A stretch of 63,472 nucleotides of DNA, the filler included, from Sphacelaria rigidula (taxonomy: Eukaryota), in assembly GCA_964200075.2 (NCBI GenBank). It is 6 parts of 6 records of this genome, joined end to end, with 100 filler letters (N's around TTAATTAATTAA, not from the genome) between each part and the next. Parts side by side here need not be neighbours in the genome. Positions count along the whole stretch, not along the records: positions 21,194 to 31,688 come from CAXNAA020006391.1; 5 more parts are not named here. One strand, written 5' to 3'. The notes under the pieces were generated by a model, which worked only from the letters and a program-made list of their open reading frames with translations, was not told the origin of the DNA and did no database searches. Both the position numbers and the translations under genes were made by a program. This document shows positions 1 to 63,472 of this stretch, piece after piece; position 1 is the first letter of the stretch; each line of letters begins with the position of its first letter.

Positions 1-882
1 CACTGCCAGGTGCTTACCGCTACACGTTGATATTCTACACAGGGCTTTCGAGGGCCTCAGTGGCAAGCTACTACAGAGAGAATATAGGGCCTGGTGGAGG
101 TGCATTTCGGAACTGAAACGGCTTATTCCCTAATTGACCGCTTTTCCCTCTCAATCATACCTTCAACTCTCAATTTCACGAAAATGTTGTTCTTTGCAGG
201 AAGTCGGTTGTCTGAGACCCGGCAAATTTGTCATATCATAGCGTGACAAGTCAACGTCTCACGCACGTTGCATCACAGCCTACCTTCAAATTGCGATCTA
301 AGTTTTCAACTCGTTTGGATCGGGTAATGTATCGGCTTCGACGGTCATTCCGAAGACGAAATTCTCGTGTTGCTGACACCAGAAAATCAGAGGTCGCTTA
401 GTTGACGTGCCGTTAACACACAGAAAATGTGAAGGCTAAACGTTAAGGCGAAACCCGTTTAGCCTCCCACACCATCATCCCCCGGATTTTCCAACTCGAC
501 GAGCGCTTTTACCAGCAGACAGTCATGATCTGCTGCAAAGGAGACGGTTGCAGCGCTCATCGTGAGGCTTCTGCGAGAGACTGAATCGGGGAAAGATGGA
601 GTACGAGGTTTGCAAGCAGCCTTGAGACACGACGGAAAGGGGAATGGGAGAGGCTCAGCTGAAACAGCACGTTCTCTTGTCAGGGTCTAGTATCCACACA
701 ATATAGCTCCTCCACTTTCTCCATGGAATAGCCAACCGCTCATATCGTCCAGGTTAGGCGGCGCAGGGAAAATATCGTTGATGAACCCTATGCCCGAGGT
801 ATGCAATTGCACCCTTACCTGAACTTGTAATTTCATCTCTTGAACGGTGTGACATGCGTGTTGTTTCGAACTTGTGCGGCAG

Positions 883-3800
883 GAACGCGACTAAGCCTCA
901 GGAAGCCGAGCTTGCGATCGCTACCGTAGCAACGAAGAACGCTGCCGGCGAGTGGATTTGCTCGTGCGATCATGTCTCCGGCAAAGAAGTGAAAAGACTG
1001 ACTGAAGCCTTTATTGAAAGACACGGAGACTCGGAGAAGCACAAGTAGGCTTTTCGTTAGTGCGTGCGTGTGGCATCGAAACCTCAAATGTTTGGACGCG
1101 AACAAAGCGCGCGACATTTTTTCCCTTATCACAGCGTTTGAATGTGTTACAATTACCGGGAGTCTCGCTGAGGGCCTGATCGAGTACACAAGGGTTGCTC
1201 AAATGTTGAAAGAAATAATCACCGCTTTTTTTTGCTGTGTCATTTGGCCAGGGCGCGAATGGTGGTGATGAGGGGAGTACGTTCCAACCTCACGATGTTG
1301 AACCTCTTTTCGGAGACCCCACCTGCACGAGCGGACCTCAGACGGAGCCAGCAAGAGCAATATCGGATCCCGCAGGTGATGATAGGAGAGAGGCAGAGGC
1401 CGGTGATGTCGAAGTGGCAGTGAGCAGCGATACTGAGCCTGGGAGTTGTCGTGGTGCCAGAAATAATGATGTCATCTTGGGGAGAGATGACCCGCCACCT
1501 TCCCCTGCACAGCGCACGACCTTGGGGTTGTCACTATAGTGCTTTCCGTGTTCGGGCTATGCGCTAAATATTCCCCGCCCCGCTTCCCGAAACTACCCAA
1601 GAGTCATCCCACGATAGGGGGGGGGGGGGGATTCGATTGCCCAAAAAAGAGGCTCGAAAGTGTATCAGACGACCTGCCACACTCAGGGGGCGCTTGTATT
1701 GGGTTCAAAACGGTGTCAATCGGTATGAATGAGCATTATTCATCTATAACAAGCTCGTTCGAGCAACCGTTGCTCCTTTCAACGAAGATTCGACTTGAAA
1801 TTTCGTGCAAAAAGTGGTCCAAAATGTACCCCTCCCCCCCCCCCTATCGTAGGATGACTCCCCATCGCTTTACACGATGGGGCTCATGGTGGCTACCTGT
1901 TGCCCTGGCGCGTGGTCGTCACGACCGACTCCGTCGTCGTTCATGCGTAGTAGGTAGTCAGCGACAGTAGCGAAGCATGCGTCGTGTTTGTTGACGAGGA
2001 AGGGGCATCTTGTGCGAGCTGTTCAAGACTGGAATACAACACACGACTGCGAGGTATGCCTCTTTGTATAACCCGAGCTGTTTAGTTTTTAACATACTGT
2101 TTACTGTTGTAAGTGGATAGGATTACTCTAACTTTAGTCGAATTGCTCTTGTTATTCACTCGCGTGCGTACATAATTTAGTATACCGTTCCGGCGTAACT
2201 GGTATCGCATTTCTTCCTTACCTAAAAAAAGGAGAAGAGCGCGTTCGTTGTTCCATCCCCAGAGGGACATATGTTCAGGTTTCGTTGTCTCAGTTTATCC
2301 CGTGGACATGAACTCGGATTAGGAAAGCAGCAAACATTCGTGTGGACAAAAGCGCTGAGCCTAGCGACTTTCTGGGAGTCAGCTGCAGCATAGTATATGT
2401 TCTCGCCTGAGCAACAGCATATTTGTCGCATACGTTGCTATTGCAAGGCATCTACGATCGGGCTAGGCTGTCCGTACAAACCTCGGAAGCCCGACACCTC
2501 AATCACTGGTATCTGAAGGCTAATCAATCTGGAGAAACAGAGCGCGCATACTGGAAGCGGGTTGACGAGGGGCGACTGCGGCAGTTCAACGTCATGAAGC
2601 AGGTGATGCGGATAGCAAATGAGCTCGATACAACGAAGTGCTTTGTGCTGTTCCTCAGCCAGAACGACGTGCCGGGACTGCGGCGTCACATGGCACAGAT
2701 GCTGAAGGAGGGCTATTCAACGCTTAAAATGCTCCAAAACCTTCAACGGGCAGTAGAGGGACTGTACAGCGCGCGGGGCTGTAGTACGGACGACTTGGAT
2801 CTTGCCATACTCGTATTGCGACAGGGGGGACCAGTCTTGTTGTTTACTCTTCATCAAAGAAGGGGGCTCCCAAGCCTTGCAACTGTCCGGAGACACCTGA
2901 AGAACCACGGGATGAGTATGTGGGCGAATGAGCGCATGTGATGTTAGGAAGACGTGACTGCTCATTCGCGGGTATTTACTACTCAAGAGTGGCGCTGCGT
3001 AAGTTGTGGGCGCCTGAGCCACCCACTACGTACGCCGGAACCGCAACTTCACGGTTCTGAACTGTAGATATTGCTTCTTATCGCGTGGCCGTCCTCTGCA
3101 TTCCCTTCATGATTTGTGCAGATGACTTTCCTGTCCTCCGCCTCCTCGGGCCAAGAACCCCTTAAGGGAAGCATCACGGCAAATCTTGGGCAGATTGCCA
3201 CGATGTACGTAGGGATGAAGAAGGTGTGGCTAATGTCGATGGATGAGTTGGCCCTGGAGATGCGGACGAGGTACTTCAACGAAGATAACACGGTAAGACC
3301 AGAAAAAACGAAGAGAAGAGATATGTACGTGGGCTTGATGGCAGTGAAACCCACTCCTGTGCGTAGGGGCTAAACATGCCACAAAATTATGAGACCCAGA
3401 TGCTCTTGTGCACGTTTGCAATAATAAGAGGGTAACATGCATCGCTGTTGGACTGTTGTCTTTGTCGTGAATTTTGCACGTTTTATATGGTCGCTTGCAT
3501 TGTGTGTGAATCGATCCACAACTTCAATCATTTTGAACGATATTGCAGATCATGGGCCCATGTGTTCAGCACACGAATACCGACCACATCACCTTCAACA
3601 CCATCGACGATGTAGAGAGGCTGGGCAAGATGGTGACGGACGGAAAGTGCCACCCAGGCAGCGAAAGCACGGTGATTTCGCTCACCGCAATGGCAGAAGG
3701 GCACACGCTGTCGGTTGTTGCGTTCAGCAGCTGTAAGGAGGGTGACCCTGTCCCACAGCGGAGGGTACTGGACACGGTGGACAATACAAAAATGGAGACG

Positions 3801-5534
3801 TTGTATGTACTAAGATTGAGCCGCTTACTGCTTTTCCATACGTGGTGAATGCATCGCGACAGGTTTCGGTGTGTGTGTTCCGTTGTGGTGCTACTTGACG
3901 GGTACCCGATTGGTTGCGCTGACATTGGTACTGAATGACTGGTTTCCGGTCAGACCACACAGGGGCAGACGTAGGCGCACGACCGGTAGCAGGACGACCG
4001 CTTTGTACTTCCCGGGCTCCAGTATATCCACCGTTTTTTGTGTCGCCCTTTGTCGACAGTAATCTCGTGATCCATTGTCACCGGCAACTAGGTGGAGAGG
4101 CTTTGGAATCACCACTTTCGCCAGGACCACGGCAGTATTGTCGCCATGTTCTCTGATGGTGATGCCGTACGGCTCAGCGTGCGTTTCGACGAGGGCGGCG
4201 AAATTGCGTCAGACGCCTTGAATCACCCCCTCCTGCAGGACAATACCCACAGCGAAATCGAAGTTCGACAGGTGCTGGATTTGAAGCACATCATCAAGCA
4301 CGAGCACTTGCGCGATATCAACGACAAGGGTGTGAGGATTTGGCCGGGAGGACTCCCGCTCAATGCCGACCTGAACAAACGCCTTTTTCTCATGATGGAC
4401 GCCGACGTACCCGTGACTTCTTTTTTCGACGTCACTGACAAGTGCGACCAGCGGGTGTGAGGCGGTTTGTTTTGATGCGTTTTTCGGGCTCACGTACTGT
4501 TTTTTCGGGCATACATATCCAACTGGATCACCCCCACGCTTCCATCTCCATCTTACGCAAGTAACCGCGCTATGTACCGGGTACCCACGGATGCTGCATG
4601 CCTTCGCAGGCAAAATGTGGATGCGGCCGTGAGACTTCAACGGACTATTGTGGAAGTCGCAGAGACACCGCAGCCGGCGTTGAATAGCATTCAGCAAAGT
4701 CCCACTATATAAGATGCTTATGGGAATATTCAGGTGTGCCATAATATTTTTCTTGAACCTGTAAACCCTCGAGTGGACGGCAACAAGTGCGTCATCGTGC
4801 AGTTCACTAACGTGTTGAATCTCCCCTCGTCGGTAGTGGCGTGCCGTGCATTGTATGTTGTTGGTCGTATTTCCCACAACCCTTCTCCATCCCTCCTGTC
4901 GGCGTCAGGTGCAGGCATCGATTGCCGAGCGGCTTGTGGCTGTGCTCTTCGACAACACCAAAGGTATTGGCGAGCGGGGCTGTCGTGCGTTGCCCATTTG
5001 CGGCTGAATATTGTTAAGTGCCAATAGGGCAGCCTTCAAAGCATCCCAGTCATACCACGATATCCAGGCCACCGTGCGAGAAATGTTCTCTGTCGTGCAG
5101 CAAGCGAAACCCTTTGCCCGGGTGAGAATATGTACCTTTGGCAGGTGGGCTTGGATGGTTTGGAGAACCTGTTTGCCGTTGTGAGGGCCCTAACCCACTG
5201 CCGCAACGTCGACCTGAAGCAGTTGGGAGAGCGGCTTGGAGCAGCTGTAGCGATGAAGAGGGTGTACAGCGACCACGAAGGTTGGAGTTGAGTGTCTGGA
5301 CGCCTTCATGGTACTTTTAGCCACATGAACAGGATTACGTGGGACAGGGGCGCGGCGGGCAACACCGATGTGCGTCGTGTGGATCTCGCCTCGGTTTGGG
5401 AATGCGGGTGTATGGACGCTGTGTCTGTTCTCCCCGGTCATCCTGTCTACGGCGCTGAGGACTTCAACATCAGCAGGGAATCATTTTTACAGTTGGAGAG
5501 AGACGGGACTACGATGCTTAGGCCGTTCGGGTGA
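883..5534 (+). pseudogene. Degenerate multi-exon P-element/THAP9-like DDE transposase
   Basis: GT-AG bounded, phase-compatible exons (about 2423-2910, 3122-3292, 3549-3776, 4092-4454, 4734 onward, 5030-5534) give the motifs in P-type order. These are LPSLATVRRH, then LMSMDELALEMRTRY (Asp at 3242), FSDGDAVR (Asp at 4155), DLKHIIK (DxxH, 4278) and GLDGLENLFAVVR (Glu at 5163). There is a frameshift near 5110 and an in-frame TGA at 5289-5291. The 5' exon 883-1044 has CxC...HxxxxxH (zinc-finger-like). Family assignment is from motif recognition. Confidence 0.75.
1601..1860. mobile_element. 260-bp MITE with GAGTCATCC(C/T)ACGATAG-poly(G) terminal inverted repeats, inserted in the P-like element
   Basis: Left end is gagtcatcccacgatagggggg and right end is ccccctatcgtaggatgactc (reverse complement, 1 mismatch). 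The same terminus recurs at 52830 in another scaffold. Confidence 0.85.
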
Positions 5535-5877
5535 GTTGACATGTATGTATGGATTGGCAGGAACTTTTAGATTTCATCTGCATTGTGCTGTCAAAGGATA
5601 CCGAGTGAGGTAACTCGACGGCAGTTTGGATTTGGCACGTCGGGAGCTCCACGTGGGTTGGTCACCTGGTTCCACCTACCAGCTTCACCACGTCGGCCCT
5701 ACTCCTGTCTCTCACGTGTGGCCATCATCGGTATCATGTCCATGTAAACTCAAGTGGAGTCTATGACAAGGCCGTTGCTGACGTGAGCACCGCCTCTCGT
5801 ATTCAAGATAAAGCGAAGTGCGATATGCGTACTTGAAAAATGTGGAGTATATTTCGCTCAAAGGAAGGCACATCTGA

Positions 5878-5980
5878 ATGAGAAGAAGAGGAGGAGGAGG
5901 AGGAGGAGGAGGAGGAGAGGACAGAGATAAAGAGGGCGAAGGAGAAGAGGAGGGGGACAAAGAAGAAGAAGAAAAAGATA
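5878..5980 (+). repeat. (GGA/GAA)n purine-rich microsatellite
   Basis: Run gaggaggaggag...gaagaagaagaa. It may be the acidic tail of the upstream transposase. Confidence 0.8.
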
Positions 5981-7489
5981 GCACGGGAGGGGGCGGGCGG
6001 GGGCGTGAGGGTCGCAAAAGGGGTGGCAGATCTTGTTCGGTAGACAGCGCAGCGGGGCAGGCGGACAAATCTGTTCTGCCACCTAGAAGCCAGCGTGGAC
6101 GTTCGAGACACGCGAAAAGGCAGTTCCCTTGTGATACTCGAAGGCCTCTGTAGTCTAAGTAGATAGTCGTGCGGGTAGCGTATTCCACACAGGGTCTCCA
6201 ACTTAGCTCATTTACGAATGTACAATGCACAACAGTGTTTGGATATTGCTCGCGTAGTAGTCTTCTGCTTGACAATGAGCGTATCCTGACGATCAGCACT
6301 ATTATTATGCAGCAGGTTACACCAAGGCGCGCACGCTCCATACCATTGTCGACTACGATTACCATCGTCGAAAGTGACCGCGGGTCAGACAGGTTTCGGC
6401 TCGGTTGTAGCAACCGCAACCTTCACGGCGGTGAGCACAAGAAGACTGCCACGCAAATGTCGCGAATCATGCTTGCTGCTTGCGCCTTCAAACATGAATA
6501 AGAGTGCAAGATGAGTTGCAACTTAGTAGCACAAGTCCCCGGCGAAACCCGTTCGACTGTTCGTCGAAAGTGACTCGGGTCAGCGCGATATTACCCCCCC
6601 ACCCGCCCACCCCGTTGTCCCCCTACACGTTTATTCATCGCGCACCCACACTATTTATGTCGCCTTCCAGCGCACGAACGTATTTGGTACCTCAAGACGA
6701 AGCCTCAAGACAAACGCGGCACATAGCGGCAACATACGAATTCAAATAAATGTACGTGTTTTGAAAAGAAATCGGGCCCAAAAACGGGGTTCGTATAGGG
6801 GGTTGAGGTCAGTCGTTCCCAACCCTGATGTACCCCTGGTGCATGTGAAAGGATCTACCTGCCCTAGCTCACTTGCCCCCACCCATGACAGTACATACTG
6901 GATACCTAGGAAGTGGAACGGTGGCGGCACGACATCAGGGTGAGGGCCGAGACACCAGCCGAGTTGTGTAGAGATGCGATCCAAACTCGTGGAACGTCTT
7001 TTTGCTAAGAACGTACGTGTCTCGTCCAGTGTCTGGGTCAAAGCAGGAGTGAAGTTACACTTGAGCCGGTCATTTGAATTCCGCCCTTTTGTGATTGTGC
7101 TCGACAGATTGTGAATTCTGGATTTTGTTCTGTGGCGCTGTCATCATGGGCCTTTTGACCCTTTCGTTATCAACTGTTTCCCCGCTTCCCTACTTGCATG
7201 CGAGTGAAACACGTCGCACACCCAACCAATGACATGTCCGGATGCCCGGGTATGGACCATACACAAGACTTCGACTACCAACACTTCGATATGATTTTTA
7301 CGTTTTCCAGTACCCCCGCCAGTCTACACGGTACGATCCGAACGCCCTTCGCTAGTACGCCAATATTGATACTACACTAGTTTTTCACCATTTCGTTTTG
7401 ACCCAAATGTTTTCCCGAATATACTGCATCCGAATGTTCGCTGAAGATTGATTGGGAATCAGCACTAATCATGGGTGGGCAAGTCTGGG

Positions 7490-8215
7490 AATACGTCGGT
7501 ATTTACTCTACCCGAGTTTGGGTATCTTGCGTGCAAACTTGAATACTAAATTTGAAGTTATACCCAAGGTTTTTGGTACATCGGGTCCGGCCTCAGATAC
7601 TCTACCCAACTTTCGGGTAGATTGTGTGTGACCTCAAATACCCTTCTCATATGTGGAGTAGATTGAGCACGACCTCAGAGTATCTACTTAAAGTTTCGGT
7701 GGATTGAGCATGACTTTCGAGCATTCTACTCAAATTTCGGACGGATTGAGTACGACCTTCAATACTCAAATATTGAGTAAGCATTCTCAGCAATACTTGA
7801 GTGTAGAGTATCACTTGGGTATGACCTCAAGTACTATACTCAAATTTTGGGTGGGTCGAGTACGGCCTCACATACCCTACTCAAATTTTGGGTAGATTGA
7901 GTATGACCTCAAATACTCTGATCAACGTTTTCGTGACATTAGAGTAGAACGCGGATTGAGAAAGGCTTTGATCATTTGCTTCAACTTGGACAATTTTCTA
8001 TCCCGTGTGTGCTTTTCTTTGCCCCTATCACTTGCGTGTGCTTACAGTTACACGTCGATATCCTTCTCAGGGGTATCAACGTCCTTAGTGGCCAGCTGCT
8101 ACAGAAAACATAAATTGAGCAGATCGAGTGCGACCTCCAATACTCTACTCACTTTTTGGGTAAGTTGAGTTCGACCTCAAATACTCTACTCAAAACGTGA
8201 GTACTAAAAGTATGA
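7490..8215. repeat. Degenerate ~41-bp tandem array (family A)
   Basis: Unit is approximately GAGTACGACCTCAAATACTCTACTCAAATTTTGGGTAGATT. A second array occurs at 25870-26200. Confidence 0.85.
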
Positions 8216-8289
8216 CTCTTACAAAATACTGAATACAAAGTAAGAGCTGGGGGCTCGTGAATCTCGCTCAGGCGACGCACGGCGCGATA

Positions 8290-9865
8290 TCAGGAGTTGG
8301 ACGAGGAAATTTGTCAGCAGTTTTTTATGATCGAAATGCAGAAGATCACGTGACCTGTAGCCAAAATACACCAAGGCGCAGTTTATGTAGCATGTGTAGG
8401 ATCCTGGATGATGACCAGGCGACAAGGGCATCCTGTGGATGACGATCCTTGCTGTGTAGCCTAAGCCTGAAGGTACAGGTCGCGGCTGCTTACTTCGTGA
8501 ATGGATGCTCTAAGAGAAGTTCTTATCGAGCGTGAGGCCAGTGGATTCTGAAAAATTCTCTCACTGAATAGCCCTCTTGTCCAGATCGTCTGGCAGAGGC
8601 TATAATATCTAGATATTATTCTTCGGCACTCTGTTAGAGGAGTTTTGGCTGAGGAGGGATTGGGCTGCAGCATAAAGCTCGTTCAGCCCGCAGACGGAAG
8701 ACAGCTTACAGCGCACAGCGTTTGGAGGAACACACTCCGCTGGAGGGACGCTCAAGTAAGGCAAGAGTCTATCCGTGATTTTTGAGTCAAAGAGAACATG
8801 GCTCAAGCGGCAACGATGCCGCTGGTTTGGGATAAACCGTTAGAAACGTCAAAGTATGACGAGCCTAAGCAACAGAAACAGCTACCGACTTCGCGAGCGT
8901 TGTTCACTCGCGTATGTTACAATTGTGGCGGCCATGGGCATATTTCAAGGTTTTGCCCCGAGCCTCGCGCTAAAGGCGCTGCGCAAGGAAATCCGCGAGA
9001 TAGGTCAAGATCTCGAGGCGGTCGTTGTGGCGGACAAGGTTTGAGCAACCAGAGATACGGGTGCAGAGGCAGGGGCCAAAAACGAAACCAAGCGACGGAG
9101 AAGTGTAATTCCGCCGCTACTGTATCCCAAACTGCGTTTTGAAGTGATGGCGCTAGATCTCCAGGTTCGTCCGTGTCGGGGCGGCTGACATGTGTGGGAA
9201 GAGATAATACTTTGGTGGGGAGTGCTGGAGGAGAAGGCTCGCAACCCATGGGCCCGGCAGGATTCGTGTCGGGTGTCTCTTCCACTGTTGCGGCGAATGC
9301 AAAAATATCGATGTCAAGTGCTGGAGCGCTGCCTCGGCGTCAAGTGACTCTTGGAGATAACCAGAGTTTTTCTTCGGCAGGTGTGGTACCTGTCGACCGC
9401 AGCGCAGAATGTTTGCGCGCTGATCTATCTATACCCAGTTTTGTTGGTTCTTTTATGGCTCGAGTTTTTCTCGACTCTAGATCGGCAATCACATCAATAA
9501 GTGTGGGGTTGCTGCAGCACATGTCTTCACAGTTTGGGTACGCCCAGCTCCAGCTACCATTTGAAAATGGAACGCAAATGGCACAAAGCGCCACGGGTGC
9601 GCCCGTGACTATTTCTCATAAAACTGTGCCTATTGCTGTAAGCGTGCGAACGCCGTGGGGTGCTGTGAAGATCTCGCCAATCACTTTCGCAGTCATGCCT
9701 GGCAACGACAACGTGGTGTTGTTTGGCATGGCGGCTATGAAGGAACTCGGGGTATATTTGCATCCGCTGGCTTTGGAAAAGTTACGCCCGCGTGCTGTGC
9801 GGATGCAGATCGGCATGAACAACCCTCGTTATCTTCCGGGTAGGCGGGTGATCGTCCCTGAGTGA
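8290..9865 (+). mobile_element. Degenerate Gypsy-type LTR retrotransposon gag-protease fragment
   Basis: CCHC zinc knuckle CYNCGGHGHISRFC at 8915-8956. Retropepsin-like region VFLDSRSAITSIS (DSG changed to DSR, Asp at 9473) with downstream NVVLFGM. Stop codons interrupt the gag region. Confidence 0.75.
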
Positions 9866-9875
9866 TCATTTCAAA

Positions 9876-10497
9876 GTGAGAGTCAGAAGGATACAGGTGG
9901 AGAGGAAGAGGAAGCTCCTGAGTGGAGCCGTACCGCCTGTGAGGGTGCAGCCACAGTCACAGGCGACGGCTGCGAAGGCCCAGCCCAATTGCAACGATCC
10001 GGTGGAGGCCGGGTGGCTAGCTTTGTGCATTGCAGTTTTGGTGTTTGGGTTACTGTACTGCAGTTCGCAGTCAAGCTTGGAGAGAGCGGCGATGGAAATG
10101 CCGGAAAATTTCTGCTCGCGAGGGGTGAGCGAATCCAAGGTGGGGGCGCACATTCCCCCTCCCCACGAGGATCTGGTGCATGGTGGGGATAAGGTGCATG
10201 GTACTCGCCCGGAGGAGGTGATGGAATTCAATTTCCTCAGCGATGGAGCGAGTGGTCAGCTGGAAAATGGTGGGTTGGACAACGGAGATCCGATCCAAGA
10301 TAATTTGGCGATCAAAGATGATTTGAGCAACTTCGGGTGGTTGGAGCCCGCAAAGTCTAGTGTGGAGGCGAAGAAGGTGGAGCATTTTCTGACATGGTTC
10401 AAAGCAAAAGCGATGGGGTCGCCGGAGGTATGGGTCGGCGATACGGGATGGCATGTGAAGAATTGTGCGGTGAGAGCGTTTATTAAGGCGTTGATGG
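9876..10497 (+). mobile_element. Probable Copia-type gag/protease fragment, truncated by the scaffold end
   Basis: Open frame ending in EVWVGDTG, which resembles the Copia protease W-x-x-D-S/T-G motif. Confidence 0.4.
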
Positions 10498-10597
10498 NNN
10501 NNNNNNNNNNNNNNNNNNNNNNNNNNNNNNNNNNNNNNNNNTTAATTAATTAANNNNNNNNNNNNNNNNNNNNNNNNNNNNNNNNNNNNNNNNNNNN
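10498..10597. other. Artificial scaffold linker
   Basis: N44-TTAATTAATTAA-N44. Identical linkers occur at 21094-21193, 31689-31788, 42284-42383 and 52879-52978. Confidence 0.98.
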
Positions 10598-10669
10598 CCA
10601 CCTGCTCTCCGCCACACCTTCTCCCCCCCCCCCCCCCCCCCCCCCCACCTCCCACGTTGCGCCAAAAGC

Positions 10670-11350
10670 CCGGCGTGCTCCGTCCTGGCTCTGCAGGAAT
10701 ACGAGAACTACGACATGCAAAATCATGAGTTCTCTGCCCCCGCCCGTCGACACGATGGCTCTTTCAACACAAGTAGACTGTTTTGTGCAGTGACGACAGT
10801 AGGGAAAAGACGTTTTGTGCTCCATCCGTAAAATCGGCATTATTTCTCGTGAACATCTCCAGTACGGTAGCTTAATCCGTTGGGTGGATCATAGGTGCGG
10901 ACCATCATTATTGGTCGACAATGGCTTCAATGCACGCACGGACTGACTCTCTACTAGAGGTATTTCAAACTCGAGGTTCCCGTTTTTTGTCGCAGTATTT
11001 TGTAGTCAAATATATCGGTAACCCGAGTTAGCGATAGCCCCCTGCTAAGACCAAGGGTGGATGGATTTGTGTGTACTTCCGTTCCCTTGTCTTCTGTTTT
11101 TTTTCATCCACATGAACGTAAGCCATCACCCATACGATACTATACGCATCAGATCTGCGACCAGAGCGCTCGCTTCGTTCACCCATCAACAGCTTGAACA
11201 CCACCCTGCTCTGTTCGACATACATGGAGTAGGAGTGATCGGAAGGGGTCGCTTGCATCCATTACCGAACCACCATCTTATGATCCTTGACGCGGTATGC
11301 GTGAAGAGTCATGATATAGCGGTCCGCATCCAACGCGCGATACTGTAGCA
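10670..11350 (-). pseudogene. Possible degenerate Sola-like DNA transposase N-terminal region
   Basis: Minus-strand peptides IVWVMAYVH...YTQIHP and IMPILRMEHKTSFPYCRHC...H resemble the W..Y..IHLP and F-x2-C-x2-C motifs that precede the DDE core in Sola-type transposases. The frame is interrupted. Motif recall only. Confidence 0.35.
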
Positions 11351-14300
11351 GTTGGGTAGAACTGATGCGCCGCGAAGAACAGGCGATTTTTTTATATGGT
11401 GTCGCGTAACTCTGTTGAATCTACGGTTCGCTGTCGCCGTTATATCTGTTGCATCTGGTCATGATCCAGGGACCACAACCGTCAAAGTTCACCCGCAATC
11501 TTCAACGCGGAAACTCGATACGCACAGCAACGCCTCCCACGTCCGTGGAGTCTACGGGGGCTTCTCCAGTTCTTCTGGCCCCGCGGCCAATACTCCAGAA
11601 GGTAAGGTTGAATTATGGTGCAGTGTCCTATGATGTAGATTTTGAGTTGTTCGGCCAACAGCCGAGACCCACGTCTCTCGTTCGTACCACAGCAGTCAAC
11701 ATCAGAAATAAGAGGTTTCGGCTGGAAGCGATTTTTCCCCGTTTGTCGCTCACCAGGTCTTATCACGGTAAAAGGTGGAGCCCGAAATTCCGACATGGAG
11801 CGTTACTCCCAACTAACCCTTCTGCGACTGTTTGCTTTTGGCTCAAGAATTATGGATTGTTTGGGATGTAGAATAGACGGAAAACTGACGCAAACAAAAC
11901 TGCGAGACAAAAACGCGTTCTTGCAATTGGGAAACTATCGGGCTAACCCGATACTATTGTACTTGATATTGGCCCGCCCTTGCGGTTGGTCACTCTTCAT
12001 GAGCGCTCTACTCTCAATCCCACGAAAACGTTGTTACTACTGAGACTGATGGAGTCCCTAAAGAGTCAAGCCTTCGACCGCCGGGGTAGGTGATCATTGA
12101 AACTAGCTCATTTTTCACGTGGAGGTGGTGCCCATTCGATAGATGACCCACTCCCGGCGGTGAAGGTACTGACTATTTTCAACGTTTGGCTTGTGTACAC
12201 CGTCGTGTACATTCTACTCTCCGCTGTTGCTGTGATCGCATGTTTTTTTGTTGTTGTGCACCTTGACGACGTATTGCAAATTTGTGTGTCCTGCAGGGTA
12301 TGCAATACCAGGAAGTGGGGGAATTTTGGTTGGCGTGCATAATCAACCCTACCGAAATGTGTATCGAACGGTTCGGTCCGGCAGGGTATCGAGCCTCGTT
12401 CCAAACAAATTCGCCGTGGTTCGGAAGGGTATTCGCCGATTGAAGAACAATATTTTGTACTGTTGGAAGAATTAATTCGAATTCCAGCCGGTATACCCCA
12501 GATAACACAATCCTGATATTTTGCGATGTACAAGATAATAACTAGACCCAGGTTTTTGCGCTCATGTTGGTGCGAAAGATTCATTGAATGCTGATATATA
12601 TTTTTTAACATTATTCACAAATGTAATTTCGTATGTCCCTTCACCTGAAATTTCACAGGTTCCGTGTGTCTCTGCCTGTGGCGCGGGCCTTCTCGACGGC
12701 ACGGTATCTTCAGAATCGTTTTCTGTCAGCGAAGCCGAGGCATCGCTGCTGTGCAACAAGCCAAGCGATGTGGACTACTCCGACCTCGCTTCATTTCTGA
12801 CCGAGAGCTTCGATACCAGACAGGTATCCGAATAAATGACAATGGTGACAATGGTGATAACAGTAATGCTAAGGGATGCCGTACTGTTGCCATACTTGAG
12901 GTAACCATCGGAGGTGAATTCGATGCGCAAAATGCGATAATTGCTTGACAAGTCCAAGCCGTAAATAGCCGTATTTTGACTTGGTCAGCGCTGTTAACTC
13001 GAGTGCATGTCATCGCGGTCTTCCACGATTCGGCGTGCCCACACTGTGGATGAAGGTGTGTGCGAAGGGAAATATATAGAGCGTGTGGTTATGAAAAGTG
13101 TGGAGCTTTTTTCGAGCCCTCGGTCATTGCTGTGAGTTGTTTTTTGCTGCGCTTTGCCTTTTGAGGTTGACATCTGCTTGACCCGCCTATTCTTATCGCG
13201 TGGCGCTTTTTTTCTCATCTCTCTTTTTTACAAATATCTGTTTTGAGAAGTTTTTTTCCAAATGTCGTTCGGCTGACTGGCAATCGTTATCCCCGGACCC
13301 ACATGTGTAAAATATTATTGCCTTGGCGGGTTTACAGGATACATGTGTCACTGACTCAGTGTACCGAGAAATATAATGCTAGCGCCAACCATTGATTTGA
13401 AAAAGAAATGTGTTTTTGTGTCGTTGATCAAGCGATGGGCGGTTCGAGTGGTCCTTGTCTTCTGCGGCGAATCAAATGGAAGTTCATTTCAGGGTGTGCT
13501 CAAACGGGAGCCTGTGCGAGAAAGAACAGCTTTTGTGCGGTTTCGAAGCAGTGGCATTGGACATGAGAGTTGTAGTATAGTGAGAAAAGGGGCTCTAGGT
13601 GTTATGGTGGAGATTGTTTCGTGTTTTGTCATCCTCCGGCCGAAGGCGATTTCCATCGCGTACAGGCATAACGGAAACACTGTGGAAAACGCAAGACTCG
13701 AAATTTTGCCACGTTTTTTTTTCGCGCAATGGTCACGCAAGCGGGTTTTGCACCACGATGAGGACGCGGTGCATCAATTGGGCACTTGAGGGCCCATTTG
13801 AATGAAAAATATGGAAAAATATGCGAAAAAAAAGGAGCATATCAGCCAGCCTGCCCACAACCACCAGCTTGCCTCCCTAACGAGGATACTAAAGGGGACT
13901 TTTTCGGCAGGGCGGTGTTTCTTCCAGCGCTGGACACAGTCGCAACGGGCGTGACTGAAAGACACGGCTGAGGCAATCTACGTAGCCCAGACCGAGCAAA
14001 CACGCAGACACCCAGAGCACAAGCGCATCGCTCGTAGCGCTAGCTCCCGCTCATCTATACAGTGTCATTTGTTTCACGGCAATCCGTTTGGCGGTCGGTA
14101 TTGGAATGGGGCCGGTTGTGTGTGTGCCAGAAACATTGCTCAGGATGGGAGTTGTTGACCGTTTGTGGGGTTGTTGTGCGGCGCTCGCATGACAGAACTG
14201 ATGATGTCTCATTCAATTTTGAACCGATTTCCCCCAAAGTGGAAAGGTTGTACACGGTCCGTCAATCCTCATAGCTACGGCTCGAGCTATTCATCCGTCT

Positions 14301-16554
14301 ATCCTAGGACAGTGTGATCAGGAGTTGATGTGAACTTGTTCCTCAGGTCAGGTAATTGCGCCGCTGGTTCATGTTGCCCTTCACGGCGGACAGCCGAAAG
14401 AAACCTTGGCGAATAGCCCGAACATTCCGAAATATTTACGAAGAGAAAGCTCCGCTGGCACGCAGAGGAGGCGTCGCCGCTTCTGCTCCTTTGGGGGGGG
14501 GAGGGGAGGGGTATCGCAGCAACCAATCCACATGTTTCTTTTTACCCTCTTATTCTCGCTCGCTACTTTTTGTCTCGATAAGACACAGCCTTGCGTACTG
14601 GTGGCGCTGCGCATCGCCGACGCATCGCCGGCGCAAGAGAGAGAAATCTTCGGAAACCGGATGTCAATTCAGCATGATGGCGTTAGGAGTAACAAATGTA
14701 GTAGTTGATTTAGAAGGATATTGAAGAATGACCAGGAGGTCGTTAGAAGCTAGCCCAACCAGGAGGGGGAACCATGCTGAGAATGTTGTGACGGTCGCAG
14801 TATGCGGGAGGGTAGAATTGCGCAGAATATAGTACCTTCGGTCTGTTGCACATGAAATTTATGAAGGAGCAAAACGGCGTGACTTGTGCCTCCTCACGAG
14901 CTGTGAAAAAAACGTTTTGATTCGATACAAAGGACGCGTGCTGATGTTGAGCCTGAATACAATATCCAAGCTGGAGGCGAACTTGTTTTCAAAGTGGAAA
15001 ATTACTCCCCGAGTGGGTTTCAACCCATCGACGCCAAATGGTAGAGATCGACGCTGTAATAGACTGGGGGGGAGGGGAGAGGGGGAGAATATCCCTAGGT
15101 AAAGAGTGTTTTATGCATGACTGAAGTGTTGAGGGCCACACAATGCACTAGATACTGTACGCATAGGTGGTGCTTGGGAACAGCGAGGTACTGCTCCGCT
15201 AAATCGTGGCGGGTAAGATCATTTTTAGTGGGGACAAATCTGCATGTTCTCAAACCGGTGGATTTCAATATCTCTACATACGTTTTTTTTTTTGCGGATC
15301 GCGTTTTCGAACCCCAGTCCGTTGAGGCAACGTATCTCGGCTACTGCTATCGCTGTGGGGAAAGTAGATATATTTCACGATTCTCCTGACGTTGACTTGG
15401 AGTGTTTCGCCTTTCTTGCTTGAACTTAGACACGCCCGGATATGTGTACAAGAGATTTGCTGCCCAAATCTTTCCTTCGCGCACACATGCTCAGACGTCT
15501 CAATTTGAGGGGTAATGCAAAATACCAAAACTCAACGTTCCGACGATCGGAGACAATATTTGGTTTCCTCACAGCTAGCGAGAGATTATTACTCAACGGA
15601 CAGGTCTTGAAACTCGATCCAAGGGAGAGCAATCACCTCCAGGGAGGCGGAAATCCACATATTTGAACAAAAGCATATTAGTCCCCGGAAGAACTTATCT
15701 TGCCGGCGGTACTATTCCGAAAGGAGGTCTGCCGCGCAAAGGTGAAATACTATCTTGGTTAATGGGGATGCGGCCCAAACTAAAAAAAAAAAGATGACTT
15801 TTTTGAGAGGAGGGCAGTGAAACCTAATGATAATGTGGCGGACAGCACCAACGGGGTGTGCGTTCTTCGCAGAGGGGGAAGCGCGCGGGTTGCGGAGATG
15901 TGTTTGCCGCACTCGCGAGAGCATTTGCACTGTTGCAATTTTACGGCGGAGAGGTGCATCTCTGTGTGGTACCAACTGTATCAGTGAAGCGTGTGAAGTC
16001 GCCCCTGTGGAAAGCGCTGTTGGTAGCTGTTGCCTGCCAGGAGCTCGTCCATCGTTGTTCCTCCAGGAAAAGTCGTTTCGGTGTCTCCTTTGAATGTCTC
16101 GACCGCATCCCCGGGTTGAGAAATATTTGCTTTGAAAGTATCCCTGCTGCTCATGTGCAAAATTTTGCAAACTTCCGCGTCTGTTTGTCGTTCAAAAGTC
16201 GCCTCCGAGTTCGTTAACACACCTAACGACCAGTGTGTTACAGCCTAGAGCAGTGCATGGCCGATGTCCATGGGGGAGGATATCCGAAGGTTTTGTTTAG
16301 AGGTAGTGTGCTCACACCAATAGACGGGCATTTTGGAGGCTAGAGTGGACGCGGCCGAGGGGTTCTGTAAGGTCGAGTGTACCTCCACGTGCCCAAGCGG
16401 CGAAGTTGGTCTCAACTTTGCAGACGGCCTGTGCGCAGTGCGACATGGCGAAAGCAAAGTCCCCACTCGGGGGGAGTACGTGTTTTGGTGTTGTGGGGGT
16501 GCGTGGTGCGTGTGACGACGTCGTTGACACCAATTGAAGCACGTGCACCAGAGC

Positions 16555-16765
16555 ACCCGTTAGTTTGGGATCCAGATGCTCCGATAAATGTTGGATGATG
16601 ACCCATATCCAAGCGCTCGACATCTCTTGTCATGACTGTTTAGTGGGTGCGTGTCATGACGTTTTTCGCACGAAGTGAAACAGGGGGACAAAAGCATGCG
16701 TTGCTTTGAGACCCAGATGCTTCGATGAATGCTGGATGATGGTCCGTATCCAAGCGCTCGCCGTC
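16555..16765 (+). repeat. Diverged direct duplication (~70 bp, period ~140 bp) in a decayed coding-like region
   Basis: ccagatgctccgataaatgttggatgatgacccatatccaagcgctcg versus ccagatgcttcgatgaatgctggatgatggtccgtatccaagcgctcg. Confidence 0.75.
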
Positions 16766-19700
16766 CCCGTGTTTCGAGTAATGGTATACCACTAAGCAAA
16801 AAGTGTTCCATTCCGGTCCCGTGCTGTGCTGCTGCATCCGTGTGACAAAAACAAACAAACACAGGATGGCGTAGGGGCCGGCAGTGAACGCGTCTCACTC
16901 GGAGATGACCCATACAGTGACTACTTGGAGTTTGGCCACTGCGACTCCCTGAACCTTATGCAGTACCCGACGCCAGTTGACGCTTCAGCAGCAGCCAGAG
17001 CGTCGCGAGGCCTTGCACCGCCGCGTTTCGCGGCGCAGGAGCCGAACCAGCCTGCCGCTCTTCCTAATGACCGACTTAATGGGAGTGGCGGCAGCAACAA
17101 CTGTAGTACTAGTGGCGGTGCAGGTGGGGGTGATGCAGGTGGTTGTAGCAATGGGGGTGGAGGTGATGGCAGTGTAAGTAGTAATGGTGGTGGTAGTCAC
17201 AGTCACGTAGATATGGGAGAGGGCGATGCGGTGTCGGCATTAGGCAGTGATCTTGGCGGGGGGAGTGCTGCTGCTATGGAAGTGTATAACATGTTTGGGT
17301 TGACGTTACCCAACATGGCGTGCGATCCGTACTACGATTGTTCGAGTGTGTACTCTTCGCAACATTGATCGAGATGCTCCTGACGTGCCACTAGGTCATG
17401 GTCCATGTTGCGGGGGGGGGGGCTGTATATCCGTGGTTGCATGCCGCCTTTTCAATTGGCTTAGGAGCAGTGCGATGGTTTGGCCGCCGCAACAAAGAAT
17501 CGTCCCGATTGATTAGAGAGGCAGCGTCGGGGTTCGAAGTCCGTGTCTTATACGACGATACTGTCGATGCTGAAGTCATTTCTCAGTCTCCTCCCGCGTA
17601 CGCGTGTACACGTACGCACGGGTTTCACTTTGAAATGATGATCCGACGCGGGCCGTTATGGCCACTGAGCAATTAGAGTCAGCTCTTGGTGTTGCCGATG
17701 TAAAAACGTGATGAATCCTCGACAAAATTATAGTACGCGTAATTCACCCCTTGTATAGCATGATTTCCCCATATACTACTTTTACGCCAGGTATTAATGT
17801 GAAAACACAGGAGTATTCCATAAAAAGCTAACGTCTGGCTAGGGCAGTGTCCGTTACCCTTTGGTATTTTGTATGTTGGCGCTTCGTTGAGTGTGTGGGT
17901 TTTGTGCTGATCACGCAGTGAAGCTTTAGGTTTTTTTCTGTATCTGAATATCTGAGAAGCCGAAAAAGGCGTGCAAGGTATTTTTACCTGTTCTGTGTTG
18001 ATTTGTGCGAGCTCGTCACGTCCGTCGTTGGGGACTCGACCGTGTTGTTTGTGACGCAGCGATATACATTCGTTGTTGGGAGCGGTAAAAGATAGAAAGT
18101 GTTTTTCTTTCTGTCAAGGCTTGTACATACTGAACCTTCGTCCTGTGCCCGCTGGCGAGATATTCGTGGTGCACTATACGTTTTGTTTTGTAAGCTATAT
18201 TTTGTGCGTGTCACCCTACGCTACCGACGCATTGAATAGCGTGGCCAATGCTGCTGCGCACTTGTGGTCCAAGAATATGGCGCCACTCACTGCACTGAGT
18301 GCTGTCGTTGACTATTATTTTATTTCTACACGAGTGCTGTCATCGATGATCTGATCCCTAGGGCAGACGGGTTGTAGATCGTTTATTTATTTTCTATTTT
18401 TTTTGTAGTCCCTGCTGGGAGCCAGATGGAAATCCTTCCCCGTCCTTTCCCCGATTGCTGAAGCGAGTACACGAGCTACGCAAGGGGTAGGGTTAGACCC
18501 GCCTTGGGTTGATCATCTGGAAGAGGCGAGGTGGTGTGAGACTGTCATCCACTAGTGCCCCCTTTGAATTGCTGCCCAGCTCGGCCCAGTACACGGGTCT
18601 TGCTTGAATTATTGTTTCGTTCTCGCAGCACCATATTCCCATATCTTTTTTCAGGGGGGAGGGAGGGGGGAGGGGTACAAGGAAATATCAGCAAAAGAGC
18701 AAACTTGTTGTCGTGATCAATGGATCACAAGGTGGCGACATAGAGGTGAGGGGGGTAAAAGATGGTTCGTCGGACAACACGCACGCGGCCCAGCAAAACG
18801 GTACTACCGTAGGTGGGCGTTCGCATTGCTCGTGTCAAAAAAGTCAAGTGGAGTGTTCCGTGTTTTACATTTTTTCCTTCCGGCGTCTTGTGCTTGTTCC
18901 GGGCGTGTTTTCATCTGTGTTCTTGATATTAAAACCAGTTGTAGTCCATCTTGCGGCGGGCGCCCCCGTGTGATTTGTTCTCCACTACTTGTTTGCCTAT
19001 TCAGGATACTTCCACGACTTCGACTTTATATGTTGAACGGTAGGGGCGTGCGTTTGTTCTGGGGGGGCCACATTTGGTCGGCAACTGAACCGCCCCTATC
19101 ACGGGATAACTACGTAGCACATTGCATGCCGTTGAGTGTTGACTTTCCCTGTTTTTGATGTGATGGACACCAGCGACCTTTCATTGTCGAGTCGTGTTCG
19201 CATTCCTGACAGGTGTAAAATTTAGAACCGTTGGATTAGTACTTTAGTATCCACAAATTACGATAGGCTTGTAGAATCAATTATACATTGATCCACGTGG
19301 TAATTTGTTTACCCACGATTTTTATCCTGACCCATCACTTGCGTTGCATATATCAGGAAGGACTGATGGCGCGATAGCTCCCCTCCCCAGAAAAAAAGCT
19401 GGTGTGAGGGGGCAAAGTCGACATATACATCGAAATGACAAAAGGCCGAGAACACCGAGCAGCTGGAAATGTCCACGCTTGGGATTGTTCTTGCCGATAT
19501 CACGCGTATGAGGTGCTTTATACAGCCTGAGGCCGTGTATTATCATTTTTTTTGGTGTCGAAAACGTGCGATCGAATCGAATTCGCTCGTTTCTGATTTG
19601 TTCACGCTACTGAGTTTCTGAGATGGTAGAGAACATGAATGCCGTGGACGTATCAGGTACGAGCAAATGTGATTCCACCGTACGTTTTCGAGTCACAAAC

Positions 19701-20589
19701 AAATTGATAAGGCACCGCCTGAACAAGTTATCATGCGCTACAACAGTGGATCCTTTTTTTCGTGGCATTTTCGGGGCGCGTTTGGGGGATTATCGCGGCA
19801 TCACTCGGAGAAGAATTAGAAGGTGCTTGCTGCTGTTCTAGGTCGTTGTTGAGAGCCCATCGCGGTGTGGCCGCTTAGTTAAAGGGAAACCTAAGTACGA
19901 TCGCTGTTTCGCCGCTCGTTGTTCCTGCATGAAGTAATATGAGGGCTGTCCTACGAGTCGGCTCCTTCAACGTGACGTTACGGATGGGTATTCCATCGTT
20001 AGGCATTAGTCGCAATAGCGTTAAAACGTCAACACCCAACAGTCGTACCCGTAGTTGTTACCAGTTGGTCAACCATCACTTCACGTTTGTACTTCTGGCA
20101 AAACGTTGGAGATGGATAAAAAGTGCAGACTTGCTGCGAAAGCACGATATGGGGACATATGAAGAGTTCTGCCTGTCGATTTCCCACCATCACTTGTACC
20201 TCCCACAGATGGGCACAGCACCCATACATGGGGATATATTTTGTAGTGAATTGAATTATTTGCGCTAAACGCCATTATGGTCGAGCGTCAAGATCGACAT
20301 ACGGCAAACACTGAGGACTCTGTTCGAAATCAACCGACGAACTAAAACATGAGACACATCCTGTTTCACTGCACTTTAGCTCAAACACACTCACGTCCGG
20401 TCTCATACGTGCTGTAGCTATCACTGTTCTATGGTTTGTTTAGACCTTGCGAACACAGTTTGGTCTCCGCTGAGATTGTTTGATGTGCTGTATGGTTGTG
20501 TTTGTCTCTAAAATATAGCATCAGTCGGGACGCAGTGCGGTATACACACTTGACCTGACTTGACTGTTGAAAACTCCCAAGGTTGTGTT

Positions 20590-21093
20590 CTGTAAGGTAC
20601 GGGTACGTTCTGTAGGGTATGAGATTCTGTACAGAGTTTACAGAACTGTCGGGTACCGGTTTGGAAGTCTCACAGAGTTTACAGAACTGTAGGGTACCGG
20701 TATGAAAGTCTCACAGACTTTGCAGAACTTGTCGGGTACAGTACGGGAGGCTTACAGGGAACCGGTACCGGCAATTGAGTAACTCTTTTCGGGTATACCC
20801 GCCCCTCGGGTTCGGGTAAATGTAACAGACCTGTCGTGTACCGGTACGAAAGTCGTACAGACTTTACAGAACTCGTCGGGTACGGTATAGGAGGCTTACA
20901 GAGAACGGGTACCGGCAATCGGGTAACTCTTTTCGGGTATACCCGCTCTTCGGGTTCGGGTGAACGTATTGTACAGAACTTACAGAAGTATCGGGTACCG
21001 GTATGAAAGTCTTACAGCGATTACAGAACTGTCGGGTACCGGTATGAAAGTCTTACAGAAGTTACAGAACTGTCGGGTACGGTACATACCCGG
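20590..21093. repeat. Degenerate ~41-bp tandem array (family B)
   Basis: Unit is approximately CAGAACTGTCGGGTACCGGTATGAAAGTCTTACAGAAGTTA, with a higher-order ~145-bp duplication. A reverse-oriented relic lies at about 25090-25320. Confidence 0.85.
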
Positions 21094-21226
21094 NNNNNNN
21101 NNNNNNNNNNNNNNNNNNNNNNNNNNNNNNNNNNNNNTTAATTAATTAANNNNNNNNNNNNNNNNNNNNNNNNNNNNNNNNNNNNNNNNNNNNTTTTATA
21201 GGAGTTTGTATGGCGTTTGGGGGGGG

Positions 21227-21267
21227 GGCGTACTCATTTGTTGCTTACCTTGGTCATTTGACCATTG
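21227..21267 (-). mobile_element. Poly(C)-tailed retroposon-like insertion, short copy
   Basis: 41-bp insert flanked by the direct repeat ATGGCGTTTGGGGGGGG (21210-21226 and 21268-21284). Homologous to 37371-37446 and to 62182 onward. Confidence 0.75.
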
Positions 21268-24200
21268 ATGGCGTTTGGGGGGGGAGGGGAGGTTGTGGTA
21301 TAGTACGATACCCCCCCCCCATGAAATGTCCGAAAAAAAACGGGTACGTACGGGTGCAGGATGTTGTGTTTCGTGCAGCCCTGACTGTACCGACTACAAC
21401 AGAGATGTTCTCCTGTCGAGATCAAAAACCGCGCGAAAACACGCGGTGGATTCAAACCCTTGCTGGGGGCATCTTGGCGATACCATGTATACCTCTGAGC
21501 CACACGTCACAGGGGACGTGGGGTCCCACACGGGATTTATACGAGCTGGGCCAACCTAACAGCGATTTTGAGCTTTCGCAACAATATCCCAGCGACGCAA
21601 ACGAATATGGCTGTGTGATCCGCACATCTTCTGAATCCTATAATCAAGGGATAGATGTCGATCTACTCCGAAGCGCCGCTCAAGAGTTGTCGTCGTCGAT
21701 TCATCGCCGTGTCGAGTACATCTCGTCAGGTGAGGAGATATCTTCACACTACAGTCTGAGCGAAACCCCGAACGATGTATACAGGGGATGATGATTCTTG
21801 ATGTGGGCATCCATTGGAGCACGGGGAAACGATCGATACCCCCACCTGTACCTCATTCAGTATCCGTTTAGAGATATGGCGCACACAATGTTTTATACTA
21901 ATCTCAATATATCACGCGGAGAGGCACTTGATGTACTACATCTGGATTTCGCGTCTCAGCTTTGACATTAGGGAGTTTCGGAAGATGTTTTTTTTTCATC
22001 ATGGAGTCAGAGTGCAGAGTGGAAGCTTCGAAACTTTATAGTGGACGTTAAAACGTTCATAGCGGAAGCTGATGTTACGTGGCTTGACGTGATTTTTGTT
22101 TGTCGCAGTGATTGGCTACAGGTTGCCCCGCCGAATGTACGATCGACCAAGGTCCAGTTTGAAAGTGCGTAGGCCGGCACAACACTAACTGTACCGTACA
22201 CCGCGGCATCCTACGCACCGTACTCTACGATTTTTCACTTCACCTGGAGTACTTCGATCCACTACGGCGCACTTCAGGACACTCTAGGGCTGTAGTGCTG
22301 TAGTGCTATGCAGCGTGGAGTACAGTGCAGTACAGAGAGTGCCGTGCGCAGCACTTCAAAACAGCAGACCTCGGCCCCATTGCGATGATTCTCTCCCACA
22401 TGCCACCCATAACGGTGGTGCAAAGCGTCATGATCTCTTATGGGATGGGAATACAGCCAGGTGTGGTACTGCTTGTGCGCTGTGTACACTACGAATCGTC
22501 CCCACCGTCTTATTCTTCCAGCTGAAGCTGGCAAGAGTGGGGAATTGCACCCGAGGCAACGTGTATCGAGCATTTGAATTTTCACGCAACACAACCAAGC
22601 GAATGCTGATACCATGGCGGCGTCAGGGAGGTTTTATGATTGCGATGCGAAGCTTTTCTACTTCGTGAATGGCCCATTGTGATGAATATGACAGTTTTGG
22701 TGGATGAAGAATGTCTCACTTTGCTTGGTAGGTTGTATTGACTTTGGACTGGACGTGACCATGGTGGTGAAGGTGGACGGGGTTCTTCTTCATTCCGCTA
22801 TGATCTGAAGAGGAACAACGGTTTTCAGAGTGAAGTGGTGCAAACGGCACTCTGACTCTGAAAAAATCACTCTGAAAAATACTTGATAGCGGAAAGTGCA
22901 CCGTTACGGGCTATTTTTCCTTCAACTCTGACTCTAAGATTTGAAGAACGTTTTCCGAAACTCTCTATTGTTGTTTGAAACTTGGTACGGAATATCTCAA
23001 GGGCAAAAAGCAAAACCTGAAGATGACGTTGGACACATCCAGGATTTTCTTCATGAAATAAGGGCGTTTTTGTGAAAAATGGACACGTTTTTTGACCCTA
23101 CAGGCTGGTTCACGAGTCACACCCGTAGTTGTGCCATCAGCAGTTGTCTTGCGCAATACTTTTCTATTAGTCGCGGATATGGTATCATGTTGGCTGCAAT
23201 GAACAAACGAAGAGGATCACTCAGTCGGATTTTTGTTCAAGGCTGTCGTTTGTTCCCGGTTCCCCAGGTGTCCAACGGTAAGCCATTCTCAGCGTGTTCA
23301 TGAGCACATACTCACGTGGATTACCATGTACGCTGGATTCCGTACTGAGTCAGCATCAATCGCTCGGTATCACCTTGGTTTGTTTCCCATGTCTCCGTAT
23401 CAGGTGTGCCGGAGTGGAGAGACATCACAGGGGCCTTCCGCTTACGCCCGTGGCTGGCACTTCTGCAGTACATTTGCAGGCGTGAATCGCGGGGATAATA
23501 CGTGCTTCGTGGTGCGAATCTTGTGGTACAATGTCCACCGCCAAGGCTCGCAAAGTTGCGGTGGGTGACGTCTCGGAAGGTAGCAGGGCCAACACGGAGC
23601 GAGGTGAGGAGAATATTCACGGGACCGTACCCAATTGTATTCATGCGTTCTATCGCTAGTAATATCTGCTACTGCTCACCGCGTTATGTCACCGTCCAAC
23701 ACGAGTGATTCCTGCCACTATTGATCAAATTCTGAAATTATATCACTCACGAATCCAGTCCATTCGAGTCCGATACGTCTCAGACCAGAGCAACAGAATT
23801 GCAAATGCTACCTGCAAGTAATGTCATATTCTTTTCGGTTTTGCAAGAGTACAGAGAAGTGGCTCACCCGTCTTCCATGCGTATCCGGGCAATAATCTTG
23901 GCTAATATGTCCTACATTTCACTTGAAGACACGATTATGATGACGCTGTACGTCTGGTCATATCGTACAGTATCCAACGGCACAGTACTCTTGTAGTGGG
24001 GTGTCGGCTTCATCCTACCGGGGAGAAGTGCACCCGGACGTTGCGGAACCCCTTGTGAAACGCACCGTTTGCAAGATGATCGTACCATCAGACAACGATC
24101 CAAACGTTATATCCTGCAGAATGTGAGCTATTGTAGTGTCGGGACCGTTATCTTGGCTTCAAAATAACCTGTGATTGCACGAAGCCGCTTGTTCAAAATG

Positions 24201-24329
24201 CAGCGGCTATTTTCCTCGCGTTTTACGTTTTTATTTTGTTCTACAGGTGCCGAGTATTTGCGATAGCACGACATTTCTGGTTGGATCAAGTCCATATGAG
24301 TTTTTAGGTCCCCTAGTTTTTTCAATCGA

Positions 24330-24720
24330 AATATTCTGAAGTTACTCAGGGATTTCCAAGTGATGGGAATCTCACGGGACAATCATCGGCCAACGATGTT
24401 TGAGGACCCCACTTCCCGTCCCATCCGGTCCCGACACGTTTCCGACTTCCTCATCTCGTCCCATCAAGCTTTAGTAGACGAGAAACGTAACCGTCCCGTC
24501 GTCTTTTTAGGGCCTCATGTCCCCATACCATCCCAACATATTCTCAGATTTCCCGCTCCGTCACATCAGTTTTTCAAGTGGAGGGAAAAGCACCCGTTCC
24601 GTCCCGATGCCTTGTTAGTCTTTGCCGTTCCCGCTCCGTTCGCACGGGACGCCCCTAGCTATTTCCCGTTATATGTCACGGGACGTCCCGTCCCGTTCAT
24701 ACAAGGGGATTCTGTGAACA
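24330..24720. repeat. TCCCGTCCC-motif-rich repeat
   Basis: Many copies of cccgtccc/cccgttcc/gggacg in both orientations. Confidence 0.6.
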
Positions 24721-25869
24721 GAATAGAATTTCCCCCTCAAATCTCAGCGGACATAGTTGAATACAGTGCAGTAGTCGGTGCAGTAATCTATTCAGTACAG
24801 AAGGGCAGTCAGTACGCCACTATGATATCAACAGCTGACGGAGTATCACCTGCTGCTATCCTGCGCCCTTGATCCACGGGAGATTACTTCATGTGCGGCA
24901 ACCCATCCATGAAAATCAATCAAGCGCGGTTGACGCACATCACCATGCATAATAGTAATGAGGTTACATGGTAACCTTAATGTGGCGCTTCGTCGCTCAC
25001 CCCCTGAAGCCGGAAATTATACGGGAATAATTGGGATATTTTCCCGGCTATTGCCCGTACGCGACCAATCTGCAGTGCTCTTAGCCTCCCATACCCGTAT
25101 CCGACGGTTCTGTAAATCTGTAAGCTTCCCATACCCCGACCCGGGGCATGGATACACTGTTGTAAAATCACCCAGTTAAAGGCACTGTTTTATGTACTCT
25201 ATGTAGATCCGTACTCGACATTTCTGTCAGTTCTGCAAGCCTCCCATACCAGTACCCGGCATTCCTGAAAGTTCTTTGAGGGAAATCTCATACCCCACGG
25301 GGCGTACCCGTGCCCTACAGAGCATAACATTGTAATACTGATGGCCTATGCGCGATAGCGTTTGTTCTTGTAATTAGGCTGGAGTCTAAAAAATAATCAT
25401 GTGCTCCATGTCTTGTAAGGAATGGCAAGGACGGTATTGGAAAGACGAGCCTACGTCTGTGACCACGGGTTCGAGAGATCGGACTAATGTGCGGAAGTAG
25501 TAAATAATAACAAAAACAATACACGAAACCAAACGCGACCGCATGGTGAAGGGTTGTTTGCAAAAAAAGTATCATGTATCCCACCTTACAGTAGACAACT
25601 TGTGTAAACCGATCAAAAGTGCACAAGTTGACCCCTCGGGTATTGTTTTTCGTCACAAAGAGATGACCAGGGAGGTTACGCCACCTTCAATTGGCTTGCT
25701 CTACCATTTGAGAGGAACCGGCACACCTCGACGATTTTCTGTGGGTGCAGTTTAACTCGGGTGAAAAAAGACGGAAATCGTGCACTTTTTGTACAAACCT
25801 CACTGATTTACGAAATGCATGCATGATCTATACTGGTGATCGTTCTTCAATTCACAAGTATGTACTTTT

Positions 25870-26200
25870 GAATACTCGGGTATAATACCCCAGTATTTGG
25901 TCTACTCAATTTTTGGGTAGATTGGGTACGACTTCAATATTCTTCTCAAATTCTGAGTAGATTGGGCGCGGCCTCAAATACTCTATTCAAATTTGGGTAG
26001 ATTGAGTACGACCTCAAATACTCTACTCAAACGTTGGCTAAGTACTCTCAGTAATACGTGAGTATAGTGTCGCTGGGGTATGACCTCGAATACTCTACTC
26101 AAATACTGGGTAGATTGAGTATGACCTCAAACACTTTCCTCAAATATCGGGTAAGCACTCTCAGTGATACTCAGGTATAGAGTATCGCTTGGGTATGGTG
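25870..26200. repeat. 41-bp tandem array (family A), second copy
   Basis: Same unit and the same interspersed module (gtaagcactctcagtgatactc...agagtatcgcttgggtatg) as 7490-8215. Confidence 0.85.
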
Positions 26201-26889
26201 AGTAACCGTGACCGTCGGCGACTTCGTGACGTAACTTCAGAGACTAAGTTGAATATATGGGCGAATTATGGGCATCAATGAGATGAGTGACGTTACGTCA
26301 CGTGCTACAATGAGTATGAGGGAATGGTACAGTACAAATACCTCACCAGCAACTGCCGTAGCCACCACCCCGGCAATCAGCCGCTTTATAGAAATGCAGT
26401 GCTGTATTGAAGGTGGATGAAATATCCGTACTTTATGATACTCGGCAGTACTGTCTGTACCCCATGGTCCTGCGCTGTCCTACACTATAAGCGTTGAAAT
26501 GTTATGGCACTGCTCCCTAAAAGGATCACAGCTCTCCAATGACAGCATCGACCGCGACTGCCTCCTGGCGTTCCTCATGGCAATCTCGAGGCCTAGTCGC
26601 GGTATGTCCCATACCCCTCTTGCTGTTCCAGGTGTCGCTGCGCAGGGTGGCCGCACATAAACTAGCTGATAATTCGAACCAAGGAACAGACATCTCTTGG
26701 TCTTGGGGAAAACTTCTGTGTATAGTCTCGACACGGCAAGGAACCCCCACCCACACGACTTGAGTCAGAAATCAAAACGTGAACAAGTGTGCTTTTCGGT
26801 GAAAATAAATTTGATGTTTCCGAGATTGTGTGGTGAGATCAAGGGTCTGTCGAGCGAAATGTTTCGGACACGTAGGCCACCCCCCCCTC

Positions 26890-27260
26890 CCGGAGGGCAT
26901 TTTTTCGAAAATGGTCGTGATATTTTCGATTTTGTTTTGTCGAGTTTCTCGCAAGGAATTGATCAATAAACATTGTTTTGATCATGTCCGTTAATTTTGT
27001 TACAAGAAATTGATCAATCAACGCTGATAAAAACGGAAAAGTCTGGTGGGCTTTGTGGGGTCCGTGTATCTGCTTCTGCTCCTTGCCAGTTCTGTCCCGA
27101 TGACCTCAGATGCCGGAGGGCATTTTTCCGACAATTAAAATTATCCTGTTTTTTTCAATTTTTTCTGTGAACTTTGTTGCAAGAAATTAATCAATAAACA
27201 TTGACAAAATCCAAAGAGTTTGGTGGGCTTTGCGTGGTATATGTTCGCTTCTGCTCCTCT
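26890..27260 (+). repeat. Diverged tandem duplication, period ~225 bp
   Basis: ccggagggcatttt...aattgatcaataaacattg...tggtgggctttg...gcttctgctcct occurs twice. Confidence 0.75.
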
Positions 27261-27594
27261 ACATATTTATTAATATGTGGGGAAGGCCTATCACTAGACT
27301 AGTCAGGGACCTACGGGGGAGACTGCCGTCCTGATGCTGAAGGAACTCCGAGGCAGGCGATGACTTCCTCTTGTATATGTAGGCGAGAAGTGGGCGCCGG
27401 GGGCGACCCAGACCTTGGGGGATGTTGGGCCGTCCTATATTAGGCTCTTCCTGGCATCAACCCAAGTTATCTAGTTACGTCGGCATTACAGGGTCCTCGG
27501 TGATCCGGTCCTTCCGGAATGTTCCTACCTTGACCCTGCTTGCGCTGGGTCTGTATACATGTGTGACATCAGTCTCTGATATGTCACTGCAAAG

Positions 27595-27900
27595 AGATAT
27601 TTATAATATATGATATATAATATAATATAATGATCGTATACTATATATTATACAGCATCTATATACATTAATATATAATTACATAATATAGTATATGCTG
27701 CCCCTTGATGAATATTCATATATATAATTATATAATATATAAACATATTGTATACATTGAGGAAAAGAAGCATATGTGTAATATAGATCTATAATATTGA
27801 CCTATATTATATGGTACATAATATATGAAATATAGAATATGAAACATAATATATTAAATTAAATATATGAGATATAATATATCATATATAATGTATAAGG
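27595..27900. repeat. AT-rich low-complexity (degenerate TA) tract
   Basis: Almost entirely tatata/ataat runs within ~50% GC surroundings. Confidence 0.85.
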
Positions 27901-28204
27901 ATCTCTACTGTCTACGGCAGCTGACCACATCCGCCAACGCCTCGGCGAAAAACCTGGGGCACACGGCTGTGTGTCCCCCCCCTCAAAAACTCGAATTTTC
28001 GATTATGGGGCCTACGTGTCCCGAAATAGATTCTTTACAGACTCTTGGTGAGATGCATCTTTTTCCCTGCACTGCGAAGTTTATGCTTATCAACATGCCG
28101 AGAAGATGGGTTACCAATGTTTACCGTGCCCTGTTGTAAACGAGGTAGGTAGACTTTGCACCGGTACTTGGAGCAGTGGGATGGGCTAATCAGGAACAGT
28201 ATAG

Positions 28205-29602
28205 ATGCCTGTCATGCGTGATCAGACCACGAATGTGTATCGGTTTTGCGTGTCTAGTTGTCCTACACGAGCTCCTAGGATCCACACTAAATCAACAAAG
28301 CGCTCTTTCTTCGTGTTTGTCCTAGGCGGTAGCCTGTTGCTGGATGCCTGCATCGTTGCACTTAACGGGGCTTCCGAGCAAGGGTCGTACTTGCCCACGA
28401 AATACTTGCAGCTGGCGTCACTACAGTTCTGCATAGCTTGCCGTGGCGTGAGCACGTTATGCGTGACCATCCATGGATGTACACCCCGATGGCTATGGGC
28501 ACCTTCTGCGGAGCAATCTCGGACTCCGACAGCCGGAAACAGATACCTCCCCCGCAGGACTCCCAGGACTCGGATACCTTTGTTGCGAGCTCGTGAAGTG
28601 GTGTGGACGTTGACTGCTGACGCGGAGTTTATGTCCAGCGAGAGCGAGGTCTTGGCCAATGTACGTTGTGTATGCTTCGACGACGAGTTCAACGGTAGTC
28701 TGAACAATGTCGTCTGGCCCCAGCGACTCAGGAAAATTGTGTTTGGCACCAGCCGGGTGTTTAGCAACAGAAGGGGACCCGATCGAGCAGTATTCAACCG
28801 ATCGATTACGAGAGTGGCGTGGCCTACCTCTCTGCAACAGTTGGAGTTCGGGAGGCGGTTCGACCAACCAGTTGCAGGTGTGACGTGGCCTACGTCATTG
28901 CAACAGCTGGCGTTCGGAGATTCCTTCAACAACCCGATCAAGGATATCACCTGGCCTTCACTGCAGCAGTTGACATTCGGACATAATTTCAACCAACCAA
29001 TCGAAGGTGTGGTTTGGCCTCCCTCTCTACAGCAGTTGACGTTCAGGCGGTCGTTCGACCAGCCCATTGAAGGTGTGTCGTGGCCTGCATCACTGCAACA
29101 GCTGACATTCGAGCGAGACTTCAACCAGCCAGTCGAGCGGGTTGCATGGCCTGCTTCACTTCAGCGGTTGACGTTCGGAAATAATTTCAACCAACCAATC
29201 GAGCTTGTGGCTTGGCCTGCATCTCTGAAGCAGGTAGTATTCGGACGAAATTTCAACCAGCCAGTCGAGCGGGTAGCGTGGCCTGCTTCGCTGCAGCGGT
29301 TGACGTTCGGGACACGCTTCGACCAACCGATCGAAAGTGTGGAGTGGCCTGCTTCTTTTCATCAGTTGACGCTAGGAGAATGCTTCAACCAACCAATCGA
29401 AAGCGTGGTGTGGCCTGCTTCGCTGCGTGACTTAAAATTCGGGAGGAACTTCAATCAGCCAATCAAGCTTGTGGTATGGCCTGTTTCGCTGCAGCGGGTG
29501 ACATTTGGGGACGGGTTTCGTCAGCCAATTCGGGATGTGACGTGGCCCACTCACCTTTCGGTCCACGTGAAACGAGCAAAACAAGTAGCGATACTCCGAT
29601 GA
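28205..29602 (+). CDS. FNIP (IP22) repeat protein with ~13 tandem 22-aa LRR-like repeats
   Basis: Repeats FNQPIxxVxWPASLQQLTFGxx from about 28680 to 29560 in an uninterrupted frame. A pyrimidine tract plus CTAG acceptor at 28325 suggests the true exon starts at 28326, with a possible short first exon at 28106-28148 (MGYQCLPCPVVNEV). Confidence 0.9.
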   Translation: MPVMRDQTTNVYRFCVSSCPTRAPRIHTKSTKRSFFVFVLGGSLLLDACIVALNGASEQGSYLPTKYLQLASLQFCIACRGVSTLCVTIHGCTPRWLWAPSAEQSRTPTAGNRYLPRRTPRTRIPLLRAREVVWTLTADAEFMSSESEVLANVRCVCFDDEFNGSLNNVVWPQRLRKIVFGTSRVFSNRRGPDRAVFNRSITRVAWPTSLQQLEFGRRFDQPVAGVTWPTSLQQLAFGDSFNNPIKDITWPSLQQLTFGHNFNQPIEGVVWPPSLQQLTFRRSFDQPIEGVSWPASLQQLTFERDFNQPVERVAWPASLQRLTFGNNFNQPIELVAWPASLKQVVFGRNFNQPVERVAWPASLQRLTFGTRFDQPIESVEWPASFHQLTLGECFNQPIESVVWPASLRDLKFGRNFNQPIKLVVWPVSLQRVTFGDGFRQPIRDVTWPTHLSVHVKRAKQVAILR

Positions 29603-31856
29603 GCGTTTTTCCCGGAGAAGATTGTGGATCAGTCGTTTTTCAAGCGGTAGTGTGAGAATGTTCACGGATGGCCGATTGTGCATGTTATCTACACTATGGA
29701 GCGTCCCCAGGTCATCGGCAACTTGAACGGCATGTGCATATCGTGAGCCGAGTTGCAAAGTGAATGTTCCAGGGTACAGGTGGGTTGGCGGCGGTTACAC
29801 AACGCTACAACGCGTGCGACCACAACCCTATTCATACTGCACGCACATCGTTCGACTCGTCCATGACGTATTGTACCTTGTGGACGCTCCAAAATGCGTT
29901 GTGGACGTGTATCTGCGGGCATCGTCTTGGACGGGAAAGGGGGGACTCAAAGATGGGCATGGGAAAGGACCGGCGGATAAGCCTAACCGAAATTGGGAAG
30001 GTTCGCAATCTGACGACTACGACACAATCGCCAGAAACACATTATTCCATCACCACATGAAATACGGAGCGACGACTTTCGTGGCGGCATCGGCGTCCGA
30101 GGGAAAAACCTCAAGCAAGGAAGAACAGAAGGAAAGAGAAGCGAGAAAGACGAGCAAAGAAACCACATGACCGAACGAACGTATGTATTGCCGACCAGGC
30201 GGTACTGTTTGTGCTGATGATGTTGGGCTTGTTTACCTTCGCCTTTCAGGTTCACATACTCCCCTTCGCGTTCCTGCAGTAGACTACTAGTGTTTTTGCA
30301 CGTTTTTCCTGTGTATCTTATTGTTTCCAGATTTGTCTCTTATTGTTTCCAGATGATTCGACGGTGTCTTCTCGTTTTTGATATCAATCCGCGTTCGTTG
30401 ATCTTGTTTGTGTGCCATCAATAGTCAACAAGTGATCCGAAGTATATGCTCTCACTTTATATTGGTGACTCCTTTCTGCTTTACCGGTATACCGTTGCCC
30501 GGAAACTTTTCTCCGTCCGAGGTTGTTTGTCCTTCTCCTAGTCACGGTAGTGACACACCCACCACCAGAGGAGTGGTGTTCCTTATGCGTGATTGTCCGA
30601 GATCGCTCACCTCTTAACCGTCCGTTTGAACAAAGTGGCCCATACGATGATTCTAATGGGGAAAAATCAGGTGCCCCTCCTTGGGAGGACACCGTGCACC
30701 GCGCGAGATGAAGGACACCACAAGACCTGGAGCGTGGAGCTTGCATGTCTCTTGTCTCAGAGTGACAGTATGATGAGTGATGTCATAATGGCAGGATGAT
30801 GAGAGACAGTCGGCGTACAGGAATATCGCAGTCCTCGACCAGACCCGAAGTGGAACACAGAAGCTGTCGGGGTTTGAGGGGTATCGCGGGACGTAGCATT
30901 GAAGCAAATAAATGCTTGACAAATAAATTAGTCTCGATCACGGAGAGGACGGTACCAAGCTGGATCTTGGGTGGAAGATCGTATGCCGACTGGGATTTTT
31001 GAATCACGTACCGTCGCGGGTTTTCGGATAAGGTCTGTTTGGTCCGATGGCCGTACGTGGAGTTGGTTGAGAAAAATGGGACTGTTGTACGGTGCGGTAC
31101 ATTACCGTGCACTGTGCGGAGGGCGTGCTGTACATGTCTGTACTCTACAATATCGACACTACGCATGTGTCTCGATCCACCAACTGTACTGCTGAACTGA
31201 CTTCTTGGGAGCTGCAAAGGTTGGAGGCTGGCCTATGCTGTCCCGTGACGGGAAATGTTTTCCAATTCCAATTTCACAAAGTGAGGTTGGTTTCTGCTGC
31301 GGGTAGAAATTCGACTCGCTGGTTTTTTGCAACTCCGTTTTTGCTTCAAGATTCTTGCGACCTGATTCTTGCGGTAGTTTTTTTATGGGTAATGACCTAA
31401 AAAACGTATACCTCCTCGATTTTTGCCTAGGAAGGGTACGAAAAATGGCCAGAAACGCGAAAACAGCCAAACACGCCATGTTGACCGTTTTCGCTCCGGA
31501 GTTTTCATGCACATCGTTCGGGGGGGGCATTGGCACCCGGGACTCGAAAAAAACGGATAAAAAACATGTTACTCGAGAGATACGGCCACGCAAAGACGGA
31601 CATTTCGCCTCCAGAAACCGCTCACCTTTTGTATGCCACATTTCGCCGAGGTATACCTGATCTAGGAATTCTTTTTTAATCGTACCTTNNNNNNNNNNNN
31701 NNNNNNNNNNNNNNNNNNNNNNNNNNNNNNNNTTAATTAATTAANNNNNNNNNNNNNNNNNNNNNNNNNNNNNNNNNNNNNNNNNNNNGGGAAAGCACTG
31801 TTTTAGGCTTGAGCCTCATCTCGAAGTTAAACCTCAATTCTCACAATTTGTTGTTA

Positions 31857-32027
31857 CATATCGACGTGAGGTGACACTTTATTAGGGACTTAGTTAGGAC
31901 GGGAGCAGTAAGGATTGTTCATGTAGATTCGGAGTGGCAACACGCTGATATCCTTACAAAGCCGCTCCCAATCACGCTGTTCAAGAGGCACCGTCGCGCC
32001 TTAATGAACACTTGGGATAGCGAGTAG
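31857..32027 (+). mobile_element. Copia retrotransposon RNase H C-terminus (pseudogenised)
   Basis: Translates as HIDVR*HFIRDLVRTGAVRIVHVDSEWQHADILTKPLPITLFKRHRRALMN, containing the canonical Copia HIDVRxHF and ADILTK motifs with one stop. Confidence 0.9.
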
Positions 32028-32337
32028 GCACCTATTTTGTTTTGTGTGTGTCTTTCGATTTGTCAGCTCTGGATGTTTCAGGTCATGGTTTCCGTGATGC
32101 ACCTACGCTTACATCGAGTGCAGCCGGTCACGCTACTTTGTGGGGCATGGGTTTGTAGGGCGTTTCCCGCTGTCAAGTGTACGTACCCTGGCCTGGGCGT
32201 CTGCGATAAAGGGCTGTTTGTTTTTGAGCACAAGCGGTGGAGTTTGTGTGATAGGGGGGGGGTTGCTCGGAAGGCCGAGTTTCCTCCTTATTATTTGTTC
32301 TTGAGCTTTGAGTCCTGAGGTATCCGATCAGGAAGGG

Positions 32338-32628
32338 TGTTCGAGTGATTCAGATACCTAGTAATGCTGGATCTACGTAAAACCGGGGATCGGGGTGACG
32401 TAAGAGTGCTGGCAGTCAAGTGTGTGCAAATATGGTGCAGTACGGCTGAGAGCAGCGGAGCAGACCGCCACCCTTGCCCACTCACGTTCAACCACTCTCC
32501 ATCTCGTCAGCACTCTCCCAAGTTACAGTAGAACTTGGGTGCTCTTCAATAAAAGATATAAAACCATTACCCTGTGCCTGAGCCAAGGAATAACACCCTG
32601 TGTGTAGTTTGCACAGACAGTATTAACA
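32338..32628 (+). mobile_element. 3' LTR of the Copia element (291 bp)
   Basis: Purine tract aggaaggg immediately precedes TGTT and the segment ends in AACA. It contains an internal AATAAA and lies ~310 bp after the pol stop. Confidence 0.75.
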
Positions 32629-33479
32629 GCGGATCCTAATTTTTGGGGTTGATCTCTAAAATGGGGTTGAAGTGGCATTTCTCTCTTGCAGGGAAGACGC
32701 GAAACACTTGCGACCGAGCGAAGCCATCTTCCCCCCCAAACGTCCGCAGCAGTTGAGCAGCTGTGGCTAGGTGCACCTAACGAATGCGATGTACACACGT
32801 GTCGATGACGATATCACCACAGAGAGAAGCAACGACAGAGAGGAAGCTCCTCGCCCGTGTCCTTTGTGTGTCCCCGCTCGGCGACTACCAAACTCTCGAG
32901 AGACTGGCATCATCGATCTTACTAGCATGTGCCGAATGTTTCATGCGCCAGAGCATCGACGTGCGGAGAGATTCCGCTGTCTCTTCTTGCCTGTCGCCAA
33001 CGCGAAGATCGACTTCTCTCTGCCTCTCCTTTTGGACAGGAAGTGCCTCTGTGCGCGGCAAAACATGTCGTTGAAAAAATAGGGCAATGTTCCTGTCACC
33101 GCTGCTACTGTTCTCTGTCACACACATGCCGGCAAGAGCGGTGCTGCGGCAATAACAGATATATCCAATTTGAACTTAGGAGGTGTTATTCATCGTTGAT
33201 TTTCGCCGACCTCCCCCAACGGGGTGGCCGAGCAGAAGGGCAAGTCACACGCCAGTTGAGGGGGGTGTATGAGAGATCAAACACTTGTAAAAACCTATTT
33301 GACATCCGGAGTGAAAGAAGATACCAATGGTGGTGACCTAACTGTTGCTAGCGTGGGGCATAGGCAATGTGTGGCACACGCTGGTCGCGTGAACAGCTCG
33401 GTACAGTACGAGTAGGTTCCCATGAGTAATAATTGTTCCGATGTCAGGAGGACGTGGTCACTGCAACAAACTGCACCGA

Positions 33480-36430
33480 AGTCTCAAGACCTGTGAAAGC
33501 TAGAGAGTTTGATTTTTATGTTCTGCATCCACAAAATTCAAACGGTTCTGAAAACCTGAGGGAGGACGGCTTTCCTGTCCCCCAGCCAGGCATCGATGAA
33601 CGAGAAAATACTTTCACAGGCAGATACAACACACATGGAGGCCCGGAGAAATGTCTTCCCATCAAAGTCTGGGTTGTCCTAGCTGCAAAGCGTTCCATGC
33701 GCATCACGGTGTTTGCGAAGACCCAATTCGGGTCAGGACTTGGACTTTGGAATTCCCCCGAAGTCCAAAGTCAGTCCAAAGTCCGATGGTTGCATTTCGC
33801 TCGGTTTGGACTTTTATTACGAGACGCTATTGGCCAACAGACGTGACGTGTAACGTGTAACCGTCCTCCCGACAACACACACCACACCAGCCAGCTCGCT
33901 GCTTGCGCAAGCACCAGAGCACACGCCCAGGACATGGCGGATGAACGGGTGATGGTGTGGCAGTGGATTTCTCGAAGCCAGCACAGCAACATATGCACAA
34001 AGAAATAGTATGTTGGAGACAACTTGACACAGACAGCGATTGGCGTGACGTTTATCCGGTTTGCACACAAGTTGTTGCAGCCCACAGTAGGACACTCATT
34101 CTTTGATCACAAGCTTGCACAAGTCATGAATCACATGGGCACCTGACCCCTTTTGTGTTGCCAACGTAGCTTCACCCTGTAGTGTTGTTGTGGAACACTA
34201 AGCAGAAACACCAGTAGCGTGCAGAGTGTGGAGAGAGCACTGGGTGCCGACAGCACTATTTTTCGAAGAGACCGACGCCATGACAGTACTAAAGCTCCTC
34301 AGGCAGTCAGTTCAAGCAGAGACCAATAAACCGTCTTCAAAAAGGCCTGCAGAAGAGACAGCGCATGAGTGTGTTTATGCTGCAGCACAGTGATACAGGA
34401 CATGTCCCATGCGAGAGGTGTTCCCCTGATTTCGGATGGACCATATTGGTGCTTTGCGCGAAAATAATTTATCTTCACTTTGGGTTATCCCGATCTGTGG
34501 GACGTGAGCCGATAATTAGCTCACCGGAGCACAGCCAACAGACAGTACTGACTGTACACAACAGCGATTAGCACGCACAATGTAAAACCGCAGTGTGTCA
34601 ACACAGCGGCGATTGATTGATTTTGGATACCCAAAGCATTTACAGGGACATGCGACTACGTATCAGGTTTGCTGACTAACTCTGAGGCTTGAGCAACTCC
34701 CGAGGTCACAGCTTTGAAAAACGAGACATCCTGGGCACCAGCCCACATCGGGAAAAAAAGTGTACCGGGTACCTGAGAAACAGTCTTTCCGCTCCTGCAC
34801 TGTACGCTCCTATTCATGTAGTCTACTGTACTGTCGAGGGTGCGCCATGACCGTGTTGATATATTTTCCTTCGCCGGCTTGTGGGGGCGATTACAGCAGA
34901 TCCGCGCCGCTTTCTGCTCTCGGCATAGCTTCAATCGTCACTCGCTATGCACCTACCAACTCTCCAACACTGTCCAGCACAACGGGGCACGCACTGCTCG
35001 GGAGGCCGACCTTGAGTAACACTGTCCAACGTTTTCATAAAGTAGTGATAAACCTCTGTACGACGGTCTGAAAATCTGGCTCACCCTGCACCTCCCACAG
35101 ATAAGGGTGACTCGAGGTGAGTTACAAGATTTTTGCGCGAAGCGCGATCATCGCCGAGCGCTTAATAATCGGCACTCGTCGAAAAAGGAGGACCCGTCTG
35201 AAATAAGGGAAAGAACTATCACATGAGACATGAAGGCAGACAGCTGCTACCATCAGCCGCTTGGGATACAGCAGCTCCGTGCTGCCTCAGTTTGATCGCC
35301 CCAACCTGCACGCGTCCGCCTTGCGTGTCTTTTCTGATCGCAGCACCCGACTACAACTGAACTTCCGAAGACCAGCTGCACAGACAGTCGTCACGTATTC
35401 GTTTCAATTTTGTGTGTGCAGCAGTACAGCCGTTCAGGCCCTCTCCAGCGCACATTACTCTATAGCGCTTGAATGCACAACAGTGCAGCGACGACTAAAT
35501 ACAACATGAGAATGATGGGTGTGGAAAGCGCCTTGTTGGTTTGACATGAGACGAAACAGCCAACACCGACAGTAGTCTGTATACAGGACTGCCTGCCGAA
35601 AAACATAATTTCGCTCATTTTCTGTAAGGACCAAGGGAGTGAGTGACAGTAAGGCAACTTGGGCAGTCCCAGCGGAGATCAAACCGTCTTCGCAAAGGTC
35701 CGGACACACCACAGCAAAGTGACAGCTACAGCACATGAGAGAGAGCGTGAGTATGATTGTGTTGCAGCACGGTGAAACAGCACACATCCAATGTGATAGG
35801 TCTCCCCCTCATTTCAGATGGGTCCTCAATTTTTGCCGAGGGCCGATTTTTAACCGCCCGGCCATGATCGCGGTTTGGGCGAAAATCTTTCAATTCACCT
35901 CGACTCAGCCTTATCTGTGGGAGGTGAGCCGAAAAACGTGTCCTGATCTATCGCATGCTCGCTTCCTTCTTCTCTGAACTTCCATGCAAGCCGGAATCAC
36001 GTCACGTTTGTCTCGTGTTGTTCGTGTTACTCGCTGTCAGTGTCAAGTTGTGCTCCACACTCTTTCTTCGTGCATATGCTGCTGTGCTGACTTCATGAGA
36101 ACACCAATGTCACACCGACCGTCTTCGGTGCATGGTCTGGAATACGCCCTACCCGCGATTATAGAGCTGGTGTGGTATGCGCCGGGAGGACGGAAAACCC
36201 TTCGGGTCTGTTGACCAATAGCATGAACATCTAAAAGACCAAACCGAGTGAAGACCAGAATGGCCTTTTGGCTGCGGACTTTGGGGGCAAATATGCCCCT
36301 CAGACCAGAGTGATCCAAACCGTAATGCGGACTTGGGAACGTTGACCACTAGGAAAGCCCAAGCCCAAGACCTTAATTTGGTCTTCACATCACCAAAGTC
36401 GGTGGGCTCTTCAAAACCTAGTTGTTGAAC
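33480..36430. mobile_element. Large diverged foldback / nested inverted-repeat element
   Basis: About 33780-34040 is the reverse complement of about 36030-36255, and about 35080-35225 is the reverse complement of about 35790-35935. 34370-34445 is a direct paralogue of 35755-35825. Confidence 0.65.
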
Positions 36431-36479
36431 CGAAATGGGGTTACATTCCGGTCTTGCTCTGGATTTAAAAACCGGACCC

Positions 36480-37090
36480 GATTTTGGTCTTTGCAAACAC
36501 CCTGTTGGGAAGAGAAGCAGCTCGTGCTCAGAACACGATCCTCAACGGGTGTTATCGGGGTGATACAGAGGAAGTACCTTGTTCATCAGGGGGTGTTATC
36601 GACCGTCACTGGTAAAAAAACACACAGTTTTTCGGCTCTATCCCATGCAATAAGTAAAAATAAAATAAAAAGCTATTGTTTTCATTTGTTCACGAAAACG
36701 ATTGGAACTGCGTCAATCGAGTACAAACCCTCAAGGGTCAGAACCTTGGGCTGGGTAGTCTCAGCATCCCCCGAGATCGGTCAGCGCTTAACCCTTTCGG
36801 AACCCGTTGACGATGTCTGTTTTTGTGAGTCGGCATCATCCTGACTTTAAAATGACTGAAAATGATGTCGATTCACAAAAACAGAAATCGCCAATGGGTT
36901 CCGAAAGGATCAAGTCGTTCAATAATGAGCACAGATGGTATCTCATTGCGGAATGTGGAAGGGATACCCATTATCTTCCGATCCCCAAACTTTCGGATCA
37001 AACGTTCGTTGGGATGAGCGGTGGCACGCGAAAGCACTTTCGAATATCCCCGACTACGAAAAAAACTACGAAAATCTCCTATTTTCAATG
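36480..37090 (+). mobile_element. Partial copy of the long-TIR non-autonomous element at 56387-57333
   Basis: Shared blocks such as gaggaagta(c/t)cttgttc(a/g)tca..ggggtgttatcgaccgtcactggt and aatatccccgactacgaaaaaa..aatctcctattt. Confidence 0.8.
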
Positions 37091-37370
37091 TGAATTGCCG
37101 TACGTGAGCAGTGACGAAAACTTGATCAAAATACGGATGGGGGCAAGAATAAGGAGTTATCCGGGTCCCAAGTTTGATCTACATAACACCGAAGGTAAGG
37201 TGTGATATGAGAGTACGTTTTTGAGGATACTCTGATTATTCTCTCTTCTGAGTTCTCGTTTTATCCCTTTCTCGAGACGCCTTCGGCGATTGCTGTCGTT
37301 TTTGTTTGACTTGGGCACGCACGCTCATCTTGTATCGTAACTCACCACAGTTGGAGTCGTCAAGAGGGGG

Positions 37371-37446
37371 GGGGGCGTACTCATTTGTTGCTTGCCTTAG
37401 TCGTTTGACCATTGACTACGCATCCCTTTCGAGACGGAGCACTGGC
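37371..37446 (-). mobile_element. Poly(C)-tailed retroposon-like insertion, 76-bp copy
   Basis: Perfect 15-bp direct repeat GTCGTCAAGAGGGGG at 37356-37370 and 37447-37461. Confidence 0.8.
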
Positions 37447-38208
37447 GTCGTCAAGAGGGGGTCGGTCAAGGTACGACTACCAGCCAAATAAAGAATCAAT
37501 GTCTCAACCAACGAATCAAACAATGCATCAACCAACAAATCAAGCGAGAATGTACGGATCAACAAAATCAATGAATGGGCAATGCTACGGTAGGGGTGCA
37601 CTGTTTGCGCGAAATCTAGTCTGGTTCAGGGGCTCCTAACGATTATAGATGCACAAGAATATGGGTCAGGACATCGCCGTTTGCAAATTCATTCGGGATA
37701 TCCCCAGCACATCGGAATAGTGATCCTGGCGTACTCTCACATATTTTCATAAGTCGTGTCTTGGATGAGATACAGGGCTCTCAACAATTTTAACCTCAGA
37801 AAATATTTGTGCACCCCTTCCGTAGCATCACTCGAATCAATCGATGGATCAATGTATCAACCGATAAATCATTCAAATCAATTGAATCAACAGTCAATAA
37901 ATCAATGCATAAATCAACAAACCAATCAATCAATCAAGAGACAGGTGACGCACGAATGTTGAATCGGATGTTTCCACGCCCGGACATCGGTGTATGTAGT
38001 TGGAGCGGTCAACCAGTAATTTCCGACTCCTGAGTACACGATCAAACATGCCTGGTGGGTTGTGTGGTGATAGTACGAGAAGAGAGACAATGTGCGCTCG
38101 ACTGCTAAATCTCGGGCCAAGTTTACGAGCAGGCCGATGCACAGTGAACCGCCAAAATTGGGGGGGAAAATGAAGGGAAAAAAAACACATGCATATACAT
38201 ATATATAC

Positions 38209-40185
38209 AAAAAAGGGTACACCCTGATACTTTTGGAACAGTAACGCATACTTCGGTTGGAGGCGCAGCGCTGAACGCGGGTTGAACACCTCGAAAACAC
38301 GTCCCAGCGCCTCAGCCCCACGCACAAGGTGTTTGGGCAATATGCCCGATTATTTTTATTTTCACATGTGGTACTGGCTTAACTACGGCGCGGAAAAGGA
38401 CAGCCTGTGGGGGTACCCTTTTTTGTGAACAAACCAGGAAGCTACACCCTGCTCTCTGCTAAATAAATCATATTTTGGCCTTTTTCGTTTGTGTGGATCC
38501 TTTGATGCTCAAACGCATACCCTTCTTTACCCTTTTTTTGTGAAGTGGTGACCGTACCGCCGGCTCCGCAGAAGATCCGCCGAACAGTCACAACCATACT
38601 TATTTATTTTGTGAATTACACCCCGCCATAGAGGTCGACACCCAACGACCCAGAAATTGTAGCCCCCTGCTGGTTGGCCCGCAGACGCGGAAGATCCGAC
38701 GATGCATCCGGGATGCGAATGCTTATATGCCGGAGCTTACAAATATATGACGAACATGTGTTGTGCCGTTCGGGCGTGTGTGTCGGCAAGGTTTTTCACG
38801 CACGTTTGTTGGAAATTTGTGAGCTCCGGCACACCAGCGTTCGCATCCTGGATGCATCGTCGGATCTTCCGGGTCTGCGGGCCAACCAGCACAGGGCTAC
38901 AATTCCTGGGTTGTTGGGTGTCGGTCTTTTTGGCGGGGTGTCAGTATTTCACAAAAAAAAGGATATGGTTGTAACTGTTCGGCGTATCTTCTGCGGAATC
39001 GGGGGTACGGTCACCATTTCGCAACAAAGGGTACAGAAGGCTATGCACTTGAGCATTGAAGGGTCCACACTTGAACAAGAATAACCAAGAGATTATTTGT
39101 AGCAGAGAGCAGGGTGTACCCTCCTGGTTTGTTTACAAAAAAGGGTACTCTCACAGGCTGTCCTTTACCGTGCCGTAGTTGCGCCTATTCTATGGGTGGG
39201 TGTATCCTTTTTACATATTGCCCAAAAATAAACGTTATGCAAAGCTGACATCTACCACGTGTGAAGAATCTTGTCGGCACACTCACGCCCAAACCGCATC
39301 ATGTAGCATCATCATGTGGAACATCAGAGACCGTTGCGGGATCTGCAATTTGCCGTCCGATATTTGTGATCTCCGGCAGAGAAGCGTTCGCGCCTGGATG
39401 CATCGTCGGATCTTCAGGGTCTGCAGGCCAACCAGCTGATTGATTGATCGATGGATTGATTGATTGATTGATCGATTGATTGATCGAATGTCGCACTTTA
39501 ACTGACCCCCCAGGGGTCCAGCCGTGGCCGCATGATAGACGTACCCAAGAAAAACAAAACCGAAGAACTCGCTAAGAAAAAATAAGGAACAGAAACGAGT
39601 CGAACAGAACGACATAGTAGACTAAGACATGAAAGAATAAAAAGTCCACAAAGGCAAAGCACAGAAATAAATGGCCGATCTAAAACCAAAAAAAAAAAAC
39701 GAAGAAGAAATAAAATAAGGGGCCTACAACTTCTTGGTCGTTGGGTTTCGGCCTTTTGGCGGGGTGTCATTTCACAAGAAAATGGGATGGTTGTGACCGT
39801 TCGGCGTATCTTCTGCGAAGCTGGTGATACGGTAATCACTTCACAAAGAAGGGTAAAGCAGGGTATGCACTTGAACATTAAAGGGTACACACGCGAAAGA
39901 AAAGGGTAAGAGATGGGTTTTTTTAGCAGAGTAGGGTCTACCCTCCCGGTTTGTATTCAAGAAAGGGTGCTCTTACAGGCTCTTCTTTTCCGCGTCGAGG
40001 TCAAGCCTAATACCACGTGTGAAAATAAAAAAATGGTCGGACATGGTACCCAGACACCCCGTGCGTGATGCCAAGGCCCTGGAACGTGTTTCGAGGTGTT
40101 GCAGCCAGGGTTCAGCGCCGCGCCCCAAACCGAAAATGCGTGACACTTTCTTGTTCCAAAAACATGGGAGTACACCCTTTTTTTT
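38209..40185. mobile_element. Foldback element with ~510-bp arms and a duplicated right arm
   Basis: Left arm 38209-38721 is the reverse complement of both 38838-39180 and 39385-40185, e.g. ggaagatccgacgatgcatcc / ggatgcatcgtcggatcttc. Confidence 0.8.
39437..39720 (-). mobile_element. Non-LTR-type 3' end with an (AATC)n tail, nested in the foldback arm
   Basis: (TGAT)n followed by tgtcgcacttta.ctgaccc...atagacgtaccc. It splits the arm sequence ccaaccagc|..gggc.tacaa, which is intact at 38882. Relatives occur at about 41425-41590, 41890-42035 and 51006-51390. Confidence 0.7.
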
Positions 40186-40260
40186 CATATTGCCCTGCAT
40201 TGAATGTTGCTTACTCGCGAAACAATCGCTTTGGAACTGATGGGGCATATTTTCAGGGGG

Positions 40261-40355
40261 AAAAAAAAACGTGTGACCTCACCGAGGGTCGAACTCACGA
40301 TCCATCTCTCAGAATGTTTTCGAGGTTATCAACTCAACCACGGGGGTAACCGGCT
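40261..40355 (-). ncRNA. tRNA-like Pol III unit / SINE head
   Basis: The minus strand reads AGCCGGTTACCCCCGTGGTTGAGTTGATAA (A-box-like)...GTGAGTTCGACCCTC (B-box)...GTCACACG followed by a T9 terminator. No clean cloverleaf is visible. Confidence 0.55.
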
Positions 40356-40657
40356 ACGGTAGGGAGAAAAAAAGAGAGACAGACAGAGAGGCAGAGAGAC
40401 AGAGAGAAGAGAGGTGCGTAAAGGTATTTCTTGTGAAGTGCAAGGGGGCCCTTTACGCCGCCGACTAAGTTGTAGAATATGACATCACGAATGTTTGCTA
40501 CGGCAGTACGAGTCGAAAAGCAGCAGAATCACATGAGGCAGGGTTGGGCATCGGAAGAATCTAGCGGTGCCATATATATACACCACAAGCCACTGGCAGA
40601 AGTGCCTTCTCGGGGGAATGTATATATACATATAGTGTATATATATATATATATATA

Positions 40658-40829
40658 TCACACCCTGGACAATATGTGGTCAATAGATGCAATAGACAAA
40701 ATATGTACTGGATAAAGTATAGACCTATTGCACCTAATGACGGCCGACACTACTTGCAATAGGTCTATACTTTACTCAGTATACTTTTTGTCTATTGCAT
40801 CTATTGACCATATGCTGTCCAGGGTGTGA
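40658..40829. mobile_element. 172-bp near-perfect hairpin (MITE or miRNA-like foldback)
   Basis: Arms of ~75 bp (tcacaccctggac...agacctattgca / tgcaataggtct...gtccagggtgtga) around a ~22-nt loop, next to a (TA)n run. Confidence 0.85.
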
Positions 40830-43080
40830 CATACATGTATTGCCGACCGATAGGGTGATGACGATACTCCGAAGTTAATCTCAACACTCTACATGAGCCA
40901 GATAGGCGTCGACTTTTCGCCGTATATTATTACATATCAATTACTCGAAAGTAGATCGGTGGATCCGTGCAGCCAATATGCCGACATTCTCGCGACATAC
41001 CAGCTTCGTCTGTACATCGCGAGGACACATATATACATATATATACATGAGAGGTTGCGCCTTCAGGTGCCTGCCGAGGGCGAAACCCGAACGGTGAAGA
41101 CGCAAGATCCATCGCTCTTAGGTCATCATCCATTGGGAACAACTCCCATGTTATGTATAGCCGGTAACGGCAACCTGGTGATGGCGGTGCCGATTACCGA
41201 CACAGCGCGATTCATAGGCCTGTCGTATCTGTTTTGTCTTTGCTCTTCTGTTTACCGAGACGGGTGCTAGATATTAATCTGCCGTTTTTCGCGCGGGGTT
41301 CTGTAGTTTACTCCCTCATGTTCTCTATTCCTTCCCCATATTTTTTCTCCACCTTTGAGCGAGCTTTTTGGGATATTTGCTCTAACCTCGGACACGTCTA
41401 TATGTGGAAAATGATCACGGCTGTTGGATTGATTAATCGAATGATGATTGTGGTGCTTTCACTGATTCCCGAGGGATGAAGTCGTGTAGTCATTATCCAC
41501 AAAATAGACGTACCGAGACAAAACAAAACGAAAACAGTCGCTGAAGAGAAGTGAAGACGAACAAAACAGGGAAACATACAAACAGATGGGCACGTATATC
41601 TGTAGGAAATGACCACAGGTGTTTGTTTGATTGATTACGAGGATCGGACGAATGAATGATTCGTCTGGAAATCACTTGATTTTAGGGTGATTGATGATTC
41701 GTACCGTACGAATCGCTTGTGCTTTGTGTACAGCGTTGCACTCGAGGTACGCGCACCCCAGGCACGTGGAATGGCGCAAAAATTGCGTGAAGACATTTTT
41801 GACCAGCGGTCGATTTTTTCCCTCTTTCGAGCAATCAGGCCTGAAAAATCATGGATTTGATTCGAACCGGCGATGATTTGTCCGAACCGTGATTGATTAG
41901 ATTGGCGATTGTCGCTCTTGAACTGATCACCCAGGAGTCATGATCCGGTTGTGGTCATCATCCACATGATAGACGTACCCTCGACACTAAACAAAACGGA
42001 AACACTCGCTGAAGAGCAGTGAAGAAAAACATACAGGTATTATGTGCGTGTGTGCTGTCGTCCCATCTATTCTGGACGCCGGTCTACACCTTTCGGCATA
42101 CGTGGGCGCACTAGCCGGGGTCACACAGGAGGAAGGTCAACACAGGTTTTTTTTTCTTTCTTGTCTGTTTTTAGTACTCCACCTTCCTTCTGCAATGCTT
42201 GCCTTTATTTTTTTATCGCGAGAGGGGTGCAGCAGTCCCTTTCCCTCGTCGACCGTTAAGTCGAATTTTGTGTACCCACGACANNNNNNNNNNNNNNNNN
42301 NNNNNNNNNNNNNNNNNNNNNNNNNNNTTAATTAATTAANNNNNNNNNNNNNNNNNNNNNNNNNNNNNNNNNNNNNNNNNNNNCCAGCAGCTCCTGATTT
42401 GATTTTTTTCCCCTCAAACGAGACAACTGTTTATCAGCCTTTGGGGCGTCACTTGCTCAGCAAGACGTTGTCGAAATAATGCGCACGAGCCGTGCGTGGT
42501 TCGTTCGTGTGTTTAATGAATAAACTTGGATGGTGTGCAGTGGTTTGAGCAGTGTTGAATGTTGTTTTCGATTCATTTATCAATAATAGTTCTTTAATAA
42601 TTCAAGATGACTCAAGCAAGCAAGTAAATACGATTACGCCAAATAAATAGCGCAGATCCTCCGGCTACACCCCCTCAGCCACACTAGTGCGGCCGTTGCA
42701 GTGGTTGCTGCGGTCACAGAAGGGTGAAGGGTTTGTGGTTCGTCGCAACTGCCCCCCTCCCCCGCCTCGATCTTTTGCTCCAACTAATTAGTCTCGCCGC
42801 GTTTTTGCGAAAAATCCTTGGCTCTACTTGTTCTGGTGTTAGGGTGCCGATCTCTAGTCATCTGACTCACTTGGGTTTGCTAGGATTCATGATGAGGTTG
42901 CATCAAGCAATGGATCAAGCGGTTAATGTTCGCTTACACAAGCCCAACACCAAACCAAGACTTGCCGAGACCGCGACTGTTTTGTTTTTTGCTGCTTGTG
43001 CTTGGGCATGCTCTGCAAGTGAAGTGACTCTTCTCCCCCGTTCAACCCAGTCTAAAACCAAGAAACTTGTGGTTGAGCTT

Positions 43081-43345
43081 GGTTGCATCAAGTATATAGG
43101 ATTAACTATAGAACCGGAACCTGCCAGCCCGCTTGGTTGCATTAAGTATACAGGCTTTAGTATAGAACCGGAACCTGCCAGCCCGCTTGGTTGCATCAAG
43201 TATATAGGATTTAGTATAAAACCGGAACCTGCCAGCCCGCGTGGTTGCATTGAGTATATAGGATTTAGTATAGAACCGGAATCTGCCAGCCCGCGTGGTT
43301 GCATTGAGTATATAGGATTTAGTGTAGAGCCGGAATCTGCCAGCC
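43081..43345 (+). repeat. 54-bp minisatellite, ~5 units
   Basis: GGTTGCATYRAGTATATAGGATTTAGTATAGAACCGGAAYCTGCCAGCCCGCKT repeated head to tail with no spacers. Confidence 0.95.
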
Positions 43346-46300
43346 TGGACACGGTCCCAACAGTGCTACCCCCCCCCCAATCGGCCCCAAATGGAAAAAA
43401 AGTTAGTGTGGGTCCAGGGATATTTTTTTCATCCGCCCTTGGCCACTTGAACCTCATTTCAGAGATCAACCCCATTTTCTAGGATCCACTGTTTTATGCA
43501 GTTGAATCAAGATCACCTCGGCACGTTGTAATTGCGCCAAGCTACTTCAAAATTCAACGAGATAGGACTCTTCTACACTACACTCGTACGAAATCATGAA
43601 GCGAAGAAAAAATAAATGAACCATCTCCCACACCCCTACGGGCGAGCATCGCTGCGATCCGTCACATCAAACGTTCAATTCACAAGAAGAGAAAGTCGTA
43701 CTCATGTGACGCTCATTACCTATGTTGAACAAGACAACACACACGCAAGCCCATCTACAAAGTAAAGCACTAAATGGTACGCACGCGTAGCCTGAATCTA
43801 CCAAAGGAACAAGGAGGAAATGCCAGCCAATCCGGGAACAAGGGAGGGAAAACACGGTTGCGGCGTAGCATTGCGGCGACTGCTCTGGTCAGACGCAGAT
43901 CCAAGTGAGCTTCACGTCTTTGTCCGACTCCGTCCCTACACATCCGTCGCGTATAGCGAGAGTGGCACTCCGCTCGTTTCCGTGGCAGGGCGTTTGAAGT
44001 ATCAAAACTGCCTTGAAAAAGGCGTGCGACGTAAAGTACAATGCGATGAGGGGGAACTACGCAGCAACAGGGAAATAGAAGCGGGGGTGCAGCCCAAGTT
44101 CAGGTTTGGTGTGCCCGAAGTGCAAAATTCAAAACCTCCGCGGGAGTGGGCACAAGCCCACCCAAGACAACACTCAGGGTAAGAAGCCAAGGGTCGTTGG
44201 TGATAAATTTTCGTTCCGCGCGGCGGATCATCTATCGCGTGTTATGAGCAAAACAAAAGTGTTGAAAAAAAAGAGAGCCTTAGTCAGAACGTAAAACCAA
44301 ACTCAAAGCAATCGTCCGGCGGAAGTACGGCCTACAACAAGGGCGCAAAATTGCTAATTCCCGTGGAAACACTAGACCACGAGCAGTGGAACAATACAAG
44401 AGACCACACCCGTGTCACTAGCTAACCAGGCTGCTCCACGGGGTAGGGGTAAAACAAACAAACGAACACATCCGGGTGTCGAAACGCAGTAACTCACCTC
44501 GACCTAAAACAGCCCTCGGGCATGAATACGGCCTGCAACATGGGCGGTATAGTTAGCAGTACAAGGTGTAACCAAGGACCCGTGCAACAAGACGATGTAG
44601 GGGAGTACTCCCGTGCAGCGAGCTCTCTTGGCTGGCGGCGGTGAGTTGAGCAGTGACAACAAAAAGTACATCCGGAGAACGAGTCATCAAAATTCCAAAC
44701 ATGTGGGAGGCTGGGCTAAATCTACAGTCCTCTTATCGCGTAAAAATACCCTCGAAGACAGAACAAAAACACCAGATGCTCAGGAGACACGGACAGAAAT
44801 GCGACAGCGGCAAGAAATGTGACTACGGGTACTAGAAACGCAGTCATCAAGAAGGCGAACTCAACACAAAGGGACACGGTACTGAAACCAGTGAGGGGCT
44901 ACAATGCAGCAAAGGGGACGGAGGGGGGGGGCTACGATCTGATATCTGACCAGATCGGACTGGGGGATTCTGGAATCCGCCAAGGTGAGCTCATCGCTGA
45001 CTGCATCACCGAGGGATGTGGCTGGTATGTCGTAGCAGCCCAAGTTTAGGCCTACGATACAACCGGTGTTGGGGGGGCTACGATCCTATACCTGACCAGA
45101 TCAGGCCCAAGGGAGTGCTGGGAAGCAGCAAGGGCAGCGGCATATGGAAGGAGCACGTGGGCTGTGTCCAAAGCCGTCTCCTCTACGAGGGAAAACGTTC
45201 GAGTATACTTTGCATTGATGAGGGGGGACACGGTGCGCTAGGAGTACCTGCGCGGTTACGGGGCCATCCCTCTCTCCTTCACAAGGGGCGGGGGCTATCT
45301 GATACTACAGGGAAAAGCTCAATTGGGCCGGACTGAAGTGATATTGTCAAACATCGTGGGGTAGTTGCGCAAAATTTGTGGGCTTCCATCCGAGGGCAAA
45401 ATTTGTCGCTAAAACCATAGTACTCCCGACGGAAGTCATCAGTAAATACAAGAAAAGGTCAATCAGGTCTGATTAAAGTGATGTGGGCAAACATCGGTTC
45501 ACAACCGGTGGACTTACATCCAAAGGCAAATTTTGTCGCTAAAACCACAATGTGTTCATTATCAGGCGAGTCCTGAAATGAGGTTCGATTTGTTGTACCG
45601 TTGACGGAAAACAAAAAACAAATATATCATGACAAGGAAATCGGTGAGGCGGCGTTGTCCCAGAATGGCGGAAATCAACTACTGTAGACTCGAACCAATA
45701 ATTGTGCCAACGTCAACAACGCGATGTCCGGTATTATATGCGTGTGCTGTCACAGGGGGGAATATATTGTTTCCACGACTGACGGTTCAACTTCCCACAC
45801 CTTAGAATCATGCTGCGCGGTGGGGTACCGCAACACACAGAAGAGCGCCCTGTGGGGGAAGGGTGGGGGTTGCGCATCTACTAATATGTTGGGTGCACGT
45901 CCAGGTACAGGGGGGCGTTTTATTTCGGCGAATGGGAAATCAACCGAATGCTGCTACAGCATGAGCCGTCAAAACCAACTATTGACTACCGTACTGGTGT
46001 AATTGTGATCGGTGGATACACAGTTTGCACGTGGCACAGTAGCGCGTGTGATACCCTGTTCGAAGGCAGGGTCGGCACACTTTAGTAAGACAGGGTAATG
46101 GTTGGCTGCATGCACAAGGCAGAATTAGAACGCAGTTCCGGCCAGACCTATGCATAGTCAGTAATCCAACGAAGTGCGTCACCATGGCACTTACGTGGAT
46201 GTAAACAAGCGGGGACAGAACCGAAGGGCAGCTACAGCAAATCGCTTAGCACCTGTGGCCTGTGTACGATGAGAGGTGGCATCTCCGACGGTCAAAGGGT

Positions 46301-49055
46301 CCACCGTCCAGCGAGGAAATGCATCAAACGTCAAAACACCATGGAGAACACAGCCCGGAAAGCGTATGCACTCCACACCCCAGCAGAAACGGAAGGCACC
46401 CTAATGCTCAGCGAAAATACAAGCGGAGACGCTGATACGTATAATCAGCGAAAAATTGTACTCTAAATTGAAGTAAAGAAGAAATGCTGGCTCGTCAGAG
46501 GTACATGAAACGAACTGGCCCCGGAAGGTATGCACTCTAGAATCAAGTGAAGAATACAGCAAAAGTACACCTGTCTGCAGTGATGGCATTTCACCGAAAT
46601 ATTAACTCCTTTTTGATTAATTGTGTGTTCGGGGATTTTTGGCGCTTCGCGCCACCGCTCAATGGAGCGTCACCTGAGGCAAAGGATAACGTGGAGTGTT
46701 CGGCGCTGAATCTACGAGTTGAAGATAATTTGATATTATAGTCAAAAATATGTTATTCTAAAAAGAAGATGTGTCTAGGTTGGCGATCGCACAGCGGGCG
46801 TAGAACTGCCGGTGCAAGTGAAATAAGACAATCTGCCAGCGAAAAAAATGAACCCCATCCAAGTACAAAATTTACATGCCAGCAGGACTACGCGACCGCG
46901 GAGTAACCTGTGTATTGAAGTGCGCTACAAGCAGTGTACCAACGGATGGGCAGATACGTATCATTAATACGCGGAGCGGGGGCAACGTACAGCAGAGTCT
47001 ACTGTTGTACAGTGCAACGTAACTCAGGGTAACCTGACCTGTCGAATAACACGGGGGCGCCTCACTGAATACAAGTCAAAACGCAGAAAAAAACAACAAC
47101 TTGCTGACTACAGCTTGAGCAGAAAAACACAACGCCAAGCAACACGAAGACGTACCAACCAAGCAGAACAAATCCGTTCATCGACGTCGATTGTCATAAT
47201 GATGGAGTAGCTTATGTGTTGGCTGGGGTCTCGTAGTATGAATGCCAGGGGGTACCATGGTCCCAGCCCACTAAGCTCCTAACGTGGGCAACATCATACA
47301 GACCAATAGCTTATCCATCATGAACACAATACAGTAAGTTTTCATGTATACTGCTGGTTTGAGACTCACATGTTTGATAGCATCATATAATATCTACAAG
47401 CAGCTCTGTAACTCAGTACAGCCGGGGCGCAGTCATAGGAGCAGAGCGTAGTGATGGTGCCAGAGTAGCAGAACGAGGTCAGTGACCAAGGCAGAGCCAG
47501 CAACTGATCAAAGATGGGCCGGGTGGCATCTGGCCACCGGAACTCAAGAATGACAACAACAAACGCGGTAACAACGCGTCACGGATTCCAGGGTCTACGA
47601 GCAGACCCGCACATTGTGATATCTTACAACACTATTGAGCTTCATCACATTATATATATACAAGGTTCTCCTTCAGGAGGTTGGTACTGGCCTCCCGGGG
47701 ATGACGCAAGTCGAAAATATATCAGTGTTATTCATTTTCCATATTATGGAGGCCTTTGTGTGGGAGAATATGTACCTTCCAGTAGATACTGTCATATTCC
47801 GCAGTTTCAATTGTCTCAGACCAAGAGTGGAGACCATCACGGGAAGAGGGGTGAGCACTTCCAGCATGAAAATCCCGCTCCGTGGGAGGTGTGCAGAGGT
47901 GGAGAAAGCACCATCACGCACGAGACCCGTCACAACACACATCGCAAGTGATTTCTGCTGAAAAAATGTCGCGTCTCGGTAGTACACGGCGAACTTGTGC
48001 AGGGTTCTCTACATGCCGGCCCCACCCCGCGTGCACAGATTTCAAATCACACTTGATAGAGAGATGTACGTAAACAATTAATGGTACTCGATTTCACTTG
48101 ATTTCAGAGTGAAGAAAGTTCTGAGAAAAATCATGATTTGGGACAGGTGAGCAGTGGTGAGCAGTAGACCCAGCTTGTCCAGAACGTGTCTTGGTCCAAA
48201 ATTGGCTCAAAGGCGTCGATCTGAACTCTCGCAACGCGCGCTTTTCTTCAGAAACACTCTGCACCCCCCCTGCCTGAGGGTTCTCGGTATGCCTTGGTCA
48301 GTGTTAGCGTCAGTGTTAGCGTCAGAGTTGGCGGCATCTCCGTAGTACCAACGATAGTTCACGTACACTTCTTCAGGCCCCCTCTGTGAAGTACCTGCGT
48401 ACGGATGCATCCCTGTCACAAGGACATCTCTGTAACCCTTGTCACAAGGACATCCCTGCGCCGGTATTTCACAGGTTCATCCTGTGAAGGAGCTTTCTCT
48501 CACGGGTTGTTTGATCACAGGGATTTCGGTACCCTCCGCGCTGGTCCTCCACAACAGGTGACCCACAGTGGGGACGTTTGCCCACGTGTGTGCCTTGTTC
48601 AACTCGCCAACGGCTCATCGCACGGTCTTGTGTTTGCTGTTGACGAAGGCCAAGGCAATGTACAATTGTCTTCAACTATTTTGCTATCATGTTCTCGTGA
48701 CATCCGCTGCATACCCGCCGTCTTCGTGCTTCCAAATCAACACAGAGTCGCGGTGAACAAATACCTCGCCATGAACAGGCTTTTGTGGTTCAGGTTCCTG
48801 TTTGAAGTTTTCCATCATCTTGAAGAGGCTTTTGTGGTTCGGGATTGACACCCCGCGAAAAAGAGCCAGTTTCACCGACTTTCGGTGGCCAGAACACGCG
48901 CCACAGGTATCAGATGACACCCAAACCTGAACGGTAGTATACCGCTGCGCCTTCTTCGTGCGCTGCAAAAGGAAGCGCGGGATAAAATGACTTACTGCCA
49001 GAAAAAACTCGGCAAAAGTGGTGAAAAATGTGAAATGATACATGTACATATATAT

Positions 49056-49308
49056 GACACTTTCTGAGATAGCCCCCCCCCCCCCCAAACCAGCCCAAAG
49101 GTATCACGAAAAAATGGCCATACAGCGCCTGATGTTTGGGTTCAGGCTACATGAAGCGCCTCATATTGGCGACATTGGCGAGAACGAAGTCAAGTGTGGA
49201 AATTTCCAGCTGCTAGTTGTGCTCGGCTTTTTCCATTTCGATTCACGTGAAGATTTCCCCCCACCAAACCATGCACCTTTTTGCGGGGGGGCTATCGTAG
49301 AAAGTGTC
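49056..49308. mobile_element. 253-bp MITE with GACACTTTCTACGATAG-poly(C) TIRs, copy 1
   Basis: gacactttctgagatagccccc ... gggggctatcgtagaaagtgtc, flanked by ATAT on both sides. Confidence 0.9.
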
Positions 49309-49414
49309 ATATGTATATCTTGCACATTAGTATGCACAAGAACGCTCTGGCATTGTGCACTCATGTCGGAACGTTATCATTCACCCGGGCATGCGTCACC
49401 GGACGGTATCGCAG

Positions 49415-49570
49415 GTTGTAAATATAGCTACACCAGGGTATGGTGTCCGAGATTTTCTGGAACAGCAACTTGTGGAACGACTGCCCAAAGATTTGGATTT
49501 GGATATCCTGGTGGTGGACTTTGGCGTGAACGACGCGGTTATCGAGCGCTTCGACTTCAACGTCAACGAA
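49415..49570 (+). CDS. Internal exon of an SGNH/GDSL-type hydrolase
   Basis: cag| and |gtaagg boundaries, 156 nt, phase 0-0. VVNIATPG...DILVVDFGVND matches SGNH blocks II and III (GxND). Other exons were not identified. Confidence 0.7.
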
Positions 49571-50088
49571 GTAAGGTGGGAGCCAATCTGGTGGCCGCGA
49601 TGAGGTCGGGAGTCCTCGGTGGGCGTTGTTTTTTGCGTGAGCTGGGTTGGGTAGAATCCGTATCAACGTCGAGTGATCCCACAATGCGGGAGGGAAATAT
49701 TTGGTAGCACAGGAAAAGGGATATGTGGGTGTGATGAACAAGCTTGCACCGTGCGTGTTTCATGATCGTGGGCGTAGTAAGTTTTTCCTTGCATTTTGTC
49801 CGTTTCTATCGCGGCGTTGTGGCCACGAGCGGCAGATTTCCGGGAAAGGACTAGTTCGAGAAACAACAACAACAGCAACAGGAGCCACAAAGTGCTTGAA
49901 TAGCGTTGAAGAACTTACCAAGCATTGCAATCGAGAGTGTGTCAAGCTGATACTAGGGATATCGAAAATATAAACGCTTGCAGGGACGCTTTCAAGCGAG
50001 GGCTGTGTACAAGAAGTGCCTTGAACCTTCTCCCATACTGTACAGTCAATTCGTTGCAAACTTTCGTCTTGCCCTTACGTACCTTCTT

Positions 50089-50346
50089 GACACTTTCTAC
50101 GATAGCCCCCCCCCCACAAAAGTGCATGGTTTTGGGAGGCAAAAATCTTCACGTAAATCTAAATGGGAAAAGCCGAGCACAGCNNNNNNNNNNTGGGAAT
50201 TCCCACGCTTGGGTTCGTTCTAGCCAATGTCGCCAATATGGGGCGCTTCATGCAGCCTGAACTTGAACACCAGGCGCTGTATGACCATTTCTTTCGTGAC
50301 ACTTTTAGCTGGGTATTTTTGGGCGAGGGCTATCGTAGAAAGTGTC
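50089..50346. mobile_element. Same MITE family, copy 2, in opposite orientation
   Basis: Same TIRs, with the internal sequence reverse-complementary to copy 1 (ccaatgtcgccaatatg versus catattggcgacattgg). Flanked by TT on both sides. Confidence 0.9.
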
Positions 50347-50574
50347 TTCGATGAGTGCCAACTGCCTGTTTTGAATATGCAATTTTCAGGGGCTGACTGG
50401 GAAACAGTAATCGTAACTGTTACTCAGCTTACACAGCGATTGAGGTTACACAGCGAGACAATCAAATATTACGCTACGACGATAGCACAACCTAGAGCTT
50501 CAAAAGAAGAGACAGAGTATTCTGATGGAAACACAGTTGAAATGTCGAGTGACTTGCGCGAGAACACGGCATCC

Positions 50575-50690
50575 TGGAAAATGGGGGTTAAACCTTGAAA
50601 TGGGGCTTAACATTGAAATGGGATTCATCATTAGAATGGGGCTCGACATTGAAATGAGCTTCAAACCCCCTTTTTGAAATTCACATTACT
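50575..50690. repeat. ~18-bp tandem TTGAAATGGGG units, with an inverted partner at 52590-52650
   Basis: attgaaatg...ttcaaaccccctt..gaaattcacat versus atgtgaatttt..aagggggtttgaaccccatttcaat. Confidence 0.65.
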
Positions 50691-51929
50691 TCTCGAATAG
50701 GTTCACAGACGCAAGCAACCTTGGGCTTGTTTTTTCCGGTTCAAGTTATGCAGATGTGTTTCTGGGTGTTATTTCAAGCATCGTTATGAACAACTGCATG
50801 CTGCCCGGACTGCAGCAGCACAGGTTGCGCGTACGGAACGGTATGTCAAGTGAAAGAAGACACCTCTGGCGGTGGTTTGGCTGCTGCTGCTGGCGTGGCC
50901 CACATGGAAGCTGGCATACTGTACGTCATGAGCTGCGTTATTTTCTGATAATGTACAGTAAACACGCGCTGGGGTATCTCACAAGCACCGAGACGACACG
51001 GCTCCATTGATTGGTTCGATTGATTGATTGTCGCACTTTAGCTGACCCTCCCGATCCAGCATCCAGCCGTGATCTCACGATAGACGTACCCAAGAAAAAC
51101 GAAACTCAAACACGCTCTAAGGAAAAAAAAGGAACAGAAACAGAAAAAATAGGAACAGAAAAGAAAAAAAGAGAGTGGTTGAACAGAACGACGTATCAGA
51201 CTAAGCAATGACAAAGAAAAGTAATAAAAAGTCAAAGAAGCAAAGCACAGAAAGAAATGGCCAACCTGAAGCAAGAAAAAGGAAAACAAGAGGAAAGTAC
51301 AAAGCAAATAAAATAAAATAAAATAAAAAACAATGAAACGATGGGGAAAAAAAAAGAAAGAAGAGAAAAGAAGAGACAAGAAAAGAAAAAAACTGCCCAC
51401 ACAAAACTACTACCGGACGAGTCTCGTGACAAACATGTGTGATTGTTTGATGGCCGTGTTGTCGCGTGCTTTCAACAAGTTGCCACGCCTACTCTGGCCG
51501 CTTACTCGTACATCCCCTAGCTTGTCTTGTCGCAGTCATTGTTGCTTCCGTCTCTACACCCGTACGCATTTCCTTTGTACATCCGAAATAGCTCTCACAA
51601 GATGCGGGAAACCGATGTAATCGAATTCCTTCATCGTTCAAGAAAATGATCCCGGGGGTTTCTTGGAGCCGAAGGAAAACTTGCGAAGGGCAGGGAACTT
51701 TCCACCTATGAAAGTACCCATTTTGCACATCGGTAAACGTTTCCGGCCGCGGACTATCTCATCAGAAACATGAACGGCGGCACTTTATATGTTACGAGTG
51801 GTGTTCCCTCTTCATCATTTCTAGACACGTTCGACAAAACCCTGAAACAGTTTTCATGATACCCAAAGGAATCCGACGAAGGCTCTCCCTGTCACCTTTA
51901 AATAACCATTTCGAATGTACTAAAGATAC

Positions 51930-51961
<32 letters not shown>

Positions 51962-52143
51962 TATGCCTCTATGCGTGTGGCCCTTATAGTACGTGGCCGT
52001 ACGCGCAACCTGTGCAGCTGTTTTCCGGGTAGCAAGCAGCTTTACATGATGGTACTTGAGATAACACCCAGACATACACCTGCGTAGATTCCAACGGAAT
52101 AAAGTCCCAGGTTGCTTGCGCCTGTAGACCTATTAGGGAAATA

Positions 52144-52586
52144 ACAGCTGATCATCGAAATTAAGGATGGAGCTCTTCATTGAGGATGAGAACCCGGGAG
52201 ATCAAAATCTTCGTATCCAAACCAAGTCTTCGGAATATTGTTCCATTCCTTCACCTACTCGTAGCTATTTACAAGTACTGCACGTCATACAAATTTTGGA
52301 TGTCGATAACCGAAATGTTGAGGTTTTAGGTGAAAAACTAATTTTGGGGAGTTTCCGCGATCCGATCGGATCACCCGAATTCCCCAAAATTGTTTTCTCA
52401 TCTAGGATCCTGACATTTCGGTTATCGAAATCCAAATTTATAGGGCGTGTAGCAGTTGTTAATGGCTACCAATAAGTGAAGGAATGGAACCATATTTCAA
52501 AGATCTGGCATGGATACGAAGATTTTAATCCTCCGGGTTTTCATCCTCAACGGAGAGCTCCATCCTCAATTTAGATGATCGACTGT
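52144..52586. mobile_element. ~440-bp almost spacerless palindromic MITE
   Basis: Arms of ~215 bp mirror each other around gatccgatcggatc (~52365). Ends are acagctgatcatc and gatgatcgactgt. Confidence 0.85.
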
Positions 52587-52829
52587 CAAATGATGTGAAT
52601 TTTCGGAAGGGGGTTTGAACCCCATTTCAATGATGAACCCCCATTCTCCAAGAAACTCAGTTCAAAGTGTGACCTTAGCGCCACTTCTTGCAGCCATGTT
52701 TCGAGTGCAAATCATGCAATGAGATGGCAATGTGCAAATTAGTGCAAATAAACAAATTCAAGTTGCGCTGTGATTTGAACACATCTGCATTGATGGGTTG
52801 TAAACTACGGCGCGAATGAGGAGTCTTTA

Positions 52830-52878
52830 GAGTCATCCTGCGATAGGGGGGGGGGGGGGGGTGGGGCCTTTGTTGGTG
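52830..52878 (+). mobile_element. Terminus of the GAGTCATCC-TIR family at a scaffold end
   Basis: gagtcatcctgcgatag followed by a G-run, matching 1601-1630. Confidence 0.75.
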
Positions 52879-53232
52879 NNNNNNNNNNNNNNNNNNNNNN
52901 NNNNNNNNNNNNNNNNNNNNNNTTAATTAATTAANNNNNNNNNNNNNNNNNNNNNNNNNNNNNNNNNNNNNNNNNNNNGGACTGCTCGGGCCCGGCTTTG
53001 TAGGGATGCGAGGTCAATGGTCTTATGACTATGGCATGCATCATCATGAGTACACCCCCCTCCCCCACGGCAGCTATGAAAGGACGCGTTCGTCTTATGT
53101 TGATGAAAAAATTATGGAGGAAGTAGGGGAGGAGGGCGGAGAAGCGGTAGCAACGCGAAGGAAGGCCTCGCTACAAGTCAGCCGGTTTGAAAAATTGCAC
53201 AACGAGAGGACACACGCACAGGTCTTTGTTCT

Positions 53233-55643
53233 TCACACAAGCGCCACACAGCAGTCGATCTGCAGACAAGGAGTCATCGCCGTGCGCCCGTGATCTGGGT
53301 GGTGCTCCTCAAAAACGGGTATAGGGGAGGGGGGGGGGGTTGCGTGCGCACGGATACAAAACAAAAATACTGTCCTGTCCTCTCATTTTTCTTCTCTCTT
53401 CCTTCTTTCCATGAGTACTTGATCAACGCCGTTGCAAACAGGAGAGTGCGTGAGAATTTGGCGACAAGTCGACGTCGTGCGGGAGTGCTGATCCGACCCG
53501 CGATACCAAAATGTAAACAAGGCATTTTCACCGGGGAAGATATGAGTTGATCCCTTGAGACTGCAGGGTTGTTCCGAGAAGGAGGGGGAAGGGGAGAGTG
53601 TCCTGGAAAGAAGAAAAAAAAAAACTACAATATTATACATATTTTCATGTTAGCTTCTCGCAAGATTAATTTTGCCATGATTTCACCAATCCCCTTCCCC
53701 CACGAAACTGCGACTTGGATTCGAATCGAGCCCTGACTCGCACTCACTATTCTCATCCCTTCCGCTCATGCTATTGGGGAGTTCGAAGTATATGACGACA
53801 AGATCAAGAAGAAGAAAAAAGCACAGGACAGGACAGTACCGGCGGTATTTGCTGCCACCACCTCGCTCAGCAGTTTTTCGAGTTCGAAATATTCCTGTTC
53901 CATACGTGCCAAGTTCTCGTCGTCCTGCGAAGACGGGTGGGTACAGAAAAACGGGAGACACGAGGCAGAAAAAAAGGTGACAAAAAGAAACGTTTATTTA
54001 CACGCCTTCTTGTTTCACACACCTCTTCATAAACGTACGTCACCATGCGATCTAGCTACGTACGCACAACAAAACATAAACATGTGTGCACTCTTGACCC
54101 AATCGAGCGCGAAACGCCCCGTCAGGTGGGGAGGGACGCCAAAATAGGTGAACCGTTACAAAATATGTCGAAAACAAGCGCTTTGGTTCAAATAATCCTA
54201 CACGAATCAGGTAAAGGTCTGGTTTAGACACCAAGGAATACACGGTATGTTGCCATTATGGGCGGTGCTGCTCGCAGAGAGGGGGTCGCTTAAAAACTAC
54301 ACCACAGAGTCCACACTACCGACGTTGAGAAGCCAGTTGATACTATTCCGAAAAGAGGTTCAGTACCCAAGGAGCCCGCCAACTACATACAGAACACACA
54401 CGGGAGTCAAGGGCAGCAGCCACAAAAACATGCACAACGTATCTTTTCGTTGTAAATGCATCGTGTTTGCCGAATATGAAGATTTTTACCTTGAAGTTCG
54501 AAGCCAAAGGCGCCTGCCCCGCAAATATAACCCTTAGCGCTCCCAAGTCGGCCCCGGCAGCTTCGTTCAGGGCAGTCGTCGCAGCGTCCACGAGGCGTGC
54601 GTTCGTAGCCCTTGCCTGCTCCAGGGCAGCCTCATTCTCGGCGCGTCTGTTTTGTATCGGTATCACGTACGATACGTGGCGAAGCAACGAGATAGAAAAG
54701 GGAGTTGGGGAGGGGATAGGGGGAGGGGGAGAGGTTGGCACATGCAGAGCATAGCCAAGGCATGCCCAGGGACGAGCCAAACGTGGATGATCTTACATTT
54801 TTCATGTGTAGTGTACGCGACAAGCCAAACATGGTGGCGTACGCGTACGTGTACGTGTACGTACAGTGGGTTTGTACCGGCAAAATGCCGTAGCATGAGA
54901 GCACGGAGTAAAATAAGACGTAGGATCTGCAGATTGGAAATATATATATTTACGCGCAGATTTGTGGTCGTCAATTTATTTTTTCATGCTCGTCATGAAT
55001 TGTGGAACCACGCATCTGTGAGAAGAAAAAAAATCCCAGGTTTCAGTTTTCTAGATATCTCGCATCAGGTTTGTAGACACATTTGGATCCACCAATGCCA
55101 ATGCGGGCACGCAATGATATGGGGGAAGGGGTACGACCCAGTTGACAACGCCCGCGCTCAAGCCGGCAGACCGCACAGTCTCGTCACACACTGGATATCG
55201 GCGTAAGGGCAAGTTTATTGTGCGGCGATCTGGGCCGAAAAGGTAAACCTGGACGGTCTGATTGCCGGCGGTCAGACCGTCTGACCAAATATTATGGAGG
55301 GGGGGAGGGAGGGGGGGTAATCTGGTCAGATCACCGGGGTTGAGATCACACGAGATTATCATCCTGATATCTTCTCGCAATATGGGCTCGAGATCATCGG
55401 CACATTTGGATTATGTGGGTCTGGGCCATGCATGGTCGGTAAAGAGGCGTTTGGTGCTGTATCGGCCGCTAAGTAATAGACTGGACTCCTGTGCCGGTAT
55501 CGCAGTGTCGTTAGGCTGCACATTGAACTGTGCAGCGAACAAGGAACTCACGTGCGAGCCACGTTTTGCCCTCGCAGGGTCCATTCAGACGGACTTTGTC
55601 TCAACCGACACGGCATCGCGATTGTCTCGTTTTGAGAGAAAAC
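53233..55643 (-). CDS. Putative small multi-exon gene of unknown function
   Basis: AG/GT-bounded candidate exons. 55643-55552 and 54646-54490 join in frame (VFSQNETIAMPCRLRQSPSEWTLRGQNVARTRAENEAALEQARATNARLVDAA...), and 53770-53687, 53560-53419 and 53259-53233 also join in frame. The link between the two groups needs an exon that was not securely found. Confidence 0.4.
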
Positions 55644-56386
55644 CTGAGACATGCCACGTCAACTCTTAGACTGCGATGCGGAGAGTCTACCTGGATCACA
55701 CATACTTTTTTCACGTGGAATTGATGCCGATTCAGCAGGTGACCTATACCCTCGAGGTCGAAGGGTTTATCCTTCGGGAACCCGAAAACTGGCTGTGGGA
55801 GAGGAAAACTCCGATCTGATACGTCGTAATTTCAACTATCGTAGTTTATTTTTGAATACGGTTGAAATGAAGACATATCAGATTGAAAATTTTGTTTTCA
55901 ACCGCACTTCTTAGGTCGCAAAATTATGTGCGAAGACACGCCCTCAGACACAGTAGCCAACACACAAACAACGCACAGTTTGGCGCACGGTGCGTCGTAA
56001 CTAAGTCACAGCGGCAATCTAACTGAATATCCGCTTGAGAACAGGACGACACCCACGAGCGGTGAACAAGACCTGATCTTAGGCAACCTTCTGGTCGCAT
56101 CTTTCACATTCTTGATGAGCCATGTATTGCTGCACCGGTATGAAATATGTCAAAACAGAAGGCAGGCACAACAACGTTGGCCATGACCGGCAGCGGAGTG
56201 TCGTAAAGCAGATTCATGCCGCTGAAGCGGGTTCAATTGCTTGCTCAATCCGTGTATCAGTGTACGAATCAACCTGGACGACCAGAAGGAGGAAACATAT
56301 TTTCATTTCTACGCAGAGCGCGACTCTGTTTCTTCTGCCTTACCCAGACCTGGGGTTGTGTGAACCCAGGACGATGCAGCTCTATG

Positions 56387-57333
56387 GTAGTTGTCATCTG
56401 AGATAGGAGAGTTTTATTTTTTCGTCGTCGGCGATTTTCAACGTTTTTTTCGCGTGCCACCGCTCATCCCAGCGAGCTGTTGGCTGTTGATCCCAATGTT
56501 TGGGGGTCGATAGAATCTAGGCATCCACTCCACATTCCGAAAAAAAATCGGGTCCGCGTTGAATGACTTTCGAACTGATTTGACAGGAAGTGCGAGCTGA
56601 AATGACAGGGGGTGCGAGCTGAATTGACAGGGGGTGTCATTGAACGCTCTTGGTTCAAAACACATTTATTTTCGGTTCTATCGTAAAGAATAGGTGGAAA
56701 AAAATAATAAGGGTCCGTATTTTCGTTCATGAGGGTGATCGGAATTGGCTCACCCCCGGCTGTGCTATGCAGAGTTCGGTTGGACAATTTTCGTTTTGGG
56801 CTATCTCTCTGAATTTTCTCGTGTAGTATCGGTCCTTGGCACTTGAAAGTCCTAGCGTCGATAGATATTGGGCAAAGAAGCAGGCCATGCTCAGAACGCA
56901 ATCCTCTATTGGTGTTGTAGCAGTGACACGGAGGAAGTATCTTGTTCGTCATGGGGTGTTATCGACCGTCACTGGTCCAGAAAACACAGTTTCTCGACTA
57001 TGGCGAAATGGGTTAGTATGAATTTCAGAGAAGTACTAATTTTCATTTGGTCACGAGAACGATTGGCAATGCTCCGATTGAGCAAAAGTACTTGAGGGTC
57101 AGAACTTAGGGCTGGGTAATCTCAGGACCCCCGAAAACCGATCAATCCATACATGGTTCAATAATGCGCATAGATGTGACCTTATTATTATCGGAATGTG
57201 GATGTAGTATCTCCCAATCCCCAAACTTTGGGATCAAACGTCCACTGTCATGAGCGATGACACGCGAAAATACTTTCAAATATCCCCGACTACGAAAAAA
57301 ACAGCGACAATCTCCTATTTCAGATAAAACTAC
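56387..57333. mobile_element. ~950-bp non-autonomous DNA element with ~150-bp imperfect TIRs
   Basis: gtagttgtcatctgagataggaga ... tctcctatttcagataaaactac, with inner ccacattccga / tcggaatgtgg. A second copy lies at 36480-37090. Confidence 0.75.
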
Positions 57334-57382
57334 TGTACTGTATGCTATTTATTAATACGCTTCTCTGCTACGCAGCAGAAAC

Positions 57383-58768
57383 TTACAGGGCGCGTAGCCT
57401 GCCCAGGCGAGCCTGCACCCGCTTTTCTGCCTCCTCCTCCTCCTCAAGCTCCTGGCGTTTCACACGCTCCCACACCGGATCTTCCTCAATCGCATTTCTC
57501 GGCACCACCGCCGCCGCAGCCTCCACCGTTGCGCTGTCGTCACCATCCTTCACCTCGCCGCCAGTGGGGTGCTGTAAGGAGTAAGCCGCGTTGAGGGCGC
57601 GGCTTGCTATAAGCGCGTGGAGCTCCTTACCACGTCTCTTGAGGCGATTAGAAGATCGGCCCTTCTTGCTCTTGTCACTGCTGCCGTCTCCGCGCCCGCC
57701 GCTGCTGCGGCGCCCACGGCGGCGGCGACTGGCAATGGCTTTTAGGAAACCGGAACGAAATATGAGATGAGACGGCGGGAAAAGTCGGGCGTGGAGTGCC
57801 GACGCGTCCTCGTCTTCCTCTTGTGACAGTTGTTGCTGAGGCAGCGAGGTGATGGCGGTGGTGGAGGTATGCACGATCGCCATCGTCGAACGCGAAGGTG
57901 TCGAACGCTTCATGGGCGAAACAAAGGTACTGTCGGCGGGGCAAGTGCGTCTGCGGCGGGTCGGCTTGAATTCGACTAGCTGGTAGTTCATCACAGCAGT
58001 TGCAGTTCCTGTTGCCGTGAAATCATCTCCCTTTCCCTCCCCTCTTCCTGCCTTCTTCCCCGGTGCTGCCGACTGTTTACGTTTCGTCGAGGATCGCTGC
58101 TGCCACTGTTGCCCGTCAGCCCGCCGCTCTCCCAAACGGACTGAGGAAGGAGACGTTAGAGCGGTCAGAGCTGTAGTGCTAGCATCCGCCGCCGCTGTCG
58201 TTTTCGGATGTACGGGGGCCACACTACCGCTGTTGCTAGATCCCGCAGCGTCACAAAAAACAATTGCACCACCGCTGAAATCGCCCTCCTGTTCCATTCC
58301 CGGCCTCCGCCCCCGCCCCCTGCGCCCTCGAGACGATCTGAAGGTAGTCGCGGCGGTAGAGTGGTGCTGAGAGGACCAGTCTTTGGGCGGGTTAGCGTCG
58401 GTCGAGCCCCAGGGCTGGGCCAAATTCAGCACGCGCTGGGGAGCCAACGGTGCCTCCTCGCCACCGCACTCTTGATGATGATCTTGCTTTGTTTCCTCTC
58501 TGATCCTCAACCTGACGATGTTACGGGTGCTATTTATCAGGGCGTCATTTTTGTTTTCGTTGTAGTTATTGCTGTTGCTGTCTGAAGGGGAGGTCAAGTA
58601 GCCGTTCAGTCTTGTATCATGACTTTCCTCCGGACTTTCACGTGGCGAGTTGCCCTCTTTTTCCTCTTCTTCGGTGGCTGATCCAGCCCCGTTGACCTCT
58701 AAATTTCGCTCAGAGTTGGAAGTCCACAAGGTCGAGAATCTTTTTCGTAGCTGTATCATGATTCGCAT
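57383..58768 (-). CDS. 461-aa hypothetical protein, largely low-complexity, with basic clusters and a charged helical C-terminus
   Basis: Long uninterrupted GC-rich ORF with poly-E/Q/N/R tracts, ending EEDPVWERVKRQELEEEEEAEKRVQARLGRLRAL. It is divergent from the F-box gene. Confidence 0.7.
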   Translation of the reverse strand: MRIMIQLRKRFSTLWTSNSERNLEVNGAGSATEEEEKEGNSPRESPEESHDTRLNGYLTSPSDSNSNNYNENKNDALINSTRNIVRLRIREETKQDHHQECGGEEAPLAPQRVLNLAQPWGSTDANPPKDWSSQHHSTAATTFRSSRGRRGRGRRPGMEQEGDFSGGAIVFCDAAGSSNSGSVAPVHPKTTAAADASTTALTALTSPSSVRLGERRADGQQWQQRSSTKRKQSAAPGKKAGRGEGKGDDFTATGTATAVMNYQLVEFKPTRRRRTCPADSTFVSPMKRSTPSRSTMAIVHTSTTAITSLPQQQLSQEEDEDASALHARLFPPSHLIFRSGFLKAIASRRRRGRRSSGGRGDGSSDKSKKGRSSNRLKRRGKELHALIASRALNAAYSLQHPTGGEVKDGDDSATVEAAAAVVPRNAIEEDPVWERVKRQELEEEEEAEKRVQARLGRLRAL

Positions 58769-59259
58769 GTACGTCGCGGCGGCTACCCGGTTGAGTGGGG
58801 CACAGGGTGGCGTTGATTCGATCGGCGCTCAACTCAAACGTGTCCAAGTCAATTGTGTCGTTTTCCAAATAGATAATTTTGTTATCATCCATCGATCTCG
58901 GATATGTTTCGTCCGCTGAGACAGGGTGCTTCTTACTGCAGTGGGCGCTGAGCAGCAAGACAGGCTTCACGTGCCCTGTTAGCTCTCTCTAATTAGTTTC
59001 TGATCTATTCTGTTCTGTCAACCCTGCCAAACGAGCTCTGAGATCCTTGAACAAACCCTGAGCTCCTTCAATATATGGTGTGAGGGCACCCTTTGCATAT
59101 GCACAAGCACCACTTTGCTGTTTGAGACTGTAGACGAACCTGTACCGTCAGTAGCCGAAGAGGCTGCTACATCACTTCACAGTACTGTCCGTGCGAACCT
59201 TTGTACTGCACTGACTTTACTGCCGAGCACTGAAGCGAAATACTCTTTTAAGCAGTAAC

Positions 59260-62127
59260 ATGGCTGCAGCAGACGTTGCCTGCGACATCGACCAGGACGT
59301 AGCAGTACATCAGGCAGGTAAACCTTCTGAATCTGCAGGAGTGCACTCCCTCTCCGACGATATCCTGGCACAAGTATTGGCCTGGCTGCGGACGCCTCTC
59401 GCCGTGCGCTCGGGTGCAACATCAAGGGCCTTCTCTCGAGCCGGGCTGGCCGTGCTGAGGTGCGCCGCTTGGCAAAATACCATGGATTGTAGCGGCCCTT
59501 GGTGGTGCGGCGAGCCAGCCGCAGGAACACGTACTTCAGCCATGTCGGAGGGACGGAACAGCGAGCAAGAACTAGAACTTCAACTCAGGCGACGAAGTAC
59601 ATCGCCACCATCTGCACCAGCGTCGTTATATTCCGCCCCCTGTGCCCGACGTGATACTTCTATTCCTGCCGTACTGGGAACACCGTGCCTGGACCTGAGA
59701 TGCGTGGGGAACAGGGTGGATGATGCAGCGCTTCTCGGAATCTTGGCTAGAGCCTTCAGAGCAACGGGGAAGCTACCGCATACTGCGTCGCTGCCGCGTG
59801 CGCCGCCGACGCCGCCTCCGACCCCGTTTGCGGCGGAGCTGATGACGGGAGCGGCGCTGCGCCGGGAACCTCACCAAACGGCGCATACGGCACTTGGCGT
59901 CGGTGCTGTCTGCGCCGTGGGAAACCAGCAAACTACACGAGTGGAACAAGGTAGAGCGGAGGATCAGTCTGGTGTACTTGTGAATGATAAGTCGGCGAAG
60001 CTAACGACCGGCGACCATGGTGCGTCGCGGCTGAGTTGCCATGGGCGAGATGTCGGTTATTCTAGTGATTTGGCGGACGCGGAGGCCGGGCGGAGGATGC
60101 AACAGCCACCGGTGTTGCAGGGGCTGGTGGTCTGCAGTGGGACTCTGCGGGATGAAGTGAGGAAGGCGATCTGTGCGGTGTTTCTTCTTGTGGGGAGTGA
60201 ATGCAGCAAGTGTGATATACTCTTTGCATACTCGTACGCTTACTGTACTCACCAAATTATCCAAACTGCACGCGATTATTGAGGTTGAGACAGTCGCGCG
60301 TGCCAAGTGGAGATTTTTCTGGTTCGCTTGTGACCGTTCAAGACATAGTTTGGAGTGCTGTCTTCTTCCTCGGCTGATGGTTATACTCCTAGGCTTCGTT
60401 GGTTCGACGTGCCCTGTACTTCAAAGTGCACGAAATGTGGCGAGCTCAATTTAAAGCGCATATCCAAATAAGGCGCACGAAGATGTGTACAGCAATATAC
60501 CGCAGACCGGACTACGGCCGTCGCTTTACTCAGGACGACAGTCAGGTCACCCCATCCATACCTGCCGTGCAGTCCCCAGAAGCTCAACTACAAGGCGTTA
60601 CCTCCTGGTTTTCATCCATCCTACGCCCCCTTTTACAGCAGAGTCAGCCACACATCGCTACGCCGTGTCTCACCAGATAGACAAGATTCTCTCAAAACAC
60701 CGTTACGCAAAGTCGGTTCTACTCCTCAGGAGCGAAGTGTTTTTTCTACGATGACGACGACGACAACAACACCATCACCACCAACAACAACAAACAGCAA
60801 CGACGTTGATAACACGTTGCTTTCAAGAAATGTCGAGGCTGTTCTTGGCAGAGTAAGACATGCTTTCAGCAAAAGTGTTTTTGAGGTAGTCATTGTTACC
60901 GAATCATGCTTCTTTTTAGTGTTATTTTTCGTTATCTTTTGCAAAGCTTTGTTTTTATCGCTGGTTGACTTCTACATCACACACTATGTTTTTGTTTCAC
61001 AAAAAACATGAAACTAGGCGGTGCAACGAGCCCTCCACTGCCACGGATCCGGACTGAAGGTCCTGAGCCTCGCTGGTTGTTACGGTCTCACAGACAAGAA
61101 GACGATCGATGTCATCCAGCGGCGATGCCGGAATCTGATCAGCCTCGACTTGTCGGATACACTCGGCAATGAGCAGGACCGCTTCCTGGGCCGACCGCAA
61201 AGTTTCCTCAACGCAACCCTGGTGAGTGCTTACCCGCGGACGTATAGAGCTCGCTGGGCATACATAATATTGTTCGGAAAACTGACGGCGCAAAGTGTCT
61301 TAGAGCTTGTCAGGGGAGAAGCAACCAGTAAGCGGTGTTGGAACCCATGTGACCGCGCGCGGATGGACCGTACTGTCTCGCAGTCGTATACCAGCTACTG
61401 AGCACGAAATGTCGAGTCAACAGGCTGTGTAAACCTGGGCGCTTCAGGCTTTCGGCGTTTTTGTGTCTGTCCCCTTTCTCATGATGAACGAAAATAGTCT
61501 CGCCACTGTCAATTACCGTTCAGTCGTCGTCGTCGTCGTCGTCGTCGTCTTTATCGTCGTCCGGTGCCGTTGAACATGAAACACCTGTGAATTGTCACGG
61601 TAGAATGGCCTCTGCATCCGCAGTTTTTGGTCCTATTCAGTATGTGTTACACCGTGTCTAGCGTACCGTTAATGGTGATGGCATGCGCTTGTAGTAGTAG
61701 CAGCGGATGTTTAGTTTGCGGGGGGGGCGCTTGATAGTCACTGGGTTCCAGGACTTGTTGGCATATGACATGGTATCAGCTGTATTGCGTGGATAACTCC
61801 GCTTGTAAAGCGTATTTCCCCCTTATAGAATAAAGGGTAAGTATGAGAGGAGTGAAATGAACCAGGACCCGTCCCGTGCACTCTCTCTCCCACTCCCCCC
61901 AACCCCACCCTTTCTCTCTGCTGCTTCTGTTACAACATACAAACACAACTGCTGATGAACGACTTGCAGCCAGTAGATGCGCTGCACGACTCCACGTTGA
62001 GGTCCTTGATGTCGGCCATCGGGAACGGTCTGCTGTTCCTTCGGTTGTTCAACTGCCGATCTGTCACCAATGCAGGGGTGGAGGCAATTGCTGATTCGTG
62101 CCCTCTTTTGCGACATTTAGATATTGG
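59260..62127 (+). CDS. F-box / cysteine-containing LRR protein (FBXL-like), 5' part
   Basis: Exons 59260-60156, 61018-61221 and 61970-62127 join in frame. F-box-like SLSDDILAQVLAWL, and LRRs LKVLSLAGCYGLTD, CRNLISLDLS, LRLFNCRSVTNAGVEAIADSCPLLRHLDI. The gene continues beyond the identified exons. Confidence 0.85.
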
Positions 62128-62181
62128 GTGAGTGTGGGTGGTGACTTGGACAAGAATGGAAGTGAGGGAAAGTGTGTGTGT

Positions 62182-62430
62182 GGGGGGGGCATACTCAGTT
62201 GTTGCTTGCCCTTATCATTTGACCATTGACCACGCACCACTTTCGAGACGGAGCATCGGTCCTACTCCTTGGAGAGGGAGCAAAGATCTGCATCTTTTTC
62301 GACTGTCAGAGTACCACCACGCGGCCCGAAAACCACTCAGGTTGACAGCAAGGGGTGTTAGGGAGTAATCTACCGCCGCATCCCAATTGGCCGGTTCGAT
62401 CGGATATATGGGTTCGAATCCCACAATAAA
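62182..62430 (-). mobile_element. Poly(C)-tailed retroposon-like insertion, longest copy, intronic
   Basis: G8 followed by catactcagttgttgcttgcc..atcatttgaccattgaccacgcacc.ctttcgagacggagca, matching 21227 and 37371. The distal boundary and TSD are uncertain. Confidence 0.65.
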
Positions 62431-63472
62431 GAGTGTATCTATCGATTTACGTGGAAATTATGAGGACGTGAGTCATGTATGGGGCCGGTTACGTACAGGT
62501 GTACAACAAATGCGGCGGGATTTGGCTTGTAGTCGTTGCACCAACCATTGCAGGACGTTCAAGTGAGTCGGCTTACAAATTCGGAGCGCTCTTTTTTTAA
62601 TTTCCTTTACAACCTCTGAAACGTTCAACCGTGTTTCGTAGATCACATGGCCAGCACGCCCCGAGCGCTACGATAGAACAATCTCCTCGTGGGCTACGTG
62701 CGAGATTGAAAAGCCGTAGAGCGTACCAATGCTGAACCTATGAACTTGAGTGACCCAATGTGCCCGATTCTGCTGTATGGTGAAGAAACATTGTAGGTAC
62801 TATTCCCGTCGATATTATGGACGGCTTGTATCCTCAGCAAAAATAATCAAATGCACAAAATGACGTATGCGTGTCGAACCCATCAAACGAACAGAAGGAG
62901 AAAAACGGACCGCTGAAATGGTGGAATAACCCATGAAACAGCACTACTGTATGAATGCACGCGATTGACCTTTAATATTGTACCGAGGTAAGTACCCCTC
63001 ACTCGTCATATTTTCTGGAAAGCCTGTGACGGTGTAGAGGCGCCTCTGTGATTTGCTTTCTTCACCAATCAATATACACTGAGAGTCGAGGCATCTAAGA
63101 ACAGACCATTGGATTGGATTTCGGCTGCTTTTATTTTTATTTTGCCTCGCTAGTCTTGGTTTCAGACAGAGGAAAGACTCCCCTCTCTAAATCCCAAACA
63201 AATTCCATACAACGTGTGACACCTTTTGTTGCAAAGTAGAATTATCTCCATGTGTATATTTACCCGTGGACTGCGAATTAAAGGAGCGGGTTCACGTGGT
63301 CAGAGACCATCCAACGAGTACGAATGGCAAGGGACCCTAACGTTGAAAACATAAATGAGCCCAATTGCGTGCGTTCTATTTTGATAACCATCCCCCCACA
63401 CCCATGAGGCAGGGTAAAAGCCGTGCCTGTCTCTGGAAGTGGCGATACCACAGAATAAAGCAACTCATTGTA

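Follow-up and report, generated by a model that had tools for sequence, protein, structure and literature searches.

Short repeats beside G-runs in Sphacelaria rigidula are 5'-truncated copies of an abundant LINE, probably of the RTE-X type

RESULTS

Three LINE tips in the window

The window analyzed here is a 63,472-nucleotide (nt) stretch of Sphacelaria rigidula DNA (GC content about 49%), in which small contigs of a 244-Mb assembly with 27,214 contigs are joined end to end by N spacers. The initial annotation described three copies of a repeat family in three scaffolds, sharing one fixed end. We found all three, each on a separate contig between spacers and each with the same fixed end (Table 1). 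Pairwise identity among them was 85 to 94%. Compared to the 3' end of the intact relative L152, copy 1 was 94% identical over 50 nt, copy 2 was 97% identical over 78 nt, and copy 3 was 87% identical across 62182-62276. Copy 2 also gave a tblastn match to residues 1342-1360 of protein P0001. The window copies, 39, 67, and 87 nt long, are 5'-truncated 3' tips of a LINE whose length is at least 5 kb and whose one ORF contains an APE endonuclease and a reverse transcriptase (RT). The clean target site duplications (TSDs) ascribed to two of them were recovered, perfect over 17 bp in copy 1 and exact over 15 bp in copy 2, and the TSD G-run merges with the tail as described, with two extra G's in copy 1 and five in copy 2. 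Copy 3 had been drawn to about position 62430; this extent was ruled out, as homology stops near 62276.

Table 1. Positions of LINE and family B features, counted along the whole window
Feature	Positions	Strand	Remarks
Copy 1, proximal TSD	21210-21226	.	Adjoins the 3' end of the element; 17 bp with G8 at its end; perfect match to 21268-21284
Copy 1, tail	21227-21228	-	Two C's past the TSD; G10 here vs G8 in the distal TSD copy
Copy 1, LINE 3'-terminal 39 nt	21229-21267	-	Last ORF codons, stop, 5 nt
Copy 1, distal TSD	21268-21284	.	Runs on into the remainder of the original G-rich tract
Copy 2, proximal TSD	37352-37370	.	15 bp exact (37356-37370), 19 bp with one mismatch
Copy 2, tail	37371-37375	-	Five C's past the TSD; G10 here vs G5 in the distal copy
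Copy 2, element, 67 nt	37376-37442	-	Exactly the conserved 3' module; codes for C-terminal residues of the ORF
Copy 2, distal TSD	37443-37461	.	Exact 15 bp at 37447-37461; 19 bp with one mismatch
Copy 3, C8, tail or target run	62182-62189	-	G8, then the fixed end
Copy 3, LINE 3'-terminal ~87 nt	62190-62276	-	More diverged than the other copies; without a clean TSD
Family B, 3' end	52983-53054	+	87% identity to copy L181; C-rich tract 53055-53066 follows; cut by the contig end
Family B, 3' end, degraded, internally deleted	10665-10730	+	
Family B, internal fragment at the window's end	63398-63471	+	85% over 74 nt

The window copies carry no SINE Pol III head, and because they are ORF-terminal LINE tips, they are not SINEs. 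A tRNA or Rfam origin of the core was rejected: ARAGORN found no tRNA in the window, and Rfam gave only chance-level matches, around copy 3.

The proposal that the family seeds or extends the G/C homopolymers of this genome is weak as an account of these runs. A G-run is duplicated by insertion and in some cases lengthened, yet the LINE family touches only 4 of the 21 G/C runs of at least 8 in the window and was therefore rejected as their main source. Several of the other runs sit in the termini of an unrelated repeat used by the LINE as a target. Termini of MITE-like or other DNA elements, with a G/C homopolymer beside a short conserved motif, were seen at 49056-50346 (G/C runs at 49073 and 50106), an interval spanned by an inverted pair of them, and similar G/C runs lie in termini at 1617, 1834, 21311, 44923, and 52846. 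These termini are LINE targets. Long inverted-repeat (MITE-like) elements appeared in the self-comparison at 38381-39180, 52144-52586, 40647-40840, and 36787-36914. The window also contains another abundant repeat (37579-37833), a tandem coding-like repeat of about 54 bp (43077-43345) within a 264-aa open frame (42688-43479), and a 465-aa open frame with FNIP-type repeats on the plus strand (28205-29599).

The parent LINE

An exact 20-mer from the fixed end had 4,150 matches genome-wide, far above chance, and the reversed control had none. Among 42 3' ends met at loci chosen by other queries, 15 have this 20-mer, which puts the family total at a rough estimate of 11,600, or roughly ten thousand, copies. 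Long copies, which continue for over 1.5 kb, encode on the minus strand the C-terminal half of a LINE ORF; this ORF ends at the fixed end, its stop codon 5 nt before the C-run. Extension of these copies, a check suggested in the initial annotation, thus led to the RT/endonuclease ORF. The RT domain was recognized in a frame from the S. rigidula genome (RVT_1, E = 4e-28), and APE motifs, although broken, are visible in copies from this genome. Copy L080 aligns to L152 over 5.0 kb at 80% identity; the exact 5' end is not fixed, and the length of at least 5 kb is a lower bound. No intact ORF was found among the 150 scored of 1,894 RT candidates in the S. rigidula genome, the longest open frame being 383 aa, showing that the copies examined are decayed.

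Intact relatives (L152, L162, and P0001) have a single ORF of about 1,360 aa with Pfam domains Exo_endo_phos and RVT_1. A C-terminal CCHC-like motif belongs to the ORF architecture, and the closest solved structures among PDB matches were those of L1 ORF2p and R2. L152, L162, L151, and L155 are relatives from public contigs, and all four end in the same motif followed by a C-run. No relative was found among 88 pattern matches in viral contigs. Among named homologues, those of Ectocarpus sp. CCAP 1310/34 are the nearest (59% identity in the RT region), and L152 is 53% identical over the full ORF to the multicopy EN-RT protein P0043 of Ectocarpus sp., which belongs to a 73-member cluster.

Several related sequences were noted in passing. 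Proteins P0012, P0016, and P0018 (ENA/Logan contigs) have about 50% RT identity and a similar C-terminal peptide, and some of the clusters have hundreds of members. The more distant L154 (37% protein identity) has an AT-rich tail instead of a C-run, a hint that one lineage switched its tail or its target; a similar 3' stem-loop is recognizable in it (L154:3082-3160). L080 and L152 have a conserved stretch with broken reading frames that lies about 600 nt ahead of the main ORF, and identity in this stretch reaches 92% over 137 nt between L152 and L062. It could represent either a short ORF preceding the main one or a structured 5' untranslated region.

Insertion into preexisting G-runs

TSDs were sampled at 70 loci taken from the first 100 pattern matches listed. 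These loci contained 76 copies, and 66 remained after 10 copies at locus edges were dropped. TSDs of 10 to 20 bp were called in 26 of the 66 copies, compared to 2 to 6 of 66 in five mismatched pairings. The other 40 copies had no TSD under the strict rule, and many of these have near pure-G TSDs, N gaps, or decay. Element length ranged from 28 to 918 nt. The hallmarks of target-primed reverse transcription (TPRT) named in the initial annotation, a fixed 3' end, 5' truncation, and long variable TSDs, thus extend from the window to this larger sample.

A run of at least five G's (G5+) was present at the far junction in 46 of the 66 copies, compared to 3.4% of random 35-nt windows. The G's on that side can only be derived from the target. 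On the fixed-end side, five G's and a C stand immediately before the 20-mer at 2,535 of its 4,150 exact matches. In the sample, 49 of the 66 junctions have at least three adjacent G's, 17 have fewer than three, and 7 have none.

Empty sites gave the same picture. For one host repeat terminus, we compared 17 matching paralogous sites, of which 16 were empty and 1 was filled. In L128 and L140, a G-rich run is duplicated on either side of the insertion, and the 16 empty sites have this run as well. Together with the far junctions, this bears out the claim that the element inserts into genomic G-tracts that already exist. In addition, contigs of all four runs, one of them under a second organism label, have G-runs at the loose ends of the consensus on both sides, and many head-to-tail joints between family copies were found in contigs of the four runs. 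At the orthologous site of copy 2, the unique flanks were covered in only one of the four runs, and no joint skipping the insertion was present among the matches listed.

One copy, L086 (G000:C35 near 4150), has about 10 extra bases resembling telomeric CCCTAA repeats between its truncated 5' end and the TSD, possibly due to a template switch or untemplated addition.

The C-run at the junction

The G-tract could be scored in 22 copies with a TSD: on the proximal side it was longer than on the distal side in 10 of them, of the same length in 2, and shorter in the other 10. This shows that nicks often lie inside a run and that extra G's were added in part of the cases. The gain reached about 11 G's at some junctions (L125 and L127). 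The junction pattern fits pairing of the target G's to a C-run of the RNA, with slippage.

A conserved 3' module and a truncation hotspot

Conservation rises sharply at the 3' end. The last 68 nt are 94 to 100% identical among the S. rigidula family, L151, L152, and L162, compared to 76 to 87% for the 410 nt upstream in the same set (95% for the close pair L151/L162). Against the distant L155, identity was 83 to 86% over the last 68 nt and 60 to 64% upstream. The 67-nt module is predicted to fold into a three-way junction with a 6-bp stem that pairs its first and last bases. Support for this fold is modest: covariation was limited to 1 of 22 pairs changed on both sides, in a module that overlaps the coding ORF; single-copy folding z-scores were only -1.5 to +0.1; and in the RNAalifold consensus family B folds otherwise and shares just the closing stem.

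The edge of this module coincides with a preferred 5' end of the copies. In 35 of the 66 sampled copies, the element ends at 60 to 70 nt, and in a second tabulation, the ends of short copies were spread over 56 to 70 nt, with 30 of 54 at 64 to 68 nt. Exact matches numbered 2,874 for a 26-mer inside the module and 555 for a 30-mer across its edge, a comparison that is only indicative because the lengths differ. Short and long copies had no diagnostic bases at positions 1 to 62, save one position that is due to the picking of the long sample, which was biased by its query. Thus, short copies as a separate subfamily were rejected. They are slightly less diverged than long ones (2.7 vs 4.3 mismatches per 60 nt).

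We hypothesize that the RT stalls at the module edge, which would yield the copies of 60 to 70 nt. An alternative upstream hairpin (predicted at -7.8 kcal/mol) could use the freed 5' arm of the closing stem and would sit where the RT would stop. Precise release of the module by a nuclease was rejected, given the ragged ends and the lack of such a peak in family B (0 of 30 copies end at 70 to 80 nt), which is without the sequence that lies upstream of the module in the LINE.

A nonautonomous partner

Family B is about 560 bp long, with 694 exact 21-mer matches genome-wide. It ends in the 3' motif of the LINE plus C's and has TSD-like flanks rich in G; its similarity to the autonomous relatives is confined to the 3' module (about 67 to 73 nt). 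The family B 3' end at 52983-53054 was absent from the initial annotation. L181 and other members have a direct repeat of about 35 nt near their 5' end, which copies the 5' edge of their own 3' module, and 6 of 30 family B copies stop near 300 nt.

DISCUSSION

In L1 TPRT, the APE endonuclease nicks a homopolymer-rich target, and the freed 3' end pairs with a homopolymer of the RNA. We consider it very probable that the inserts described here are 5'-truncated products of an abundant RTE-X-type LINE that targets G-runs and is primed at a C-run. By analogy with L1, with G:C in place of T:A, the RT would bind the conserved, structured 3' RNA module of about 67 nt, and the endonuclease would nick the G-rich strand at a G-run or inside it. 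Pairing of the released 3' G's with the C-run that follows the module would then prime cDNA synthesis, with slippage accounting for the variable length of the C-run, and a second nick about 10 to 20 bp away would generate the TSD. About half of the insertions would abort at 60 to 70 nt as the RT leaves the module, perhaps at the alternative upstream hairpin once the stem opens. Since each insertion would duplicate the G-run and thereby provide a new target, tandem and nested copies would follow.

Within this scheme, the C-run could stand at the very end of the RNA, as originally proposed, or be internal to a read-through transcript; the two fit the data equally. We lean toward the latter, with the donor's genomic C-tract contained in the transcript and primed internally, because a genomic C-tract follows each donor copy and this route calls for no new enzyme.

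A more radical form of the oligo(C) end would be an RNA that is cut or ends at the acceptor-stem-like 67 nt with one unpaired purine, so that a processed small RNA is C-tailed without a template by a nucleotidyltransferase and copied as a unit, the APE endonuclease having been retuned to nick G-runs. A LINE of this kind would bypass poly(A) altogether, and a small processed RNA would be its most often retroposed unit. The 6-bp closing stem predicted in both families, the length class at 60 to 70 nt, to which window copy 2 belongs with exactly 67 nt, and the gain of up to about 11 G's in L125 and L127 would suit it. We nevertheless regard it as improbable, since the ends of the short copies are spread over 56 to 70 nt, family B has the same stem and no peak at 70 to 80 nt, the closing stem never varies and covariation therefore says nothing for it, and ARAGORN detected no tRNA in the window. 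The strong length mode, the excess of 26-mer over 30-mer matches (indicative only, as noted), and the slightly lower divergence of short copies could also mean that copies of about 66 nt come from the source genes of a distinct mini-SINE and not from abortive LINE insertions. This, too, is unlikely: the short copies have ragged ends, no promoter or head sequence, and no diagnostic bases apart from the one position explained by sampling.

Doubt may also be raised about the tail itself. If the element stopped before the C-run, all junction G's would come from the target, through the TSD and later homopolymer slippage; the 12 of 22 copies in which the proximal tract is equal to or shorter than the distal one, and the 7 of 66 junctions without an adjacent G, agree with this. 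However, 10 of 22 junctions gained G's, some of them 8 to 11 beyond a G3 target (L125 and L127), window copy 2 gained five, and a fixed end beside G-runs is best explained by pairing to C's of the RNA, so we give a tailless element little credence. Least credible is derivation of the core from the terminus of a DNA element (TIR) or LTR element (LTR), or from a Chlamys Penelope-like element. Targeting of (C)n has been reported for Chlamys elements (PMC8557442), and Chlamys families occur in Ectocarpus (PMC12477816). Yet the end studied here is contiguous with a LINE-type APE-RT ORF, there is only one fixed end, and Pfam gave the APE domain and no GIY-YIG or integrase match. The ORF and the one-sided truncation contradict both equal truncation at the two ends and a TIR/LTR core, two of the findings that would have spoken against the initial annotation.

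This LINE accounts for thousands of 40- to 70-nt repeats and for clustered G-tract insertions in the genome, which is of use in annotation. It is also a tractable system for studying target choice by an APE endonuclease and RT and the primer-template pairing needed for TPRT.

The C-tail as such is only moderately surprising. A (C)n-ended RTEX LINE with a C-rich TSD is already on record for Ectocarpus in a 2025 supplement (PMC12477816, MOESM3), where the entry for RTEX-1_Ec32 reads "single EN-RT ORF; (C)n 3'" with a "C-rich" TSD, that for RTEX-2_Ec32 reads "(C)n termini/TSD," and both are 5.5 to 5.9 kb long. The Sphacelaria LINE resembles these entries in its single EN-RT ORF (about 1,360 aa), C-run 3' end, C-rich TSD, and length of at least 5.0 kb. 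The likeness lies in listed features and, as a proxy for the consensus sequences, in the 53% protein identity. Assignment to RTE-X would follow from the same table, in which (CAA)n is the 3' end of the remaining curated EN-RT LINEs (RTE-1/2). The two differ in host genome and in protein sequence (about 53% identity to the Ectocarpus sp. ORF), and the Sphacelaria copies are decayed. Family B has a counterpart in RTEX-N1_Ec32, a nonautonomous family of about 600 bp found in tandem (PMC12477816); the 3' end in common is 60 bp there and about 67 to 73 nt in the 560-bp family B. The RTEX rows and passages of that publication give no mechanism, target test, or truncation hotspot. Our literature search, with most subscription journals and Repbase Reports outside its scope, yielded no paper devoted to a (C)n mechanism, and among titles and abstract openings, none beyond PMC12477816 dealt with (C)n-tailed LINEs. 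What the present analysis adds is evidence from empty sites, the conserved 3' module, and a hotspot of truncation where that module begins; the printed RTEX passages do not mention truncation at 60 to 70 nt, at the edge of a highly conserved 67-nt module that is predicted to close on itself.

Other known systems share single features with this LINE. Green-algal RTEX LINEs also end in repeats other than poly(A), but the tails given in Table 3 of PMC3747384 are (CA)n, (CAA)n, (CCAT)n, (ACAATG)n, and (CTTGTAA)n, not (C)n; the same table lists (ATT)n for RandI. In PMC5753468, RTEX is merely named as a clade in the part consulted. Chlamys elements are alike in targeting (C)n repeats, but they have a GIY-YIG endonuclease and a PLE-type RT and are unrelated to an APE LINE (PMC8557442). 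The "stringent" LINE/SINE pairs UnaL2 and SART1, for which the concept of a stringent 3' stem-loop is set out in PMC3747384, are similar in that a conserved, probably structured 3' end is common to an autonomous element and its nonautonomous partner. In contrast to these pairs, the Sphacelaria module overlaps the last codons of the ORF, and the 3' untranslated region is only 5 nt long.

The closest mechanistic parallel is TPRT by human L1 ORF2p, with its APE nick, homopolymer pairing, long variable TSDs, and 5' truncation. Unlike L1, which uses a T-run and poly(A), the Sphacelaria LINE would combine a G-run with oligo(C), its 3' recognition appears to be sequence stringent, and it has a single ORF. 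With roughly ten thousand copies and intact relatives in public contigs, it would be a natural G:C mirror of the T:A priming of L1.
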